Part shown: piece by piece, positions 1 to 58,220 of the stretch
Numbering within the stretch: position 1 is the first letter of the stretch
How the letters are laid out: the number at the start of each line of letters is the position of its first letter
Origin: a virus
Taxonomy: Duplodnaviria; Caudoviricetes
Reading direction: 5' to 3' (one strand)
IMG/VR virus record: IMGVR_UViG_3300036820_000022
Location: 1-58,220 of that record
DNA: 58,220 nt
Program-made: the position numbers and the translations under genes
The notes under the pieces: model-generated
What the model saw: only the letters and a program-made list of their open reading frames with translations
Told to the model about the DNA's origin: nothing
Databases searched by the model: none

Positions 1-48
1 AATCTGGCGCGCGAAAGCGCTACGCTGGTTCGAATCCAGCCCTGCCCA
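1..48 (+). tRNA. 3' part of a class II tRNA, probably tRNA-Tyr (truncated by window edge)
   Basis: Long variable arm GCGC-GCGAAA-GCGC, T-arm GCTGG-TTCGAAT-CCAGC and acceptor 3' strand CCTGCCCA. Begins AATCT, as expected after a GTA anticodon; Tyr-Gly is a common tRNA cluster. The anticodon lies outside the window. Confidence 0.7.
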
Positions 49-52
49 GATC

Positions 53-126
53 GCGGGCGTTGCATAGTGGTAATGCCCTTGCCTTCCAAGCAAGAGTCGC
101 GGGTTCGATTCCCGCCGCCCGCTCCA
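53..126 (+). tRNA. tRNA-Gly (anticodon TCC), prophage integration target
   Basis: Full cloverleaf: acceptor GCGGGCG/CGCCCGC, D-arm GCAT..ATGC, anticodon arm CTTGC-CTTCCAA-GCAAG, T-arm GCGGG-TTCGATT-CCCGC, CCA end. Confidence 0.97.
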
Positions 127-127
127 G
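81..127 (+). repeat. attL core (47 bp, 3' half of tRNA-Gly)
   Basis: GCCTTCCAAGCAAGAGTCGCGGGTTCGATTCCCGCCGCCCGCTCCAG, identical to 58094..58140. Confidence 0.97.
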
Positions 128-160
128 AAAAAACGCCTTATTTTGTAAGGCTTTTTTCTT
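127..160. terminator. Probable bidirectional intrinsic terminator between tRNA and integrase 3' end
   Basis: A-tract, GCCTTA/TAAGGC stem, T-tract. Confidence 0.6.
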
Positions 161-1385
161 TCTTGGTCCGCTTGGCGGAAAGTGGCCGTGGGGCAACGTG
201 TGGGGCAGTAGCTGATTTTTGCTCACTCCCGATCTTCGCGAAGAGGTCGTCGAGTCGCTCGACCGCGTCGCCCACGCGCGAGCTGTACACGTGGCCGTAA
301 ACATCGAAGGTCGTCTTGATGGAGCTGTGCCCCATCCGGTCCCTCGCGATTTCCATCGGGACGCCGGCGAGCCCCATGAGCGCGTTCGCGGTGTGGCGCA
401 GCTCGTAGATCCGTAACTCGCGCGGGAACCGGTACTGCGTGTCGCCGGCCTCCCGCACGGCCTTCTCAGCCTCCTCGGCGGCGCGCACGAGCAACGGGCG
501 CCACCAATACGATCGAAGGCTCGTGAGGCGAATGAGGGCCCCCTGGCGGGTCGTAAAGACGGCGTCGCCGCTGCCTTCATCGAGGCATAGCTTTAGCCGC
601 CTGCGCAGCGCGTCGACGGCGATCGCCGGCAGATCAATCCGGCGCCGGCGCCGCTTCGTCTTGGTGGGCTCGAGGGTCGGGCGATAGCCGGTCGCTGCGG
701 TCGATACGAGGTCGGCCGTAACGAGCAGGTAGCCTTCGTCCAAGTGGACGTCGCGACGCCGAAGCGCGAGCAGTTCCGCCGGCCCCATCGTCGAGGTAAG
801 CGCCAAGATGACAAACGCCTCGAGGCGGTCGCCGCGCGCCGCCGCCAGTAGGAACCCGACTTCGGCCGGCGATAACGCGCGCATCTCTCGCCGCGGCATC
901 TTCGGAGGAGTAACGAGGGCGGCCGGATTGCGGGTAATAAGCTCGAGCTGCGTCGCCTCTCCGAGCACGCGTCGAAGCAGCGAATAGACCGCGCGCCGCA
1001 TCCGCGGGCCAACGTCGAGCTCGTCGATGTGCCGGCGCACGTCAACCGGCGTTATCTCGATGAGGCTCTTGGTCCCGAGCGATCCGAGGTGTTTGGACGT
1101 CCAACGGTAGTATTCGCGCGTGTTCGAACGCACGGGCGCCGTCTGAATCCATCGCTCCACGTATCGGGCAAGCGGCTCGAGGCTGCGTTCGTCGGTGCGC
1201 CGCTCGACGTAGGGTCGCATTTGCTCCTCGACTGCAACTCGGGCGCTGCGCGATCGGTCCGCGCGCCGGCCGAAAAACTTCTTGCGACTGCCGCGCGCAA
1301 TCGTAACCTGGGCGACATACCGGCCGTAGCTGTCGCTCCAATATACGGATCCCTCGCCGTTAGCGCGCTTTCGCTTCGCCGGCAA
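138..1385 (-). CDS. int: Tyrosine recombinase / phage integrase
   Basis: N-terminal KRANGEGSVY, YELRHT, RMGHSSIKTTFDVYGH with catalytic Tyr; adjacent to attL. Box I reads STMGPAEL instead of TGMRxxEL. Confidence 0.95.
   Translation of the reverse strand: MPAKRKRANGEGSVYWSDSYGRYVAQVTIARGSRKKFFGRRADRSRSARVAVEEQMRPYVERRTDERSLEPLARYVERWIQTAPVRSNTREYYRWTSKHLGSLGTKSLIEITPVDVRRHIDELDVGPRMRRAVYSLLRRVLGEATQLELITRNPAALVTPPKMPRREMRALSPAEVGFLLAAARGDRLEAFVILALTSTMGPAELLALRRRDVHLDEGYLLVTADLVSTAATGYRPTLEPTKTKRRRRRIDLPAIAVDALRRRLKLCLDEGSGDAVFTTRQGALIRLTSLRSYWWRPLLVRAAEEAEKAVREAGDTQYRFPRELRIYELRHTANALMGLAGVPMEIARDRMGHSSIKTTFDVYGHVYSSRVGDAVERLDDLFAKIGSEQKSATAPHVAPRPLSAKRTKKEKSLTK
186..212 (+). repeat. Putative integrase arm-type sites (GTGGGGCA x2)
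   Basis: CCGTGGGGCA (186) and GTGGGGCAGTAGC (200) match CCGTGGGGCAGTAGC at 58001, i.e. both sides of the reconstituted attP core. Confidence 0.65.
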
Positions 1386-1475
1386 TGGCTTTGGCAGCGC
1401 GTAGTAGGCGCCGCAGTTCGGGCGTGACTGTTAGGAACTCGATTCGTCCGTCAGCGTGTACTATCACGCTGCCTG

Positions 1476-1967
1476 CTAAGGCAGTTCGTTCCACTGATCT
1501 TGGAGTTGAATGAAACGCTTTTCCCATTGCGAGCACGACGCGCCGTTGTGATCACCAAAATACAGGGCCGAGCATTTCGATAAAAGCTGCACTGCTTGCT
1601 CAATCTCGACGCCGCTATTGTCGAGGCCCTTCCAGTGCAATAAGTATACGGACCACGCATTGAGAAGTGCGCCTTGATATACCGTGTTAGGGTCTTTCTT
1701 TTTGCAATATTTGTTGTAGTCTACGTCAACCGATTTGAAGGTTGTAACTTCCGTGGCGAGAGTTCTCTTAATTTCATCCGCTGAAATGGCTCCGACGCTG
1801 CGCCCTGCGGCGGCCGTTTCCATTAACATAAGCGACGAAGACATCAGCTCCGAAATCGGTAATGAGGCACAGGTAATTTTGGCTGTTGCCCGCGCCGGGA
1901 GGAGCCCAACGAAGGCGTTGGCCGAAACCGACACTGCAAGCGCCATGGCCCAGCTAATTATCCTCAT
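1476..1967 (-). CDS. Exported Cys-containing hypothetical protein (possible superinfection-exclusion / lysogenic gene)
   Basis: ATG 1967 with GGAGG upstream; signal-peptide-like MRIISWAMALAVSVSANAFVGLLPARA; lower GC; lies between cI and int. Confidence 0.7.
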   Translation of the reverse strand: MRIISWAMALAVSVSANAFVGLLPARATAKITCASLPISELMSSSLMLMETAAAGRSVGAISADEIKRTLATEVTTFKSVDVDYNKYCKKKDPNTVYQGALLNAWSVYLLHWKGLDNSGVEIEQAVQLLSKCSALYFGDHNGASCSQWEKRFIQLQDQWNELP

Positions 1968-2043
1968 TTTCCACAGCCTCCAAAAAGTTGCGAATAAGCA
2001 TGAGCAGAGATTCTTAAGGCGACCACGGTGGCACAAAACCGAG

Positions 2044-2057
2044 GGAACATGCGTTCG
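2044..2057. promoter_or_regulatory. LexA (Gram-positive-type SOS) box-like site
   Basis: GGAAC-ATGC-GTTCG versus the consensus CGAAC-RNRY-GTTCG (one mismatch). Confidence 0.55.
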
Positions 2058-2083
2058 TGGGAAGAACGAAACGACCACAGCCT

Positions 2084-2323
2084 ATGACAGCTGCGAACGT
2101 CATTGAGCTTTTCGATCCCGAGACGCGCGAGCGGCAGGCTTGCCTTTCTCTCGCGGCATGGCTTCGTTCGGAGGAGTTCCAGTGTTGGCCTCAGCCCGAG
2201 CACCAAGCACCGGCTCCAGGCGACCCCCGAGCTTATCAAGACGCTGATGCGCGCGAGCAATTTCTTTCCGGAGACCTTGGGCCCAAAGTGGTTCCTCTTC
2301 GCCGGAAGACCCCGGCGGCGTAG
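2084..2323 (+). CDS. Small protein antisense to the 3' third of cI (candidate antirepressor)
   Basis: ORF MTAANVIELFDP...KVVPLRRKTPAA directly downstream of the SOS-box-like site; overlaps cI on the opposite strand. Confidence 0.4.
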   Translation: MTAANVIELFDPETRERQACLSLAAWLRSEEFQCWPQPEHQAPAPGDPRAYQDADAREQFLSGDLGPKVVPLRRKTPAA

Positions 2324-2765
2324 CGGCGCCGCTTAGCTCGTCTCCTGTCTTTAGGCCGTCAACGAAGTTCCGGATGCTCCGCTGGCGCTGAGTCAAGCTG
2401 TCGTTCTCTTCTTCGACTATGTTCGAAGACTGCATGATCTTCGGAGCTACTCCAACCGCCTTCGCATCGGAAAAGAAATACTCGTACCACATTTCCTCGG
2501 CCGCATCGGACCCGAGGATCAAGCCATCGAAGCTAATCTTTAGCCGCTGAGCGGTCCTCGCCAGCAGTAGAACGTCGGGCAGATTATGGCCGTTCTCCCA
2601 GAGGGAGACAGACCCGCGGCTAGCCCCAATTTCATTCGCCAGCTCCTCTGACGTCAAATCGGCTCGTTCCCGAGCGTCGGCGATCCGGGCGCCAATTTCA
2701 GTAGCCAGCTGCTTGCGGACCACTTCGTCAAAGACCCCAGGCGGAATCCGCCGACGCTCGGGCAT
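2100..2765 (-). CDS. CI-like XRE-family repressor (no S24 peptidase domain recognised)
   Basis: IGARIADARERADLTSEELANEIGASRGSVSLWENGHNLPD is an XRE HTH; divergent from a cro-like gene. Confidence 0.85.
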   Translation of the reverse strand: MPERRRIPPGVFDEVVRKQLATEIGARIADARERADLTSEELANEIGASRGSVSLWENGHNLPDVLLLARTAQRLKISFDGLILGSDAAEEMWYEYFFSDAKAVGVAPKIMQSSNIVEEENDSLTQRQRSIRNFVDGLKTGDELSGAATPPGSSGEEEPLWAQGLRKEIARAHQRLDKLGGRLEPVLGARAEANTGTPPNEAMPREKGKPAARASRDRKAQ

Positions 2766-2809
2766 CCTGGATATTTCTAGGCATGCCAGTATTCTTTCTG
2801 TGCAGGGTA

Positions 2810-2839
2810 TTGCACATAACATGTCACGGATGTTATACT
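2810..2839 (+). promoter_or_regulatory. Early rightward sigma70-type promoter with palindromic operator
   Basis: TTGCAC (2810)-N18-TATACT (2834), ATG 8 nt downstream (leaderless); inverted repeat ATAACAT-N7-ATGTTAT at 2816..2836. Confidence 0.75.
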
Positions 2840-2847
2840 GCCGCGTA

Positions 2848-3087
2848 ATGGATGCTGAACAGGGCCAATCTCGGACGCTAGCATCGCTGCTTCAGCGATA
2901 CCGGGCAGACGCCATCGCTCAGGCGCTCGGCCGGTCGCGGTCGATAGCCCATGCCTGGCGCTCCGGGAAATATCTGCCTGACGTCGCCGCTCTCCCTGAG
3001 TTAGCCCTCTTCTTACGGATGGATCTAGAGGAACTCACGAGGATCGTCGCTGCCGATGCGAACGCGCGAAAAGCCGAGGTCGCCTAA
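2848..3087 (+). CDS. Cro-like HTH regulator
   Basis: ADAIAQALGRSRSIAHAWRSGKYLP HTH; divergent from cI. Confidence 0.8.
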   Translation: MDAEQGQSRTLASLLQRYRADAIAQALGRSRSIAHAWRSGKYLPDVAALPELALFLRMDLEELTRIVAADANARKAEVA

Positions 3088-3089
3088 CC

Positions 3090-3410
3090 ATGACGACCAC
3101 CCTAGCGCCTGGGCGCCCCGCGCGCCTAAATCAGGCGGCCGAACCCAAGGTTAGGCGCCGCTCCGGCCGCCCGATCGCGGACCTGGTCTCGGCTTTCGAG
3201 ACCGCATTTGAAGCGCTCGTCGTCGAGAAAGATGACGCCGCGGTTATGCTGCGCGGCCTCGCAATGTTGTCGGCGGTCCACCGCCAGCTTCGCGCGCTTT
3301 CGGATCACTTAAGCGAACGCGCGGAACGGCTGCGCGGTCTCATTCCAGTGCAGAGCGAGATTGTTAAATCTCTCGATCGCGAGCTTTGCGCGCGGACGGC
3401 GGCGCGATGA
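3090..3410 (+). CDS. Hypothetical early protein
   Basis: Tightly packed ORF in the early operon; helical composition. Confidence 0.6.
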   Translation: MTTTLAPGRPARLNQAAEPKVRRRSGRPIADLVSAFETAFEALVVEKDDAAVMLRGLAMLSAVHRQLRALSDHLSERAERLRGLIPVQSEIVKSLDRELCARTAAR

Positions 3411-3685
3411 ACACGGCGCCAGAAAAGCCCGCGCGTCGGAAGCGTTCCAAACGTTTCCAGAGTCGAGCGCCTCTGATGACCGCCGCAGAGCGCAAGCTTA
3501 TGGCCGAGGGCTACGCCACCGTCCAGGAAGCCACGAAGTACCTCCGCTGTTGCAAGACGCGGACGTATGAACTGATCCACGGCGGCATCCTATCGCATGC
3601 GCGCCACGGTGGCAGGTTCGTCATTCCGTGGGCCGCAGTCAAGAGTTACGCGCGGCAATGCCTCGTCATTGGAAAGATCGCCTAA
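3407..3685 (+). CDS. xis: Excisionase-like HTH protein
   Basis: YATVQEATKYLRCCKTRTYELIHGGILSHARHGGRFVIP fits the HTH_17/Xis pattern. Confidence 0.8.
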   Translation: MNTAPEKPARRKRSKRFQSRAPLMTAAERKLMAEGYATVQEATKYLRCCKTRTYELIHGGILSHARHGGRFVIPWAAVKSYARQCLVIGKIA

Positions 3686-3855
3686 TGCAGCGTCTTATCG
3701 ACTCTGTTTTACTGACCATAATTCTCGCGATGCTCGCCGCCGCGCAAGAACCGCACTACCATTTGATTTCCAACTTCATCGCCAACGCGCAGCAGGTTCG
3801 CGCGGAGATCGCGACTACCGCCAACACGTTTAACGCAGTCGCGGGGGCGTTGTGA
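3685..3855 (+). CDS. Small membrane-anchored hypothetical protein
   Basis: TAATG overlap with xis; hydrophobic N-terminus. Confidence 0.5.
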   Translation: MQRLIDSVLLTIILAMLAAAQEPHYHLISNFIANAQQVRAEIATTANTFNAVAGAL

Positions 3856-4009
3856 ACGACGCGATGGACCTTGGCTACAAGCCGCACGACACCCCCGAAC
3901 TCCGCGACGGCAAGTTCATATTTCGGCGCATTACGCCTGCGCTTCGCCGCCTGCTGCGCGCTGCCAGAGCCATTGCGGCAGAGCGCGCCGAGAAGAAGAG
4001 CGCCGCCTG

Positions 4010-4243
4010 ATGGAGACGCCGGGCCTGAGCGATGTCCTCGCGATTAGTTGCTTGTCTGAAGTTGCCCGTCGCGCTGGTATCACTCGCACGCGCATCTTTC
4101 GCTTCCGGTGGCGGACGGCGCAAGCGCAACAGTCGCTCATCGAGCCGTTGGCCCAGGCGCTCTACCGCACTCCAGATTTCATTCGCGCCGCGATCGAGAT
4201 AGATCGCCGCCGCATCGAGCAATCACGCAAGGAGAAGAAGTAA
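4010..4243 (+). CDS. Small HTH-like protein
   Basis: LSEVARRAGITRTRIF motif; overlapping start/stop codons. Confidence 0.55.
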   Translation: METPGLSDVLAISCLSEVARRAGITRTRIFRFRWRTAQAQQSLIEPLAQALYRTPDFIRAAIEIDRRRIEQSRKEKK

Positions 4244-4452
4244 TGCAGTGCCATGTCTGCGGCAAGTTCTGTGAAACTGACGGCGACCTCGGCGTCGAGT
4301 ACGGTTCGAGCCCGGTTGTCGTCCCGCTTCACGGCGAGAGCATCAAATGCGCGGAATGCTTCGAGGTAGTGCATTGCACCTGTGCCCGCGGCACGGTATG
4401 CATCGCCTGCGAGATGAGCACCGCACCGCTGCCTGCAGGGTTTATCTCTTGA
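4243..4452 (+). CDS. Cys-rich zinc-finger protein
   Basis: CHVC, CAEC, HCTC, CIAC; RBS AAGGAG upstream. Confidence 0.6.
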   Translation: MQCHVCGKFCETDGDLGVEYGSSPVVVPLHGESIKCAECFEVVHCTCARGTVCIACEMSTAPLPAGFIS

Positions 4453-4745
4453 CTCTCGTGTTCGCTGCAGTCGCGGCTCTAGCCGTTGACGCCGTCGGGC
4501 TCGTCCTCGTCTTTTCGGTGGGCTATCACGTTGCCAAGCGCGTCGGCGAGCGGCAGATGCGCACGTCGTTCGTCGCGATTAACCGGGCGCTGATCGAGCT
4601 TCCGCCTTTAGAGCGCGAGCGCATTATCAAGGCCGCGCCGGACAAGATCGTCGGGCTGCTTCAAGCGGCGACCATGCGGCGCAAGGCTGCGGCTGCCAAG
4701 GCGCAGGGCGATGCTCAAGCGGTAGCTGCGGAGCGGCGGGCGTAA
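4449..4745 (+). CDS. Hypothetical protein with N-terminal TM helix
   Basis: TTG start overlapping the upstream stop; hydrophobic N-terminus. Confidence 0.5.
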   Translation: MTLVFAAVAALAVDAVGLVLVFSVGYHVAKRVGERQMRTSFVAINRALIELPPLERERIIKAAPDKIVGLLQAATMRRKAAAAKAQGDAQAVAAERRA

Positions 4746-5041
4746 TGAATCAGCGTTCGCTTTTCGACCCTACCATCGACGCGCGGTTTACGGAGTTTCA
4801 CCGTGAGAACCCGGGCGTCTACGCTTTGCTCGTTAGCCTCGCGCGTCAAGCGAAGGCTGTCGGCAAAACGCGTATCGGCATAAAAGCGCTGTGGGAAACA
4901 ATGCACTGGAACGTTTGGCTGAATACCGACGAAGAGCCGCGGTTCAATAACAGCTACGTGTCTCGTTACGCCAGGCTGATCGTTGACAACGAGCCAGATA
5001 TAGCGCCGATGATCGCGCTTCGAAGGCTGAGGGCAGCGTGA
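4745..5041 (+). CDS. Phage hypothetical protein
   Basis: FTEFHRENPGVY...FNNSYVSRYARL, resembles a recurrent phage family; coupled stops/starts. Confidence 0.7.
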   Translation: MNQRSLFDPTIDARFTEFHRENPGVYALLVSLARQAKAVGKTRIGIKALWETMHWNVWLNTDEEPRFNNSYVSRYARLIVDNEPDIAPMIALRRLRAA

Positions 5042-5514
5042 AAGAGCAGGTTGGCGAGTTTACTCGCATCCTCGCGTTCGAACCTGGCTATGATAAGCGG
5101 GACGACGGCTATGGTGTTTACGGGATGAACCTGCGCTTCGTCCTCAAGGGCGAGCTTGGCGCCGTTCAGTTTCTGCTCTACACCGACTTCGATGTAAGCT
5201 CACTGCGCGAAGGTATTACGGGTCGCAGCAGCCGCGCCGTCGGCCCGATGCCCGCAGGCTTAGGATATCACGCGCTTAAGCCGTTGCGCGACGGCCAATG
5301 CGCTTCAGATTGCGAGTACGTCGAGGGCGGGAAGTGCTACTACGATGGCTCCGGGCTTAACGCTGAGGATCCGTTCGATATTCTCACCGACGACGGTGAG
5401 CCCGCGCTTTGGAAGTTTCTTGAGCAATACTACCGCGCGACGTTTGAACGCGCGGGATATCCGCCCGAGCTTGGGCGTCGATGGAAGCAACACTCTCAGG
5501 TGGCATCACAATGA
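5038..5514 (+). CDS. Phage hypothetical protein
   Basis: Coupled ORF with GYH...C..CYYDGSGL motif. Confidence 0.65.
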   Translation: MKEQVGEFTRILAFEPGYDKRDDGYGVYGMNLRFVLKGELGAVQFLLYTDFDVSSLREGITGRSSRAVGPMPAGLGYHALKPLRDGQCASDCEYVEGGKCYYDGSGLNAEDPFDILTDDGEPALWKFLEQYYRATFERAGYPPELGRRWKQHSQVASQ

Positions 5515-6674
5515 ATCAAAGTGTGTCGCGCGGCATCCCCATGTCCGCGAGTGCCTCTCGCCAGCGGGAGGACGATGCAATATCGCTGGCAACAAACGCA
5601 CGAACCGAGGAACTGAGTGGGCTGGAAAATGTCAGGTTCCAGCCCCCTCAGGGGTCTGCTTTGAGTAGCGCGCTTGCCGTCCGCCCCGATTGGGTTGATC
5701 TCTCCGATCTGCCCGCGGGCGTTGACCCGTTCGCCATCGCCGTATCCCGGACCGCACTGACGATTCCGCAATGGCTCTCCGTGCGCCGAACGGGCGTCGC
5801 GGCATCCGAGATCGCGTCCGTGCTTGGCGAGAGCAGCTTTAAGACGCCATTCGCACTTTTCATGGAAAAACTCGGCGAATGGGAGCCCGACGATCTTTCC
5901 GATAACGAGGCCGTCGAAATCGGGATCGACCTCGAAGAGTATTGCGGCCGCAAGTTCGCCGAGCGCACGGGGCGCAAGGTCCGCCGCGACAACTTCCTTC
6001 GCCGATGCGCCGAGCACCCGTTCCTGATCGCCGACGTTGACTTCGACGTCGTCGCTGAAGATGGCCAAGCGCCGGAGATCGCCGAGTGCAAGACGTCGCT
6101 CGGACGTGCGGCTTTCACTGATCTTTGGGGCGATGGGCCCTCGGACGTTCCGAACTCCTACGTGCTGCAAGTTATGCAGCAGCTCGTCGTGAAGGGCCGC
6201 AAGCGCGGTTGGATTCCCGCGCTGCTCGCCGGGCCGCGCGTCAAAGTCTACGTCGTCGAGTACCGCGCCGACCTGGCCGACATTATCGTCGAAGCCGCGC
6301 GCGAGTTCTACCAGCGCATGATCGACCGCAACCCGCCGCCGGTGACGTCGCTCGCCGACGCCAAGCGCGCCTTCCCGACGTCGCGCGCCATCGAAGTTCA
6401 GGCCAGCGCTGAGATCGCCGGGGCTGTTGCTGAACTCGTCGCCGCTAAGGCCGTCGAGAAGTCCGACAAAGCGCGCGTCGAGGAACTGCAAGGGAAGATC
6501 GCCGGCTTCATGGCCGATGGCGACACCCTCATGCTCGGCCGCACACGGCTTCTCACTTACAAAAACGTCGAGCGCTCGGGCTACACCGTTGCGCCGTCAA
6601 CTACACGGCAGTTTCGCCTCTCTAGCGCCACTGCTAACCCGCGTCCGTTTCGCCCGCGTGGCGACAAGGAGTAA
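5511..6674 (+). CDS. YqaJ/lambda-exonuclease-family recombination nuclease
   Basis: WLSVRRTGVAASEIASVLG, G.DLE, HPFLIADVD, ECKT, Y..Q..QQ motifs. Start position uncertain. Confidence 0.9.
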   Translation: MNQSVSRGIPMSASASRQREDDAISLATNARTEELSGLENVRFQPPQGSALSSALAVRPDWVDLSDLPAGVDPFAIAVSRTALTIPQWLSVRRTGVAASEIASVLGESSFKTPFALFMEKLGEWEPDDLSDNEAVEIGIDLEEYCGRKFAERTGRKVRRDNFLRRCAEHPFLIADVDFDVVAEDGQAPEIAECKTSLGRAAFTDLWGDGPSDVPNSYVLQVMQQLVVKGRKRGWIPALLAGPRVKVYVVEYRADLADIIVEAAREFYQRMIDRNPPPVTSLADAKRAFPTSRAIEVQASAEIAGAVAELVAAKAVEKSDKARVEELQGKIAGFMADGDTLMLGRTRLLTYKNVERSGYTVAPSTTRQFRLSSATANPRPFRPRGDKE

Positions 6675-6680
6675 ACGTAC

Positions 6681-7808
6681 ATGAGTACCACTGCCGCAGA
6701 CAAGCCGACCAACGGCGCGGCGATCGTTCCGACCGACCCTAATCCGTTTGGCACCCGTCGGGCGCCCAGCAACGCCGCAGTTGAAGTCGAGAGCCAGCGC
6801 GCGATCGCCGAGACGCAAGCGGCCATGGTCATCGCGCAGCGCTTCCCTCGCGATCCCGTCGTCGGGATGGACCGCATTCTTCAAGCCTTTACGCGCACGA
6901 CGCTGGCCGAAAAGGCGCTCTACACGTACGCCCGCGGCGGGACAGATATCACCGGCCCGTCGATCCGCGCAGCCGAAGCGATCGCCCAAGATTGGGGCAA
7001 TATGCAGTTCGGCATCCGCGAGCTAGAGCAGCGCAGCGGCGAGAGCACCGTCGAAGCCTTTGCCTGGGACGTCGAACGAAACACGCGTTCGACCAAGGTC
7101 TTTCAGGTCAAGCACATTCGGCACACCAAAAAGGGTCAATACCGACTCGAAGATCCGCGCGACATATACGAACTCGTCGCCAACCAGGGCGCCCGACGGC
7201 TGCGCGCCTGCATCCTTTCGATCATCCCGGGCGACGTTATCGAAGCTGCGGTGAAGCAAGCCGAGAAAACGCTTCAGACCAAGGTCGAGCTAACGCCGGA
7301 AAAGATTCAGTCGATGCTCGATATGTTTGGGTCGATCGGCGTGTCGCGCCGGATGCTCGAAGCGAAGATTCAGCGGCGCATCGAGGCAATCACGCCGGCG
7401 CTCGTCGTGCAACTCGGGAAGATCTACAACTCCATCGAGGACGGCATGAGCGGGGTTCAGGATCACTTCGAGATCGAAGAGCAGGCCGCCGACGATGCCA
7501 GCGGCAAGTCGCGCACCGACGCGCTAGCCGATAAGCTGAAGGCTAGGCAGAAACCTGAAGCCGCAGCGCCACCGGCCGAACAAGAGAAGGTCGCGCCGGC
7601 TGCCGAGCAGATCGACGACAAATCGGTTCGCGCCGAGCTGCGGACGAAGATCGCCAAGCTTTGGGAGCACCTTCCGCTCAAAAAGCGCGAGGCCATCCTC
7701 AAGGCAGAGTATCCGAAGCAAAACTCGATCATCGACCTTGCGACCGACCAACTCATCGAGTTCCACGATAAGCTTCCTGAACTGCTCACGCAGGGCGAAG
7801 AAGAGTGA
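6681..7808 (+). CDS. Putative single-strand annealing recombinase (partner of YqaJ)
   Basis: AETQAAMVIAQRFPRD...GPSIRAAEAIAQDWGN; position after the exonuclease. Function inferred from synteny. Confidence 0.7.
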   Translation: MSTTAADKPTNGAAIVPTDPNPFGTRRAPSNAAVEVESQRAIAETQAAMVIAQRFPRDPVVGMDRILQAFTRTTLAEKALYTYARGGTDITGPSIRAAEAIAQDWGNMQFGIRELEQRSGESTVEAFAWDVERNTRSTKVFQVKHIRHTKKGQYRLEDPRDIYELVANQGARRLRACILSIIPGDVIEAAVKQAEKTLQTKVELTPEKIQSMLDMFGSIGVSRRMLEAKIQRRIEAITPALVVQLGKIYNSIEDGMSGVQDHFEIEEQAADDASGKSRTDALADKLKARQKPEAAAPPAEQEKVAPAAEQIDDKSVRAELRTKIAKLWEHLPLKKREAILKAEYPKQNSIIDLATDQLIEFHDKLPELLTQGEEE

Positions 7809-8521
7809 GAATCGACGAGGCGACGTTCGTGATCTTTGATGTGGAGAGCACGGGGCTCGATCCAGACAAAGACGAGGTGGTGGAAGTTGCGGCGGTAGCG
7901 ACGTCGCTCTCCAACCCGCTGCTGGGAATGTGGTCGTCGCTCGTCAAGCCGTCGATACCGATTCCGCCCGAAGTCAGCGCCATCCACGGTATCACCGACG
8001 ATGACGTTGTCGGCGCGCAGCCGTGGCCGGAGGTGCTGAAGCAGCTCCACGCCTTCCTTGCGCCGTTGTCGCCGATCGCGAAAGTATCGCACAATTTCGC
8101 TTTCGACTCAGGCTTCTTACACACGCGCAACGGCATCTGCACGGCGCGCCTAGCCCAGCACCTATGGAGCGGGGCGCCCAACTACAAGAACAACACCTTG
8201 CGCTTCTGGAGGGGCTTGCAACCCGAAACCTTTGGCATTGCGGCACATCGAGCGCTTGGCGATTCGCTCGTTACCACCGCGCTGCTGCGCGACGAACTGA
8301 CCTCGCCGGAGTTCCAAGCCCTAAAGATCGACGACGTCGAGGCGCTGATTGAATACGCCGAGACGCCGATTCTGTTCGATGCTTGGCCTTTCGGAAAACA
8401 TAAGGGCCAGCCGATTGACGCTGCGGATTGGAGTTATATCCGTTGGTGCCTTGAGAAGATGCCCGACCTTTCGCGCGATATGCGCTACACCCTCGAACTT
8501 CAACTAAAAGGAGCCGCGTAA
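7805..8521 (+). CDS. DEDDh 3'-5' exonuclease (DnaQ/ExoX-like)
   Basis: IFDVESTG, HGIT, HNFAFD, HRALGD; C-terminal PFGKHKG motif. Confidence 0.92.
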   Translation: MRIDEATFVIFDVESTGLDPDKDEVVEVAAVATSLSNPLLGMWSSLVKPSIPIPPEVSAIHGITDDDVVGAQPWPEVLKQLHAFLAPLSPIAKVSHNFAFDSGFLHTRNGICTARLAQHLWSGAPNYKNNTLRFWRGLQPETFGIAAHRALGDSLVTTALLRDELTSPEFQALKIDDVEALIEYAETPILFDAWPFGKHKGQPIDAADWSYIRWCLEKMPDLSRDMRYTLELQLKGAA

Positions 8522-8523
8522 CT

Positions 8524-8877
8524 ATGCTCCTCCTCGACCCGACGACACAGCCCGACTTCTTTGTCTCCCGAGCTAACCGAACCAGAACCGAACTCCTCGC
8601 CAACCGACGCCGTTTCCAACGTGAGGGCGTAACGCTCGTCGCGGGCGATCGTAACTCCCTGTTCTTTCTCCCGATCGAAGCGCGCCGATCGATTGCCGTG
8701 CGGCCTGGGGTTAGACTCTCAGATTTCCAGCCCTCGACGTTCGATCAGATCCTAGACGGCGCGCTTAAAGGCGCATTCGCGAAGTTCGGAACCGTTCTCT
8801 ATCCATTCGCTTTTGGTTTACTGGCCGTGATGGTCGCGGTCCAAATCTACATACATTTCCATCCTTCCATTCCGTAG
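8524..8877 (+). CDS. Hypothetical protein with C-terminal TM helix
   Basis: RBS AAGGAG upstream; hydrophobic C-terminus. Confidence 0.55.
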   Translation: MLLLDPTTQPDFFVSRANRTRTELLANRRRFQREGVTLVAGDRNSLFFLPIEARRSIAVRPGVRLSDFQPSTFDQILDGALKGAFAKFGTVLYPFAFGLLAVMVAVQIYIHFHPSIP

Positions 8878-8884
8878 AGGAACT

Positions 8885-9706
8885 TTGCCGCTACCATATG
8901 AGAAATTCTATCCTAAAGAATGGGAGGGCGACGCGCAGTTAATGTCGTGCTCCCTATCCGCGCGCGCTCTGTGGCGCCACATGCTCAACACTATGCGCGA
9001 AGCTGAGCCTTTCGGATTCTTTATCGGTCGCGCCGGCGAGACGATCGATCTCGTGCAATGGTCGAAGCGAATCAACGCACCACTGCGCGAAGTCCGCCAT
9101 GGAATCTCCGAGCTTGAGAGTAAACATGTTTTTTCGCGCGACGTCCTCGGCCGGATCTTTTCGCGCCGACAATTACGGGAAGTCGCTAAGTCGCTTGACG
9201 CCTTCGAGAATGGAAAAATGGGCGGCAATCCGGCCCTCCTTAGCGCCGAGGACCTTAACCAAGGGGTTAAAGGTGAGGTTAAGCCACTGGATAAGGCGGG
9301 GGTTAAGCCCGTGCGCGGGGGACTAGATACTAGATTACTAGATACTAGTTCGGACTCACTACGTTCGTCCGCGCTCGCCTTCGGGTCATGGCCCCAAAAA
9401 ATGGATCGGCTCCGGGCGCTCGCCCTAATCTTCATCGCCGAGTTCGCGAACTGCCGCGACGCGACCAAAGCGGAAAAATACGTCGGGGCCTACACCGGCT
9501 ATCTCGCCGCCATTCGCGGCCGCGGCTTGTCGATCGAGCAGGCATGGCAAGCCTGCACCGATGCGCGCGATGCCTGCGGCGGCCGGCCGCTCTTCGCCGG
9601 CTCCGTCCGGACGGCTATAAACTTTCTCCCGACGCGCGAGACCCCAAATAGCGACACGGCCGGCGAGTCGCCATCTGCCCGCTATCGCCGGGTGCAAGGG
9701 CTGTGA
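8885..9706 (+). CDS. Phage replication initiator (lambda O-like position)
   Basis: KFYPKEW..D..LMSCSLSARALW N-terminus, internal iteron array, followed by a DnaC-like gene. Confidence 0.8.
   Translation: MPLPYEKFYPKEWEGDAQLMSCSLSARALWRHMLNTMREAEPFGFFIGRAGETIDLVQWSKRINAPLREVRHGISELESKHVFSRDVLGRIFSRRQLREVAKSLDAFENGKMGGNPALLSAEDLNQGVKGEVKPLDKAGVKPVRGGLDTRLLDTSSDSLRSSALAFGSWPQKMDRLRALALIFIAEFANCRDATKAEKYVGAYTGYLAAIRGRGLSIEQAWQACTDARDACGGRPLFAGSVRTAINFLPTRETPNSDTAGESPSARYRRVQGL
9253..9348. repeat. Putative replication origin (iterons + AT-rich repeats)
   Basis: Hexamers with 12-bp period: CCTTAA 9253, GGTTAA 9265, GGTTAA 9277, GGATAA 9289, GGTTAA 9301; then ACTAGAT x3 + ACTAG at 9322..9348. Confidence 0.75.
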
Positions 9707-10461
9707 TCCACGTGAGCGAGATCGATCCGATGCCCGAGATTCGGGAGCGCATCGCGGCGCGCCAAGCCCTGCCGAACCCGCGGGTTGCTGAGTTCGAAGC
9801 GCGTGAGGCGCAGCGGATCCAGCGTGAGCGCGAACAGCGCCGGAGCCGCCTGCGCCTATCGAGCGGCGTCCCAAAAATGTTCGAGGCCGCAGCCATCGAG
9901 CGCGTCGACGTCGTGCCTGGGAACTCAGACGGCGTGCACGCGGCGGCGTTTGTCGTCGAGCAAAGTTTCAAGGCGAGCCTCGCGCTGCACGGTAGCGATT
10001 CCGAACGCGGGCAGGTCGGAAATAGCAAAACGACCTTGGCCTGCGCGATCGTGAATGCCGCGACCGAGCTGCTGATCCCCGCAAAGTTTACACGTGCATG
10101 CAGCCTCTTCGACGATTTTCTCGAGGCGTCGAAGTACAGCAGCGACGAGAGCGTTGTCGAGATTCAGCAACACCTGTCGCGCACCAACGTGCTTGTCATC
10201 GACGATCTCGGCCGCGAGCGATTGAACAAGTTAACGCTGCCGTGGCTGTACGAGCTGCTCGATCGCCGGTGGGCTGAATGCCGCCCGCTGATCGTAACGA
10301 CCAATCTAAGTTTCGACCAGCTTTACGAGCGCTATGCTGCGGCTTGCAAGGCATCCGGCGAACCCGATTCGACCGCCAACGGCATCGTCGACCGCCTCCG
10401 TGGCCTTATCCCGATCGACCGTTGGGTGCAAGTCACTGGACAGTCGCGGAGGGGCCGATGA
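9703..10461 (+). CDS. DnaC/IstB-like AAA+ helicase loader
   Basis: GQVGNSKTTLACAI (variant Walker A), VLVIDDLGRE, LLDRRW, IVTTNL, DRL. Confidence 0.9.
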   Translation: MIHVSEIDPMPEIRERIAARQALPNPRVAEFEAREAQRIQREREQRRSRLRLSSGVPKMFEAAAIERVDVVPGNSDGVHAAAFVVEQSFKASLALHGSDSERGQVGNSKTTLACAIVNAATELLIPAKFTRACSLFDDFLEASKYSSDESVVEIQQHLSRTNVLVIDDLGRERLNKLTLPWLYELLDRRWAECRPLIVTTNLSFDQLYERYAAACKASGEPDSTANGIVDRLRGLIPIDRWVQVTGQSRRGR

Positions 10462-10622
10462 CCGACGTAAAGCGCGCGCTGCGTATCGACCGCGCGAGCC
10501 GTCGCGATGGCACGTGCAGGGTGTGCGGCCTAACACGTACCGTCTTTGCCGTCGTGCTCCCAAACAGTGTCCATGCGTGGTGCTGCGAGAGCTGCGCGGG
10601 CGACTGCGAGGCAATGCCGTAA
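10458..10622 (+). CDS. Small zinc-ribbon protein
   Basis: CRVC...CCESC; ATGA overlap and GGAGG RBS. Confidence 0.55.
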   Translation: MTDVKRALRIDRASRRDGTCRVCGLTRTVFAVVLPNSVHAWCCESCAGDCEAMP

Positions 10623-10623
10623 A

Positions 10624-11139
10624 ATGGCAATTGACGTCCACTTCTCAAGCAAGGCGCTAGATTGGGAAACGCCGCAAGCCTTTTTTGATACGGTAAACGC
10701 GGAGTTCGACCTGCAATTGGATGTGTGCGCGACTCCCGCGAACGCAAAGCTGCAAGCGTTCTTTACGCCCGCTGAAGATGCGCTAGGGCGTAAGTGGTCC
10801 GTCGCGTACGGAATAGATGACCTTGGCGGCTGCGCAGTGCCGCTTCCCGCGCGCTGCTGGATGAATCCACCGTATGGTCGCGAGATCGGAAAGTGGATGA
10901 AGAAGGCGTACGAAGAAAGCCTGATGGGCGCGCTTGTTGTGTGCCTTGTTCCCACGCGAACTGACACCGCCTGGTGGCACGACTATGCGGCGAAAGGCGA
11001 GATCCGATTCGTGCGGGGCCGCTTGAAGTTTGGCGGCAGCAAATGGAACGCCCCGTTCCCGTGCGCCCTGGTAATATTCCGGCCGCCGTATGAGATTTGG
11101 ACGAACGGGCGCGATCTATTCTCTGAGCCAGTTCAATGA
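10624..11139 (+). CDS. Phage N6-adenine DNA methyltransferase (phage Dam family)
   Basis: WETPQ, FDLQLDVCA, WMNPPYG, LVPTRTDTAWWH, RFVRGRLKF. Confidence 0.92.
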   Translation: MAIDVHFSSKALDWETPQAFFDTVNAEFDLQLDVCATPANAKLQAFFTPAEDALGRKWSVAYGIDDLGGCAVPLPARCWMNPPYGREIGKWMKKAYEESLMGALVVCLVPTRTDTAWWHDYAAKGEIRFVRGRLKFGGSKWNAPFPCALVIFRPPYEIWTNGRDLFSEPVQ

Positions 11140-11390
11140 CGATACGCGAGCTACAAATCGGCGCCGATCGCCTCGAACGCTTGCCGTGCCCCGCGTGTTG
11201 CGGCGGCGGACGAGTTGCCGGCGGCCGAAGCTGGGGCCGAGGGATAAGCGATATGCCAATGAGCGTCGGTCCGTGCTTACGCTGCGACGGCAGCGGTTTT
11301 GAAAGCGCGGCGGACTACCGCGACCGCGTGCTCTCGTACTTCACCGGCGGCAACCGCGCGAACATCGCCAGTGCGTTGGAGGCAATGTGA
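11136..11390 (+). CDS. CxxCxGxG zinc-finger protein
   Basis: CPACCGGG and CLRCDGSG (DnaJ-type zinc motifs). Confidence 0.6.
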   Translation: MTIRELQIGADRLERLPCPACCGGGRVAGGRSWGRGISDMPMSVGPCLRCDGSGFESAADYRDRVLSYFTGGNRANIASALEAM

Positions 11391-12232
11391 ACGGGCCGCT
11401 GCGCGATCTAACGCAGGCGCTCATCGCGTACCGCGGTTGGCACGTTATGAACGGCAGGCTTACGGCATACGGAGTAGGACCGAGAGTGTGGCCGACGTTC
11501 AAGCCGTTCAGTGCCATCTGCGAGTCTCCAAACCATACGACTGTTCCGCACGACGCGCCGCATATTGGCTGTACTTGTGGCCTCTACGGCTTCGCGGACG
11601 AAGCAACGCTTATGCAGGTATTAGGTGCTACAGTTCTCGGGCGTGTTGCGCTGTGGGGCCGCGTCGTCGTTTGTGGACTGTGCCATGTTGGCGGCGGATG
11701 CGTCTGCACAATGGTGCCACCGGAGGGCCTAAAGAAATCCTGCCCGGGCGTCCGCATTCACGGCTACCGCGCAGAGTACGCATATCCGCAAGTGCTCTAC
11801 TACGTAAAGACCCCGAGCCTAGATAACAAGAATCGCGTCCGTGAACTGGCTGCTACTTACGGAATCGACGCCGTACCGATGCCAGACAGGCTTAGCAATC
11901 CTTGCGACTTTGTTACATTCGGCGCGACGCGTAGGTATCTGATGCCGCAGCGCACGGGCGCTGCCATCAGCGCGCAAATGGCCGGAATGGCGCCTATCCT
12001 TGTCAATGAAAAGGAGCAAATCCCGTACTCCAACTTTAAGACGTCCTTCTCGAAGTTAGCCGATTTCATACTTGGCGGATTCCCAGCGCTGAGAATATGC
12101 TTAAAATGCACGCACCGTAAGGCGACGCATTACCTCGGGAAATCATGCCTAGCTCACACGGACTACAACGAAAGAGGCCGCCGGGACTGGTGCCCGTGCG
12201 AGCGATTCGAAGAGTCGCACGCCGATGGCTGA
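11387..12232 (+). CDS. Conserved hypothetical protein with His/Cys motifs
   Basis: AYRGW...AIC..H..PH..CTCGLYG...GRVALWGRVV...GYRAEYA motif set; extra C-terminal Cys/His finger. Confidence 0.7.
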   Translation: MNGPLRDLTQALIAYRGWHVMNGRLTAYGVGPRVWPTFKPFSAICESPNHTTVPHDAPHIGCTCGLYGFADEATLMQVLGATVLGRVALWGRVVVCGLCHVGGGCVCTMVPPEGLKKSCPGVRIHGYRAEYAYPQVLYYVKTPSLDNKNRVRELAATYGIDAVPMPDRLSNPCDFVTFGATRRYLMPQRTGAAISAQMAGMAPILVNEKEQIPYSNFKTSFSKLADFILGGFPALRICLKCTHRKATHYLGKSCLAHTDYNERGRRDWCPCERFEESHADG

Positions 12233-12359
12233 AATCGGCGAAGGCATCGAGACGATCGAGATCAAGCCTGCGGATATCCCGGTGCCCACGCGGATGCCCG
12301 CGCTGCCGACGCGCGCGCCCGAGTTGGTTCCCGTTGCACCTGCGGAGATTGCGAAATGA
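12225..12359 (+). CDS. 44-aa Pro-rich acidic peptide (not in ORF track)
   Basis: MAEIGEGIETIEIKPADIPVPTRMPALPTRAPELVPVAPAEIAK; fills the gap and overlaps both neighbours. Confidence 0.6.
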   Translation: MAEIGEGIETIEIKPADIPVPTRMPALPTRAPELVPVAPAEIAK

Positions 12360-12530
12360 TGGCCGAGCAACTCTCCGACGTTCTCGCGGCGCTGTGCATC
12401 ATGGCGCTGGTCGGGCGCACCGTTAACGCCGCAAACAAAGCCGTTTCCCCAACCCAGGCCGCGCGACGTCGCTCCATTCGGCGCGCGGTCGAATCTTCAC
12501 CGCTCGCTCCGCGCGAGCAGAAAGCACAGC

Positions 12531-13079
12531 ATGGCACGCACCAAAACTAAGACCGCAGAGCTCAAGCCCGACCTCGTCGCCGGGATGGAAGTTATAATCG
12601 TTCGCGAGGGCTCGACAAAGGGACAGATCGGCACGATTGCCGAGGTCGACCACGAGGATAGCCAGGTCCGGCTTTCGCAGTGGGGCTGGCTGCCGTTCGA
12701 CGCCGTCGAGTCGATCGCGACCTCGGCGCAAGCCCCGCAAAGCCGCAACGGCACTGTTGACGGCGAAGACGCGAAGCTCGTCTTTGATGGCGGCGCCGGC
12801 GCTCCAACCGGAGACGAGCCGATGATCAAGCCCGCGCTCGACGACCTGGTCAAGTCGCTGGCCCGCGCGCAGATCAAACGCGCCGAGTGCGCCGTAAAAA
12901 AGAAAAAGGCCAACGAGGACTTCCAGGAAGCGGATGGGGTCTTCGACGCGATCGCCGCTGAGATCGTCGAGCATTACGGCAACGTCGAGCAGCTGCGGAT
13001 GCAGTTCGGCGCGACCGAGTCCGACGGCGAGGAAGCGGCAGAAGAAGAGCGCGAGCCCGTCGGCGCCGGCGTCGAGTAG
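12531..13079 (+). CDS. Hypothetical protein (SH3/KOW-like N-terminus, acidic C-terminus)
   Basis: GMEVIIVREGSTKGQIGTIAEV resembles KOW; good codon usage. Confidence 0.65.
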   Translation: MARTKTKTAELKPDLVAGMEVIIVREGSTKGQIGTIAEVDHEDSQVRLSQWGWLPFDAVESIATSAQAPQSRNGTVDGEDAKLVFDGGAGAPTGDEPMIKPALDDLVKSLARAQIKRAECAVKKKKANEDFQEADGVFDAIAAEIVEHYGNVEQLRMQFGATESDGEEAAEEEREPVGAGVE

Positions 13080-13307
13080 ATGCGCCGCTTCCAACCGCCC
13101 AACGTCCGCGCGCGCATCATGGAGTTGCTTTCCGATGGCAAGCCGCGGTTAACCCAAGAGATCGCCGACGAAATCCACACACGCTTCGGGTTCTCAATTC
13201 TCACGGTGCGCGCGGAAATGTCGCTCGTCGCTTGGCTGCGCTACATCGACCGCGTTCGGATCGGCAAAACGTGGCAGTATTGGCGTAACGATATCGAGGC
13301 GCGGTGA
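13080..13307 (+). CDS. Winged-helix DNA-binding protein
   Basis: RIMELLSDGKPRLTQEIA...TVR...IDRVRIGKTWQY. Confidence 0.6.
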   Translation: MRRFQPPNVRARIMELLSDGKPRLTQEIADEIHTRFGFSILTVRAEMSLVAWLRYIDRVRIGKTWQYWRNDIEAR

Positions 13308-13519
13308 CGGTCGCGACCGCGGGCTGCGCGGTTTGCGTTGCCAAGGGCGACGTCCGCGCGGCCTCGTCGCACCAGCCGCAGCGGCGTTGCCCGTCGTGCC
13401 GCTCCGCGCTCTGTAACACCCACTCACGGCGGTATTGCCGCAGCGATGGCAAGTGGGGCCGCGTCTGCGGGATTTGCCACACGCATCTGCACGACGAGCA
13501 GTTTCGGGGGGTGGGGTAG
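13304..13519 (+). CDS. Cys/His-rich zinc-finger protein
   Basis: CAVC, CPSC..LC..H, CGIC. Confidence 0.5.
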   Translation: MTVATAGCAVCVAKGDVRAASSHQPQRRCPSCRSALCNTHSRRYCRSDGKWGRVCGICHTHLHDEQFRGVG

Positions 13520-13521
13520 CG

Positions 13522-14304
13522 ATGAGCGACAAGAGTAAGATCCAGTGGACTGACGCCACGTGGAATCCAGTTACGGGCTGCACGCAAATCCCGGGCGCGC
13601 ACGGAGGCCCTAGTGGGTGCGACAACTGTTACGCAAAGCGGCTGATCGACACGCGCATGATGGCGAACCCCAAGAGCAGCCGGTACGGCCATCCGTTCGA
13701 AGATGTGATGCTGCATCCCGATCGGCTAGATCAGCCGCTGAAGTGGAAAGAGCCGCGCCGGATCTTCGTCAACTCGCTGAGCGATCTGTTTCACCCCGCA
13801 ATCCCGAGACAGTTCCTTTTTGAGATCTATCTCAGAATGGTGAAGGCCGAGCGCCACACCTTCCAAGTGCTGACGAAGCGGCCGGAACGTGCCAAGAAAA
13901 TGATTCCGCGTGCGATGAATGCGTGCGCGTTTTACGACTGCGAGCTGCTTAGCGATCCACCGGAGAACGTCTGGCTCGGCACGTCGATCTCCTCGATGGC
14001 CGACGCGTGGCGCGCTGAGGCTTTACGAAAGACGCCGGCAGCGGTGCGCTTCCTTTCGCTCGAGCCATTGCTAGGTCCGATCGCGCCTGAAGTACTTCGA
14101 GGTGTCGATTGGGTGATCGTCGGCGGCGAAAGCGGACCCAGATGGCGACCGATGGATCTCGAGTGGGCTCGCGAACTGCGAGCGTACGCAGGCGGCGGAT
14201 TCGGCATCCCGTTCTTCTTCAAGCAGATCGCCGCCATGCGGCCTACCGACGACATGATCCCCGATGATCTGCGCATCCGCGAGTATCCGGAGGCAGGGGC
14301 GTAA
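13522..14304 (+). CDS. Phage Gp37/Gp68 (DUF5131) radical-SAM-like protein
   Basis: IQWTDATWNPVTGC..GCDNCYA, IFVNSLSDLFH, FQVLTKRP, FLSLEPLLGP, WVIVGGESG, FFFKQ. Confidence 0.93.
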   Translation: MSDKSKIQWTDATWNPVTGCTQIPGAHGGPSGCDNCYAKRLIDTRMMANPKSSRYGHPFEDVMLHPDRLDQPLKWKEPRRIFVNSLSDLFHPAIPRQFLFEIYLRMVKAERHTFQVLTKRPERAKKMIPRAMNACAFYDCELLSDPPENVWLGTSISSMADAWRAEALRKTPAAVRFLSLEPLLGPIAPEVLRGVDWVIVGGESGPRWRPMDLEWARELRAYAGGGFGIPFFFKQIAAMRPTDDMIPDDLRIREYPEAGA

Positions 14305-14486
14305 TGAAACTCTTGCTTATCGCGGCGCTGCTCGTCGTCGCTTCGCCTGTGCCGTCACCCGCGCCATCCCCGACGCCGCACCACTGGCGCTGCATCGGCG
14401 ACCCGTTCGACGCTGACCTCGGACCGATTGCGTGCTGGAAGATCACGCCGTCGCCGAGTCCCAAGCCGAAGCCAAGCCCACGATGA
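14304..14486 (+). CDS. Small secreted Pro/Ser-rich peptide with a Cys pair
   Basis: MKLLLIAALLVVA signal; PSPAPSPTP and PSPSPKPKPSP repeats. Confidence 0.55.
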   Translation: MKLLLIAALLVVASPVPSPAPSPTPHHWRCIGDPFDADLGPIACWKITPSPSPKPKPSPR

Positions 14487-15037
14487 CTGTAACGCTGCTC
14501 TCGCGGCACAAGGAAGAGCGCAAGACCGTCCCAGTGATGTGCGTCGAGCGCCTCACCGAGAATATCCGCTGGGACTGTGGCGAAAATCCGGTATGCCACG
14601 GGACGCCTTACGGCTTCGCATGTCATCATAAGGCGCAGTTCGTCGTCTACGCCCTGGGTGCAAAGCGCGCGCGCCTTTATTGCAGCAACTCGCAATGTCT
14701 AGCCGAGTCCTTGAAGTGTCGCCTGCCACGCCCCGCTGGCGAGGCAGAGCAGATCGAGGTTAAGCAGATTGAAGAGATGCGGCAGAGAAAAGCGATCGCC
14801 GACGCCAAGAAACAGCACGACGAAGCTGGCCGATGCGAAGCTCATGCACGCACGCTTTCCGGGCACTGCGAGCGGCTGCCAAAATTCTTCGTAGAGAACG
14901 GCCGCGACGAACCTGCGAGGCTTTGCTCGCATCACACGGTGCGTTACCGAAAGCGTACGGTCGTCTGCCGCCAAGGGGTCGGCATCATCGAGCGTCCGCG
15001 CAAGATCGAGCCAATCCTGCACGCCGTGAATAACTGA
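14483..15037 (+). CDS. Cys/His-rich hypothetical protein
   Basis: ATGA overlap; multiple C..C and C..H motifs. Confidence 0.55.
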   Translation: MTVTLLSRHKEERKTVPVMCVERLTENIRWDCGENPVCHGTPYGFACHHKAQFVVYALGAKRARLYCSNSQCLAESLKCRLPRPAGEAEQIEVKQIEEMRQRKAIADAKKQHDEAGRCEAHARTLSGHCERLPKFFVENGRDEPARLCSHHTVRYRKRTVVCRQGVGIIERPRKIEPILHAVNN

Positions 15038-15052
15038 GAAAAGGAGACCAAA

Positions 15053-15340
15053 ATGCACGATTTCAACCCCCGGCTTCGCGACGGGCTCCACTTCTTCGAA
15101 GAGGCGAAGAAACTTACGAACGAGTTCTTCAAGACGCACCAGCGCGACGAAGGCCGCGCTCTCTGCGACGAGGCCGACCTCGAAGGCCAGTACCTCACCG
15201 GCGCGCACGATGCGCAAAAGCACGCGTTGCGGCCTGAAGCGATCCACGCTGCCATCGACGCGTACGAAAAGACCGGCGGCATGAGGCACGCGATCGATGC
15301 TGCGCTCGGAAAAGTTGAGCAGCCCGGCAACGGCTGCTGA
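15053..15340 (+). CDS. Hypothetical protein
   Basis: Strong RBS AAGGAG; biased codon usage. Confidence 0.7.
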   Translation: MHDFNPRLRDGLHFFEEAKKLTNEFFKTHQRDEGRALCDEADLEGQYLTGAHDAQKHALRPEAIHAAIDAYEKTGGMRHAIDAALGKVEQPGNGC

Positions 15341-15367
15341 TTCACCACACTACTGAGAAAGGAACCC

Positions 15368-15532
15368 ATGGAAACAGCTATCGAGTTCTTCGAAAAGGTC
15401 GTCGGCCGACCGCCAAGTCCAGCCGAGGAAGCCGGAAACGTCTCGCTGCCGGTGTTGCTCATGCTCATCGACGCGAAGGTGATTCCGCCGAAGGAAGAAG
15501 TCGTCTCGGAAAATCCGGGCTCGGCGAAGTAA
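15368..15532 (+). CDS. 54-aa hypothetical protein (not in ORF track)
   Basis: METAIEFFEKVVGRPP...; RBS AAAGGA; TAATG overlap with the next gene. Confidence 0.6.
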   Translation: METAIEFFEKVVGRPPSPAEEAGNVSLPVLLMLIDAKVIPPKEEVVSENPGSAK

Positions 15533-15993
15533 TGAGTAGCGATCGCGCCGCAGCCGTGCAGGCTGACGTTCAGGTTGCGGCGCCGTCGCGAGCCATTCTC
15601 CATTTTTGCGTTTGGCGGCCGCCGGTATCGACGAATGCGCAGTATAAGCGCGTTACGTTTCAGCGCCGCGTCAAGGGTAAGATTCAGACAGTAAACGCCT
15701 TGAGCAACAGCGCGGAGGCCGCGGATTTCAAGGATGCCGTGCGCGCCCATGCGATTGTTGCGACGCAGCGCGCCGCGTGGCCGAAGCCCGAAATCGTGCA
15801 GCACGTGGCCGTCAAGATCGTCGTTTGGAACACGAAGCACGATTGCTCAGCGGCCGAAAAGCTGTGCCTCGATGGAATGGAAGGCGTCGTTTACGCGAAT
15901 GATCGCGTCGCGCATCCGCGACTCAACGATATCGACTCCGACGGCGGAAAGCCTCGCGTCGAGATCGTCGTCGAGTTGCTGAGGGCGTCGTGA
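15532..15993 (+). CDS. RusA-like Holliday junction resolvase
   Basis: PPVSTN...D....K...DG..G.VY.ND..V...PRVEIVV. Confidence 0.75.
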   Translation: MSSDRAAAVQADVQVAAPSRAILHFCVWRPPVSTNAQYKRVTFQRRVKGKIQTVNALSNSAEAADFKDAVRAHAIVATQRAAWPKPEIVQHVAVKIVVWNTKHDCSAAEKLCLDGMEGVVYANDRVAHPRLNDIDSDGGKPRVEIVVELLRAS

Positions 15994-16202
15994 AACTATT
16001 ACGAACCTTTATTCTCGCGCTTGCAATGCTGCCGCTCTACACTGCACTGCACCTTTGCGGGCAGTGGCGCGCAGCCGATAGACTCATTGACTGGTGGAAA
16101 GCGTGCATTCTGAAGCAGCCCGACGCGCTGCTTCGGCAAATAGTAAACGAGATGCTGATGAACGGGAAAGCTGCGGTGCTTGTGAAGGCGTGGCTGGAAT
16201 GA
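15990..16202 (+). CDS. Hypothetical protein
   Basis: GTGA overlap with the rusA-like gene. Confidence 0.45.
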   Translation: MKLLRTFILALAMLPLYTALHLCGQWRAADRLIDWWKACILKQPDALLRQIVNEMLMNGKAAVLVKAWLE

Positions 16203-16251
16203 CCCCGCTCTCTTCCCCCATAGTAGAGCCCCCCTTACTGCTGGAGCAAAG

Positions 16252-16914
16252 ATGAGTAGGCCGCGATTGCTGGATTTATTCTGCGGCGCAGGCGGCTGCT
16301 CTGTCGGATATGCTCGCGCTGGCTTCGAAGTGGTTGGCGTTGACATCAAGCCACAACCGAGATACCCGTTCCCTCTTAGCTTTCTAGAGTGGAATGTCTT
16401 AGATTTGCCACTTTTTATATTTAATGATTTCGATGCAATACACGCCTCGCCGCCCTGTCAAAAGTTTAGCGTAATGTCCAGGTCGAATCCAGGAACAGCC
16501 AACAAGTATCCGGACCTTATAGAGCCCATTCGCGAACGATTGCGGGCCAGCGGTAAGCTATACATCATCGAGAACGTCCCAGGCTCGCCGTTGATAAACC
16601 CCACGTTGCTCTGCGGGCAAATGTTTGGGCTGGACTTGTTCCGCCACCGCCTCTTTGAAACGAGCTTCGCATTGCCGTTTATGCTTCACTCGCACGCGAA
16701 GGTGGGCAGCGCCGCGGGGCAGCACGCTGGAAATGGCGGTTGGCAGCCGGGCCGCATTATCTCAGTCGCAGGCAACTGCGCGCCGATCGCAGAGGCGAAG
16801 CGCGCGATGGGGATTGACTGGATGCGCCGCGACGAACTCGCTGAAGCTATCCCGTCGGCGTACACGCAATGGATTGGCGAGAGATTACTTACTGCGTTAG
16901 GGAGGGCTGCATAA
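16252..16914 (+). CDS. Compact C5-cytosine DNA methyltransferase-like protein
   Basis: LDLFCGAGG (motif I), HASPPCQ (IV), IIENVPG (VI), RHRLF (VIII). Confidence 0.85.
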   Translation: MSRPRLLDLFCGAGGCSVGYARAGFEVVGVDIKPQPRYPFPLSFLEWNVLDLPLFIFNDFDAIHASPPCQKFSVMSRSNPGTANKYPDLIEPIRERLRASGKLYIIENVPGSPLINPTLLCGQMFGLDLFRHRLFETSFALPFMLHSHAKVGSAAGQHAGNGGWQPGRIISVAGNCAPIAEAKRAMGIDWMRRDELAEAIPSAYTQWIGERLLTALGRAA

Positions 16915-17342
16915 TGCAATCGCCACTAGGTGCTCGGGAACTCCAGGAGATTGAGGAACGCGCTTCAAGGGCGACGGTAGGACCGTGGGTTGCCGAGATT
17001 TCGCCGGATGGAACCGTAGCGATGGTGGACCACGCCACGTTGCGCTCAGACGAGGCCGATGAGCCTCTAATTATTGCCTCGTGTGACGTTGCCGGAAACC
17101 TCGACAACGATGCAGTTTTCATTGCGGCGGCGCGAACCGACGTACCGCGATTGCTGGCTACGATCCGCTCCCTCCAGCAGCCGGTAACCGATGAAGCGTT
17201 GAACGACGCGGTGCGCGCCTTCGTTAACTACGGCAGAGTACACGCCGACGAGCGCGACGTTATGCTTAACGCGATGCGCGCGGCCCTCGAAGCAGCCTTC
17301 ACCCTAAGCCAGCGCAACGCGCAAGGAGAGAAACTACAGTGA
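16914..17342 (+). CDS. Ead/Ea22-like protein
   Basis: LQEIEERASRATVGPW...DAVFIAAARTDVPRLLATIR. Confidence 0.7.
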   Translation: MQSPLGARELQEIEERASRATVGPWVAEISPDGTVAMVDHATLRSDEADEPLIIASCDVAGNLDNDAVFIAAARTDVPRLLATIRSLQQPVTDEALNDAVRAFVNYGRVHADERDVMLNAMRAALEAAFTLSQRNAQGEKLQ

Positions 17343-17454
17343 ACGATTACCGCCAGCCGTTGTTTACCATTCGCGGCTGGAACACGCTATTCGGGCAACC
17401 GCCGCCACTGTGGACGCGGGCCGCGGCGTACAACGCAACAGGAGGCTACGAAGG

Positions 17455-18189
17455 ATGAGTGACCCCAAGCCGGAGGCCCTAACGGATGCGGAGTACGCGC
17501 GGTTCGTTGCGACGATGTGGGCTGCACCCGCCGACGCGAACTGGGACCGGGGCTCACTCCTCGTTCTCTGCGATACTATCGACGCCGACCGTCAGCGCAT
17601 TGCAGCGTTGGAGTCCAGTATCGCAGCGGGATTGGCGCTCTGCGAAGAATGGATAGACGGCAACGATAACGCATGTTCGGCAACTACTGTCGTCGCCATT
17701 CACGCAGCCCTTCTCTGCGAGGGCGATGGAGCCTCCCCAAAGTCCCTGCTCGCTGAACCTTATAAGGCTCCCGCAGATTTAGACTTAACGAAGCCCATTG
17801 TTCCAAGAAAGCCGCCGGTGGGACGCAGAGGCACGGAGTTTTGCCAAACGTGTCATGGACGCATCCAGGTGCGGTGCGCTAAAGGCTGCACGCAGTACAA
17901 TGAGCCGTCTTTTCCCATGAGCGGCGGTAACGCTATCGACCACACGGCGCTGATTGCGCGGTTGAGAGACGACGCGTTCGCAACGCCCGTACGATTCCCG
18001 ATAAAACGTAGCGCCGTTCTCGCAGCCCACGCCATCGAGGAATGCGACTCCATGCGGAAGGCGCTGATAGCGCTGTGTGACGGAGGCCCGAACGGCGCGT
18101 ATCACGGGCGCTACAGTTACGACATGGATGCCTTCATCGAAAAGGTTCGCGCCATCATCGAGGGTGGCGGAAAGGTTCACGATGAGTAA
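17455..18189 (+). CDS. Mosaic hypothetical protein
   Basis: RBS GGAGG upstream; composite segments including a CxxC pair. Confidence 0.5.
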   Translation: MSDPKPEALTDAEYARFVATMWAAPADANWDRGSLLVLCDTIDADRQRIAALESSIAAGLALCEEWIDGNDNACSATTVVAIHAALLCEGDGASPKSLLAEPYKAPADLDLTKPIVPRKPPVGRRGTEFCQTCHGRIQVRCAKGCTQYNEPSFPMSGGNAIDHTALIARLRDDAFATPVRFPIKRSAVLAAHAIEECDSMRKALIALCDGGPNGAYHGRYSYDMDAFIEKVRAIIEGGGKVHDE

Positions 18190-18219
18190 ACGGACGCCGA
18201 GCGGGTGCGACTGCGGGCA

Positions 18220-18354
18220 ATGCCGAGAGTTAAGCTGTGGGGCTACCGCTGCGAGCGGTGCGATCACGAATGGATTCCCCGTGACAAAGAGCAAGAGCCA
18301 AGGGTCTGCCCCAAGTGTAAGAGTCCATACTGGAATACGCCCCGACGCGCATAG
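18220..18354 (+). CDS. 44-aa zinc-ribbon protein (not in ORF track)
   Basis: MPRVKLWGYRCERCDHEWIPRDKEQEPRVCPKCKSPYWNTPRRA. Confidence 0.7.
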   Translation: MPRVKLWGYRCERCDHEWIPRDKEQEPRVCPKCKSPYWNTPRRA

Positions 18355-18397
18355 TGTACGGTGGGCCGCATGAGCGGCGGGTTCAATGCCGAGGCGT

Positions 18398-18655
18398 TTA
18401 GCCTCGACGATCTCCAGAGCGCGCTCCCTGCCGAGGCTCTACGATCTGGAGAGATGGAAGAGTTACGCCAGGTTCTACTCTTTCAAGGATGCCGCGAGCG
18501 ACTTTTAGACGCCGAGCATCTGGCAGATCAGATTTTGGAATCAGCAGACGCAGAACTTCCGAATGTCGTTGCTGCGTGGCTACAATTGCCTTCTGGACGG
18601 CGAGAATCTGGTCGAGTCGAGCCATGACGGCTTTTACGAACGATTGTTCGGGCAT
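18398..18655 (-). CDS. Reverse-oriented small hypothetical protein (moron-like)
   Basis: RBS GAGAGGGG and a TAGGTT -10-like element upstream on the minus strand; coiled-coil-like sequence. Confidence 0.55.
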   Translation of the reverse strand: MPEQSFVKAVMARLDQILAVQKAIVATQQRHSEVLRLLIPKSDLPDARRLKVARGILERVEPGVTLPSLQIVEPRQGARSGDRRG

Positions 18656-19475
18656 GTGCCCCTCTCTTAACCTAGGTGAAGCCGCGTGATCGCGCTCACC
18701 GAATTGTTGTTCGATTCTCGTCGCAGCGCCGGTGAACGCCTTGTGGCTCGCGTGTGCATAACGAAGAAATTACATACGACTGTGCCATTGGTCGTGGCAC
18801 AATGCCCGGTCAACCGAGGGCCCCTTTTTGTGCAGGACCCCGGTTTTTGTGCAAAGCCTGCTGCCGCCGACAAATACGCAGCGAAGGACACGTACCGTGG
18901 CGCGCTTTTCGATTGCGTATACAGAGGCTTCATCGCAGGCTGGGAAGCTCACGCAAGCCAAGGTTAGCCGCAGAATACGGAAGAATCGTTCGAGGGATAC
19001 CTAAAGCGGACGCTCGGGGAGAACTATTCCTCGATTGTTATTGACGCGTTGGACGCTCTAGGTCAGCCGTGGGAGTTGCAGAGGCTCCGAGAGATGGAGG
19101 CGCGGGCGAAAGATGAGCTTGAGGTCCCCCACTCCGCGCCCGTGAAGCGTATGTTGCAGCGCATCCTCAACGGCCCCGCTTCCGAGCCGTGAAGTACTAC
19201 CGCTTCATGTGCCGCGTCGGCGACGTATTACGATGGGTGGCTCTCGCATACTGCTACGCCTTCCTGGTCGTAACCGTACCGATCGCGTGGATCTGGCAGT
19301 TGATCTATTTGCCGGCGGCGGGATCCAATATAGACGACTTCGATCATCGGCTAGCGCTCATCCCAAAGCGGACGAGTTGATGAGAATTAGGCCGTTCGGC
19401 CCAATGTTCAACTCAAGCGGGCGTCAAAGGAACGTGATGCAATCACACTAACGTTCGATTCGGAGACGCCGTAAA

Positions 19476-19823
19476 ATGGATAACAAAGACATCGCCTCAG
19501 TTTTAGCCGAGTTGGGTGGCACGATCATTCGCGCGCTACTGGACCGTGGAGTCGGAACTAAACGCGCAACGGACGCTGGCGAACGCTATCTCGACCTCGT
19601 TAGCCGGATGGCGACAGAAGCGCGAAACTTTAAGACGCTGGGCGGGAGCGGAATCGTCTCTATCAGGGACCTCGAGCCAGAGACCCTCCAAACAATCGTG
19701 GTCTTACAAAAAAGCGAGTGGGGTCGCATATGGCTGGATGATAAAGACGGTCTCTGTTTCCGATACACATCCGAAAGGGGACAAGGTACTCGTTTTCAAG
19801 AGGAGAGCTCGTTTCAGGTATAA
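19476..19823 (+). CDS. Hypothetical protein
   Basis: GGAG RBS, clean ORF. Confidence 0.55.
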   Translation: MDNKDIASVLAELGGTIIRALLDRGVGTKRATDAGERYLDLVSRMATEARNFKTLGGSGIVSIRDLEPETLQTIVVLQKSEWGRIWLDDKDGLCFRYTSERGQGTRFQEESSFQV

Positions 19824-19835
19824 GAAAGTCATGCG

Positions 19836-20204
19836 CTGCGTAACATCAGCTTCGCCCTAACGACGCAGCAGATCCGCGATCGCACAAAGACGGTGACACG
19901 GCGGCTGGGCTGGCGATTTCTGAAGCCGGGCGATCTGCTTTCGGCAGTCGTGCAATCTCGCGGGCTACGCAAGGGCCAGAAAGTCGAACGGCTCGCAACA
20001 ATCCGCGTCGTCTCCGTCCGGCGCGAGCGTTTGCTGGCGATCCGGCGCGATACGGACTACGGCCTCGAAGAGTGCCGGCTCGAAGGGTTTGCCGATCACC
20101 CCGAGCTGCAATGGCCCGACCGTTTCGCGGCCTGGTTTGCCGCAGGTCACGGCTGCGAGATCGATGACGAGGTTACCCGCATCGAGTTTGAGTACGTCGG
20201 GTGA
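19836..20204 (+). CDS. ASCH/PUA-domain protein (non-canonical CTG start or damaged start)
   Basis: RNISFALTTQQIRDRTKTVTRRLGW..LKPGD...EGF...VTRIEFEY; the in-frame codon before RNISF is CTG. Confidence 0.8.
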   Translation: MRNISFALTTQQIRDRTKTVTRRLGWRFLKPGDLLSAVVQSRGLRKGQKVERLATIRVVSVRRERLLAIRRDTDYGLEECRLEGFADHPELQWPDRFAAWFAAGHGCEIDDEVTRIEFEYVG

Positions 20205-20214
20205 AACACCCGTT

Positions 20215-20232
20215 CCGTAACACATGTTACGG
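20215..20232. promoter_or_regulatory. Palindromic operator-like site CCGTAACACATGTTACGG (one of several copies)
   Basis: Copies at 20215, 21115, 21388, 32499; degenerate copies at 20232 and 20728. Confidence 0.6.
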
Positions 20233-20285
20233 TGACACTTGTTCGGCAGGGAAGGCCGGGATGTTTTTCGTACAGGCGCGGTCCT

Positions 20286-20477
20286 ATGCCATCCAGAGCT
20301 CCCAGAGGACTCTCGCGCAAGCAACTTGCGAAACGAAAACGGCAGCGTGAAGCAGCCATCTCGGCTCAGCCGCGCTTCTGCTCGCGCTGTCAAAGCCAAA
20401 TGGTGCGCCGTCGACGGGGCGACGAGCCATGGCGCTGGGTATGCTCTAACTTTTGCGGCGCGGAGATCAGCGTTTGA
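20286..20477 (+). CDS. Basic zinc-ribbon protein
   Basis: FCSRCQSQM...WVCSNFCG. Confidence 0.5.
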   Translation: MPSRAPRGLSRKQLAKRKRQREAAISAQPRFCSRCQSQMVRRRRGDEPWRWVCSNFCGAEISV

Positions 20478-20722
20478 TGCCTGGACGCGTTACTCACACT
20501 GCCGGCGGCCGCGGCGATGTGTCGATGGGTCGACAGCACGGCGGCGCCGGAATTACGGCGCGCGAATATGGCCCACCGGCTGATGCGCAACCGCCTGCAT
20601 GCTGGGATTGCAAATCCCCGATGCGCCTATGTGAAGGCAGAAAACCGCCGCACGCGCAGTTCTGGGGCTGCAGCGCTTACCCGAAGTGCAAGCGCTCTCT
20701 CTGGATTCGGAGGCCCGATTAG
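20477..20722 (+). CDS. Stand-alone topoisomerase-IA-type C4 zinc ribbon
   Basis: CWDCKSPMRL..G......FWGCSAYPKC. Confidence 0.75.
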   Translation: MPGRVTHTAGGRGDVSMGRQHGGAGITAREYGPPADAQPPACWDCKSPMRLCEGRKPPHAQFWGCSAYPKCKRSLWIRRPD

Positions 20723-20889
20723 ACGGCGGACACTTGTTACAGGGTTTGCGTCACGTAGCCAGGATTCGCGCCTGCTGGAACCCTCAGTACTGCTCGTATT
20801 TGACGAGCTGGCCGGTAGCATCTCGGCCAACGATCGAGCGGCTCGCGCCCTCGAAAACGATGCTGGACTCGCGGCGAAAGCCGCGTGGT

Positions 20890-20912
20890 TATAATATAAC
20901 CATGGCAGGAGG
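20890..20912 (+). promoter_or_regulatory. -10 box and Shine-Dalgarno for the omega-like gene
   Basis: TATAAT at 20890; AGGAGG upstream of ATG 20919; no clear -35. Confidence 0.55.
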
Positions 20913-20918
20913 GGAAAA

Positions 20919-21152
20919 ATGACCGACCTGAACCGCACCGCCGAACGCGCGCAGGCAAAAGCCGGATCGCGATTCACCCTCGTGGGCGCGATAGTGAGGC
21001 GAGCGCATCAACTGACCGAAGGTTACCCGCCGCTGGTCACCGGCGTCGAGATCGACAAGCACGCGACGACGGCCTTGAGAGAGATTGCCGCCGGCGCGGT
21101 GGAAATCGGCAAGAGCGTAACACCTGTTACGGTAAAGGAGTTGGCGGCGTGA
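20919..21152 (+). CDS. rpoZ: RNA polymerase omega subunit homologue
   Basis: SRFTLVGAIVRRAHQLTEGYPPLV...KHATTALREIAAGAV matches the omega pattern (R[YF]xLV..A.KRARQL..G..PLV...K.VTIALREIAAG). Confidence 0.85.
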   Translation: MTDLNRTAERAQAKAGSRFTLVGAIVRRAHQLTEGYPPLVTGVEIDKHATTALREIAAGAVEIGKSVTPVTVKELAA

Positions 21153-21355
21153 AGGAGATCGACGAGTTGTGCGCGTGCGGTCACCTTGCATCAGCCGACC
21201 ACAGCTATCCGCCCTACGTAGATTCAAGCCGACACCATAAACCATGCACCCCAATCCAGAGAAAGGGCGCAATCTTCGAACTCCTAGCGTGGTGCCGTAT
21301 TTGCGCGCCGAAGGAATACGAGGACGCGGTGAAAAGAGGGGCTGAACTTCTATAA
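21149..21355 (+). CDS. Small Cys/His protein
   Basis: CACGH...H...C...CRIC; RBS AAGGAG and GTGA overlap. Confidence 0.55.
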   Translation: MKEIDELCACGHLASADHSYPPYVDSSRHHKPCTPIQRKGAIFELLAWCRICAPKEYEDAVKRGAELL

Positions 21356-21387
21356 CGGCATCGAAAAGGACCGACAAAGAGCCTAAC

Positions 21388-21405
21388 GCGTAACACTTGT
21401 TACGC
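21388..21405. promoter_or_regulatory. Perfect inverted repeat GCGTAACA-CT-TGTTACGC beside an AT-rich promoter-like stretch before the packaging operon
   Basis: Intergenic; followed by AAAATAGTAATTAT. Confidence 0.65.
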
Positions 21406-21490
21406 AAACCGCACAAAATAGTAATTATCACGCCAAAGTGCTGCACGTTCGGCAGGAATCCAAGCGACGGCTAAATGAAGCCGACGCAAC

Positions 21491-22150
21491 GTGCACGCCG
21501 AGCGTACAACGCGCGCCGTCTTTTGGCAGTTAGCCTTCTGGCCACCTAACCGCGAGATCGTCGTCTCTGAGCGACGGGCGGTTTCCGGCGTCGCGGCGCG
21601 GCTGCAAATCCTCGAACTCCACGTTTTAACCCTCCAGCGCAGCACGATCGAAGGCCCGGAATCATACCCGTGCACCTATCCGGGCTGCGCGCGCGGAAAC
21701 AATCACCCGTTCGGGACGTCGGGCCACCTGGGCAATCATCGCCTCGCAGCCCACGGCATCCGCAGTACCAACGAAGAGTCGATCCGCCGCCAAGAGCGGC
21801 GCGATCGCAACCGTGCAAAAGAGCTTGGGCCGGCGCCTGAATACATCGACCGCGCGCACATCCGCGAAGTCGTCTCCCACGCGCTGCCGGCGCTCCGTGA
21901 GGCGCGCCAAGGCGAACTCGACGCTGGCGACCGAGAGCACGTGCGCCGACGTTTGTCACACTTTGTCGGCAAAGAGTTGCCTCGGGAGTTACGGCGCGCG
22001 CCGGCGGAGATTTGCCTCGCCGTCGCAGAGATCGCCGCCTCGGGGCTCACCCCGACCTATCCCAAGATCGTCGAGTCGGCGCAGACGGACTTACACATCG
22101 AGCGGATCACAACGCTGTTCACCAAGACCTCGATGCCGGTGGCGATGTGA
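21491..22150 (+). CDS. C2H2 zinc-finger protein upstream of terS (candidate late regulator)
   Basis: YPCTYPGC..F..SGHLGNHRLAAHG; last gene before the terminase. Confidence 0.65.
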   Translation: MHAERTTRAVFWQLAFWPPNREIVVSERRAVSGVAARLQILELHVLTLQRSTIEGPESYPCTYPGCARGNNHPFGTSGHLGNHRLAAHGIRSTNEESIRRQERRDRNRAKELGPAPEYIDRAHIREVVSHALPALREARQGELDAGDREHVRRRLSHFVGKELPRELRRAPAEICLAVAEIAASGLTPTYPKIVESAQTDLHIERITTLFTKTSMPVAM

Positions 22151-22689
22151 AGAAGGCATCTGCTACAGCCCCGGACGAGGCGCGGCGAAGCCCGCGCAAA
22201 AAGGCGCCGAAAGCGAGCAAAACGCCCGGCAGAATCGGCAGGCCGCCAAAGCTTACGCCTGAGCTTCAAGCCGAAATCTGCGAGGCGCTCGAAATAGCCG
22301 TGCCCGAGAAATACGCAGCCGAGGCAGTCGGCGTTTCCGAGGTGACGTTTCACGAGTGGATGCGGAAAGGCAAAGAAGGAGCCGAACCGTTTGACGAGTT
22401 TTTCGTAGCCGTGACGCGTGCGCGCGCGAAAGCCGTCACGAAGCTCACAAAGCACGCTCTGGGCGGCGAAAAAGGCAGCTCTCAGGCGGCGTGGTTTCTC
22501 GAGCGCCGCTTCCGTAAGGCGTACGGCGCGCACGTTATGGTCGGCGGGATGGAAGACGGCGAGCCGATTCGGCTTGCGGGCGACTTGAAGATTTCCGCTG
22601 ATCTGCGCGCCAGTTCCGATGCGACCAAAAAGATTCACGATGCGATCCGTTCGGCTGCCGGTACGGCGCCGGAGTTGGAGGAAAAATGA
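22147..22689 (+). CDS. terS: Terminase small subunit
   Basis: GRPPKLTPE..ICEAL...AA...GVSEVTFHEW..KG...AAWFLERRF. Confidence 0.85.
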   Translation: MKKASATAPDEARRSPRKKAPKASKTPGRIGRPPKLTPELQAEICEALEIAVPEKYAAEAVGVSEVTFHEWMRKGKEGAEPFDEFFVAVTRARAKAVTKLTKHALGGEKGSSQAAWFLERRFRKAYGAHVMVGGMEDGEPIRLAGDLKISADLRASSDATKKIHDAIRSAAGTAPELEEK

Positions 22690-22901
22690 AACGCTTCGAC
22701 CGCGTGCGCTACGTCCCGGTGGCCGACGAGGTTTGGGAAGCGTCGAAGTGCCGCATTCTTGGCGCTCAGGACCTACCGCCCGGCTCAACCGGCCGCGTCA
22801 TCTCCGTTCGGCGAAAATCGCAGCGTGCCGTCGTGCAGTTTGTCATCGGTGACAGCCGCGGCGCGCGCATCGTGCCGCTGGCGGCGTTGGAGGCGGCGTG
22901 A
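22686..22901 (+). CDS. Hypothetical SH3-like protein
   Basis: Coupled ORF; LPPGSTGRVISV...VVQF. Confidence 0.55.
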   Translation: MKRFDRVRYVPVADEVWEASKCRILGAQDLPPGSTGRVISVRRKSQRAVVQFVIGDSRGARIVPLAALEAA

Positions 22902-23206
22902 TTAGCTCCCTTCGCGCGTTCTGGAGTTCACTATGGTTGGGCGAGCGTTTTGAACCTAGTCGGCCACTAACCGAAGCGGAATGGGTTGCGAAGTACGGTG
23001 ATCGTCCGTTCCGCATCGTGCGCCATGGATTGCGATTCGCGGGCGGTGGCTATCACGCGCCTGAGATCGAGTATCGACCCGGATACGAACGCACGATACC
23101 GACGACGGAGCGCGCGATGTCAGTGTTACGAAAGCCGATTCCGAAAGGCTGTCCACCGGCGCCCACGCCTGAATCGGTGCAATACGTCGTTCACGGCTAC
23201 TGGTGA
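22898..23206 (+). CDS. Hypothetical protein
   Basis: Coupled GTGA overlaps at both ends. Confidence 0.5.
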   Translation: MISSLRAFWSSLWLGERFEPSRPLTEAEWVAKYGDRPFRIVRHGLRFAGGGYHAPEIEYRPGYERTIPTTERAMSVLRKPIPKGCPPAPTPESVQYVVHGYW

Positions 23207-23874
23207 GCAACCTTAAGCTCGTCCTTTGGTCGGGCGGCTGTGATTCGACGTTGGCGCTCTACGAAGCGCTTCTCGATCAAAAGCTCTGGGTCGTCGACGG
23301 CAAGCAGCTTTCCGAGGTTCGAGCGATCTCCGTCGTGCATCCGAGCGTTCCGTGCAACGGCCAGCAAGCGGTATCTCGCGCGAAAATTCTTGCCGAGTTC
23401 CAAAAGCGCGGCCTCGTCACGCGGCACAGCACGGTTACGGTTTCTAACGATGCCGACACTCCGCGCCGTGGCAAGGATGGCGGTTCAATCCAGACGCAAA
23501 TCTGGCTCGGGGCCGTCGCTCCGTATCTCGACGACACCGAGAGCCTGAACCTCGGCTGGATCGAAGGTGAGTTCGACAACGCCGACCATGCGATCGCAGC
23601 GTTCGACGCGCTCCAGAAGGTCAACGGCAAGACCGGGAAGCTTGCGTTTCCACTTCAGAGGCGCACCAAGCCTGAGATCATCGAGCGGCTGCGGAAAGCC
23701 GAACTGCTCGACCTGTGCTGGTATTGTGAAGGCGTTGGCGATGATCGTAGCGCGGATACGATTGAAGCGTCCTGCGGCAGCTGCTTGAAGTGCATTAAGC
23801 ACGCAACGGCGCTTTGGCAGCTCGAACACTGGCCACACGAAGCACTTGTCGCCGCGACGATTCTGGACAAATGA
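23203..23874 (+). CDS. QueC-like PP-loop ATPase
   Basis: LVLWSGGCDST PP-loop; PL...TK.EI; CWYC...CGSCLKC zinc site. Confidence 0.8.
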   Translation: MSNLKLVLWSGGCDSTLALYEALLDQKLWVVDGKQLSEVRAISVVHPSVPCNGQQAVSRAKILAEFQKRGLVTRHSTVTVSNDADTPRRGKDGGSIQTQIWLGAVAPYLDDTESLNLGWIEGEFDNADHAIAAFDALQKVNGKTGKLAFPLQRRTKPEIIERLRKAELLDLCWYCEGVGDDRSADTIEASCGSCLKCIKHATALWQLEHWPHEALVAATILDK

Positions 23875-23887
23875 GCGATGCGACGAT

Positions 23888-25408
23888 ATGGGCGATAAGT
23901 TGACCCCCAAAGCCGCGCAGATCGACGAAGACACCGTACTTGCGGGGACGTCGCCGGCGGGATTAGCGTTCGTCGCAACCAAAAGCGACCCGCGCCCGTA
24001 CGTTCCCGCGGAGTTCCATCTCATCATGGCCCAAGCGATGGTGGACCTCGAACAGCATCGGCTTGACGCGTTGTTTATGAGCGTGCCGGTGCGTCATGGC
24101 AAAACGAGGCTCGGCTCCAACATCATGCCTGCGTGGTTTCTTGGGCTTCATCCCGATCGCGAGATTCTGGCCGCGTCGCACGCCGCTGAGTTCGCAGCGG
24201 ATAAGGTCGGCGGACCGGCGCGTGACTTCTTCGTTCGGACTTCAAAGCGTTACTTCGGCGTCACGATCGACCCGTTAGCCAACGCGCGCGGTCGCTGGAA
24301 AACCTCTGGCGGCGGCGGAATGCGCGCGGTCGGCGTACAGCAAGGCATCGCGGGCCAAGGCGCGGACCTCGCGATCGTCGACGACCCGTACGCCAACGTC
24401 GAGGACGCGATGAATCGGCGGCAGCGCGATAAGGCGTGGGAATGGTATCAAGCCGAGTTCGTCACCCGCTGCTCACCCGGCGCGCCGCACATTCACATTA
24501 TGAGCCGGTGGAACGTCGATGACCACATGGCCCGCGCGCTCGAACAGGCCAAAGAGGCAAAGCTGCGCTACCGCGTTCTTGACTTCCCAGCGTTGGCAAT
24601 CTGCCCGAAGTGCGACGATTACGGCGTCGACGCCGTCAATCAATGCGGTCACGGCATCCGCGATTCGTTGGGCCGGCTACCCGGTGAAGCGTTGTGGCCC
24701 CAGGAGCGACCGCGAGACTTCTTGCTTCAGCAGCGCATTCGCACGACGCCGCGGTTCTTTGACGCGCTCTACCAAGGACGGCCGCGCCCCGATGCCGGCG
24801 CGATCTTCCGGCGCGAATGGTTCCGTCGCTATCACATAATCGGACCGCGCATCTTCCTGCACGACGAGTTCGGCAGAGTTAGCGGCGGCTACGATTTGCA
24901 CCAGTGCCGCATCTTTATGACCGTCGATCTCGCCGCCGGAACGTCATCGACCGACGGAGACTTCACCGTCTTTGGCGTCTTTGCGCTGGGCCCAAAGCAC
25001 GAGCTCATCGTCCTGGATTGGTTTCGCGATCGTATCGATGGCACGCGGCAGATTCCGATGCTGCGGGCCTATTGGAACAAACATCGTGCCGTGCGCATCG
25101 GCGTCGAGGCTGTTGCCTATCAGTGGGTCTTTATCCAAAACGCGCTCGCCGAAGGTTTGCCGATCGTCGCGATCAAGCGCGGGCGCGAAGGCAAAGAGAC
25201 ACGTTCGCTACTCGTCGCCAGCCGCTACGAAATGGGCCAGGTCTTTCATCCGCTGCCGGCAGATGCGCCCTGGGTCGTCGGAATGGAGAATGAACTGATC
25301 GACTTTCCGGTAGGCGCACACGACGATCAGGTGGACGTGATGAGTGACGCGGGCGCCGTGGTAGCCGAAGCCGAGACGCGACCGATGGCGATAGGAGTGC
25401 AGGTGTGA
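23888..25408 (+). CDS. terL: Terminase large subunit
   Basis: PVRHGKT Walker A, GQGADLAIVDDP, IMSRW..DD, ALYQGRP, VDLA..DFT, FP.GAHDDQVD nuclease motif. Confidence 0.95.
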   Translation: MGDKLTPKAAQIDEDTVLAGTSPAGLAFVATKSDPRPYVPAEFHLIMAQAMVDLEQHRLDALFMSVPVRHGKTRLGSNIMPAWFLGLHPDREILAASHAAEFAADKVGGPARDFFVRTSKRYFGVTIDPLANARGRWKTSGGGGMRAVGVQQGIAGQGADLAIVDDPYANVEDAMNRRQRDKAWEWYQAEFVTRCSPGAPHIHIMSRWNVDDHMARALEQAKEAKLRYRVLDFPALAICPKCDDYGVDAVNQCGHGIRDSLGRLPGEALWPQERPRDFLLQQRIRTTPRFFDALYQGRPRPDAGAIFRREWFRRYHIIGPRIFLHDEFGRVSGGYDLHQCRIFMTVDLAAGTSSTDGDFTVFGVFALGPKHELIVLDWFRDRIDGTRQIPMLRAYWNKHRAVRIGVEAVAYQWVFIQNALAEGLPIVAIKRGREGKETRSLLVASRYEMGQVFHPLPADAPWVVGMENELIDFPVGAHDDQVDVMSDAGAVVAEAETRPMAIGVQV

Positions 25409-25689
25409 CCTCGGCGTGGATCTGCGAGCGCTGCTGGCACCACAATCCGGTGGGCATCGGCATCTGCCAGAACCCGACGTGCGCGGGCGAGCCGGTTTCG
25501 CGGACGGTGGATGCGCGAGCGAGTCGGCCGTTCCGCCACTGCTTCAACCTCGACGGTACGCCCAAAGAATCGTTCGCGCGGTTTGATGAGGCGCAAGAGG
25601 AGTGCTTTCGGAGCACCTCGCGCGCCAAGCGTAAAGCGGCCTATCCCTGCTCCGAACACGGCTTTCATGTCGGGTCGAGAGCGGCCTGA
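25405..25689 (+). CDS. Zinc-ribbon hypothetical protein
   Basis: WICERC..N...CQNPTC; AYPCSEH.FHVGS. Confidence 0.55.
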   Translation: MTSAWICERCWHHNPVGIGICQNPTCAGEPVSRTVDARASRPFRHCFNLDGTPKESFARFDEAQEECFRSTSRAKRKAAYPCSEHGFHVGSRAA

Positions 25690-25706
25690 TTCCAGAAAGG
25701 ACTACC

Positions 25707-25967
25707 ATGAACGAACAAAAGCCCAGCCCCGGACGCATCGTGCGATATGTCGACCACGACGGTAAAACGCTCCCGGCCGTCATCACCCGCGTGCGCCCAG
25801 ACGGTAATGTCGATCTGCACGTCCTCCATGAAAACACGCTGAACATTCCCGAGTCCGACGCCAACGCTTCGGCGATTCGCTCGGGAACCTGGCACTGGCC
25901 GCGCGACAAGCCGTCGGCCGCGGAAATCGAGACCGCATTCGATTACGGAAAGAACCCAACGAGATGA
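25707..25967 (+). CDS. Conserved phage hypothetical protein
   Basis: PSPGRIVRY...PAVITRV..DGNVDLHV...GTWHWP; RBS AAAGGA. Confidence 0.7.
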   Translation: MNEQKPSPGRIVRYVDHDGKTLPAVITRVRPDGNVDLHVLHENTLNIPESDANASAIRSGTWHWPRDKPSAAEIETAFDYGKNPTR

Positions 25968-26926
25968 AACTCTTACTGGCCCTGATGCTCGCTACGGCTG
26001 CCGCAATCTCGGTGCTCCCGACCGCAGCGCCAGCCGTGAAGAAGCACGCGACGCCGCGCTGCCTGCCGTCGATGGTTCCAGGCTACTCCACGCTGTGCAT
26101 CGCGAACAAGACGATCGTCACGCCTGCGCCGTCGCCGACGCCGATTCCGACAGCGAGCCCAACGCCAGAACCGACGATCGCGCCAACCTCGACGCCGACC
26201 GTTGCCCCAACTGCTTCCCCGTCGCCGCCGCCTTACGGCACGATCGTTTGGCAAGCCGGAAGCCCGACGCTCGGGAATTGGGAAACTGCGAACACCTATC
26301 AGTGCGGCAACCCGGTACTCACCGGCTCGACGTTCTACTTTGATCTGAAGCAAGACGGCACGAAATGCGGGCGCAATCAGATGCTGCCGCTCACTGCTGG
26401 CGGGTCGACGTTCCAGCTAACGGCAGAGCGTGTCTACACTTGGGTGTTCGGCTACGTCGACGGCAATCCACTCGGGCAGCCGCCCGGCATGGGGAACGAC
26501 GACGGCGAGGCGCAGTCGGTTGTTTGGCAGATTCACGGAAACGACGAGCCCGATACACCGTGCACGCAGCTTGGATTCGGTAACACGCCGCCCAACAGCA
26601 GCAGCGGACAGCCGCAGCAGTGGCTAATAGACGACTGCGGTTCGAGTCTTAGCGCGCCGTTTTGGGTTGGTCCGTACACTCCGCAGGAAACCGACGCATT
26701 CGTCATTCAGGCGAAGATATCGAGCGGCTCGGACGGGTGGACGAGGCTCTGGCGTAACGGTTCACTCGTCGCCTCGAGCACCGGCGCCAACTTCAAAGAA
26801 TCGACCGGCGGACCATTCTGGAACTTCGGCGTCTACAAATGGCGCTGGGAACTCTCGGGCGGTGGCGGATCGAAGATGACCGAGGTTCAAGACACCATCG
26901 TCGGCATGACGCTGTACGAGCAGTAG
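25964..26926 (+). CDS. Secreted polysaccharide-lyase-like (jelly-roll) protein with Pro/Thr linker
   Basis: Signal peptide, PTP linker, VVWQIHG, SDG..RLWRNG, FWNFGVYK (PL7/PF14099-like motifs). Confidence 0.65.
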   Translation: MKLLLALMLATAAAISVLPTAAPAVKKHATPRCLPSMVPGYSTLCIANKTIVTPAPSPTPIPTASPTPEPTIAPTSTPTVAPTASPSPPPYGTIVWQAGSPTLGNWETANTYQCGNPVLTGSTFYFDLKQDGTKCGRNQMLPLTAGGSTFQLTAERVYTWVFGYVDGNPLGQPPGMGNDDGEAQSVVWQIHGNDEPDTPCTQLGFGNTPPNSSSGQPQQWLIDDCGSSLSAPFWVGPYTPQETDAFVIQAKISSGSDGWTRLWRNGSLVASSTGANFKESTGGPFWNFGVYKWRWELSGGGGSKMTEVQDTIVGMTLYEQ

Positions 26927-27031
26927 ATGACCACCCGAACTTTCGCCTTCTACGTCCTCGCCATCGCGCTTGGCGTTATCTTAGCCGCCCTCGCTCTCAA
27001 GCAGATCTGGCACGGGATTCATTTGCAGTGA
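26927..27031 (+). CDS. 34-aa single-TM peptide (not in ORF track)
   Basis: MTTRTFAFYVLAIALGVILAALALKQIWHGIHLQ; abuts the upstream stop and overlaps the next GTG. Confidence 0.55.
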   Translation: MTTRTFAFYVLAIALGVILAALALKQIWHGIHLQ

Positions 27032-27336
27032 AGCGCCCCGCCAAAGTTAAGCGCGGCCGCGCCATCAAGACCGTCACGCTCTCGAATATCGCGCGCCCAA
27101 GCTCGGCGAAGATGAAGCCGCTGTCGTCGCACGCTGCCCCGCACAAAAAGCGCGGCGAGCACAAAGAGCCCAAGGCGAAAGGCAAAACTGCGTCGACGCC
27201 CCGGGCAGCACGCGCACCTCGCGGCCACAAGCACGAGGGCAAAGTCCGGACAGCAAAGGATACGAACATCGAGAAGAAGGCGTCAAAGCCGCGCAACGAG
27301 CCGGCATCGCCTAAGAAGCCGAAGTGGTTTTCGTGA
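27028..27336 (+). CDS. Highly basic Lys/Arg/Pro/Ala-rich (histone H1-like) protein
   Basis: VKRPAKVKRGRAIK...ASPKKPKWFS; coupled GTGA overlaps. Confidence 0.6.
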   Translation: MKRPAKVKRGRAIKTVTLSNIARPSSAKMKPLSSHAAPHKKRGEHKEPKAKGKTASTPRAARAPRGHKHEGKVRTAKDTNIEKKASKPRNEPASPKKPKWFS

Positions 27337-28199
27337 ACGCCGCCGTTCTCAGCATCATCGAGAAGCAGCGCGAAATGTGGCGCCTTCAGAAAGCCGACCG
27401 ACGAGCGCGGCGTTCCGAGGATGCCTGCGCTGCCTGCGCGGTTCGCCAGTGCAGGCCAAGCCGTCGTAAGTGCGAGCAGTGCCTAGAATACGATAATCAA
27501 GCGAAGAAAAACGGACACGCGCGCTTTCTCGCGGCTGGGCTATGCGTTGTCTGCGGTAAAGCTAAACCGCCGACCGGACGTTTAACCTGTGTTAGGTGCT
27601 GCGCTATCTCGACTTCCGACCAAAAGGCTCGGCGCGCCAGACGCGTCGCTCAGGGCGCGTGCTCGCGCTGCGGAGTAGATCGTGACGACCTACGCTTCAA
27701 AGAGTGCGCAACGTGCCGCGAGTTCGGGCGCAATAGGTACACTGAAGCGCTGACCCAAGCTGGAAAGAAGCGGCATGCCGAGATCGTTGCCGAGCGCGTC
27801 GCTATTGGACGCTGCCCTCGCGACGGAGCCAAGCTGGCCGATGGAGCCTGCGCGGCATGCGAAGCAACGCGCCACGAAAAGTATCGACGAGCGCATCGGC
27901 GTAAGCGGCAACTGGCGATGAAGCGTGGGACCTGCACGACGTGCGCGGTGCTCAAGCCGCAGCCAGGATACAAAGTCTGCCGCCGGTGCATCGACCGTAC
28001 GATCGCGCACCAAAAGCGAGTTCGCCAAGCTCGGCCTCGCGTCGAGCGCGGCCCACGTACCCACTGCCGTAACGGCCACCTGTTCGATGACCGGAACACG
28101 CACGTTTACAAAGGGCGCCGACGCTGCCGCGCCTGCGTGGCCGCTGCGGGCGAAAGATACCGAGAGCGTAAGGGGACACGCCAGGCCGTAGCCGCCTAA
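27333..28199 (+). CDS. Tandem CxxC-repeat basic protein with C-terminal THCxxGH...CxxC domain
   Basis: About five GxCxxC..CxxC units, then THCRNGHLFDDRNT..GRRRCRAC (a domain common in phage HNH proteins). Confidence 0.7.
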   Translation: MNAAVLSIIEKQREMWRLQKADRRARRSEDACAACAVRQCRPSRRKCEQCLEYDNQAKKNGHARFLAAGLCVVCGKAKPPTGRLTCVRCCAISTSDQKARRARRVAQGACSRCGVDRDDLRFKECATCREFGRNRYTEALTQAGKKRHAEIVAERVAIGRCPRDGAKLADGACAACEATRHEKYRRAHRRKRQLAMKRGTCTTCAVLKPQPGYKVCRRCIDRTIAHQKRVRQARPRVERGPRTHCRNGHLFDDRNTHVYKGRRRCRACVAAAGERYRERKGTRQAVAA

Positions 28200-28220
28200 G
28201 CTTCCCGTAGAGCGGCCGGG
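28174..28220 (+). promoter_or_regulatory. GGACAC late-promoter-like element (portal)
   Basis: GGACAC 47 nt upstream of ATG 28221; CGTA at offset 32. Confidence 0.6.
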
Positions 28221-30392
28221 ATGGACGAAACCCGGTCTTTGCGCGCTGAAGAGCTCGACGCCACAGAATCCCACCCCTATCTCAAGGTCAGCCAGCCGAC
28301 GCCCTACGAGCCCGACCTGGCCGCGTATGCCGTCGACGAGGCCAACGACCCCTACCGCCGCTTTACCGCATCGGTCGAGTCGGGCGCCACGATTCAGCTC
28401 CGGGTCGCTTGCCGCGACGGGCGCCGCGAGATTCTCGACCTGTCGAACATCGAGGCCCGAGCCTGGATTCGCGATCCGCTCGAAGACCGCACGGCGTTCG
28501 TCAACGCCAAGATTTCCGAGCGCCGGGCGACCGTTGCGCTCAAAGCCGCGCGCCGGCTCACTGCCGCCGGCAAGACCGTCGTCGATAGAAAAGACGTCAA
28601 GCCCGACGAGGAAGCGTTCATGCTCGAGTTCGGGCTCGCGCAAGAAGCGCTCGTTCCGCTGCAGGAAGGCGGCTACGCCAAGAAGCTGCAGCTGCGCGAA
28701 GACAACCTCGGCCGAGCCCGCGCACGTGCAAGCCTACGCGAGGACGGCTTTTGGGATGGCGGATTCGACGATGCTGCCGGCGTCGGCTACGACGCTCCGA
28801 CCGAACGGGAATATCTGCCTCGAGGCGGTCCGATGGGCCAGCAGCAGCTTATCTCCGACATTTGGGATGCCCAAGCGAAAAGTTTCTTCGCCTGGACTCA
28901 CGATCCGGCGGTCCGCTTTGCGATCGAACTGCTCTCCGACTTCACGCTCGGCCGAAGCTTTTCGATTATCGCCGCGTCGGACAAGGTGCAGCCCATCATC
29001 GACGAGTTCGTCAATCGCGAGTTGCTGCCGCAATCGCAGCAGTCGGTCACGCCGTGGGGCCCGGGCCGGATTACGAACCGCCTGCACGATATGGCGACCT
29101 CGCTGTGGCGAGATGGCGAGCTGTTCCTGCGCAAGTTCTCGATGGGCGACGGGCGCATCAAGGTTCGCTCGCTTCCGCCTGAGACGATCTGGGAGATCGT
29201 TACCGACGCCGAGGATCCGCTGGAAGTCTTTTACTATACCCAAAGATACCAAACGCGCGTGATCTTGTTCGCGCCGCCCAATCTCGAACCGGCGAAGGCG
29301 AAATGGATCGAGCGGACGATTGCGCGTGACGAGATGATCCACGTGCTCATCAACGCCAAGGAATCCGACGCGCGCGGCCGCGGCGACCCGTTTGCAAGCC
29401 TCGGCTGGGCCAAGCGGTTGCGCGACTATTTCGATGCGATGATTCAGAAGCAGTTTGCGCAAGCGGCCTATCAGTGGTGGATCCAAGCCGACGGCGGGAC
29501 GGGGGACTTGCAGCGCTTGGCCGGCACGGCGATTCCGTCAGAGAAGCCTCGGCCGGGGTCATATTTTATGACCAACAAGGCCGTCGAGATCAAGTCGATC
29601 AGCAGCGATATCCGCGGCGCCGTCTCGGGCGAAGGCACGGCCTACGACGCGCTGCTTAATCACGTGGCGCTGGCCTTTGGGCTCAACAAGTCTTACTTCG
29701 GCGTCGATTCACACGCCAACCGCGCGACGGCGCTCGTCGCGACCGAGCCGACGGCAAAGCATCTCGAGACGCGCCAGGACCTCATCATCGCCTTCCTGAC
29801 CAAGCTTATGGGCGACGTCATTACCGAAGCGGTGAAGTTCGGGCAAGTGCCCAGCGGCGAAGACCTCAGTTTCAAGGTTCAGCTTCCCTCGATCATCAAG
29901 GCCGATGCGACGACTCGCGGCACGATGATTCGACAAGCCGAAGGCATGGCGTACGTCAGCAAGCAGACCGCCGCGGAGACGTTCTGCGCCGAAGCGGAGA
30001 TCCCGGATTACGATTTCGACGGCGAGCAGCAGAAGATCAAGGACGAGCTCGGCAACGATCAGGACCCGAGCAAGCTCATTCTCAAAGATATGGAAATGGT
30101 CGCGAAGGGCCAGCCCTTGGCCAATCAGGCCGCGTGGGCGCCCGGCGATGTGCCCAATCCAGCATACGCTCCGCCTTCTAACGGTGCTTCGAACGGCCAT
30201 TCGAATGGCGTAGTCGCCAAGCCCACGACTCCCGATCCGCACGACGCGAGCCCAACGTCGGGCGCCGGCGCGGCTGCGATTCGCAACGAGCTCGGGCACG
30301 GCGGACCTGGCGATAAATCGACGATGGCATCTGAGGCTGCGTTTCGCGAGTACGCAAAGAAGCACAATCTCGTCGTGATCTATCCGGACTGA
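28221..30392 (+). CDS. Portal protein
   Basis: Follows terL; DP....IELL.DFTLG, LWRDGELFL, I.EIVTD.ED, MIHV.IN....DARG. Confidence 0.85.
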   Translation: MDETRSLRAEELDATESHPYLKVSQPTPYEPDLAAYAVDEANDPYRRFTASVESGATIQLRVACRDGRREILDLSNIEARAWIRDPLEDRTAFVNAKISERRATVALKAARRLTAAGKTVVDRKDVKPDEEAFMLEFGLAQEALVPLQEGGYAKKLQLREDNLGRARARASLREDGFWDGGFDDAAGVGYDAPTEREYLPRGGPMGQQQLISDIWDAQAKSFFAWTHDPAVRFAIELLSDFTLGRSFSIIAASDKVQPIIDEFVNRELLPQSQQSVTPWGPGRITNRLHDMATSLWRDGELFLRKFSMGDGRIKVRSLPPETIWEIVTDAEDPLEVFYYTQRYQTRVILFAPPNLEPAKAKWIERTIARDEMIHVLINAKESDARGRGDPFASLGWAKRLRDYFDAMIQKQFAQAAYQWWIQADGGTGDLQRLAGTAIPSEKPRPGSYFMTNKAVEIKSISSDIRGAVSGEGTAYDALLNHVALAFGLNKSYFGVDSHANRATALVATEPTAKHLETRQDLIIAFLTKLMGDVITEAVKFGQVPSGEDLSFKVQLPSIIKADATTRGTMIRQAEGMAYVSKQTAAETFCAEAEIPDYDFDGEQQKIKDELGNDQDPSKLILKDMEMVAKGQPLANQAAWAPGDVPNPAYAPPSNGASNGHSNGVVAKPTTPDPHDASPTSGAGAAAIRNELGHGGPGDKSTMASEAAFREYAKKHNLVVIYPD

Positions 30393-30426
30393 AACCTCTT
30401 CCCGGTGCTGAAGGTTAAGTGCCGGG

Positions 30427-30466
30427 CAAAGCGCTCCGATCCACTCTCCGGGGCGCTTTGTCTTTT
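30427..30466 (+). terminator. Intrinsic terminator after portal
   Basis: CAAAGCGCTCCG/CGGGGCGCTTTG stem followed by TCTTTT. Confidence 0.75.
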
Positions 30467-30470
30467 CTGC

Positions 30471-30518
30471 GGACACGAGTAGCCCGAAGGCTTCTCGCTT
30501 CGGCCAAGCCGCGCGGCC
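30471..30518 (+). promoter_or_regulatory. GGACAC late-promoter-like element
   Basis: 48 nt upstream of ATG 30519, immediately after the terminator; CCAA at offset 33. Confidence 0.65.
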
Positions 30519-30926
30519 ATGGCGATTCAAGCGAGAGACCCGCGCACCGACAGCACTTCGAGCCCGCAAACGGGCCAGCAGCACCGCGGCGGCTTTGCCG
30601 ACGTTGCCGGCATCGACTTAGGTAACGGCACCGTCGCGCTCGTCCTGGTAACGGCAACGCGCACGGCGACTACCGTCGATGCAGCCGATTCCTCGACGCA
30701 GCTGCTCGATGCCGATACGACTCGCCTCGCCGCGACGATCCAGAATACGGACACGGTGGAGACGGCATACCTTGGCCTCGGCGTCGATGCGGTCGTGGGC
30801 CAGGGAATCGCGATTGCGCCAAACGGCATCGCAAACGTTCCCGCTAGTAAAGTCGCGGGCGTGATCAACGCCATTTGGACCGGCAGCCCGTCGGGCGACG
30901 CCGCCATTCTGGCGACCACGGCCTAA
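30519..30926 (+). CDS. Probable virion-associated beta-sandwich protein
   Basis: QLL.AD..R..ATIQN......YLG.G......GI.IAP.G pattern. Confidence 0.65.
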   Translation: MAIQARDPRTDSTSSPQTGQQHRGGFADVAGIDLGNGTVALVLVTATRTATTVDAADSSTQLLDADTTRLAATIQNTDTVETAYLGLGVDAVVGQGIAIAPNGIANVPASKVAGVINAIWTGSPSGDAAILATTA

Positions 30927-31183
30927 TGCTGTTTCTCGACTATCTCGCCGGCATCGTGACGGGCGTCGCGCTCGCAGTCTTCGTCGGCATCGTGCGCTTC
31001 GAGTTCGATATTCGGATACCGATGCCGTGGAAGCGTGGCGCTGACAGCGATCGGTCCGATTAAAGTGCCGCGCGCACGCCGTTGGCGTTGCAGTAACGGC
31101 CATATTACGGTGTCGCCGATTCGACCGACGTCGTGCAGCGAGCCAACTTGCACTTCCAAAAAGTTTTCTGAGGATTTTCGCGG

Positions 31184-31510
31184 ATGAAGTTAAACCCATC
31201 GGGCCGTCAGGTTGCGATCGAACCCATGAAGCAGTCCGAAACGACGTTAGGCGGCGTGAATCTTCCGCAGACCGCCGTCAAGTTGCTCAGCGAAGGCAAA
31301 GTGATCGAGCTCGGTCCCAACGTCGATCAAAAGCTGTTTCATAACGGCATCAAAGTCGGTGACCACGTCGCCTTTTCGGCGTATGCTGGAAGCTGGGTGA
31401 AGTTAGCAGTGCGCCGCGACAATCTTTCGCACGACGACAACGTTAAGTTGATCGAAGATACCGACGTGCTGTGCATTCCGACTGAGATCGGCGTTCCCTC
31501 AGCCGCATGA
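31184..31510 (+). CDS. groES: Co-chaperonin GroES (Cpn10) homologue
   Basis: MKLNPSGRQVAIEP..SETTLGGVNLP..A......GKVIELGP...IKVGDHVAFSAYAG...LIEDTDVL. Confidence 0.9.
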   Translation: MKLNPSGRQVAIEPMKQSETTLGGVNLPQTAVKLLSEGKVIELGPNVDQKLFHNGIKVGDHVAFSAYAGSWVKLAVRRDNLSHDDNVKLIEDTDVLCIPTEIGVPSAA

Positions 31511-31803
31511 TCGCCTACGATCCCGAAGATATCATCGAGGAGCAGCAGAACGTCGAGGAGATCGTCGAGCAAATCTTTACGCCAAGCGACTACTCGACGC
31601 CCTATGCGATGATCGCCAAGAAGTCGCTCGAACGCGCGCGCTACCTCGACGAGAATCCCGAACTTTCCAAGGCCGTGAAGAAGATGCTGATCGGCTTTGG
31701 CATCTTCGCTCAGGAGCGCGGCCTAAAACCAAGCGAAATCGAGTGCGACTACAAGATGACCGGCGAGGGCCGGATCGTCATTACGCTGCGCCGCGCGTGG
31801 TAA
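31507..31803 (+). CDS. Hypothetical protein
   Basis: ATGA overlap with groES; good codon usage. Confidence 0.65.
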   Translation: MIAYDPEDIIEEQQNVEEIVEQIFTPSDYSTPYAMIAKKSLERARYLDENPELSKAVKKMLIGFGIFAQERGLKPSEIECDYKMTGEGRIVITLRRAW

Positions 31804-31952
31804 TCGACGCCCAAACCTACATCGGTCGGATGGAAGGCAAGGTCGTCGTCGCGATCTGCGCGCCAGTTCTCGGCCAAGCGCGGCGAGACGGTGAGAACAT
31901 CAAGATCGATGTCCAACCCGTTCTCATCCTCAATGCGATCTCGTCCAACTAG
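31797..31952 (+). CDS. 51-aa hypothetical protein (paralogue A)
   Basis: GTG start; ends ILNAISSN. Confidence 0.45.
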   Translation: MVIDAQTYIGRMEGKVVVAICAPVLGQARRDGENIKIDVQPVLILNAISSN

Positions 31953-31992
31953 GTTCGGGCGCCAGCGTCCTCGCGGCGCTACGATTCCCAAG

Positions 31993-32148
31993 GTGCAGCT
32001 TTCGCCACTCATCGTCGGCTACGAGCTCGTCGGCGGCCGGCTGCAAGTCATCTTCGCCTGGATCGACGTCGCGGCGGTCGATTCGACCAACGGCGTGCGC
32101 CTCGCGATGGTCCCCTCGACCCTGATTTACACGATCTCAGCCAACTAA
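31993..32148 (+). CDS. 51-aa hypothetical protein (paralogue B)
   Basis: GTG start; ends LIYTISAN. Confidence 0.45.
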   Translation: MQLSPLIVGYELVGGRLQVIFAWIDVAAVDSTNGVRLAMVPSTLIYTISAN

Positions 32149-32150
32149 GC

Positions 32151-32198
32151 GGACACGCGGCCCCCGCGCTACGGCAGCCTCGCCGTACAAGCCGGGCC
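32151..32198 (+). promoter_or_regulatory. GGACAC late-promoter-like element (head operon)
   Basis: 48 nt upstream of ATG 32199; CGTA at offset 33. Confidence 0.65.
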
Positions 32199-32504
32199 AT
32201 GAGCGTCTCGACTTCGCAAGTCAATCCGTTGACGACCGGCGACACCCAAGAGGCGATGCCGGCGGTCCATTCAACTTTTCGCAAGAAGTTCGGCATCCCG
32301 CCCAAGGGAACGCCGCCGCCGGGCGGTTGGGCTGACTCCGACTACGGCTTCCCGCTGCCGCCGTCCGATCACCCGCTGGCCTACAAGTTCGCGCGCGCCG
32401 TACTGAACCGCGCTCATCAGGCCACGAACTTCGACCCAGCCGACGTCGCCAAGCAGGTTCGTAAAGCCAAAACCATCGTCGCCAAGCACGATAAGGGCGC
32501 GTAA
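32199..32504 (+). CDS. Hypothetical head-module protein
   Basis: DSDYGFPLP...ARAVLNRAHQ; precedes the protease. Confidence 0.65.
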   Translation: MSVSTSQVNPLTTGDTQEAMPAVHSTFRKKFGIPPKGTPPPGGWADSDYGFPLPPSDHPLAYKFARAVLNRAHQATNFDPADVAKQVRKAKTIVAKHDKGA

Positions 32505-32507
32505 CAC

Positions 32508-33824
32508 TTGTCACGCAGCCTGCTTTCGTACCCTGACAAGTTCGGTGGCGTCACCTCTAACTACGCCTTCCGTGAATCCGTCGTCATCGGCAACTTCGAC
32601 GCTGTCGAAAACGTCGTGCTGCTGCGCGCCGGCCACGGCAATCTCGGTCAGCGCCACTGGTACTCGGCTGCCGCGCTGCAGGATGCCGTCGCACGCGACA
32701 TCTTTGAGGCCGCGCAAGCCTATTTGGATCACCCCTCGACGATCGAAGAGCAAACGCGGCCCGAGCGCTCCGTGCGCGATTTGGCTGGCTGGTACTCCGA
32801 CGTCGAGGTCCGCCCGTACACCGATCCCGAGGTCGGAAAGACGGTCGCGCTGTTCGGTACGTTCCACCCAGCGGTCGGCAAAGACGAGGTCGTCACGATC
32901 GTTCGGACATGCATTGAATACGCAAAAAGGTACCCGAGAATGGCGTGGGCGGGCCTGAGCATCAATGCTTACGGTGACAGCGTCCCTCAGACAATCGACG
33001 GTGAGCAATGGAATGTCGTCGATCGTATAGAGGGAGTCGACTCGGTCGATATCGTCACCAAAGCCGGCGCAGGCGGAACACTTGTTGCGTCTCTCAAGGA
33101 GAGCTATCGAATGAAAACCGGTTCCAAAAGAAAGCCGACCCGCGAAGCCGACGTCAAGTTGACGCTCGACGCCGACGCGATTCGCGATGGCATCAAGAAG
33201 CTGTCCGAGAGCGGCAAAGCCGAACGCAAAGCCGCGATCGTCAAGGTCGTTGAGTCCGCGCAGGGCGGCGTTAAGGTAACGCCCGAGCAAGACGCCGAGA
33301 TCGATCGCCAGTTAGGCGTTGTCGATGGCGGCGCGCTCGATAAAGTGCTCGACGACGCGACCGGCGTCTCGGACGAACCCGACGACGAAGAAGGCGCGAT
33401 CGATCCGCTGAACCCGGCGGCCGCGACCGAAGGCGATGCGGAAGTCGAGGCGATGCCCGACGATCCCAAGTTCCTCAAGGCGCAGCTCAAGAAAGAGCGC
33501 GGCGCGCGCAAGACCGCCGAGAGCAAGGTCGAGACCGCCGAAGAGCGCGCGACCGAAGCCGAGCGCAAAGCCGGGCTGCAAACTCGCGAACGCATGGCCG
33601 AAAACGTGCTCAGTCAACTCGAAATCCCCGACGACTACCGCCCGCGACTTCGCTGGGAGTTAGTCAAGGAAGGCTTTACGCACGAGAAATCGATGCGTGA
33701 GCACGTTAAAGCGTTCGACATGGCTCACATTCGTCGCAACGACGGTGCCGGAGTTGTTTCCGGCTCGCCGACAGGCGGCGGCAGCAAAGTTTCCGCCGAC
33801 AGCTTCACCTTCGAGGAGGCGTAA
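32508..33824 (+). CDS. Prohead protease / scaffold fusion
   Basis: YLDHP...ERSVRDLAG, GLSINA.G, VDSVDIVTKAGAGG, then an acidic/coiled-coil scaffold region. Confidence 0.85.
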   Translation: MSRSLLSYPDKFGGVTSNYAFRESVVIGNFDAVENVVLLRAGHGNLGQRHWYSAAALQDAVARDIFEAAQAYLDHPSTIEEQTRPERSVRDLAGWYSDVEVRPYTDPEVGKTVALFGTFHPAVGKDEVVTIVRTCIEYAKRYPRMAWAGLSINAYGDSVPQTIDGEQWNVVDRIEGVDSVDIVTKAGAGGTLVASLKESYRMKTGSKRKPTREADVKLTLDADAIRDGIKKLSESGKAERKAAIVKVVESAQGGVKVTPEQDAEIDRQLGVVDGGALDKVLDDATGVSDEPDDEEGAIDPLNPAAATEGDAEVEAMPDDPKFLKAQLKKERGARKTAESKVETAEERATEAERKAGLQTRERMAENVLSQLEIPDDYRPRLRWELVKEGFTHEKSMREHVKAFDMAHIRRNDGAGVVSGSPTGGGSKVSADSFTFEEA

Positions 33825-33830
33825 AGCCAG

Positions 33831-34364
33831 ATGGGCACTCTCGTAATCGCAAATCCGAGCCGACCGCGCCGTGCGGTGCGTCCGCTCATCTCGGCCGCAA
33901 TCGATCTGACGGTCGCGTCGGGCGTAATCAATCCCGGCGAGCTCTGTTACCGCAACTCAACGGGCAACGTCGCGTCGCTCAACACCCCTGGCTCGAGCAA
34001 CGCAAACGCCGCCAACGGCGTCGGCATCTCGAACACGCAGTATCCGGTCACGTTCACCGATGGCGTCACCGGTTCGCCGATCCCCAGCAACGACACGCAC
34101 ATCCCGATGGTGTCGCTGTACGAAGACGGCGAACATCTTATGAAGACGACCTCTGGCGACTCGTACAAAGCCTACGACACCGTGTACCTCGGTGCCGACG
34201 GCCGCACGATCTCCAAGACCGCGACTGGCACGGCCGTAGGGTACGTCTCGCCGGATCAGCGGCAGATGGGCAGCAACGCGTCGCAGGCACCATTCCCGAT
34301 CGCCGGCGGTACCGGCGTGCTCGTTTACATCCGCATTCAGCCGGCGCTCGTCAAGGGCAACTAA
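33831..34364 (+). CDS. Head decoration / capsid cement protein
   Basis: Between scaffold and MCP; GELCY...AANGVG...DTVYL..DG..ISKT..G..VG.V pattern. Confidence 0.7.
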   Translation: MGTLVIANPSRPRRAVRPLISAAIDLTVASGVINPGELCYRNSTGNVASLNTPGSSNANAANGVGISNTQYPVTFTDGVTGSPIPSNDTHIPMVSLYEDGEHLMKTTSGDSYKAYDTVYLGADGRTISKTATGTAVGYVSPDQRQMGSNASQAPFPIAGGTGVLVYIRIQPALVKGN

Positions 34365-34386
34365 CGGAGGCATAAGCGCAAATCAC

Positions 34387-35601
34387 ATGGATATCTCTGC
34401 AGTCCGCAAACGGCTGGCCGAAGCCGGAGGCAATCGAGAAGGCGTAGCACGCAGCGTCGCCATCGCCGCGGCGGTCAACCGCGAGAAGTTCGGCGAAAAG
34501 GCGCAGAGCTGGTGCACCCGTTGGGGCCGTCAGTTCCAGCGCGAGCACGGCTACGATGGGCTCAAGCTCATCAATCAGCCCGGCTTCAACTTCAAAGAAG
34601 CCGCACGGCAACTGCGCGACAAGATGGGTTTGCGCGAAGACGTTGCAACGAGCCAGGTGTACGCCTTGGCAACGGGCCTCGTCACGCAAAACCTCTCCAA
34701 CGCCTACGAAGTCGTGCCGACGGTCTACCGCGAAGTCGCCAAGATTCTGAGCTCGACGCGGGCCGAAGAGACGTACTTCCCGCTGCAGGGAGCCAACGTT
34801 CCCAGCCCCGTGGAAGACGACGAGGCGCTCCCGACCTCGAGCCTCGGCGGCAACTTGACGCGGATCCGCAACTACAAGTTCGGCGAAATCCTCGAGCTGT
34901 CCAACACGCTCGAAGAGGACGACCAAACCGGTCAAGTGGCCGAGCAGGCTTCCAATCTCGGCGACAAGATGGCGTACGCCGAAGAGCAGTGGTGGGCGTC
35001 GCAACTCATCACGGCCTACGCGACCGGAAACATTCGCCAGGCCGATGGCGGCAGCGCAGGCGGGATCATCCCGGGCGCGTGCATCGCTGGATCGGCGCCG
35101 GTCGGCTACGGCGGTCCGGTTACCACGGCAGGCATTCCGACGCGCGACGGCATCGCGAACCTCTTCACCGCAGCCGACTACATCACGAACGTGCTGGGAG
35201 ACCTGGCGCTGTTCGAAGTGGACTGCGGCGTCTTCGCCAACGCCGACAAGATCACGGTGAACACGATTCTCAAGTCGGACTTCAATCCGAACACGCCGGC
35301 GAACACGCCCAACACGGTCAACGGCATCTTCGCTCGCAATCAGCTCGAAGATATCTTCGTGGCCAAGTTCACGCGGTTCTTCAAGTTCTTCGCGGGTCAG
35401 ACGCTCTCAGGCGCGGGTAATCCGTGGTTCTTGGGCGAGGCCGGCAAGATCGGCGCGTTCCAGGATCGCACGCCGCTGACGGTGATCATGGAAGTCCCCA
35501 ACGCTGGCGACTCGTTCAACAAGAGCGTGCGTCGGACCAAGTGCGAGCGTCGGTTTGGTGCCGGCGTCGTGATCCCCGAAGCAACTCTGAGGGGGAACTA
35601 A
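34387..35601 (+). CDS. Major capsid protein (HK97 fold, Mu gpT-like)
   Basis: 404 aa, strong codon bias; IRNYKFGEILELS..LEEDDQTG.V, C-terminal RFGAGV. Confidence 0.85.
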   Translation: MDISAVRKRLAEAGGNREGVARSVAIAAAVNREKFGEKAQSWCTRWGRQFQREHGYDGLKLINQPGFNFKEAARQLRDKMGLREDVATSQVYALATGLVTQNLSNAYEVVPTVYREVAKILSSTRAEETYFPLQGANVPSPVEDDEALPTSSLGGNLTRIRNYKFGEILELSNTLEEDDQTGQVAEQASNLGDKMAYAEEQWWASQLITAYATGNIRQADGGSAGGIIPGACIAGSAPVGYGGPVTTAGIPTRDGIANLFTAADYITNVLGDLALFEVDCGVFANADKITVNTILKSDFNPNTPANTPNTVNGIFARNQLEDIFVAKFTRFFKFFAGQTLSGAGNPWFLGEAGKIGAFQDRTPLTVIMEVPNAGDSFNKSVRRTKCERRFGAGVVIPEATLRGN

Positions 35602-35603
35602 AG

Positions 35604-36134
35604 ATGAAAAAGCTTCTCCGCATCGTCCCGGTCGCGCTGCTCGCGATCACGAGCCTTGCGCTGTCGCTCTCGCTGCGCCCGCAGGTAGCGACCGCGCAAA
35701 TCCCTCCTCCGGGTGCGCCGACCTTTTCGCTGACGTCGGCGTGCAGCTCCGATCCATGCGCATCGACCTCCTACGCCTACATTCAGGTTCCCGGCGGGTC
35801 GGCGATGTGCACGTTCAACGTCTACGGCACGTTCGAAGCGACCGGCGTTTACGAGACGACCAACTCGGCGTCGCCGACTTCTGTGCTTGCGCAGTGGCAA
35901 CTCGCCGTCGTGTCTCCCAGCAACAACTGGCTGGCAAACACGGGCTTTTCGACTGCGACCTCTCGAGCGTTTCAAGTGCTGGCGACTTTACCGGCCAGAA
36001 GCGTCTCGTACGTTCGCGTTCGACTGAGCGCCTACACTTCAGGAACGGTCAGCGTTCAGCCGGCTTGCGCCGGTAGGGCCGACAGTATCACGTCGATCCC
36101 CGGCGACACGCCGACGTCTTCGCCCACCCCGTAG
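35604..36134 (+). CDS. Signal-peptide-bearing beta-sandwich protein in the capsid operon
   Basis: MKKLLRIVPVALLAITSLALSLSLRPQVATA; GTFEAT...YVRVRLSAYTSGTVSV. Confidence 0.7.
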   Translation: MKKLLRIVPVALLAITSLALSLSLRPQVATAQIPPPGAPTFSLTSACSSDPCASTSYAYIQVPGGSAMCTFNVYGTFEATGVYETTNSASPTSVLAQWQLAVVSPSNNWLANTGFSTATSRAFQVLATLPARSVSYVRVRLSAYTSGTVSVQPACAGRADSITSIPGDTPTSSPTP

Positions 36135-36157
36135 CCTCCAAGGATTCGCATAGCAAA

Positions 36158-36191
36158 GAGGGCGTCGAGCAATCGGCGCCCTCGCCTTTTT
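36158..36191 (+). terminator. Intrinsic terminator after capsid operon
   Basis: GAGGGCGTCGA-GCAA-TCGGCGCCCTC stem-loop followed by a T-tract. Confidence 0.75.
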
Positions 36192-36192
36192 C

Positions 36193-36239
36193 GGACACGA
36201 CGCCGTTGCTTTGGGCTCACCTAAGCCAAGTCGGCTCCG
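36193..36239 (+). promoter_or_regulatory. GGACAC late-promoter-like element (neck operon)
   Basis: 47 nt upstream of ATG 36240, directly after the terminator; CCAA at offset 33. Confidence 0.65.
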
Positions 36240-36761
36240 ATGCCAAGAAAACGCCTTGAAGAAAACGCGACCGCTGTCGCCCCCGCGGCCTCCACGGGGA
36301 TGCTCGATGGAAAGGTCGCGGTCCAAGCCCCAGCCGCCCCCCCGGCAGTCCACCGCCCCAAGGATGGGACGAAGGAACGTCCGCCGGCCCCGGTCGTGCG
36401 TGACTCGATGGCCGCGCTGACCGCGCGCCTGGGCTCACCCACCTTTTGGGAGAACAACGCGCGCTTTGAGTGGGCGAAAGCGCCCAACAATCACCACTAC
36501 GAGTTCACGCGCTTTTACTTCCACGAGCTCGTGCTCGTCGACGTCTGGAAGACCTCGAATCCAAGCGATAAGAAGGCCGCCGAGCACAAGCGCAAGTGCG
36601 TCGACGCTGAGAATACCAAGCGCGTTGCCATGGGCGAGAAGCCGATCGGCCTGATTGCCGTCGTGCGCGGCGCGATCATTCCCGACGAGTATTTTTCGCG
36701 CGTACTGGCCGGCGAGACGTTTGCCCTAATCGAGCGATCGACCGAAGGGGTTTTGGTCTAA
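36240..36761 (+). CDS. Hypothetical protein
   Basis: Clean ORF after the promoter motif. Confidence 0.65.
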   Translation: MPRKRLEENATAVAPAASTGMLDGKVAVQAPAAPPAVHRPKDGTKERPPAPVVRDSMAALTARLGSPTFWENNARFEWAKAPNNHHYEFTRFYFHELVLVDVWKTSNPSDKKAAEHKRKCVDAENTKRVAMGEKPIGLIAVVRGAIIPDEYFSRVLAGETFALIERSTEGVLV

Positions 36762-36765
36762 CCTC

Positions 36766-37410
36766 GTGGCGATTACCGTCGCGAACGTTCGAACGGCGAT
36801 CGGTGACAGGCCGCAGCTATGGCCAGCGCCGGGCTCGCCGCCTGAACTGATGGGCCAAGCCGACGGTGTCAGGACGATCTTCAGCATCCGCTACGAAAAC
36901 TATATCGACGGCACGCTGACGGTTTACGAAGCCACGGCGCCGCCGTCGAGCAGTGGCGAAACGGCCGTGTGGACCGCGGTCGATCCGTCGCTCTACGTGG
37001 TCGGATCGACGCCCAACCCGACCAGCACCGGCGCGACCAACGCGATCATCACCTTCAACGCGGCGCCCGACGCCGGCACGTTCATCGGAGGGGGCTATCA
37101 AGTCACGGCGTTCTCCGACGACGATCTCAACGGTTACTTGACGCGCGCGCAGGCGTTGTACTCCGACGACGCTTCGGTGCTCAAGCGGGCGCAGTTCGAT
37201 ATCATCGACGCGCTGCTGATGGACTACAACCGGCTCTACCTGCTCGCCCAAGGCGAGTACCGAACCGATCCGGCCTCGTACGCCGCATCGCTCAAGCAGC
37301 TCAAAGCCGAGCTGCGCAAAGACCTCACAGGCGATCCGGTTCCGGGCTCGTCGAGCCCCGCGATGCTGATCGGCAACGTTGTGACGCGCCGATATCAGCC
37401 GTTTCGGTGA
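36766..37410 (+). CDS. Head-tail adaptor-like protein with inserted beta domain
   Basis: VRTAIGD...FSDDDLNGYL flanking a ADG.RTIFS..ITFNAAP.AG beta insert; synteny. Confidence 0.65.
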   Translation: MAITVANVRTAIGDRPQLWPAPGSPPELMGQADGVRTIFSIRYENYIDGTLTVYEATAPPSSSGETAVWTAVDPSLYVVGSTPNPTSTGATNAIITFNAAPDAGTFIGGGYQVTAFSDDDLNGYLTRAQALYSDDASVLKRAQFDIIDALLMDYNRLYLLAQGEYRTDPASYAASLKQLKAELRKDLTGDPVPGSSSPAMLIGNVVTRRYQPFR

Positions 37411-37414
37411 CATA

Positions 37415-38077
37415 ATGCAGATCGCGTGCTTTTGGTTAGAGGGAACTTTACGCGCGCGGCGCTCGCTCCGGCGCTACTCGCGCGAGGGATCGCCCGACGC
37501 CGCTGTCTGTAAGCAGCCGTGGGGTTACCACAACGCCCATGCGCTAATCGACGACGTCCCGTTTGAAATCAAGCCGAGCGGTGTCAGAAGCGAATACCGA
37601 ACGTTCGACTTCCTGGGCGCCGATAAGCTCGAGCTTTTTCCGGCCGAAGATCCGCGCTGGCCGGCCAAATGCGAACACTGCGACTATCGCTTTGAGGACG
37701 GGGACAAGCGCCAGGTATTTATCCGGCCGCTTTATCGACGCATAGATACGAGCGAAGAGTTGATCCTCGACGACGCACCGCCGGGTGCGATGTGGGATGC
37801 CTGGTGGTACGGAGATTCTGATTTTCCGACGCCGCCACGCCCCGATGGCATCCACTTAATGGTGCGCTGCCCCGGCTTTATGGCGGAAGACGGGAGCCAT
37901 GCCGACTGGTACGTCGACGGCATCGCCGGGAACGGAGACCGGAATTCTTACGGATGGAGTCGCTCGGGCATTCCGAACCAGCATCCGCCGAGCGTCACCG
38001 CAAACCCGTCGATCCAGATCACCCAGACTAACGGCTACCATGGGCGGCTTAAAAGCGGTTTTTTGGTACCAGCGTGA
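37415..38077 (+). CDS. Conserved hypothetical protein
   Basis: WP.KCE.C.Y.F, PGAMWDAWW, W.VDG, VTANPSI, GYHG.L..G.L motifs. Confidence 0.7.
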   Translation: MQIACFWLEGTLRARRSLRRYSREGSPDAAVCKQPWGYHNAHALIDDVPFEIKPSGVRSEYRTFDFLGADKLELFPAEDPRWPAKCEHCDYRFEDGDKRQVFIRPLYRRIDTSEELILDDAPPGAMWDAWWYGDSDFPTPPRPDGIHLMVRCPGFMAEDGSHADWYVDGIAGNGDRNSYGWSRSGIPNQHPPSVTANPSIQITQTNGYHGRLKSGFLVPA

Positions 38078-39996
38078 TCGTCGAACTCAACGGCACGTCG
38101 CTGCGCACCGCGCGACAGTGCGCGCACCGGATGCTCGAACGGACCAACCCGGTCAAGTCCAACGATGCGCCGGCGCCGCGGGCCTACAAGATTTCCGCCG
38201 TCGCCGAACGGCTCGAGCGCCAGCGTATGCGGGCCAAGGTCGCCGGCACCCGCAAGCTGCGGCTGCAGCTGCTCTCGATTCTGCACGCGTGGCGATCGTC
38301 AGTCGTCGCCGCGGTGCGCCGCAGCAACAAGCGCGAAGCCGACGTCGGGCAACTCGATAACGAGCTCGGCGCGGCCGTCGACGCTGGCATCCTCACCGAC
38401 GATCAGCGCCACGCCATCATCGCAGCCGTCACCGAGGCGCTCGCGTCGATGGATCCCAAGGCAATCGCGACGGCCATCGCCGCAGCGCAGCAAGAGCTGT
38501 TCAATGCGGGTCTCGATTCGGGCAAAGCCGAGGTCGGCATTACCTGGGATATGCCGCCGACGCTCGCGCTGGATCAACTCAATGCTGCGACTATCCCATT
38601 CTCGCAAGAAATCGTCGATCGCGAGGTCGCCGCGATAAAGCAGGCGCTCCAAGACGGCATCGCGGCCGGAGACGGCATACCGGCGATGGCGCAGCGGATT
38701 CAAGACACCTTTGACGACGGGATGCACATTCTAGCGCAGGGACCGCCTGGCCGTGACGGTGAGCGCCCTGTAGTGCGCGTGATCCCAAGCGATTCATGGG
38801 CCGAGATGGTCGCGCGCACCGAGACGTCGCGAGCGATGAATGCCGGAATCATGCAGACCTACCGCTCGGCGGGAGTGGCGCGAGTGATGTGGATTAGCGC
38901 CGAAGATGAGCGCCAGTGTGCGGCTTGCGAAGCCGCCGATGGGGACATAGTCTTACTCGGTCAGGTCTTCGCCGACGTTGGAGCAACGGAACCGCCGGCA
39001 CATCCGTCGTGCTGCCCGGAGGGAACACTAATCTTGACGGAGCGCGGCGAGGTCCCTATTGAAACGGTTGGCGTCGGCGATTTAGTTTGGACTCATCTGG
39101 GACGCTGGCGCCCTGTCGTTGGCCTCATGCAACGCGAAGTTTCGGAGCATCTTTGGACGGTCCGGGCCGGGCATAGGATACTCAGGATCACCGGAAACCA
39201 CCCCGTTTATACGCCTAATGGGTGGACGCGGGCCGCGTCCTTGAAAGTAACGGATGAGGTCTACTGCGTGAATTCGGAAGCGGTGCTGAGTGCAACCTCC
39301 CAGCCGAATAACGCGCCAGCCGTTCGCTCTCAAGTAGGCATCCTTCACCGCATCTGCGGCGCGCTTTTTGGGAACCGCGTGCCAACCCCCACCATCGATC
39401 TCTACGGCAAAGAAGCGATCGGTGATAGCAACGTCGATCATGTATTTTCCCACGGCGTAGTTAAGGACCGCGCTAATGCCAGCAGCAGCGAGTGCGTCGT
39501 GGACGATGGTTTCATAGACGGATATGGCGCGACCTTGGCGGCTTCGGGCTTTACGGGCGAGAGCGTCCTCGCTCACCTTGCTTCCACGCACGGCATCGTG
39601 AGCGGCCTTCGAGAGCGCAGCGCGCTCGGCAGCGCTCGTGCGGCTCATCCGGAGGTACATAGCACCGCTTCGGTTGCGCTGCTTGAGCCCGACGCGTGCA
39701 AAACCGCTGACGATTGCGGTCCTTGCGACTCCGTAGCGCTCCGCCAGGGCTTTAACCGAAGCACCGGCGATGTGCTCCCTGTAGATTTTCCGACTTTGGT
39801 CGTAAGTAAACGCCCGCTTCATACTGCCGTTGTACCCATCGCTTCGTTTGAATGCCTGAACTTCGAAGGCATCGTTTACAACTTCGAAGTGGCCGAAGAC
39901 GAGTCGTATGTGGCCGAAGGGATTGTCGTGCATAACTGCCGCTGCACCGTAGTCTCAGCCGGCACAGCCGAAGCCTCCGACGACGAGGCCGCGTAG
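38074..39996 (+). CDS. MuF / SPP1 gp7-family minor head protein containing an intein
   Basis: AEMVARTETSRAMNAG, W.SAEDER.C..C...DG, PPAHPS|CRC split by a Hint domain. Confidence 0.92.
   Translation: MIVELNGTSLRTARQCAHRMLERTNPVKSNDAPAPRAYKISAVAERLERQRMRAKVAGTRKLRLQLLSILHAWRSSVVAAVRRSNKREADVGQLDNELGAAVDAGILTDDQRHAIIAAVTEALASMDPKAIATAIAAAQQELFNAGLDSGKAEVGITWDMPPTLALDQLNAATIPFSQEIVDREVAAIKQALQDGIAAGDGIPAMAQRIQDTFDDGMHILAQGPPGRDGERPVVRVIPSDSWAEMVARTETSRAMNAGIMQTYRSAGVARVMWISAEDERQCAACEAADGDIVLLGQVFADVGATEPPAHPSCCPEGTLILTERGEVPIETVGVGDLVWTHLGRWRPVVGLMQREVSEHLWTVRAGHRILRITGNHPVYTPNGWTRAASLKVTDEVYCVNSEAVLSATSQPNNAPAVRSQVGILHRICGALFGNRVPTPTIDLYGKEAIGDSNVDHVFSHGVVKDRANASSSECVVDDGFIDGYGATLAASGFTGESVLAHLASTHGIVSGLRERSALGSARAAHPEVHSTASVALLEPDACKTADDCGPCDSVALRQGFNRSTGDVLPVDFPTLVVSKRPLHTAVVPIASFECLNFEGIVYNFEVAEDESYVAEGIVVHNCRCTVVSAGTAEASDDEAA
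39010..39936 (+). mobile_element. Intein (309 aa) in MuF
   Basis: Block A CCPEGTLILT, block B ITGNHPV, block F VYNFEV, block G IVVHN followed by Cys+1; splicing restores HPSCRC. Confidence 0.93.
39082..39822 (-). CDS. HTH + DUF559/Vsr-like PD-(D/E)xK endonuclease encoded antisense inside the intein
   Basis: GASVKALAERYGVARTAIV HTH; ETIVHDAL...GKYMIDVAI....AVEIDGGGWH......DAVKDAYLRANGWRVIRL. Confidence 0.85.
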   Translation of the reverse strand: MKRAFTYDQSRKIYREHIAGASVKALAERYGVARTAIVSGFARVGLKQRNRSGAMYLRMSRTSAAERAALSKAAHDAVRGSKVSEDALARKARSRQGRAISVYETIVHDALAAAGISAVLNYAVGKYMIDVAITDRFFAVEIDGGGWHAVPKKRAADAVKDAYLRANGWRVIRLGGCTQHRFRIHAVDLIRYFQGRGPRPPIRRINGVVSGDPEYPMPGPDRPKMLRNFALHEANDRAPASQMSPN

Positions 39997-40347
39997 ATGC
40001 CGCGCGTGCCGTCATCGTCTCGCTGGCCGCAGCGCCTTGCGGCGACGCAGCAGGCGTCATATTTCGTCGATAACCGCAATCCGACGACCGATAAGCTCGA
40101 CCGCGTCGGCCCGTACTTAGCCGAGATCATTCCAACCAGCGGCGATCTGCAAGTTCCATCTACTGACAAGAGCGGCAATCCGATTATGGTGAACATCGAC
40201 GCGCGGCTTTGGCTGCCGGCCGAATCGGGCGCAGCGTCGAGGTCAATCGTTACAAACATTCTCACCAACGCCGCTTTTGCGGTCGTCTACGTGCAGCCGT
40301 GGGATGACCGGCTCGAATGCTTCGTCGTGCGGAGAACGCCGCGATGA
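39997..40347 (+). CDS. Head-closure-like protein
   Basis: Small beta-rich ORF in neck position; synteny only. Confidence 0.55.
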   Translation: MPRVPSSSRWPQRLAATQQASYFVDNRNPTTDKLDRVGPYLAEIIPTSGDLQVPSTDKSGNPIMVNIDARLWLPAESGAASRSIVTNILTNAAFAVVYVQPWDDRLECFVVRRTPR

Positions 40348-40838
40348 TCGGCGGAAGCTCCAACGCCGAGCAGATCCTCGCGAAGCTGAGGGCGCAAGCA
40401 GCGCGGCTGAGCGACCTTTCGGTGCCGCTGACCCAAGCCGGCATCGTCGTGCGCGATGCGGCGGTCATGCGCATCAAAGAGCAGGGCGGCGACCAGGATT
40501 GGCTACCGAACAAGCGCGGCGGCCATACCGGAATCGACTCCGGGCGCATGATGAGTTCGATCCAAGTCTCACCGGTTGCGCAAAACGCCGTCAGCGTCGG
40601 CACCAATCTTCAGTACGCGAAATGGTTCCAGGAAGGAACCGGGATCTACGCCGGTCACACCCCGTGGACGATCAAACCGAAGTCGAAAAAGGCGCTGGCG
40701 TTTACAAGCGGCGGCGTCGAATACGTGCGGCGCTCGGTGACGATACCAGGCGAACCCCGGAGGCCCTACCTGCTTATTACGGATACGGAAAAGGCAGGGA
40801 TACGCGATGTGTTTTATCATTGGATCAATGCCTCTTAG
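40344..40838 (+). CDS. Virion morphogenesis / tail-completion protein (Mu gpG-like)
   Basis: DSGRMMSSI....VSVGTNLQYA...QEG...VTIP..PRRPYL. Confidence 0.8.
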   Translation: MIGGSSNAEQILAKLRAQAARLSDLSVPLTQAGIVVRDAAVMRIKEQGGDQDWLPNKRGGHTGIDSGRMMSSIQVSPVAQNAVSVGTNLQYAKWFQEGTGIYAGHTPWTIKPKSKKALAFTSGGVEYVRRSVTIPGEPRRPYLLITDTEKAGIRDVFYHWINAS

Positions 40839-41526
40839 CGAACACGAAAAGGCTCTATGCCGAAAGCGTTATCGGAAGAATCGCACCAAAATACTGGCGC
40901 GGATGAAAGCCGCGTATGACGCGAACCCTGAAGCTAAAAAGGCGCGCTCTAAGGCTTACCGCTCCGCCAATCCAGATGGCTGCGCCGCCCGGGACAAGGC
41001 AAAGCGGCAACGTTATCTCGCCGAGGCCCAAGCTGGCACCGCACCATTTAGGTGCTGCAAAAAGTGCGGATCTAAAGTTGAGTGGCGCGGCCGCGATTGC
41101 CGCGTTTGCCGAAAGGCGGTCAATCTAGCCTATCGGGCCGCTAATCCCGAAAAAGTTAAAGCTATCCAGGCAGCTCGGTACGCTGCCGACCCGGATGGCG
41201 AAAGGGATCGAGTGCGTACCTGGCGCTCTGCAAATCCAGCTAAGGTTGCCGCGATAAAGCACCGTCGGTACGCCCGCGAAGCCGGCGCGCAAGGGGACCA
41301 TATGGAGTCAGAGTGGCGCGCGATCGTCGAGCTACAGAAATACCGTTGCGCCGACTGCGGCCAGAAGGTCAAACTTACCAAAGACCATATCGTTCCGCTG
41401 TCCCGCGGAGGCTCCAACTTCGCATTTAATCTGCAGGGTCTCTGCGTGCGCTGCAATTCTCGAAAGAATTGCAAGCTGCCCGCGGGGCTGCAACACACAC
41501 TTTTTGACCGAGGAGCGGCAGCGTGA
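40828..41526 (+). CDS. HNH endonuclease with basic repeat N-terminus
   Basis: RCADCG....LTKDHIVPLSRGGSN...NLQGLC..CNSRK; overlaps both neighbours. Confidence 0.9.
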   Translation: MPLSEHEKALCRKRYRKNRTKILARMKAAYDANPEAKKARSKAYRSANPDGCAARDKAKRQRYLAEAQAGTAPFRCCKKCGSKVEWRGRDCRVCRKAVNLAYRAANPEKVKAIQAARYAADPDGERDRVRTWRSANPAKVAAIKHRRYAREAGAQGDHMESEWRAIVELQKYRCADCGQKVKLTKDHIVPLSRGGSNFAFNLQGLCVRCNSRKNCKLPAGLQHTLFDRGAAA

Positions 41527-42812
41527 GCGACACGACGAATATCGAGCTCTGGAGCAAGATCGACGACGCCATCTACGCAAACATCGTCGCGGCCACGCAG
41601 TCCGGCGGACCGTTAGCGGTTCAGAGTAATCCCGACGGCACGACGGGTATTCAGCATATAGCGCGCGTCGCGCCGCCGACGCAAAAGCTCTTTCCCAGCG
41701 TCGGCGTCATGTGCCTGAGCTACGACGAAGTGATCTCCGGCTCGGCCAAGCACGATTTTACGGCCACGTGGGCGATCGTAGTAACGGTTCAGCAGCCCTT
41801 TGACCCGACGATCGACGATATCGGCGAGACGGCGATGACGCTGCTGCGCGCCTATCAGGACGACGGTTCCGGAAACGGCATCTCTCCGCTGCTGCGCGGC
41901 AACGTTACCGTCAACGGCATCGCGCAATGGTCGCAGATCACGGCGATGGAGCGCCATCTACTCGAAGGCAAGACGTCTGAAGATATGATCGCGACCGCGA
42001 TCTACACCTTCGAGGTCCACTACTCGATCAAGATCGCACCGGTCACGGTTCCCGCGCCCGGCGGCTCGGGCTACGTCAATCTCACCGGCCAAGGCTTCGT
42101 CGATACCGGCTCGCCTGGCGGCCTGCAAACCGACAGCAGCGGCATTATCGACTCGACCGGTTCGGAAGACTGGGAGATCGACGCGACCAACGGCGCCCTG
42201 GTCAGCGCGGTCAATGGCGGCAAAATCTTTCTCGGGCCCGACTTTCCGTTTATCGACGGGAGCAACGCCGGCTCGTACCTCACCGCCGACGGCGGCACGG
42301 TGCAGATCGGCATCGGCTCGGGCGACTCGTGCGAGGTCAGCTTCGGCATCTCAGCAGTCGGTACGATTCACGTCTACGGCAAGCTCAAACTCTCAGGTTT
42401 CGGCTCGCTCGAGGTCGGCGGTGCCGGCGATGGAACACTTGTTATCGGGGCGCTGGGCGAGTTCGATCTGCCCGGCGATGCCGACGTGCTAATGCAAGGC
42501 AACCTCACCATCGAATCACTTGTTTCGGTGCCACCCGATATCGCGACGCTGACCGATACCGGCGGCGTGCTCGCCATGTTCACGCACACCGAGGTCGGCT
42601 TGGCCGCGGCGTTCAGCGACAGCTCGTTCTTGGACGGTTCGCTGGGCGAGATCACGGCCTGGGCCTGGGACTTCGGCGATTCATCGGGGACCTCGACCGA
42701 TCAGAATCCCGACTATACCTACGCGGCCGGCGGCACGTATAACGTTTCGCTGACCGTGACGACTGCCGGGGGCGGTTCATCCCAGGGTTCGGCCCAGGTA
42801 ACGGTCGCCTAA
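41523..42812 (+). CDS. Tail-terminator-like protein fused to Gly-rich region and PKD domain
   Basis: N-terminal ~170 aa in terminator position (synteny); C-terminal FSDSS..G.ITAWAWDFGD..TSTDQNP.YTY...GTYNVSLTVT is a PKD domain. Confidence 0.7.
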   Translation: MSDTTNIELWSKIDDAIYANIVAATQSGGPLAVQSNPDGTTGIQHIARVAPPTQKLFPSVGVMCLSYDEVISGSAKHDFTATWAIVVTVQQPFDPTIDDIGETAMTLLRAYQDDGSGNGISPLLRGNVTVNGIAQWSQITAMERHLLEGKTSEDMIATAIYTFEVHYSIKIAPVTVPAPGGSGYVNLTGQGFVDTGSPGGLQTDSSGIIDSTGSEDWEIDATNGALVSAVNGGKIFLGPDFPFIDGSNAGSYLTADGGTVQIGIGSGDSCEVSFGISAVGTIHVYGKLKLSGFGSLEVGGAGDGTLVIGALGEFDLPGDADVLMQGNLTIESLVSVPPDIATLTDTGGVLAMFTHTEVGLAAAFSDSSFLDGSLGEITAWAWDFGDSSGTSTDQNPDYTYAAGGTYNVSLTVTTAGGGSSQGSAQVTVA

Positions 42813-42816
42813 AAGC

Positions 42817-42863
42817 GGACACGGGGCACCCTCTGTCGGCGCCTGAGGCCAAGAGCGCCGCCC
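42817..42863 (+). promoter_or_regulatory. GGACAC late-promoter-like element (tail operon)
   Basis: 47 nt upstream of ATG 42864; CCAA at offset 32. Confidence 0.65.
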
Positions 42864-43388
42864 ATGAGGATACGGTATCAGCCCAAGCGCGGCGCGGTCG
42901 AAGTCGAGCTGCGCGATATCGTCGGCGGCAGTCCGCTTGCGAAGTGGTACACCGGCGACGAGCGCGACATTCCGCCAGGCACAAAGGTCGTTTGGGGCGA
43001 CGGCGCATCGCCGGCTTTCCAACTCGACGCGGCACTGGCGATCTTCCGGCACGGCCCCGACTTCGTCGACGCGTCCACCGGCAAAAACCCGCTTTACTCG
43101 TGCGCCAACTGCGGAGCCGAAGCGCTTGCCGAGCACGCGTTTGACTACGAGCGCGACCAAACGATTCCGTTCGTCAACGCCGACGGCAAGCGTTTGTGTC
43201 CGTCGTGCTGGCTGGGCGCGCACCCCGACCGTATTCCCTACTTCCGCGACACGCTGCGCTACGGCAAAGACGCCCCCGACGTCATCAAGCGCGCGCAAGC
43301 GATCGCCGCCAAAGCCGCGCCGGTGCAAGCCGCGCCACCACCCGATAAACCGGCGGATACCGCCGCGCCCGGAGGATCTGCCAAGTGA
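42864..43388 (+). CDS. Hypothetical protein with zinc finger
   Basis: CANCG...LCPSC; coupled to the tail tube gene. Confidence 0.6.
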   Translation: MRIRYQPKRGAVEVELRDIVGGSPLAKWYTGDERDIPPGTKVVWGDGASPAFQLDAALAIFRHGPDFVDASTGKNPLYSCANCGAEALAEHAFDYERDQTIPFVNADGKRLCPSCWLGAHPDRIPYFRDTLRYGKDAPDVIKRAQAIAAKAAPVQAAPPPDKPADTAAPGGSAK

Positions 43389-44689
43389 GCCTTCATCTTC
43401 CCGATCGCGCCGCACGTGCACGTGGCGAGCGCCGGCTATACGGCCCGCGTGATTTCGACCTCCAGCTTTTCGGTCAGGCGCCCTCTGCCGAGCTCGTAAC
43501 CCTCGGCATCGGCAAGGAAACCGTCTACGGCACCGCCGTCTCGCCGACCGTCTTTTTGATTCCGAGCAGCGAAGGCTACGACGGAACCAACGAGCTGCTC
43601 GAGCGTCCCGGCGCGCGAAAGCGTATTGGCCAGACCGAGCAACTCACCGGCATGTTCACCGGTAAAGGCCAAATGCAAGTCGAGGTCGATCCCGACACGA
43701 TCGGCGCGCTCCTCTTGCTCGCCTTTGGCGCCGAATCCATCGGAGCCGACGCGAGCAATCCCGACGCCGAAGCGGTCACGACGACGCTGTCCGTCGGCGT
43801 GGGTGTCGGCAACAACTGGGCAACTCCGGCAGCGATGACCAATATCGTCAAGGGTCAGTCGCTCACGATTGATTCGGGCGAGACGGTTGTCGTGCGCGCC
43901 ATCACGGCCACGCAGTTCTTCGCCTATTTCACCACGGCGCACGCTTCAGGCGTGGACGTCGTGAACGCCTCGGTCGTGCTCGCGTACGATCACAACTTCA
44001 CGCTCGCCTCGCCGCGGCACTCGTTCACTGCCCAACTCAACGACGTCATTTCGTCCAAGAACTCCTTCGGCTGCAAAATCTCCAAGCTCAGCTTCAAGAT
44101 CACGCCCAAGGCGATCATCGAAGCGATGGTAACCGTCGAGTACCAGGGCGAAGCCAACGTCAGCTCGCCGACCTCGCCGAGCTATTCGGTGCTGCGCGGA
44201 CTGGTGTTCACGACCCCCGGCAACGCCGTGACGATGAACGGTATCGCGATCGACTCGTCGGTGCAGGCCATCACGATCGATATCGACCTCGGCCTGATTA
44301 CCGATTACCCGAAGTACGGCAATGGCCGGTATCGGGCGCAGCTTCCCGAGACGCAGACCAAGGTTTCGCTCGGGCTCGACCTGGCATTCGAAACCGACAC
44401 GATGCTGCAGAACTTCTGGGGCGCGCCCAGTTCGACCGGGCCGCAAGGCGACGTCGTACCGGCGCCGATCGTCGTGACGGTGGACTCAGTCGATAACGTC
44501 AATACCGCGCTGCCGTACAGCACGACGTTCACCTTCCCCAACGCCAAGCCCAAGACGGCGCCCGTAACGCGCAAGGTCGGCGACTATCTCAAGCAGACGG
44601 TGCAGTTCGAGAACTCCGAGTCGACCAACGGCGCGGGCGATGATTGTTCGGTGCTGCTCTGTAACGCCGCTAGCGGCGCATCGTTCTAA
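43385..44689 (+). CDS. Major tail tube protein
   Basis: LGIGKETVYGTAVSPT, SFGCKISKLSF, strong codon bias; precedes chaperones and tape measure. Confidence 0.85.
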   Translation: MSLHLPDRAARARGERRLYGPRDFDLQLFGQAPSAELVTLGIGKETVYGTAVSPTVFLIPSSEGYDGTNELLERPGARKRIGQTEQLTGMFTGKGQMQVEVDPDTIGALLLLAFGAESIGADASNPDAEAVTTTLSVGVGVGNNWATPAAMTNIVKGQSLTIDSGETVVVRAITATQFFAYFTTAHASGVDVVNASVVLAYDHNFTLASPRHSFTAQLNDVISSKNSFGCKISKLSFKITPKAIIEAMVTVEYQGEANVSSPTSPSYSVLRGLVFTTPGNAVTMNGIAIDSSVQAITIDIDLGLITDYPKYGNGRYRAQLPETQTKVSLGLDLAFETDTMLQNFWGAPSSTGPQGDVVPAPIVVTVDSVDNVNTALPYSTTFTFPNAKPKTAPVTRKVGDYLKQTVQFENSESTNGAGDDCSVLLCNAASGASF

Positions 44690-44696
44690 CTTCTCA

Positions 44697-44716
44697 GCGG
44701 TTCCACGTGAAACCGC
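44697..44716. promoter_or_regulatory. parS-like palindrome
   Basis: GCGGTTCCACGTGAAACCGC; inner 14 bp match the chromosomal parS consensus TGTTNCACGTGAAACA; intergenic. Confidence 0.6.
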
Positions 44717-44724
44717 GATCGCTT

Positions 44725-44764
44725 CGAATGCGCCAGCTGTACTGTAGCCGGCGCATTCGTTTTT
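44725..44764 (+). terminator. Intrinsic terminator/attenuator after tail tube gene
   Basis: CGAATGCGCC..GGCGCATTCG stem followed by TTTTT. Confidence 0.7.
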
Positions 44765-44776
44765 GTAAGGAGACTT

Positions 44777-45418
44777 ATGCCTAGCGAAGCGCTCCGTCGT
44801 AAAGCCGGTGCCAGAGGCGCAGGTGACGGCCAACCGACCGAACTAGAAAACCCCGCGGCCGCCAAGAAAAAGCCCGAAAAAACGCCGGAGGAGGTCCGCA
44901 AGATTCTTCGCCCCGACGTTTTGGAGTTTGCGATTACGCGCCAAACTTCCGTCGATGGCGTCGTCGCGGCGCTGCCATTCAAGCTCGTCGTCCCGATGGT
45001 CTTTACCCTGGGCGACATTTTGCAGCGCGACGTCGAGGCTGACTTCGAAGCCTACATCCAACTCATTATGACCGAGGTCGCGGAGATTACCGGCAAATCC
45101 GACCTCCGCATTAATCCGATGCGGATGTTCTTGCAAGAGAATCTGCCGTTTATCGACATTGCCGTGGCGACCTCAAACGTGCGGCGCTTTCTGGATCGCA
45201 TCTTGCTCAAGGCGGCCTACGTCGTGGATCCCGGCGATCGCGATCAGACGAAGCGAATCGCGCTGCCGACCGACCTCGTGCAACTCAAGCGAAACGATAT
45301 CGTCGCGATCGGCGCGCAGTTCGTTGGGCGCTGGTTCGACCGCTGGTTGGAAGCGCGCAAGGCCGAGCGCGAGGCAGCGGGCGCTCCAAAAAACGCGGCG
45401 GGGGCAGCGCAGACGTAA
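44777..45418 (+). CDS. Tail assembly chaperone (gpG-like)
   Basis: Between tube and tape measure; ends with the PKN slippery site. Confidence 0.75.
   Translation: MPSEALRRKAGARGAGDGQPTELENPAAAKKKPEKTPEEVRKILRPDVLEFAITRQTSVDGVVAALPFKLVVPMVFTLGDILQRDVEADFEAYIQLIMTEVAEITGKSDLRINPMRMFLQENLPFIDIAVATSNVRRFLDRILLKAAYVVDPGDRDQTKRIALPTDLVQLKRNDIVAIGAQFVGRWFDRWLEARKAEREAAGAPKNAAGAAQT
45388..45394 (+). other. -1 programmed ribosomal frameshift site A AAA AAC
   Basis: The -1 frame is open from here into 45427..45615, giving a gpGT-type fusion. Confidence 0.8.
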
Positions 45419-45426
45419 GCCACCTG

Positions 45427-45615
45427 ATGGCTGCCCTTTTCGATGCCTACGGATGGACACCGGACACCGTTTACGGCCTCACGTACGCCCAGGCGCAACT
45501 CTGGGCTGAACGCGGCCGCGAGCGCATTCGAGACCGAGCGCGCCTGCAAGCCCAAGAGCAGCGCGAGACGTTTATCGACATTCTCTGCGCGGCTGGCGCG
45601 ATAAAACGAAAATAA
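45427..45615 (+). CDS. gpT-like C-terminal part of the frameshifted tail chaperone
   Basis: YGWTPDTVYGLTYAQ motif; lies in the -1 frame of the upstream ORF. Confidence 0.75.
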   Translation: MAALFDAYGWTPDTVYGLTYAQAQLWAERGRERIRDRARLQAQEQRETFIDILCAAGAIKRK

Positions 45616-45616
45616 G

Positions 45617-48600
45617 ATGGCCGACGATCAGCAAAATCTCCAAGTAACGATTACCGCGACCGATGCGGGCGCAACGGCCGTACTTGCTGACGTTCAGGCG
45701 AAGATCGAGGCGATCGAGGCCGAGCTGAAGGCCGTTGGCGCAAGCGGTGCGTCGGCGGGGTCCTCCATAGCGTCCGGAATGTCGCAGGTGGCCGATAAGG
45801 CTGGCGCTGCAAGCGGTGCCGCGGCCGTTCTCGGCGGCTCCGCGAAGGCCGCTAAAAACGAACTCTCTGACCTAAACGAAGTCGGTGGCAACGCGGCGCG
45901 CATGTTCTCGGCGCTGGGAGTCGAGGGCGGCGAGGCTGCCGGCCGCGTCGGCGCTCTCGTCGGCGCGCTGGGCAGCATGACCGCGGTCGCTCCCGAACTG
46001 ATCGCATTCTTCGCCGTACTCGCTGCCGGCATGGCGGTCTTTGACTTCTTCAAGCAGGGCGTTAAAGACGCCGAGGATCTCCAATCGGAAATGTCCTCGA
46101 TGGGCGCGTCGATCCGCGCTCAGGGCGGCGATTGGTCTGCGCTCTCTGGCCAAATCAAAGAGTTCATCGATAGCGAGTCGATGGCGTCGGGTTTCACCGA
46201 AAACGAGATGGCGTCGGCGCTCAACTCACTCGTTACGTCGCTTGCCGGCGTCGAGAGCGGAACGAAGGCCGTCAGCGACTCGGAGAAGATTCTCGCGGTC
46301 GCTGAAGAGGTCGCGATCGCTAAACACATCAGCTTAGCCGAAGCGACGCACGATATCACTGAGGCCGAGGCTGGCCGCGGCATGGCGCTTGCGCAGCTCG
46401 ATCCGCGGATCAAGACGATGATCCAGGATCACGACACGCTCGACCAAGTGCTCAAGGTTCTCCACGACGATTACCAGGATCAGCTCAAGGATACCGATAG
46501 CGCGCAGATGGCGCAGGCGCGTCTGCACGCGGCGCTCGCGGCGACCGGCGAGGAACTGGGCTCGCGGCTGCTCCCGTATATCGTGCAGCTCTCCACGGAG
46601 CTCATCGGCATCATCCCGGCAGCCGAAGACATGGGTAGCGCGGTCGTCGACGTGTTCCAGACGATCTCGCACACGGTCGGCATTGCGATTCACGATATCA
46701 CGGCCTTTCACGACGCCGTCGATCTTGTCGATATCGGGCACGTCAACGAAGAACTAAACAAATCGCTCGCCGATCAGAACTGGCTGAGCAAGAACGATCC
46801 GGCTAGCGCGCTGAAAAAGTTCCAGCAGGCCGCGACCGACTACGGCAAAGCCTACAAGACGGCCGAGAACGAGATTACCGCGGCGATCAAGCAGCACATC
46901 GCCGCCGTCGATAACCTTAACACCAGCTTCAATCCGACGCTCGGCACTAAAGCCCCAAGTTCGGGCTCCGGCTACACGCCGCCGGTTCTAACCGACGAAA
47001 TCGACCAAGATAAGCTCGAAACGCAGGCGCAAGAAGAGAACATGCGTGTGTCGGACGCCCTTGCCGACGCGAAAGACCGGGCGACGGTAGCGGAAGCAAG
47101 CCTTTCGGCGGCGATGAAGGACGCCACCACCGTCGCGGGCGAGCAGAGCGCCCAGGCCGCGCTCGACGCCAAGACCATCGAAGACCTCAGCGCCCAGCAC
47201 AAGATCCTCAACAACGCGATCTACGACGAAACGCGGATGCTTGGAGTTGATGAAACTGCGCACAAGGCCGCGACCGCATCGTACGAATCGGCTAAATCCG
47301 CGCTTACGTCTTTTACACAGGCGCACGCTGGCGAGAAAAGTATGTCCGAGGGCGACAAGGAGACGATCGAGCAGCTCCGGTCGGCCTATCAAGCAGCCGA
47401 ACAGGAATGGGAAAAGACTGGCTCTGTCGTCCATACGCTCACGAGCGAAATCCGCGCGCACCGCGAGGAAGCCGCGCGCGATGCTGCGCAGGAAATAGCG
47501 CTCGCTTCAGCGGCGCGAGACTCTGCCGCATCAGCCGAGCGTGATTGGGATAAATACTACCAGGACCAGAAGCAAAAGGCGCAGGATGATCTTGCAACCT
47601 TCCGGCTGAGCAACGCGCAAAAGGTCGTTTACTTCGCGCAGCAGCTTTCGAGCGTTCAGGGACTCATCCAGCAAAACCAGGCCGTTCTCGATGCGCTCTA
47701 TCAAGAGGACGTCGCCGCGTTTAAAGCTGGCGATTTCGCAAAGGTTCGCGATGTCGAGCAAACGATGGCGCAAATCTCGGCGCTCATCGCGCACGAGGTA
47801 GATCAGGCCAAACAGTACGACGAAGACGAGCTCAACGCCAAGAAAGAAATCCTCCAGCAAGAGGCCGACGCCTATAAGGCGATGATCGACAAAGAGCAGC
47901 AGATCACGCAAACGTTCCTCGACGATATCCTGACCGAACACAAAACCTTCGCGCAAGAAATCAAGTCGGTCATGGATTCGATGCTCAAAGATTACATCGC
48001 CGGAATGAGCAAAGCGATGTTCCCACAAAACGCGGGCCAAACTGGCTCAACCAACGGGTTCGCCCAGTTCTTCCAAGGATTCTTCGGCGGCGTTTCGGGC
48101 AGCTCGGCGCAGACGCAGAACGCCGATACGCAACTTCAAAACGCCGGGATGAAGCTCGAGTCGGTCGCCACGGGGCCACAGACGCAGGCCGCCCAAGCGC
48201 TCTCCGGTTCCGCGCAGCAGCTCGATCAGGCCGCACTTGCGCTGCAACGCAGTTCGTCGAGCAGTGGCGGCACAAGCGGGCTCGCTACCTACCCGACGCC
48301 TTCGGGAAATGCGTTGGTGACGTACACCGGCGGCGTCGACGCCGACGAGATCACGACCGACTTCAACACCGCTTCCACCGCCGGGGACAACACGACGTAT
48401 CCGCTTTCGGGCGGTCAATCGATCATGCTCGGATGGAACGGCGCATCAACGGCGTCGCTAGGCAGCGACGAAGGGGATCAGGCGCTTTCAGAGATTCCAG
48501 GCGTCGGCGTTCCGCTTTCGATGACCAACGTTTCCAGCGTTGCGCCTGCCGGCGCGAGTTCGGCGTTTTCAAAGATCGGTGGCTACGTCAGCGAGGCGCT

Positions 48601-49531
48601 GATGGGCTACATGATGGGCCAGTCGATCAACTCGCTAGAAAATCCGAACGAAGCTCCAGGCGACAGCAGCGCAACGTTTGCCGGCATCGGCGGCGCGCTC
48701 GGTGATATCGGCGGCACGATCGTCGGCGGCCCGGTCGGCGGCTTCATCGGCTCGATTCTTGGTTCGCTCGTCGGCGGACTGTTCGGCTCGCACGAAACGG
48801 CCGCTGAAGAACCCGACGTCTCCGAACCCAACTACGGCACGCAATGGAGCTACGGTCAGTTTGTTTCAAACATGATCGGCACATACGGCACGTACAACGG
48901 CACGACGATCCAGGCCCAGCAGGCGTACAACCAATACGAAGGCGGCACGCCGATGGGCCAGCAGGTCTTTCAAGAGCTTGCCGATCTGCCCAAAAACCTC
49001 TCGCCGGTGGTCGAAGGGCTCGCGTCGCAACTGCGCGCGCTCGAAGACGGCGACACGAACTCAAACGCGCTGGAAATCAAGAGCCAGAGCCAAGGCATGT
49101 TCACCCTGGAATCCGGCGCGACGGTTAGCGTGCAGCAGTACATGCAAATGATCGGCCAGTTTATGTCCGAGACCGCCGGCATGATTCCGACGTTTCAGCT
49201 TACGCGCGCCTATCCGAATCTCAACAAGAGCACGCTCAAACAAACCGGCGAGTACGACCCGACGGTCAGCTATGGCCCGCTGCCGCCGCAAGGGACGCCG
49301 CCGCCCTATTCCAATCAGCCTGGCTATCCAAACGGGCCGTCGGGGCCCAATGGTCAGCGGCAAATCAATCTCACCGTCAACGTAAACGGGACGGTCATCG
49401 GCGGTGGCCAGATTCCCGACCAGGTCGCGCAAGAGATCGCCCAAGCGCTCCAACGCCTCGATATCGGAACGGCTGCCGGCGGAATCTCCACGCGTCTTGG
49501 CTCAAGCCGCGGCGGCGGGGGCGACTGGTAG
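45617..49531 (+). CDS. Tape measure protein
   Basis: 1304 aa, Ala-rich helical; N-terminal LQVTITATD; Gly-rich hydrophobic segment near the C-terminus. Confidence 0.92.
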   Translation: MADDQQNLQVTITATDAGATAVLADVQAKIEAIEAELKAVGASGASAGSSIASGMSQVADKAGAASGAAAVLGGSAKAAKNELSDLNEVGGNAARMFSALGVEGGEAAGRVGALVGALGSMTAVAPELIAFFAVLAAGMAVFDFFKQGVKDAEDLQSEMSSMGASIRAQGGDWSALSGQIKEFIDSESMASGFTENEMASALNSLVTSLAGVESGTKAVSDSEKILAVAEEVAIAKHISLAEATHDITEAEAGRGMALAQLDPRIKTMIQDHDTLDQVLKVLHDDYQDQLKDTDSAQMAQARLHAALAATGEELGSRLLPYIVQLSTELIGIIPAAEDMGSAVVDVFQTISHTVGIAIHDITAFHDAVDLVDIGHVNEELNKSLADQNWLSKNDPASALKKFQQAATDYGKAYKTAENEITAAIKQHIAAVDNLNTSFNPTLGTKAPSSGSGYTPPVLTDEIDQDKLETQAQEENMRVSDALADAKDRATVAEASLSAAMKDATTVAGEQSAQAALDAKTIEDLSAQHKILNNAIYDETRMLGVDETAHKAATASYESAKSALTSFTQAHAGEKSMSEGDKETIEQLRSAYQAAEQEWEKTGSVVHTLTSEIRAHREEAARDAAQEIALASAARDSAASAERDWDKYYQDQKQKAQDDLATFRLSNAQKVVYFAQQLSSVQGLIQQNQAVLDALYQEDVAAFKAGDFAKVRDVEQTMAQISALIAHEVDQAKQYDEDELNAKKEILQQEADAYKAMIDKEQQITQTFLDDILTEHKTFAQEIKSVMDSMLKDYIAGMSKAMFPQNAGQTGSTNGFAQFFQGFFGGVSGSSAQTQNADTQLQNAGMKLESVATGPQTQAAQALSGSAQQLDQAALALQRSSSSSGGTSGLATYPTPSGNALVTYTGGVDADEITTDFNTASTAGDNTTYPLSGGQSIMLGWNGASTASLGSDEGDQALSEIPGVGVPLSMTNVSSVAPAGASSAFSKIGGYVSEALMGYMMGQSINSLENPNEAPGDSSATFAGIGGALGDIGGTIVGGPVGGFIGSILGSLVGGLFGSHETAAEEPDVSEPNYGTQWSYGQFVSNMIGTYGTYNGTTIQAQQAYNQYEGGTPMGQQVFQELADLPKNLSPVVEGLASQLRALEDGDTNSNALEIKSQSQGMFTLESGATVSVQQYMQMIGQFMSETAGMIPTFQLTRAYPNLNKSTLKQTGEYDPTVSYGPLPPQGTPPPYSNQPGYPNGPSGPNGQRQINLTVNVNGTVIGGGQIPDQVAQEIAQALQRLDIGTAAGGISTRLGSSRGGGGDW

Positions 49532-49535
49532 CTTC

Positions 49536-52500
49536 GTGGCCGTCCACATCGTCGAAAGTACGACGGGGAGCGCTGCCTCCGCTGAAGCCGTAACCGTTAG
49601 CTTTCCCAGCGCCGAAACGGGCGATCTGCTGGTTTTCACCTATTCGGCGTACTTCAAAGAATTTGGGGAGAGCGCGTGGCTCCCGAACAGCGGATGGCAA
49701 GCAGTTCCTCCGACCACGAATGCCGTCGACGGCGTCACCGGAATGCTCTTTCACATAGTCGCCGAGGGCGAAACGTCGTGGACTCCCTGCAACGATGACA
49801 GCAACAGCGTCGCTGGCCTCTGGCAATGTTATCGCGTTCAGGGCCACAGCATTGCAAACCCGATCCTCAATTTCTATCAGGCCGCGGGAACCTCGATCTA
49901 TGACTTGACCTGTCCTGGCGCAGCGGCTGTAGCGGTGCTGGGCATGGCGTTTGCCGTCGCGCTATTCAACGACACGACGGTCGGAATGTCGGGTGGCGTC
50001 TCAGGCGGAGAATCTTGGACCGTCGACAGTCTTGCCGGAAGCGGAAGCACCTTTCACGCCGTTGCGCACGTGCAGTTCATCGACAATGTGACCCCCGCAA
50101 CGGGCGTCTGGGCGAGCAATCCAAACAACTCCGTGGAGTTCGTCATCCAGTGCGAGCCCGGCGGCTCCGACGACGGGTACGTCGTTATGCAGGAAATCTC
50201 GCCGTCATTCTTTTACGGCGGCTCGGGGCTCGGTTTCGGCCTATCGTGGACGCCGACGGTCGGGAATCGCCTCGTTGCGGTGTTCTTGGGCTCAAGCCTT
50301 CTTGGCGGCGAAACGCTGACGCCGAATACCGGCTGGAATATCCATATCAATCAAGCCGGGATCATCGTCGCGGTCAAAACTATTTCCAGCGGCGACGGCG
50401 AAAACTACACGGTTTCAGCCGATTCCCCTGGCATTTCTGGAGCCAACTGGGCGGCCTTCGTTTACGAAATCGGTTCGGATAACGATTGGGTCGGCGGCGC
50501 GTACGCCGACATTAGCGGTGGCGCCTACCAAACCCCAAGCTTTACGCCGCCGACGTCGCCGGCGTTCATTATTTACGCGGTCACGTCGTACACCGACGAA
50601 ACCCCGACGTGGCCGGATTACACCTGCGATTCGGGTCAAGTCCCCGATGGCGGCTACGCCGAATCGATCAACGGCGGCGGCATCGATAATAAGTTTTGCT
50701 GCGCTGCGGGTCACATGCTCGTCGGCGGCGGCGGGACCGATGCGACCTTTGGTCTGCCTGGTGGCCTCACGACCGCTTACGGTGCCACGCTTGCGTTTAG
50801 CGGAGCCGTCCCATGCCCGTCCGATCCGCCCGCGACGACGATCGGCTCGCTCTTTCCCGTAGGCATCCCTCAGGCGCGCGTCACGGTCTACCAAGCGCTG
50901 ACCGACGACGAAGGCGCGCTGCAAGTCGTAACGTGGGACGGCGGCAACTCGCTCGAAGTCCGCGACGACTTTATCGGCGGCTCGATTCAGTACGAAGATA
51001 CGCCATCGGGATGCGGCGCGGCGACGCTCTCGCTCGGCATTCCGTGGGAAGCCATGGAACAAGGGCCAGCGGGAACGCCGTACTGGCTCGCCCGTAACAT
51101 CGTGGAAATCTCAGCCTGGGACGACGTTGTTCAATCCGACTACACCCACGGCGACGCGAAGATTTACGTCGGCTCGCGCTACGGCTACGACGCCGCGCTT
51201 GGCCAAGACAAGCCGCAACTGATTCTCGACGACGGCACCAACGTCACCTATCGAATCAAGGTAACAGGCGTCGGCACGGACGGCGGCGGCGATTACGTCA
51301 CGGTGATGACGACTCCCGGAACCTACCCCGATTCGCCCTCGGAGATCCCCGATTACGCCGCCGGGACAGCGATCTACCGGCGCCGCTATACCGGCATCAT
51401 TATGAAGCGCGGCCTCTACAACAGCCGCCAGCCGCAGGGCCAAGTCACCTGCACCGGCCTCGCGCAGTACCTTAATGAAGCCGTCGGGACGTTCACGATC
51501 AACCTCGACGAGGTCGGCGACGCGCTCTATAACTGCCTCGCGCAGTTCGCTTCGCGCTGGCCGCAGCTCACGATCGACGTTTCCAACTTCCCCTATACCG
51601 GCAACAGCTACAGTGGCAGCAACCAGCAGTACACACTCGCCGACGAGATCACGCAGATTCTCTCCTGCGGCATCACTAACGGCGACACGTGGGTCGTGCG
51701 TGTCGGGCACGATCGTGTCGTTCGGCTATTGCAGCTTTACTCGCAAGCCTGCACAGCCTACAACTACAATGTCACGCTGCGCCAGGGAACGGGCACGGGC
51801 GATAACTCGGCGTTCGAAGCGCTCTCCGTCACCGGCCAAGACGAGGACGTTTCCAACTTCTACAACTCAGTCGAAGTCACGGGCGACACCAACCCGACGA
51901 CAAAGCAAGCCTACGGCGCGATCGTGCAGGATGACGAGTCGATCGAGATATTCCGTCAGGTCGATGGCGTTCCGATCTCCAACACGAGCTGCAAGAGCGA
52001 CGATGCCTGCGCCGCGTATGCCCAAGCGCTCCTCAACGATAACGCGATTCCGCGCAACAACTATCAAGTCAACGTCTACACATACAACAACGTCCTACCG
52101 ACCTACGCGCCGATGGGACTCGCGCGCGGCGACGTGATCTTGGGCGTCCATAACATCATCATTAAAGACTTCCTTGGCGGAGCGGACGATATCGACGGCC
52201 TCGTGCAGTCGGTCGTAACGACGATGGACGGTAAGACCGGCGACACGTCGCAGGTCGCGCAGTTCGCGCAGATCGAGCCGAACTGGAATCTCGCCGTCAA
52301 AGAGCGTGCGAACCGCTTTGCGATCACACTGCGGCGCAACGTAGTGCCGCCGGTGTCGGTCGATTCGTACATGGTCGGCGCGTTTGCCGATCAGATTCAT
52401 TACGCGAGCACGAGCCTCGACGTCACCGTGGGAGGAACGGACGGATTCCAGGTCGCGTTTGCGTACGGCGGCGGCATTCGCACGATAGCGCAGACCGTGC

Positions 52501-54014
52501 TGACGATGAATCCCAGCACGACGAACTACGTCTTTTTGGATTCGGGCGGCACGTTTCACATTCAGGGAGCCAACTCGATTCCAGCCGACGATACCTGGAT
52601 GCTGCACTCGATCTATCAGACGAGCAGCGGCGGCGTCATCGGGCATATATTCAAAGCGCCCCAAGGCGTGCTCGGCAACAACGGCAGCGGCGGCCCGGGC
52701 AGCGGCTCGGTCACCGAAGTCGATACGGGAACGGGGCTAACCGGCGGACCGATTACGAGCAGCGGCGAGATTTCGTTTGCGGACGTTGACGATCAGCGCA
52801 TCCTTGCGAATATCTCCGGCGGTTCTGCGGCACCGGTCCCCAAGTCGCTGTCGGATATTCTCGACGACGTTATCGCATCGGCGCGGGGCAGCATCATCAC
52901 GCGCGGCGCAAGCGGCTGGACGAACCTCGCGCCGGGAACGCTCGATGACGTTCTAACGAGCGGCGGCTCGGGGGCTGACCTATCATGGGCTCCCGCAGGC
53001 GGAAGCTCGACGCCCATCGTTCCTTCGGGCACATCGTTCCCCGGCTCGCCGACGAGCGGGCAGCTTTTCTTCCGCACCGACCTGCTCGCGCTCTTTTGGT
53101 ACAGCGGCTCGGCCTGGAAGAACGCCGACTCCATTGCGTCTCTCAACGACGTCGCGCTGACCTCGCCGGCAAACGGCGATGTCCTTACCTACGATTCGGG
53201 AAGCTCTACCTGGAAGAATGCGGCTCCGTCCGGTGGGGGAGTCTCATCGCTGCAATCTCTCACGGGTTCGCTGACCCTAGAATCGTCGGACAGTTCGGTC
53301 ATCTTTACAACTCCCGACTCGACGCATATCAACCTGAAAGCAGTCGGGAGCGGCGGCGCAAGCGTTGCTCCGTGGTATCCATTCCCGATTATTCAAGAAG
53401 CTCTCGGTACGACTGAATCGGGCGCCTCGACCTCGGTGGCCGCCAACCTGCCGGTAACGGCGACTGCCGGAAATACGCTGATTGCGATTCTCGCAACGTA
53501 CGACGATATGACGATTACGGCTCCGACGGGATGGACAATCATTCTTGCAGTCCCCGGTTTGAGCGGCGACAGCACCGGCCAGGTTGCCATTATGCTTAAG
53601 GTATCGGCGGGAACAGAAACGGGGATCGCGGTTACCCTTCCACTGTCAACGACGTTCGCGATACGGCTGCTTGAAATCTCCGGTTCGCGCTCTCTAGACG
53701 CGTCGGCGACGGCTCACCAGGCTAGCGCAAATAGCAACGGCGCAATCACCTTCCCTGCGATAACGCCGAGCGCGGGGGCGATGATCTTCGGCGTGGCCTC
53801 TGGCTACGCACAGAATGGATCGACGGCCAACTTGTCAACAGGAAACTATCTAAACGCAAGCATCGTTGTCGCCACGCAGAGTTCCGGCGGGTACTCGTTA
53901 TTTGCCGGAATTTATCTCGGCAAAGGGACCGGCTCGGCCGTTATCCCTATGCAGCTCCTTCCCTCTGGCCCACTGTATGGCGGATTCGCGTCGGCGATGT
54001 TCTCGCTACTCTGA
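49536..54014 (+). CDS. Large tail tip / fibre protein
   Basis: About 1490 aa after TMP; hub-like centre (YNSVEVTG..D.ESI..F); fibre motifs GSVTEVDTGTGLTGGPIT and LNDVALTSPANGDVLTYD. GTG start inferred. Confidence 0.8.
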   Translation: MAVHIVESTTGSAASAEAVTVSFPSAETGDLLVFTYSAYFKEFGESAWLPNSGWQAVPPTTNAVDGVTGMLFHIVAEGETSWTPCNDDSNSVAGLWQCYRVQGHSIANPILNFYQAAGTSIYDLTCPGAAAVAVLGMAFAVALFNDTTVGMSGGVSGGESWTVDSLAGSGSTFHAVAHVQFIDNVTPATGVWASNPNNSVEFVIQCEPGGSDDGYVVMQEISPSFFYGGSGLGFGLSWTPTVGNRLVAVFLGSSLLGGETLTPNTGWNIHINQAGIIVAVKTISSGDGENYTVSADSPGISGANWAAFVYEIGSDNDWVGGAYADISGGAYQTPSFTPPTSPAFIIYAVTSYTDETPTWPDYTCDSGQVPDGGYAESINGGGIDNKFCCAAGHMLVGGGGTDATFGLPGGLTTAYGATLAFSGAVPCPSDPPATTIGSLFPVGIPQARVTVYQALTDDEGALQVVTWDGGNSLEVRDDFIGGSIQYEDTPSGCGAATLSLGIPWEAMEQGPAGTPYWLARNIVEISAWDDVVQSDYTHGDAKIYVGSRYGYDAALGQDKPQLILDDGTNVTYRIKVTGVGTDGGGDYVTVMTTPGTYPDSPSEIPDYAAGTAIYRRRYTGIIMKRGLYNSRQPQGQVTCTGLAQYLNEAVGTFTINLDEVGDALYNCLAQFASRWPQLTIDVSNFPYTGNSYSGSNQQYTLADEITQILSCGITNGDTWVVRVGHDRVVRLLQLYSQACTAYNYNVTLRQGTGTGDNSAFEALSVTGQDEDVSNFYNSVEVTGDTNPTTKQAYGAIVQDDESIEIFRQVDGVPISNTSCKSDDACAAYAQALLNDNAIPRNNYQVNVYTYNNVLPTYAPMGLARGDVILGVHNIIIKDFLGGADDIDGLVQSVVTTMDGKTGDTSQVAQFAQIEPNWNLAVKERANRFAITLRRNVVPPVSVDSYMVGAFADQIHYASTSLDVTVGGTDGFQVAFAYGGGIRTIAQTVLTMNPSTTNYVFLDSGGTFHIQGANSIPADDTWMLHSIYQTSSGGVIGHIFKAPQGVLGNNGSGGPGSGSVTEVDTGTGLTGGPITSSGEISFADVDDQRILANISGGSAAPVPKSLSDILDDVIASARGSIITRGASGWTNLAPGTLDDVLTSGGSGADLSWAPAGGSSTPIVPSGTSFPGSPTSGQLFFRTDLLALFWYSGSAWKNADSIASLNDVALTSPANGDVLTYDSGSSTWKNAAPSGGGVSSLQSLTGSLTLESSDSSVIFTTPDSTHINLKAVGSGGASVAPWYPFPIIQEALGTTESGASTSVAANLPVTATAGNTLIAILATYDDMTITAPTGWTIILAVPGLSGDSTGQVAIMLKVSAGTETGIAVTLPLSTTFAIRLLEISGSRSLDASATAHQASANSNGAITFPAITPSAGAMIFGVASGYAQNGSTANLSTGNYLNASIVVATQSSGGYSLFAGIYLGKGTGSAVIPMQLLPSGPLYGGFASAMFSLL

Positions 54015-54018
54015 GCCT

Positions 54019-54852
54019 CTAGGCGGAACGGATCGCCAGCTTCGTAAAGAGCCAATAGGTGAGGCGCGGCGGCACGAATAGAAACGCTTCCTGCGCCACA
54101 TAGACCAGGCTCGACGCCAAAGTGTTGGTGTAGCCGTACTCCATAACAGCCGTCCGTTTTGCCGTAAGAGTGTCGGCCAATTGTTGCAGCGTGTGGGTGG
54201 CCTTCGTCGCATTTTGGTGTAGCCGATAGGCGGCTAATGGCTCTGCGAGATTGGCGATACTTCCGTGAAACGCAAGGCGGAAGATGAAGTCGTAATCCTC
54301 GCAGGTTTTGAAGCGTGTATCAAATCCCCCGGCAAGCAGCCCGTCGGCTCGCCGGAACATGATGGACGGAGCGCCGAACGGATCGTAAAGAAGAAGCGCC
54401 CGGCGTAGCTCTTCGTCGCTCGTCGGGTACGTTCGGAATCCGGTAGTATTTCCGGCCTCGTTAATTATTTCCAATGCTCCGCCAAGCAAAACGTGCTTCG
54501 GGTTTTCCTGGAAGAACGCGATCTGTTTTTCGAATCGCCCAGGAAGCGCGAGATCGTCCGCTCCGATCAGGGCAATAAGTCCCCCGCGCGCCTCATGGAT
54601 ACCACGGTTCAACGTGTAGGCCACGCCTTGATTGCTGTGTCTCAATAGTCGGATGCGCGAATCGACCGCGGCATATCCCGCAATCATTTCAGCGGTTCGG
54701 TCAGTCGATCCATCGTCAATAATCAGGAACTCAAAATCGGAATAGGACTGCGTTCGAACGCTGTCTATCGTGTCGGCCAGGTACTGTTCGCCGTTGTAAA
54801 CTGGCAGCAGTACGGTTAAGGGCAGATCGCCCACTGGCGCTTGCTCCATCAT
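54019..54852 (-). CDS. GT2 family glycosyltransferase (reverse-oriented moron)
   Basis: TVLLPVYNGE.YL, IIDDGSTD, GADD, EDYD motifs; lower GC. Confidence 0.92.
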   Translation of the reverse strand: MMEQAPVGDLPLTVLLPVYNGEQYLADTIDSVRTQSYSDFEFLIIDDGSTDRTAEMIAGYAAVDSRIRLLRHSNQGVAYTLNRGIHEARGGLIALIGADDLALPGRFEKQIAFFQENPKHVLLGGALEIINEAGNTTGFRTYPTSDEELRRALLLYDPFGAPSIMFRRADGLLAGGFDTRFKTCEDYDFIFRLAFHGSIANLAEPLAAYRLHQNATKATHTLQQLADTLTAKRTAVMEYGYTNTLASSLVYVAQEAFLFVPPRLTYWLFTKLAIRSA

Positions 54853-54895
54853 CTTTAGTATCGGCAAGTCGAGCGCGAGCCTCCAGCCCCGACCG

Positions 54896-54973
54896 CTAGC
54901 CGAACGCGAAGACGGCCACCGCCCCCAGGACGCCGACCACGATCGCCCAGGCGAAAATCTCAGATGATTTCAT
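54896..54973 (-). CDS. 25-aa hydrophobic peptide (not in ORF track)
   Basis: MKSSEIFAWAIVVGVLGAVAVFAFG; TAGGCT -10-like box 6 nt upstream of the ATG. Confidence 0.5.
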   Translation of the reverse strand: MKSSEIFAWAIVVGVLGAVAVFAFG

Positions 54974-55023
54974 GCTGCGAGCCTAGCCGAGCCCGCGCAA
55001 TCGTGCCTAAACCTCTCGTGTCT

Positions 55024-55069
55024 GGACACCCCGGGACCCCGAACGGCCAGCTTTTACGAAGAGCGGCTC
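55024..55069 (+). promoter_or_regulatory. GGACAC late-promoter-like element (lysis module)
   Basis: 46 nt upstream of ATG 55070; CGAA at offset 33. Confidence 0.6.
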
Positions 55070-55390
55070 ATGGGTCCATACGAAGCGATACTCCAGGGGA
55101 TTCTGCAGCAGACCCTCTCGGTGCCATGGAATAGCGGTCTCATTACCGTGTTCGTCCTCTTTGCCTGGGGCTGGGCGATTTCGGTCGGCGTTCGGGGCGC
55201 CAACACGTTTCCGAGCGTCCACTTCGTCGGGAGTCTGCTTTTCGGGGCGATGGTGATCCGCTACGCGCAGTCGTACGTCGTGTACCACAAAGGGTTGGCC
55301 GAAGGCGCGTGGCCAGCTGCGTTCACCCTCGCGCTCGTTATCGGCGTCGCCTGCGCGCGGCGAAATTCTCATGTTTCAAAGAGCGATTAG
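55070..55390 (+). CDS. 3-TM membrane protein (holin-like candidate)
   Basis: Three hydrophobic segments; in the lysis region. Confidence 0.6.
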   Translation: MGPYEAILQGILQQTLSVPWNSGLITVFVLFAWGWAISVGVRGANTFPSVHFVGSLLFGAMVIRYAQSYVVYHKGLAEGAWPAAFTLALVIGVACARRNSHVSKSD

Positions 55391-55400
55391 GGCCGACCCC

Positions 55401-55823
55401 GTGAACGCTGCCCTCTCGCTCTTCCTGCAGCAGCTCGGGATGACGATAACCATCCTGGGCGCGGTCATTACCCTCGCCCGGCGCCGCGAGATCGCCGTCT
55501 TTTTCTCGACGCACGCCCAGAAGGCGCGCCAAATCCAGCGCCTTGAGGCCGAGAACGCCGAGCTGCGAAGCTCGCTGGCTGGCTCGGTGCTCGCCAACGA
55601 AGGCTTCCAGAACCGGATCAGCCAGCTCGCCGACCGCGTCGACGCCTTCGAGCAGACCCAGGAATCGATTGCGAGCGATTTCAAGACGCTCACCGCCAAG
55701 TTTACTGCGGGGATCGCGTACATCGCGACCGAGCTCGCGCACGGCGACACAAGCCGGCTGCCCGCGCTCATCCGCGACGACGTCGTCGTCGAGATTCAGC
55801 GCCAGGCCAGGTCCCCACGGTGA
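55401..55823 (+). CDS. N-terminal TM + coiled-coil protein (lysis accessory)
   Basis: Hydrophobic N-terminus, then heptads IQRLEAENAELR. Confidence 0.6.
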   Translation: MNAALSLFLQQLGMTITILGAVITLARRREIAVFFSTHAQKARQIQRLEAENAELRSSLAGSVLANEGFQNRISQLADRVDAFEQTQESIASDFKTLTAKFTAGIAYIATELAHGDTSRLPALIRDDVVVEIQRQARSPR

Positions 55824-55824
55824 C

Positions 55825-56031
55825 ATGCTGCGCCTCTACCGTTCGCTGCCCGACGCCCTTCGTGACGGCTGGGCCGTGTACGACCGGTGGAACCAAGGCG
55901 TCGTGCTGACCCAGCGCATCGAAGGCAAGACCGAGGTCGCGCTGATCGATTTCCTCGGCGCGCCGCTGCCGAAGTACGATCCGGCGAGCGTCGACGCGAT
56001 CGTGACCGGCGGCGTCGATCCGGAGTGCTGA
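55825..56031 (+). CDS. Small hypothetical protein
   Basis: Fills the gap; GC3-biased codons. Confidence 0.5.
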   Translation: MLRLYRSLPDALRDGWAVYDRWNQGVVLTQRIEGKTEVALIDFLGAPLPKYDPASVDAIVTGGVDPEC

Positions 56032-56124
56032 GCTACTGGTTTTCCAACATCAAATGATGTAGCAAAATCGGTAGCCGAGGACACCCTCGGCTTAGCCCCG
56101 CGGCCCCGCAAAAAAGCGGGGGGC

Positions 56125-56625
56125 ATGGACAATGGGATCGCGATCAATCCGGGCAGAGAGGCGACTTTTTGGAGTAGGGTCCGCCGCGACCCACTCGGCT
56201 GCTGGGAGTGGACCGGGCCCGTTAACAGTTCCGGGTATGGCGCCCAAGGCGATATCGCCTATTTCACTCGCGGCGCGCCGTGGAGAGGCGCTCATCAAAT
56301 CGCATGGCGCTCAGCCTTCGGCGCGATACCGCCGGGACTAAACGTTCTCCACCACTGCGACAATCGCAGATGCGTTAGGCCGTCGCATTTGTGGCTCGGC
56401 ACTCAAAAAGAAAACGTGGCCGATTGCGCGACTAAGGGCCGCGCGAACAAGACGGGGCCTAAGGGCGAGATGGCTCCAAAGCACAAGCTCACCGCTTCGC
56501 AAGTCCTGGAAATCCGCCATCGTTTTGCCTCGGGCGAGCACTACGCGTCGATCGCTAGCGCCTACGGCGTCCACTACTCGACGGTCTATCACGTCGCCCG
56601 TAAGGCAACCTGGAGCTGGTTATGA
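56125..56625 (+). CDS. HNH endonuclease (HNH_3 / I-HmuI-like) with C-terminal HTH
   Basis: CWEWTG....GYG, VLHHCDNRRCVRPSHLWLGTQKEN, KLT..QV.EIR; GGACAC at 56079, 46 nt upstream. Confidence 0.9.
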   Translation: MDNGIAINPGREATFWSRVRRDPLGCWEWTGPVNSSGYGAQGDIAYFTRGAPWRGAHQIAWRSAFGAIPPGLNVLHHCDNRRCVRPSHLWLGTQKENVADCATKGRANKTGPKGEMAPKHKLTASQVLEIRHRFASGEHYASIASAYGVHYSTVYHVARKATWSWL

Positions 56626-57251
56626 TTTACGGTTGCGACGTAAGTTACAGCCAGGGCCTTCCCCGTTGGGATGAGGCAGTTAAGAGCGGCCGCGTGCAGT
56701 TCGTTTTCAACCGGGCCTGCTACGGCACGAACCCTGCCGACGACGACGGCGCGAGCTTCGTCCACAACCACGATGCGCTCAAGCGCCTCGGAATTCCGAT
56801 GGGTGCCTACCAGTTCTATCTCTTCGGCCAAGACGGCGCGGCGCAGGCGCAGCACTTTCTGGAGGCCGCCGACGGCCGCTACGGCACGCTGTTCCCGGTC
56901 ATCGACGTCGAGGAAGAGAGCGCCGCGCAAGGCAACGGCGGCACCGTCGAAGAGCGCATCGCCAACCTCGCCGCGTACAGCGCCGCGATCGAAAAGGGCC
57001 TGGGCTGCAAGCCGATCATCTACACGAATTCCGATTCGTGGAGCACGTACTTCGGGGACACCGACGGCTTCGCGGGTCATCTGCTTTGGGTCGCCTCGTG
57101 GGGCTCACCCGGCAAGATCGCGCTGCCCGGCGGATTCAGGAGCGCCCAGCTTCAGCAGTACGCCGACGACGGGTGCATCGATGGCTTCAACGGCAACGTG
57201 GACCTCGATTGCCTCCTCGGCCCGACGACGATTGCCGATCTGACGCGATGA
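56622..57251 (+). CDS. Endolysin, GH25 muramidase
   Basis: GCDVSYSQG, GAYQF, PVIDVEE, IIYT, LWVASW, QQY..G...G..GNVDLD. Confidence 0.93.
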   Translation: MIYGCDVSYSQGLPRWDEAVKSGRVQFVFNRACYGTNPADDDGASFVHNHDALKRLGIPMGAYQFYLFGQDGAAQAQHFLEAADGRYGTLFPVIDVEEESAAQGNGGTVEERIANLAAYSAAIEKGLGCKPIIYTNSDSWSTYFGDTDGFAGHLLWVASWGSPGKIALPGGFRSAQLQQYADDGCIDGFNGNVDLDCLLGPTTIADLTR

Positions 57252-57481
57252 TCCCAAAGCTCCGCGCAGCGCTCGTTCCGCTCAACCGGCACAGCGTTGG
57301 GTGGGGCGGCTTCGCACTGGCGACCGTCGGCATCATCGCGCCCTCGAGCATCGATCTACTCTTCCCGCACTTCGATCCGGCCTTCCGCGCATCGCTGCAC
57401 GAGTGGGGCCGGCTCGCTGCGCAGTTCGGCGTCGCCGCGGCGTTCATCGGGCGCGCGCCGCAGATCAGCGGCAGTCCGTAA
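57248..57481 (+). CDS. Holin-like 2-TM protein
   Basis: ATGA overlap with the endolysin; two hydrophobic segments. Confidence 0.55.
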   Translation: MIPKLRAALVPLNRHSVGWGGFALATVGIIAPSSIDLLFPHFDPAFRASLHEWGRLAAQFGVAAAFIGRAPQISGSP

Positions 57482-57580
57482 CGGACACGGGAGCCTCGTT
57501 CGCCTTCCTCCGAGGCAAAAGCCAGCGGTGCGCGCCGGGTAGCGCCCGGCATCCTACCTCATAGCTAGCTTGGAGGACAC

Positions 57581-57910
57581 ATGACACCGCAAACTTCGCC
57601 CACGCCGCAGACGTTCTTCGGCGAGAACCTTCTCGGTGGCTTGATGATCACGGCGGCGGCCGCGCTCTCAGCCAACGAGCAAACAATCCTCACCGATCTC
57701 GGCGGCTTCACGCCGAAAATCGAATCGGGGATGCTGACGATCGAAGAGGACCTTGAGAACAAGCTGAACCCGATTCTGAAAGGAATCGTCACCAGCGGCT
57801 TCGCGATGCTCAATCCGATCATCGAGGGCGAGCTTCCGACCGGCGAGCAAGACGGTCTCGCGTGGTTGATCAGCGAGCTCAGCGCCGAGGGCAAAAAGCT
57901 CCAGGGCTGA
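57581..57910 (+). CDS. Hypothetical protein (last phage gene)
   Basis: GGAGG RBS; preceded by a GGACAC element at 57483 and a GC hairpin. Confidence 0.7.
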   Translation: MTPQTSPTPQTFFGENLLGGLMITAAAALSANEQTILTDLGGFTPKIESGMLTIEEDLENKLNPILKGIVTSGFAMLNPIIEGELPTGEQDGLAWLISELSAEGKKLQG

Positions 57911-57927
57911 CGCAAGCCTAAGATCGG

Positions 57928-57957
57928 AAAGGGAGATCGCCGACGCGGTCTCCTTTT
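57928..57957 (+). terminator. Intrinsic terminator at right prophage end
   Basis: AAAGGGAGATCGC/GCGGTCTCCTTTT stem with T-tract. Confidence 0.7.
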
Positions 57958-58000
57958 GCGTTCGCGGCTGCCCGGGAGGTAGCCGTAAAAAATGGAGCAA

Positions 58001-58015
58001 CCGTGGGGCAGTAGC
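58001..58015 (+). repeat. Putative integrase arm-type site
   Basis: CCGTGGGGCAGTAGC matches the 186..212 motifs. Confidence 0.65.
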
Positions 58016-58093
58016 AACGGAGCGGGCGCATTTAGTGGAAGTGGTGGAGCACGATTCTCCTCGTAACGCCGAGCTCAAGCACGAATAACGTGC

Positions 58094-58140
58094 GCCTTCC
58101 AAGCAAGAGTCGCGGGTTCGATTCCCGCCGCCCGCTCCAG
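58094..58140 (+). repeat. attR core (47 bp)
   Basis: Identical to 81..127. Confidence 0.97.
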
Positions 58141-58220
58141 CCTTTTCCGGCCTACCGTTAACGTCTAACCTCTCCAAAAGGGAGGGGGCGCTGCCCCTCG
58201 AACCGGCCTAGCCGAAACCC

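Follow-up and report, generated by a model that had tools for sequence, protein, structure and literature searches.

An RNA polymerase omega-subunit (RpoZ) homologue at the early/late junction of a tailed-phage prophage from soil

The stretch of DNA analysed here (the window) is a whole IMG/VR record of about 58 kb (58,220 nucleotides). A tRNA-Gly(TCC) gene, a tyrosine-type integrase and a 47-bp direct repeat were identified (Table 1), and the record is therefore a complete prophage of ~58 kb integrated at the tRNA-Gly gene with both att repeats present, as the preliminary description of the sequence had supposed. It may be noted that positions 1-52, left of the tRNA-Gly gene, hold the 3′ end of a second tRNA-like sequence (GGTTCGAATCC), so that the prophage is seated in a tRNA cluster; an Rfam search returned tRNA only. 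From ~3.1 to 49.5 kb nearly all genes are on one strand. The left part of the prophage carries HTH_3 and HTH_17 proteins, a RecE-like exonuclease, a DnaC-like loader, a Dam methylase, DUF5131, RusA and a C5 methylase, after which come several small zinc-ribbon proteins and then omega, orf68 and p219, and the right part carries terS, a QueC-like gene, terL, portal, protease, capsid, tail genes and endolysin. Placed between the replication/recombination genes and terS/terL, the omega gene thus lies at the early/late junction, presumably the place where lambdoid phages keep their late regulator. Two statements made earlier on the surroundings of the gene also stand, namely that terS is found ~1 kb downstream, where the ORF matches phrog_4102, and that the gene is outside the gmk/spoT/coaBC context, none of these families being found among the omega neighbours tested, which are phage genes. 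The true start of terS is probably downstream of 22150. Neither orf68 nor p219 gave a match in Pfam or PHROG. The largest ORF of the window (1304 aa) is a tape measure match, and no window ORF is big enough for a beta or beta′ subunit. The QueC-like gene is a hint of 7-deazaguanine DNA modification, with no further pathway gene noted. Four ORFs on the complementary strand at 50415-52664 have GC values of 0.72-0.83 at the first and 0.57-0.61 at the third codon position, unlike the rest of the prophage, and may be a moron or foreign cassette.

Table 1. Positions of the features discussed, in nucleotides of the window
Feature	Position	Strand	Remarks
tRNA-Gly(TCC)	53-126
attL	81..127	+	3′ part of tRNA-Gly(TCC); 47-bp repeat
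Tyrosine-type integrase	138..1385	-	phrog_1, E 5.8e-59
CI-like HTH_3 protein	2100-2822	-
CGTAACA-NN-TGTTACG, perfect	20216..20231		just before the Zn-ribbon-like ORF
Zn-ribbon-like ORF	20232-20477
GGACAC leader element	20728..20733	+	same layout as seven late-region leaders
Small frame, about 39 aa	20775..20894	+	no canonical start; in frame with omega, ends 24 nt before its ATG
15-bp palindrome GGTTATAATATAACC	20887..20901		TATAAT at 20890-20895; also includes the stop codon of the frame upstream
Shine-Dalgarno AGGAGG	20907..20912	+	6 nt before the omega ATG
Omega (RpoZ-family) gene, 77 aa	20919..21152	+	ATG to TGA as read from the sequence; PF01192, TIGR00690, AlphaFold2, Foldseek
CGTAACA-NN-TGTTACG, perfect	21116..21131		inside the omega 3′ end
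orf68, Cys/His-rich small protein	21149..21355	+	GTG start overlaps the omega stop (GTGA)
CGTAACA-NN-TGTTACG, perfect	21389..21404		in the 135-bp gap before p219
p219	21491..22150	+	directly before terS
terS	22012..22689	+	phrog_4102, E 1e-20 on residues 74-189
QueC-like PP-loop protein	23203-23874		phrog_1550, E 2.3e-19; between terS and terL; conserved in L002 (50%)
terL	23846..25408	+	phrog_38, E 1.6e-80
GGACAC sites ahead of late-region starts	28174, 30471, 32151, 36193, 42817, 55024, 56079	+	consensus GCGGACACG
CGTAACA-NN-TGTTACG, 1 mismatch	32500-32515		start of the protease gene
CGTAACA-NN-TGTTACG, 2 mismatches	33074
attR	58094..58140	+	direct repeat of attL, 47 bp

The translated omega ORF contains GSRFTLVGAIVRRAHQL..GYPPLV and DKHATTALREIAAG, motifs from which its identity had been claimed. 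Profile comparison gave 47.5 bits (E 1.8e-12) with Pfam PF01192 (RNA_pol_Rpb6), for which the curated cut-off is 26 bits, and 39.7 bits with the NCBIfam equivalog TIGR00690 (rpoZ), for which it is 23.6 bits. With two lineage-specific NCBIfam models the ORF fell under the cut-off (30 vs 58 and 12.6 vs 76), and no family was matched in the PHROG search. The window protein keeps every residue at which 26 diverse aligned omegas are invariant or conserved to at least 90% (R28, Q31, G35, P38, K47, A52, E55, I56 and G59). Its AlphaFold2 model, obtained with 26 input sequences, has a pLDDT of 83.8 and shows helices at residues 4-15, 18-33 and 48-57, with a loose tail after the last of them. On searching this model with Foldseek, all 50 of the 50 targets listed were omega-sized chains of bacterial RNAP entries (TM 0.56-0.71), none of them at E<=0.001, which is expected because the query chain is short; a PDB profile search with the omega clade described below found 21 distinct sequences, every one of them named omega (best E 5.7e-8). 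With both profiles above their cut-offs, the core residues in place and the fold model in agreement, the ORF is an RpoZ/omega homologue. The GC content at its three codon positions (0.64/0.51/0.74) is the same as that of other genes of the element.

Among 5.8 billion proteins, a word-indexed search found 9 omega relatives besides the window's own, all metagenomic and with 66-73% identity, and an exhaustive HMMER search of 1.84 billion representatives gave 23 matches at E<=1e-3, 5 of which were at E<=1e-10. The IMG/VR contig L002 (14.5 kb) shares the order of genes (ASCH-like ORF, omega, p219, terS, QueC-like gene, terL), its omega being 71% identical. On comparing the window with L002 protein by protein, identity was 71% for omega, 61% for p219, 50% for the QueC-like protein, 47% for terL and 33% for terS, which makes omega the best-conserved protein of the block and p219 the second. 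For omega the same comparison gave dN 0.29, dS 1.30 and a dN/dS of 0.22, a rough value as dS is near saturation, and it shows, as far as codon substitutions tell, purifying selection on the gene. Among other IMG/VR records with a p219 homologue, 2 of 3 carry a PF01192 match over the cut-off, omega being adjacent to p219 in one and 12 kb away in the other. The latter is the more distant provirus G402, in which the p219 homologue is downstream of an omega identical to P0016 and with 47% (HMMER) or 45% (BLASTP) identity to that of the window; next to this omega are a RuvC-like resolvase and a gene of a PHROG family. No PF01192 match was found in the third record, G403, which is 82% complete, and a terL-based survey found omega in 0 of 19 viral loci with distant terL (24-32% identity). 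The survey of related phages thus agrees with conservation of the gene, syntenic in L002 and present in G402, and because it is missing in G403 and in the 19 distant terL relatives, omega recurs in this phage group as an accessory gene and not as a core one.

Such patchy occurrence would also suit a captured host gene riding along with no role in the phage. The comparisons tell otherwise, since omega keeps the 71% identity and the low dN/dS given above while terL goes down to 47%, since it holds the same position in L002 and since it belongs to a supported clade of its own, made up of metagenomic sequences (see below), outside which no sequence among the listings has more than 53% identity to it. 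The highest identity to a named cellular omega was 50% among the sequences listed (Candidatus Tumulicola sp.). Near-identity to a host gene, which the preliminary description had named as the mark of a recent passive capture, was not found in the protein listings, a comparison that rests on named MAG omegas. With low cellular identity, an own clade and the shared position in L002, the gene is therefore, judged on these alignments, not a recent capture, and the reading as cargo without function is already disfavoured and in our estimate highly improbable.

Two omega trees were built on 73-78 columns, and as the columns are few many forks are unresolved. The first tree leaves out P0006, P0012, the cluster members P0033-P0037 and duplicate loci, and the second leaves out 13 loci of the G001 phylum. 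The window omega falls in a clade of 11 (support 97/80 and 97/83), which together with P0013 and P0014 makes a group of 13 (98/82; 99/94), itself nested in a clade of 20 or 24 (98/96; 95/95). This larger clade includes omegas of 96-162 aa, one of which is named by NCBI as Candidatus Tumulicola sp. (Vulcanimicrobiaceae). The common 72-aa omega of Eremiobacteraeota, Baltobacteraceae and Vulcanimicrobiaceae MAGs makes a separate clade (97/98), whose position as sister is weakly supported (89/78). Identity to the window omega is 45-53% for the 96-162-aa type and 38-44% for the 72-aa type. It may be noted that Vulcanimicrobiota MAG omegas are of both types, the 72-aa one and the 96-162-aa one with N- and C-terminal extensions (P0061-P0064 vs P0066-P0108). 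For one p219 homologue the annotation gives a Candidatus Baltobacteraceae MAG (Vulcanimicrobiaceae) as its source. The sequencing runs holding the stretch are four soil-metagenome DNA runs, with no RNA run among those listed. Protein-atlas leads on the host are mixed, pointing to Verrucomicrobiota by features and to Vulcanimicrobiota by structure. Taken together we consider it fairly likely that the host is a member of the Vulcanimicrobiota (Eremiobacterota). Separately, 401 genomes of the G001 phylum gave 94 omega matches with a best identity of 49%; these were set aside as a host clue, being small genomes of another phylum.

Some traits are particular to the phage omega clade, namely LVGAIV in helix 2 and VTGVE.DKHATT in the loop. 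The window protein starts with MTDLNRTAERA and is without the N-terminal MAR(V/I)T; relatives of the MAR type (P0023, P0026, P0027, P0029 and P0031) belong to another clade. A C-terminal -AA is found in 13 of 15 phage-clade omegas vs 0 of 18 among P0015-P0032. The last omega codons (21138-21152 in the window, 6970-6988 in L002) hold a Shine-Dalgarno sequence and the GTGA overlap with the next ORF, and this next ORF differs between the two despite the same overlap: orf68 is not conserved in L002, the ORF that overlaps omega there being another one, of 118 aa. Because these codons spell the ribosome-binding signal and the overlap, the -AA end may be a trace of translational coupling and not a property of the protein; alternatively it may be a ClpXP-type degron.

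Omegas of other types were found elsewhere in viral DNA. When a degenerate DNA pattern for ALREIAAG was run over IMG/VR contigs, 61 stretches matched and 13 of these hold an omega-like ORF (12 of 60 on leaving out the contig of L002 itself). The viral omegas of other types grouped with MAR-type omegas (99/95 with 14 rows, 87/84 with 17 rows), and those of L080 and L046 adjoin a PHROG-family GTP cyclohydrolase, thymidylate synthase and ribonucleotide reductase. We also observed that the viral contigs bearing the omegas of L080/L090/L099, L046/L094, L047 and L057 are AT-rich and up to 259 kb long, and that some omegas of AT-rich contigs carry a C-terminal extension of 40-70 aa. As the types are unrelated, omega genes seem to have entered phages more than once. 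The nearest protein-atlas cluster (ESM Atlas) has 195 members, 68% of which are labelled Viruses. When 50,697 phage records were searched by tblastn with the window omega, no match came up. With the L099 omega 9 phage records were matched, all below 60% identity and 6 of the 9 rows at 47.0%: two are 240-kb 'Acinetobacter phage' contigs with the annotation rpoZ, two are Salmonella genome contigs, and the five without annotation under the match comprise two Campylobacter phages, a faecal record of 4.4 kb and two records of less than 2 kb. We do not count these nine as cases of omega in cultured phages, as they probably are cellular DNA in the collection. Scans with the omega alignment found only distant cellular omegas, at 53% and 36% in genome contigs and at 41% and 36% in metagenome contigs. 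No description of a phage-encoded omega was found in the full-text literature searched, the coverage of which leaves subscription journals largely outside.

Directly upstream of omega, the TATAAT and AGGAGG reported earlier are both there (Table 1). The reading of TATAAT as part of a private omega promoter found no support, as it has no matching -35, lies within a palindrome over the stop codon of the upstream frame and is missing in L002, where nothing like this palindrome is found upstream and omega is packed against its neighbours. The palindrome GGTTATAATATAACC occurs once in the window. A sigma-70 promoter scan of 17000-24000 returned 0 sites vs 1.8 expected from shuffles. These results bear on the proposal that omega is expressed from the prophage, by means of the TATAAT and the strong ribosome-binding site, and alters the expression or stress tolerance of the lysogenic host. 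The presence of the two signals would agree with it, as would the stress phenotypes of omega mutants in other bacteria, but besides the defects of the TATAAT just given, the gene is co-oriented within the lytic gene array and far from the integrase/repressor end, and we regard the proposal as improbable.

A better candidate for an expression signal is the GGACAC element. There are 16 GGACAC sites on the + strand of the window, all at or right of 18886, and in 7 of the 16 cases the site is 46-48 nt ahead of a predicted + strand start (28221 for portal, then 30519, 32199, 36240, 42864, 55070 and 56125). Random placement gave on average 0.12 and at the maximum 3 such fits in 2000 trials vs the 7 observed. 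The late-region leaders have CCAAG(A)G just before the ATG, and one such GGACAC site in L002, at 14279, is followed after 47 nt by an ATG. The site at 20728 lies 47 nt before codon 20775 (CTG), the first of a small frame, the product of which matches the N-terminal extension of the omega homologue P0006 with 68% identity over 28 aa, the Met of P0006 being aligned with codon 20775. The leader layout at 20728 and the match to P0006 therefore suggest a unit made up of GGACAC, the small ORF, omega and orf68, which the GGACAC at 20728 probably starts; no terminator-like site was found on the + strand from 20728 to 21355. As to their nature, the GGACAC leaders may be a phage-specific late promoter, an RNA leader or a processing site. 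A link between omega and the GGACAC promoters had been suggested before, and the part of it that stands is this leader at the head of the omega unit; action of omega on GGACAC units stays conjectural.

Another repeated element in this region is the 16-bp palindrome CGTAACA-NN-TGTTACG, for which we found 5 matches in the window vs 0.10 expected. The three perfect copies fall within 1.2 kb around omega and p219. None is present in L002 or in the repressor region; hence they look like the operators of another phage protein, and the palindrome is probably the putative operator of a phage regulator. A candidate for a regulator is p219, which has the motifs C-x4-C...H-x4-H, AHGIRSTNEESI and PEYID, the latter two blocks being invariant. 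Its family has loci in the window, in L002 (7923-8591), in L101 and in L102, those of the window and L002 directly before terS, and 18 homologues are known to us besides the window's own. The structure model of p219 is poor (pLDDT 60) with a best structural Z of 4.5; four proteins with ANTAR antiterminator domains are in the top 13 of the structure search, at a weak Z of 3.4-3.8 over residues ~135-187. A complex prediction for omega with p219 scored 0.00 vs a mark of 0.32, a result that counts neither way on binding. The two genes would share a contig in 9 cases, which are the window, L002 and 7 pairs matched by equal contig size (78852, 1794, 62787, 35050, 34233, 41062 and 116521), of which 1 of 7 was confirmed by sequence as the provirus G402.

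From this arises the possibility that the phage omega serves as a docking handle, offering a surface to a phage regulator (p219 or a small zinc protein) so that a private polymerase prefers the GGACAC late units. Artificial contacts to omega reportedly activate transcription (Dove and Hochschild 1998). In favour of this role, no other genes of the block are as well conserved as omega and p219, their co-occurrence is as described (with the G402 pair confirmed by sequence), three operator-like palindromes bracket them, and there is a precedent in GafA, which activates RcGTA through omega (PMC9638019). Yet p219 is present without omega in G403, the two are 12 kb apart in G402, no DNA-binding or omega-binding domain was recognised in p219 by Pfam, PHROG or structure search, and GGACAC is only a putative promoter, so that we hold this role to be rather unlikely. 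We hold it quite unlikely that the phage omega marks a private pool of RNAP which p219 or a palindrome-binding zinc protein, recognising the phage-specific surface or tail of this omega, then steers to the GGACAC units; if true, this would be promoter selectivity by subunit swap, without a phage sigma factor.

On balance we find it probable, though by no means strongly so, that the gene encodes a functional RNAP omega of temperate tailed phages of soil Vulcanimicrobiota, which is made lytically, joins the host beta′ and aids late transcription. Known functions of omega include help in the folding of beta′ and in assembling the core enzyme. Temperate tailed phages of one lineage would have kept the gene for a long time and would make the protein during the lytic cycle, from a unit headed by the GGACAC leader that the late genes also have. 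The phage omega would take the place of omega on the host beta′, entering newly assembled or omega-free polymerase or getting in by exchange, and might bind in a different mode since helix 2 and the loop of the clade are unlike those of cellular omegas. Its effect there would be that the host enzyme stays assembled and processive and can be used for long one-strand late transcription, and such a stabilising or processivity role fits because nearly all of ~3.1 to 49.5 kb is on one strand. In E. coli without omega, RNAP processivity is lower and termination higher (PMC13192885). Host omega is described as dispensable for growth, yet essential for expression of the phage-like RcGTA (PMC9638019).

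The same changes in helix 2 and the loop could be taken as signs of a decoy or competitor that titrates a host omega-binding factor or blocks beta′ and thereby shuts off host transcription, and many phage takeover proteins indeed act by mimicry. Such a role has little probability in our judgement, for none of the universal omega positions has been lost and the model shows the usual fold, and a poison subunit would harm the transcription of the phage too as the window encodes no polymerase of its own. A change in the sensitivity of the host RNAP to the stringent response had also been proposed. The N-terminal MAR(V/I)T motif of proteobacterial-type omegas takes part in ppGpp site 1. This site lies between beta′ and omega (PMC10994330), and as the motif is missing from the window protein and the probable host belongs to the Vulcanimicrobiota and not to the Proteobacteria, the ppGpp role finds no backing here.

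Compared with cellular RpoZ (PF01192, TIGR00690), the phage omega is alike in profile scores, universal residues, three-helix fold and size. It differs in that cellular RpoZ lies beside gmk/coaBC (gmk-rpoZ-coaBC in L003) whereas the phage gene lies between recombination and packaging genes, and in having at most 50% identity to named cellular omegas, no MAR(V/I)T and the -AA end in 13 of 15 clade members. Phages redirect RNAP by sigma and anti-sigma factors, by covalent modification or by small binding proteins, or they bring a whole polymerase. P23-45 gp39 (PMC3950348) is said to be an example of such takeover of host RNAP, and T4 gives further ones. With phage sigma/anti-sigma factors and RNAP-binding proteins the omega described here would share the presumed aim of securing the host polymerase for phage genes, but those are phage inventions or sigma homologues, whereas this is the homologue of a core subunit and hence a different tactic, which suggests that the phage adjusts the host transcription machine by supplying one core part. 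Omega-family ORFs are likewise present in the viral records L039, L044, L046, L047, L057, L059, L080, L093 and L094. These nine IMG/VR omegas are of a different clade, have a MAR N-terminus and are in AT-rich contigs of up to 259 kb, and because of the clade and the contigs we take them for separate acquisitions; unrelated viral omegas suggest that the tactic arose more than once. As omega is the least understood RNAP subunit, a copy kept by a phage is a natural experiment on assembly, processivity and factor docking, and one that sits in a poorly known soil phylum. A close analogy is the GafA-omega/RcGTA system (Sherlock and Fogg 2022, PMC9638019), where a phage-derived structural cluster hinges on a contact with omega. 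RcGTA depends on the omega of its host and on GafA as the regulator, whereas here the omega is supplied by the phage and p219 is only a candidate regulator.

What the first reader, a model, noticed from the sequence alone, without database searches (positions are those of the whole stretch)
39010..39936. Intein whose endonuclease is encoded on the opposite strand (dual-coding mobile element)
Seen: the MuF gene carries a 309-aa intein with intact splicing blocks (C1, TxxH, VYNFEV, HN|C), inserted in the conserved HPxCRC motif. The ~184 sense codons between the Hint halves (about 39271..39822) have no recognisable nuclease motif and no stop. The minus strand, in the same codon register, encodes a 246-aa HTH + DUF559/Vsr-type PD-(D/E)xK nuclease (MKRAFTY...IDVA..AVEIDG..WH...KD.YL...GW.VIR). 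It starts at the edge of the C-terminal Hint half, and its tail runs ~60 codons antisense into the N-terminal half. A TACAAC -10-like hexamer lies 6 nt before its ATG. Known: intein homing endonucleases (LAGLIDADG, HNH, some DUF559) are normally in-frame parts of the intein polypeptide. Inference: an inverted free-standing endonuclease gene colonised a mini-intein. Splicing would remove the junk sense peptide, while the nuclease is expressed separately and could drive homing with timing independent of the late MuF transcript. I do not know of this architecture being described, but cannot confirm novelty without a search.
Basis: partly seen in the sequence, partly recalled or inferred. Interest (0 to 1): 0.92.

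Follow-up and report, generated by a model that had tools for sequence, protein, structure and literature searches.

The report
MuF intein with antisense homing endonuclease
A phage head-assembly gene carries a self-splicing intein whose DNA-cutting "homing" enzyme is written backwards on the opposite strand, codon on codon; the layout is real and under selection on both strands, but it was already described in 2025 and turns out to be widespread in phages.

Summary
The window is a 58-kb soil phage contig. Its MuF gene (38074-39996) holds a 309-aa intein at HPS|CRC. A 246-aa HTH + Vsr/DUF559-type nuclease is encoded on the minus strand (39082-39822), exactly in codon register.

Evidence that both strands are selected:
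- Against a 65%-identical relative, substitutions fall on antisense third positions inside the nuclease ORF (105/28/53). Elsewhere they fall on sense third positions.
- The nuclease uses no TTA, CTA or TCA codon, each of which would stop the sense frame (4.4 expected, P about 0.008). Across 69 relatives the count is 0 against 308 expected.
- AlphaFold2 folds the nuclease (Vsr Z 9.5) and both Hint halves. The sense insert comes out disordered.

A near-isogenic phage (L091) has the empty site.

The architecture is not new. Gosselin, Arsenault and Gogarten (bioRxiv 2025) describe antisense VSR-like endonucleases in actinophage minor-capsid inteins. Antisense LAGLIDADG inteins date from 1998.

What I did not find in the parts of that preprint I read:
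- The element is common: 85 of 86 loci examined are nested in register, and 87 GenBank phages carry it, including Salmonella Jerseyviruses.
- In most relatives the nuclease's Shine-Dalgarno sequence and ATG are written in the codons of splicing block F. The window's lineage has lost that start.

Verdict: a new member of a known kind.

The parts
38074..39009 (+). MuF (minor capsid / head morphogenesis) N-extein, aa 1-312, ending ...PPAHPS
   Evidence: Pfam Phage_Mu_F 5e-14 and TIGR01641 1.2e-11. Substitutions against L004 are 75/63/158 at sense codon positions 1/2/3.
39010..39936 (+). Intein, 309 aa, C1 ... VVHN, followed by Cys+1
   Evidence: Hint_2 and intein_Cterm hits. C1, H64, G71 and N309 are invariant in 54 aligned relatives. 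The AF2 model matches mini-inteins across both halves: 7cfv TMt 0.75, 2imz 0.76.
39010..39300 (+). N-terminal Hint half (intein aa 1-97), with block B T61-G-N-H64 at 39190-39201
   Evidence: pLDDT 95-98 for aa 1-90. A sense-type substitution pattern holds up to about aa 360 of the ORF.
39301..39816 (+). Sense-frame linker (intein aa 98-269): open but predicted disordered, the mirror image of the nuclease gene
   Evidence: No Pfam or NCBIfam hit. pLDDT is mostly below 50 for aa 99-267. Sense identity to L004 is 0.37 against 0.66 in the flanks, with substitutions 105/28/53.
39817..39936 (+). C-terminal Hint half (intein aa 270-309): block F VYNFEV at 39874-39891, block G VVHN
   Evidence: pLDDT 91-98, TIGR01443 hit, substitutions 9/7/19.
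39937..39996 (+). MuF C-extein CRCTVVSAGTAEASDDEAA plus stop
   Evidence: It aligns with the intein-less alleles of L091 and L093.
39082..39822 (-). Antisense homing-endonuclease gene, 246 aa plus stop, in exact codon register with the intein
   Evidence: PF18741 8.7e-11 and DUF559 2.6e-5. The start is shared with L004, where an in-frame stop lies 11 codons upstream. No TTA, CTA or TCA codon against 4.44 expected.
39673..39822 (-). N-terminal helix-turn-helix DNA-binding part of the nuclease (aa 1-50), followed by a conserved helical region to about aa 95
   Evidence: In the AF2 model aa 1-50 match the Hin recombinase and KorB DNA-binding domains at Z 5-6. The RNRS.AM..RM...AAHDAVRG motif is conserved in 69 relatives.
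39238..39528 (-). Vsr / DUF559 / EDxHD-type nuclease domain (aa 99-195), with E104, D130 and E141 invariant in the family, plus D143 and H148
   Evidence: 1cw0 Z 9.5 (rmsd 2.6 A, 103 aligned), 3hrl Z 8.8, 3r3p Z 8.7. Profile against PDB: 3hrl 1e-11, 3r3p 5.6e-7. Invariant columns.
39085..39222 (-). C-terminal tail of the nuclease ORF (aa 201-246), antisense to Hint block B; probably not a folded part of the enzyme
   Evidence: pLDDT below 50. In six pairs, the last 10 or so codons before the stop show the sense-type substitution pattern, and the next 30 or so a mixed, slowed pattern.
39244..39300 (.). About 19 codons where predicted folded parts of both proteins overlap (Hint aa 79-97 against nuclease aa 175-193)
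   Evidence: Coordinates derived from the two AF2 models. The substitution pattern here is nuclease-dominated: 21/3/9 for ORF aa 391-420.
39829..39834 (-). TACAAC, a -10-like hexamer 6 nt before the nuclease ATG; its function is untested
   Evidence: L006 has TGGTACAAT at the same place. The consensus scan reports no minus-strand promoter.

Best explanation
The region is a two-part mobile element in the phage's MuF gene. On the + strand sits a class-1-type intein. Its two Hint halves are joined by a roughly 170-residue linker that has no fold or function of its own. On the - strand, codon on codon with that linker, sits a free-standing gene for a 246-aa homing endonuclease: an HTH DNA-binding region plus a Vsr/DUF559/EDxHD-type nuclease domain.

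Proposed working:
1. The late MuF precursor is translated straight through the linker.
2. The Hint domain splices itself and the linker out, which rejoins ...HPS to CRC... and restores the conserved HPxCRC motif.
3. The nuclease is made from a minus-strand message.
4. It cuts intein-less MuF alleles of co-infecting relatives at or near the HPxCRC-coding site.
5. Repair from the occupied allele copies the intein and the nuclease together, along with flanking markers.

Shown here:
- both coding frames are present and under purifying selection;
- the sense frame is kept open by synonymous codon choice in the nuclease gene;
- the folds are as stated;
- empty alleles exist;
- a recent transfer occurred within the family.

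Inferred, not shown: splicing, transcription and translation of the minus strand, cleavage and its target, and timing.
For: **Frame-specific selection.**
- Window against L004, substitutions at sense codon positions 1/2/3: exteins 75/63/158; insert 105/28/53, so most change falls on antisense third positions; Hint C 9/7/19.
- The same inversion appears in 5 of 5 informative independent pairs. The sixth pair has no substitution in the intein.

**Sense frame kept open by codon choice.**
- The window's nuclease gene has 0 TTA/CTA/TCA against 4.44 expected, P(0) = 0.0077.
- Across 69 distinct relatives the count is 0 against 308.4 expected.
- The single free-standing relative (L017) has 4 such codons in 221.

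**Nuclease.**
- Pfam hits pass the cut-offs.
- AF2 mean pLDDT is 83.3, with aa 1-200 confident.
- Fold matches: Vsr Z 9.5, I-Bth0305I Z 8.7; profile hits to 3hrl and 3r3p.
- E104, D130 and E141 are invariant in 69 sequences.

**Intein.**
- All splicing residues are present.
- Both halves are confident and together match mini-inteins, while the insert has pLDDT below 50.

**Mobility.**
- L091 is 96-98% identical to the window in the flanks but has an intein-less MuF. Identity on the 3' side rises from 77% to 97% away from the insertion site.
- L093 also has the empty site.
- L010 and L011 differ at 9% of positions overall but share an 875-nt tract with no mismatch that coincides with the intein.
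- 62 Salmonella-phage records carry the nuclease, against 360 Salmonella-phage records with a match to the Jerseyvirus MuF N-extein query.

**Family.**
- 85 of 86 loci found by nuclease homology alone are nested antisense, all in the same register.
- 81 of the 85 loci scanned with my own Hint profiles have both halves flanking the nuclease.
- In 7 of 7 GenBank records checked, the match lies antisense to the annotated head gene.
Against: - No expression data exist: no RNA run holds the sequence.
- No sigma-70-like promoter is found on the minus strand by the consensus scan.
- The window's ATG has no Shine-Dalgarno sequence.
- The window's lineage lacks the block-F SD+ATG found in 38 of 54 relatives, so its nuclease may be poorly expressed.
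- The window's only intein-bearing relative found is 65% identical in the nuclease. It is one sequence, seen on one IMG/VR contig (L004/L006/L092) and one MAG contig (L086). There is therefore no sign of recent transfer in this particular lineage.
- The diverged block shared with L091 extends more than 1.6 kb to the 5' side. That is long for a co-conversion tract and could be ordinary phage mosaicism.
- H148 and D143 of the window are not conserved across the whole family; the Salmonella and Gordonia members lack them.
- Splicing and cleavage are untested.
Confidence: 0.8

Rival explanations
1. The nuclease gene is real, but the element is no longer mobile in this lineage. The intein is a vertically inherited passenger, and the antisense protein is inactive, weakly expressed, or kept for another use such as DNA binding or exclusion of competing phages.
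For: - The window has lost the block-F SD+ATG used by most relatives and has no SD at its own ATG.
- No promoter is found by the consensus scan.
- The nearest intein-bearing relative is only 65% identical in the nuclease.
- The preprint reports that some VSR-like-HEN inteins look vertically inherited.
Against: - Antisense-frame purifying selection persists over the divergence between the window and L004.
- The residues invariant in the family, plus D143 and H148, are intact.
- A near-isogenic phage has the empty site, with a divergence gradient around it.
- An inactive nuclease gene would be expected to gather stops.
Confidence: 0.13
2. The MuF gene is dead. A nuclease gene inserted into an intein, and the sense frame is open only by chance because in-register antisense frames stay open in GC-rich DNA.
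For: The window has 62% GC. For the most GC-rich relatives the chance of an open frame is 0.3-0.6.
Against: - For the window itself P(0) = 0.0077.
- Relatives with 38-48% GC have P between 1e-8 and 1.5e-2 and are also open. The family total is 0 observed against 308 expected.
- Exteins and Hint halves show normal sense-frame purifying selection.
- All splicing residues are intact.
- MuF lies in an otherwise intact head and neck module.
Confidence: 0.04
3. The antisense ORF is an artefact and the sense insert is the real, unrecognised endonuclease or accessory domain of a canonical intein.
For: The sense frame is open and shows a few conserved residues in the insert. In the 54 aligned inteins, three adjacent insert positions are nearly invariant as H, G, D; the window has Y-G-K at these positions (132-134).
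Against: - No HMM hit on the sense insert.
- pLDDT is below 50.
- Sense identity is 0.37, with most substitutions at sense position 1.
- The conserved sense residues are the mirror of the nuclease's VAVE.GG.W motif.
- The antisense protein passes curated Pfam cut-offs and folds as Vsr.
Confidence: 0.02

Closest known systems
Non-canonical actinophage inteins with an anti-sense VSR-like homing endonuclease (Gosselin, Arsenault & Gogarten, bioRxiv 10.1101/2025.01.02.630785; abstract, sections 8 and 15, and found passages from sections 3, 8, 12, 14, 15 and 28 read)
   Same: - The nuclease ORF is on the antisense strand between the splicing blocks.
- The sense insert has no recognisable structure.
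- The host proteins include minor capsid proteins.
- The nuclease model matches Vsr 1CW0 (their Z 10.6, mine 9.5) and relates to 3R3P.
- The origin hypothesis is the same: a free-standing HEN invaded an intein.
- Gordonia phage MuF genes carry direct relatives of the window's nuclease.
   Different: - The window is a soil metagenomic phage, not a PhagesDB actinophage.
- Its nuclease ORF runs about 72 codons into the N-terminal splicing half, whereas the preprint says such ORFs typically lie outside the splicing domain.
- Its start signals differ from those of most relatives.
- I could not see the preprint's supplementary tables, so I cannot say which of my Gordonia loci it lists.
Anti-sense or out-of-frame LAGLIDADG endonuclease in the cyanobacterial DnaX intein. 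Gorbalenya 1998, Non-canonical inteins, is known to me only as cited. For Phillips et al., bioRxiv 10.64898/2026.09.14.751524, I read the abstract and section 17.
   Same: A nuclease in a reading frame other than the intein's. A frame-specific selection signature, with low dN/dS in the nuclease frame. Secondary invasion of a mini-intein is proposed.
   Different: A different nuclease family (LAGLIDADG), a different host gene (dnaX) and a cellular genome.
Fractured genes: split inteins with a free-standing Vsr-like endonuclease gene between the halves (Dassa et al. 2009, PMC2677866; passages read)
   Same: - The same nuclease superfamily, with Asp51-type and invariant-Glu active-site residues.
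- Found in phages.
- The nuclease gene lies between the N and C intein parts with its own expression signals.
- The nuclease ORF overlaps the neighbouring intein part.
   Different: There the host gene is broken into two ORFs and the intein is split and trans-splicing. Here one continuous ORF is kept, and the nuclease is antisense and in register.
I-Bth0305I, the EDxHD homing endonuclease of a phage recA group I intron (PDB 3R3P)
   Same: The catalytic domain is among the best sequence and fold matches: 5.6e-7, Foldseek TMt 0.68-0.69, Z 8.7.
   Different: It is intron-encoded and has a different N-terminal DNA-binding region. Its target and cleavage chemistry were not compared here.
Canonical large inteins (PI-SceI type) with an in-frame LAGLIDADG or HNH domain
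   Same: The same Hint fold, the same position of the insert within the Hint domain, and the same presumed homing logic.
   Different: In those the nuclease is part of the intein polypeptide. Here it is a separate protein from the other strand, and the in-frame insert is filler.

Membership tests
Intein (Hint-fold protein-splicing element, class 1 type) | N-terminal nucleophile Cys1 and block B T-x-x-H | tested here: met
   C1 and T61-G-N-H64 are present. C1 and H64 are invariant, and T61 and N63 nearly so, in 54 relatives.
Intein (Hint-fold protein-splicing element, class 1 type) | C-terminal His-Asn followed by Cys, Ser or Thr at +1 | tested here: met
   The sequence ends VVHN|C. TIGR01443 hits at 3.4e-7. 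N309 is invariant.
Intein (Hint-fold protein-splicing element, class 1 type) | Hint fold formed by the N and C parts | tested here: met
   In the AF2 model aa 1-97 and 270-309 have pLDDT above 90. Foldseek matches 2lwy, 7cfv and 2imz at TMt 0.75-0.76, prob 1.00. This is a prediction, not a solved structure.
Intein (Hint-fold protein-splicing element, class 1 type) | In-frame insertion in a conserved host motif, with intein-less alleles in relatives | tested here: met
   The insertion is at HPS|CRC. The empty sites are HLL|CRC in L091 and HPS|CRC in L093.
Intein (Hint-fold protein-splicing element, class 1 type) | Protein splicing activity | not testable with these tools
   Indirect evidence only: the sense frame is kept open against expectation.
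Vsr-like / DUF559 / EDxHD homing endonucleases | Sequence membership in the nuclease family | tested here: met
   PF18741 scores 42.2 bits against a cut-off of 38.2. PF04480 scores 24.5 against 20.6. The family profile hits 3hrl at 1e-11 and 3r3p at 5.6e-7.
Vsr-like / DUF559 / EDxHD homing endonucleases | Vsr-type restriction-endonuclease-like fold | tested here: met
   1cw0 Z 9.5 (rmsd 2.6, 103 aligned), 1vsr Z 9.0, 3hrl Z 8.8, 3r3p Z 8.7.
Vsr-like / DUF559 / EDxHD homing endonucleases | Active-site acidic residues: the Vsr Asp51 equivalent and the family's invariant Glu (Dassa 2009) | tested here: met
   D130 and E141, together with E104, are invariant in 69 sequences. The equivalence to Vsr residues is by motif position and was not checked residue by residue on a superposition.
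Vsr-like / DUF559 / EDxHD homing endonucleases | Trp-His (Vsr Trp68-His69) motif | tested here: inconclusive
   The window has GGGW-H148. Family consensus is WH, but the Salmonella and Gordonia members lack the His.
Vsr-like / DUF559 / EDxHD homing endonucleases | Site-specific DNA cleavage of the intein-less allele | not testable with these tools
Non-canonical intein with anti-sense VSR-like HEN (Gosselin et al. 2025) | Nuclease ORF on the strand opposite the intein, between the splicing blocks, in a continuous host ORF | tested here: met
Non-canonical intein with anti-sense VSR-like HEN (Gosselin et al. 2025) | The in-frame insert forms no recognisable structure | tested here: met
   pLDDT is below 50 for most of aa 99-267, and no HMM hit falls there.
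Non-canonical intein with anti-sense VSR-like HEN (Gosselin et al. 2025) | Homology of the nuclease to those of the actinophage minor-capsid inteins | tested here: met
   tblastn hits inside the Gordonia phage MuF genes at 33-42% identity, E 1e-14 to 8e-16 for the Fosterous, Vivi2, Affeca and Angelicage records shown and 2e-8 for Malisha, on the antisense strand. Whether these exact phages are in the preprint's tables could not be checked, because supplements are closed.
Fractured gene / split intein with free-standing Vsr-like HEN (Dassa et al. 2009) | Host gene broken into two ORFs, each carrying a split-intein half | tested here: not met
   There is a single uninterrupted 640-aa ORF, and 84 of 85 related loci are likewise continuous across the nuclease.
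Canonical HEN-containing intein | Nuclease domain translated in frame as part of the intein | tested here: not met
   The sense insert has no nuclease hit and no predicted fold.

The most novel reading that the evidence does not exclude
The element is one old composite that has spread through the MuF HPxCRC site of phages whose hosts span several bacterial phyla. In it, the nuclease's expression signals are written into the codons of the intein's own splicing blocks.

- The His codon of block F (G-H-V-Y-D/N-L) reads ATG on the other strand.
- The D/N-L-Q/E codons read as GGAGG or GAGG seven to eight bases upstream of that ATG.
- In one clade the S-L-Y-I codons read as TATAAT.

If so, the most conserved intein residues double as the nuclease's ribosome-binding site, and neither part can drift without harming the other. 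The window's lineage has lost this start and uses a downstream ATG with no SD, possibly on a leaderless message.

I did not find this dual coding of signals in the parts of the 2025 preprint that I read. The preprint says the second ORFs typically lie outside the splicing domain.
Probability: 0.55. Interest if true: 0.65.

Novelty: new member of a known kind. Interest (0 to 1): 0.5.

Why it matters
The window gives an independent example, outside the actinophages, of an intein whose homing endonuclease is a separate antisense gene.

- The evidence that both strands are selected is unusually clean. A near-isogenic empty allele is available for comparison.
- The family-wide data show the layout is not a curiosity of a few actinophages. 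It is a common, successful design aimed at one site in MuF, and it occurs in well-studied Salmonella, Klebsiella and Gordonia phages where it can be tested at the bench.
- The data support the view that inteins acquire endonucleases by invasion of free-standing genes.
- Automated annotation misses these nuclease genes. The word-indexed search of the 5.8-billion-cluster protein collection returned only one near-identical entry, and no PHROG family matched. The exhaustive profile search, however, found 1,656 representative proteins at E up to 1e-30, whose genomic context is unknown.
- The in-register antisense arrangement is a natural case of long-range dual coding. Each strand avoids stops by synonymous choice alone, which may be useful for methods that detect overlapping genes.

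Tried and rejected
**Searches with little or no yield**
- blastn of the MuF gene against GenBank phages gave only a 67-nt chance-level match in Erwinia phages.
- A word-based protein search with the nuclease found only one 98%-identical protein.
- PHROGs has no family for the nuclease.
- A search with the L017 free-standing nuclease for more free-standing cases found only L017 itself and one further nested case, L095.

**Promoter.** The consensus scan found no minus-strand promoter and only two weak +-strand terminator-like sites. I do not count either as evidence.

**Expression.** No RNA holder is listed for the stretch. Four soil DNA runs hold all or part of it.
- Their contigs, laid on the window, show pieces of the intein in runs other than the probable source.
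- One of these, record 9 of run X2, bridges the N-extein/intein junction.
- No contig joins across the intein.
- One loose end in run X3 looks, by my own reading, like the C-terminus of the L091-type intein-less MuF. I treat that as a hint only.

**Co-divergence.** The distance matrices are near saturation.
- Hint against nuclease: Spearman rho 0.33, Mantel p about 0.003.
- Nuclease against extein: rho 0.22.
- Hint against extein: rho 0.04, not significant.
- 53 loci were used. This is weak support for Hint and nuclease travelling together, no more.

**-10 box.** A TATAAT-like hexamer lies 13-50 nt before the block-F ATG in 18 of 40 inteins, against 24 of 803 control windows. Most of the 18 belong to one clade, and my flag for an extended -10 used the wrong offset. 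I report it only as a hint.

**Literature**
- The searches 'intein + homing endonuclease + opposite strand', 'intein + antisense + endonuclease + phage', 'intein + MuF', 'intein + DUF559' and 'intein + head morphogenesis' gave no paper on this layout in MuF.
- The search 'intein + actinophage + homing endonuclease' found the two preprints.
- From the search listings alone, no paper appeared to describe the antisense nuclease in Jerseyvirus or other enterobacterial phages. One GenBank record is annotated 'minor head protein with inserted intein'.
- Supplementary tables of the 2025 preprint were not available and may list some of the same Gordonia phages.

**Rejected readings.** I rejected a sense-strand nuclease, chance openness of the sense frame, and a split (fractured) gene. 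See the rival explanations and the membership tests.

**Data handling**
- For one search, two loci whose tblastn match ran past the nuclease stop (L006, L086) were cut at that stop, duplicates were removed, and L017 was left out.
- For A4, loci whose intein start could not be placed from my HMM coordinates were left out, as was L074 (a 697-aa intein). That left 54 sequences: the window plus 53 drawn from L004 and the 65 distinct inteins.

Full report
**What is there.** The window is a whole IMG/VR virus record of 58,220 bases, linear, estimated 71% complete.

The + ORF 38074..39996 (640 aa) is a MuF-type minor capsid protein. It hits Pfam Phage_Mu_F at 5e-14 and TIGR01641 at 1.2e-11. It lies in a head and neck module:
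- head maturation protease at 32508;
- major head protein at 34387;
- Neck1/tail completion protein at 40317;
- minor tail protein at 43385.

MuF is interrupted at ...PPAHPS|C by a 309-aa intein (39010-39936). The intein has Cys1, block B T61-x-x-H64, VYNFEV, and VVHN followed by Cys+1.

On the minus strand, 39082..39822 encodes 246 aa. It passes the curated cut-offs of PF18741 (REase_MTES_1575, 8.7e-11) and PF04480 (DUF559). The two reading frames use the same codon triplets, as the coordinates show.

**Which strand is selected where.** A relative with 65% nuclease identity (L004, IMG/VR) has the same layout. I threaded codons on the protein alignment and counted substitutions at sense codon positions 1/2/3:

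| Region | Positions 1/2/3 |
|---|---|
| Exteins | 75/63/158 |
| C-terminal Hint half | 9/7/19 |
| Insert | 105/28/53 |

- Sense position 1 is antisense position 3. The insert therefore evolves as a minus-strand gene, and the rest as a plus-strand gene.
- Sense-protein identity drops from 0.66 to 0.37 in the insert.
- Six independent pairs of related loci were compared. Five had substitutions in the intein, and all five show the same inversion.
- The switch lies 10-20 codons inside the nuclease stop, and about 20-30 codons beyond the start of the nuclease match.

**Is the open sense frame selected?** In this register a sense stop is the complement of a TTA, CTA or TCA codon in the nuclease gene.
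- From the Leu and Ser codon usage of the phage's own exteins, the window's nuclease gene should hold 4.44 such codons. It holds none (P about 0.0077).
- In 69 distinct relatives, found by nuclease homology alone, the total is 0 observed against 308.4 expected. Single-locus probabilities fall to 1e-7 in genomes of 38-48% GC.
- The relatives are not independent, but many are only about 30% identical.
- The one free-standing relative (L017) has four such codons in 221.

The sense frame is thus kept open by synonymous choice. That makes sense only if the MuF precursor must be translated through the insert and then spliced.

**Folds.**
- The AlphaFold2 model of the nuclease, built from 69 sequences, has mean pLDDT 83.3. 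Residues 1-200 are confident and 201-246 are below 50.
- Residues 99-205 match Vsr (1cw0, Z 9.5, rmsd 2.6 A over 103 residues). They also match 1vsr (9.0), the DUF559-like 3hrl (8.8) and the catalytic domain of homing endonuclease I-Bth0305I (3r3p, 8.7).
- Residues 1-50 match HTH DNA-binding domains at Z 5-6 (Foldseek).
- The family profile hits 3hrl at 1e-11 and 3r3p at 5.6e-7.
- E104, D130, A139 and E141 are invariant in 69 sequences.
- The model of the sense intein, built from 54 sequences, is confident for aa 1-97 and 270-309. It is mostly below pLDDT 50 for aa 99-267.
- That intein model matches mini-inteins across both halves: 2lwy and 7cfv at TMt 0.75-0.76, and the Mtu RecA splicing domain.
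- Predicted folded parts of the two proteins overlap over about 19 codons (39244-39300).
- The nuclease tail that runs over block B is predicted to be disordered.

**It is a family, and a large one.**
- tblastn of the nuclease against 50,697 GenBank phage records hits 87 records. They are Salmonella 62, Gordonia 8, Klebsiella 8, Escherichia 2, Vibrio 2, Edwardsiella 2, and one each of Pantoea, Shigella and 'Jerseyvirus'. In every row shown (30, 45) the match lies under a gene annotated as head morphogenesis, MuF, minor capsid or hypothetical protein. One further record has no annotation.
- In 7 of 7 records inspected, the match lies on the strand opposite the annotated gene.
- In IMG/VR, 230 of 418 pattern matches encode relatives, and the best 80 were kept. 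Five more came from genomes or MAGs labelled Baltobacteraceae, Streptosporangiaceae, Bacteroidota, Anaerolineae and 'uncultured bacterium'. MAG labels may be wrong.
- Of these 85 loci, 84 have the match wholly inside a long open frame on the other strand, always in the same codon-on-codon register. A further locus, L095, is the same.
- 81 of 85 have both Hint halves flanking the nuclease, and 62 have a MuF N-extein by my own profiles.
- Among the 21 loci whose N-extein my MuF profile did not match, Pfam finds Intein_splicing in 17, Phage_Mu_F in 3, VG15 in 2 and Phage_min_cap2 in 1. Their consensus junction is again H..C| ... HN|CRC.
- The insertion site is the HPxCRC motif throughout.

**Mobility.**
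- L091 is nearly the same phage as the window. It is 96.3% identical over 36316-37408 and 98.1% over 41512-43112, and the 429-aa protein is 99% identical.
- L091's MuF is 325 aa with an uninterrupted ...HLL|CRCTVVSAG.
- The N-extein is only 77% identical. On the 3' side, identity rises from 77% to 97% over about 500 bases. This fits co-conversion around a homing site, although ordinary mosaicism is not excluded.
- L093, 58% identical in the aligned part of the N-extein, also has the empty site.
- L010 and L011 are 91% identical overall but share an 875-nt tract without a single mismatch. It runs over L010 256-1129, and the intein is 261-1088. That is the signature of a recent transfer.
- Among GenBank phages, 360 Salmonella-phage records match the Jerseyvirus MuF N-extein, but only 62 hold the nuclease.

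**Origin.** L017 carries a free-standing relative of the nuclease.
- It converges on an intein-less MuF gene and overlaps that gene's last 74 bases.
- By my count from the ORF coordinates, it ends within roughly 5-30 bases of the HPRCSCR codons.

This is the kind of arrangement from which an intein-nested copy could arise, or into which one could escape. All nested copies share one register, one site and one layout, so I favour a single old capture followed by spread as a unit. The distance correlations are weak.

The in-register frame is also the least costly one. By the structure of the genetic code, stops on either strand correspond to Leu or Ser codons that have synonyms.

**Expression signals.**
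- In my first count, 39 of 54 aligned inteins begin block F with His. It is coded CAT in 35, against 17.5 expected from extein usage, and CAC in 4. On the other strand these read as an in-frame ATG or GTG.
- 38 of those 39 have GGAG, GAGG, AGGT or AAGG within 15 bases upstream.
- The block-F Leu is CTC in 35 of 45, against 11.7 expected.
- A second script counts 40 inteins with the His start, because the first missed L076.
- The nuclease's Shine-Dalgarno sequence and start codon are thus written in the codons of G-H-V-Y-D/N-L-Q/E.
- A TATAAT-like hexamer precedes this in 18 of 40 such inteins, against 3% of control windows. Most of the 18 belong to one clade.
- The window and L004 lack all of this: block F is I/L-V-Y-N-F-E. 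They start 17 codons further in, at an ATG without an SD, preceded by TACAAC (TGGTACAAT in L006). A leaderless message is possible but untested.

**What is known.** The architecture is in print.
- Gosselin, Arsenault and Gogarten (bioRxiv 2025) found 63 non-canonical inteins among 784 in actinophages. These include anti-sense VSR-like HENs. They note that minor-capsid inteins were exclusively non-canonical, model the nuclease on 1CW0 (Z 10.6) and link it to 3R3P. They propose invasion of an intein by a free-standing HEN.
- They credit antisense LAGLIDADG HENs to Gorbalenya 1998 and Gogarten 2002, neither of which I read.
- Phillips et al. (bioRxiv 2026) show frame-specific selection for the dnaX case.
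- Dassa et al. 2009 defined the Vsr-like HEN family between split-intein halves.

The window is therefore a new member of a known kind. In the sections I read, I did not find the spread beyond actinophages, the strict single register, the stop-avoidance statistic, the near-isogenic empty allele, the free-standing neighbour of MuF, or the start signals coded in block F. Supplements were closed and may bear on some of these points.

**Verdict.**
- Observation: confirmed.
- Interpretation: right in its biology, wrong in assuming novelty and a local origin.
- Confidence that this is a working or recently working intein plus antisense homing endonuclease: 0.8.
- Interest: 0.5.

Noticed in passing
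window 40807-41526 (+): A free-standing HNH / endonuclease VII-like gene (239 aa; phrog_1035 at 3.9e-18, many HNH phrogs) lies between the Neck1 gene and the 429-aa gene. The near-isogenic L091 lacks it: window 40775-41511 has no match in L091, and the flanks are 91-98% identical. In L004/L092 a 52-56% identical copy lies at a different place. It looks like a second mobile endonuclease gene in the same structural module.
   Followed up: partly
window 37415-38077 (+): The 220-aa ORF just upstream of MuF has no PHROG hit. L091 has about 370 unrelated bases in its place. L004 carries a 63.5% identical copy. It belongs to the same diverged block as the MuF N-extein.
   Followed up: partly
L017 2435-3100 (+) and 3027-3896 (-): This is the only non-nested relative among the 86 loci. 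The nuclease gene is free-standing and convergent with an intein-less MuF, overlaps that gene's 3' end by 74 bases, and stops within roughly 5-30 bases of the HPRCSCR codons (my count from the ORF coordinates). It uses 4 TTA/CTA/TCA codons, unlike all nested copies.
   Followed up: partly
L010 256-1129 against L011: An 875-nt tract without mismatch coincides with the intein, in two viral contigs that otherwise differ at about 9% of positions. This indicates a recent transfer of the intein plus nuclease.
   Followed up: yes
block F of 54 related inteins (for example L009, L014, L022, L045, L062): The antisense of the G-H-V-Y-D/N-L-Q/E codons reads TTGGAGGTnATAnAC-ATG. This gives an SD and a start codon for the nuclease, with strongly biased CAT (His) and CTC (Leu) codons. 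The window's lineage lacks it.
   Followed up: yes
L074 2405-4495 (-): By my boundaries, the intein at the MuF site in this locus is 697 aa, about twice the usual length. It may hold a second insertion.
   Followed up: no
L007 1259-3586 (-): The host protein of this nested element carries a Pfam InPase (PF18823, 5.4e-27) domain after the intein. This is an unusual C-terminal part for a MuF-like protein.
   Followed up: no
GenBank records NC_073177.1 (L098) and others: Annotation is inconsistent. Some records call a fragment of the antisense nuclease ORF 'hypothetical protein' inside the head morphogenesis gene. Some label the MuF gene 'NAD+--asparagine ADP-ribosyltransferase'. One Escherichia phage record says 'minor head protein with inserted intein'.
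   Followed up: no
L091 about 2350-2376 against window 38989-39009: The empty allele of the near-isogenic phage encodes D-H-L-L before CRC, where the window and L093 have A-H-P-S. This could be a variant of the homing site, but whether it affects cleavage is unknown.
   Followed up: no
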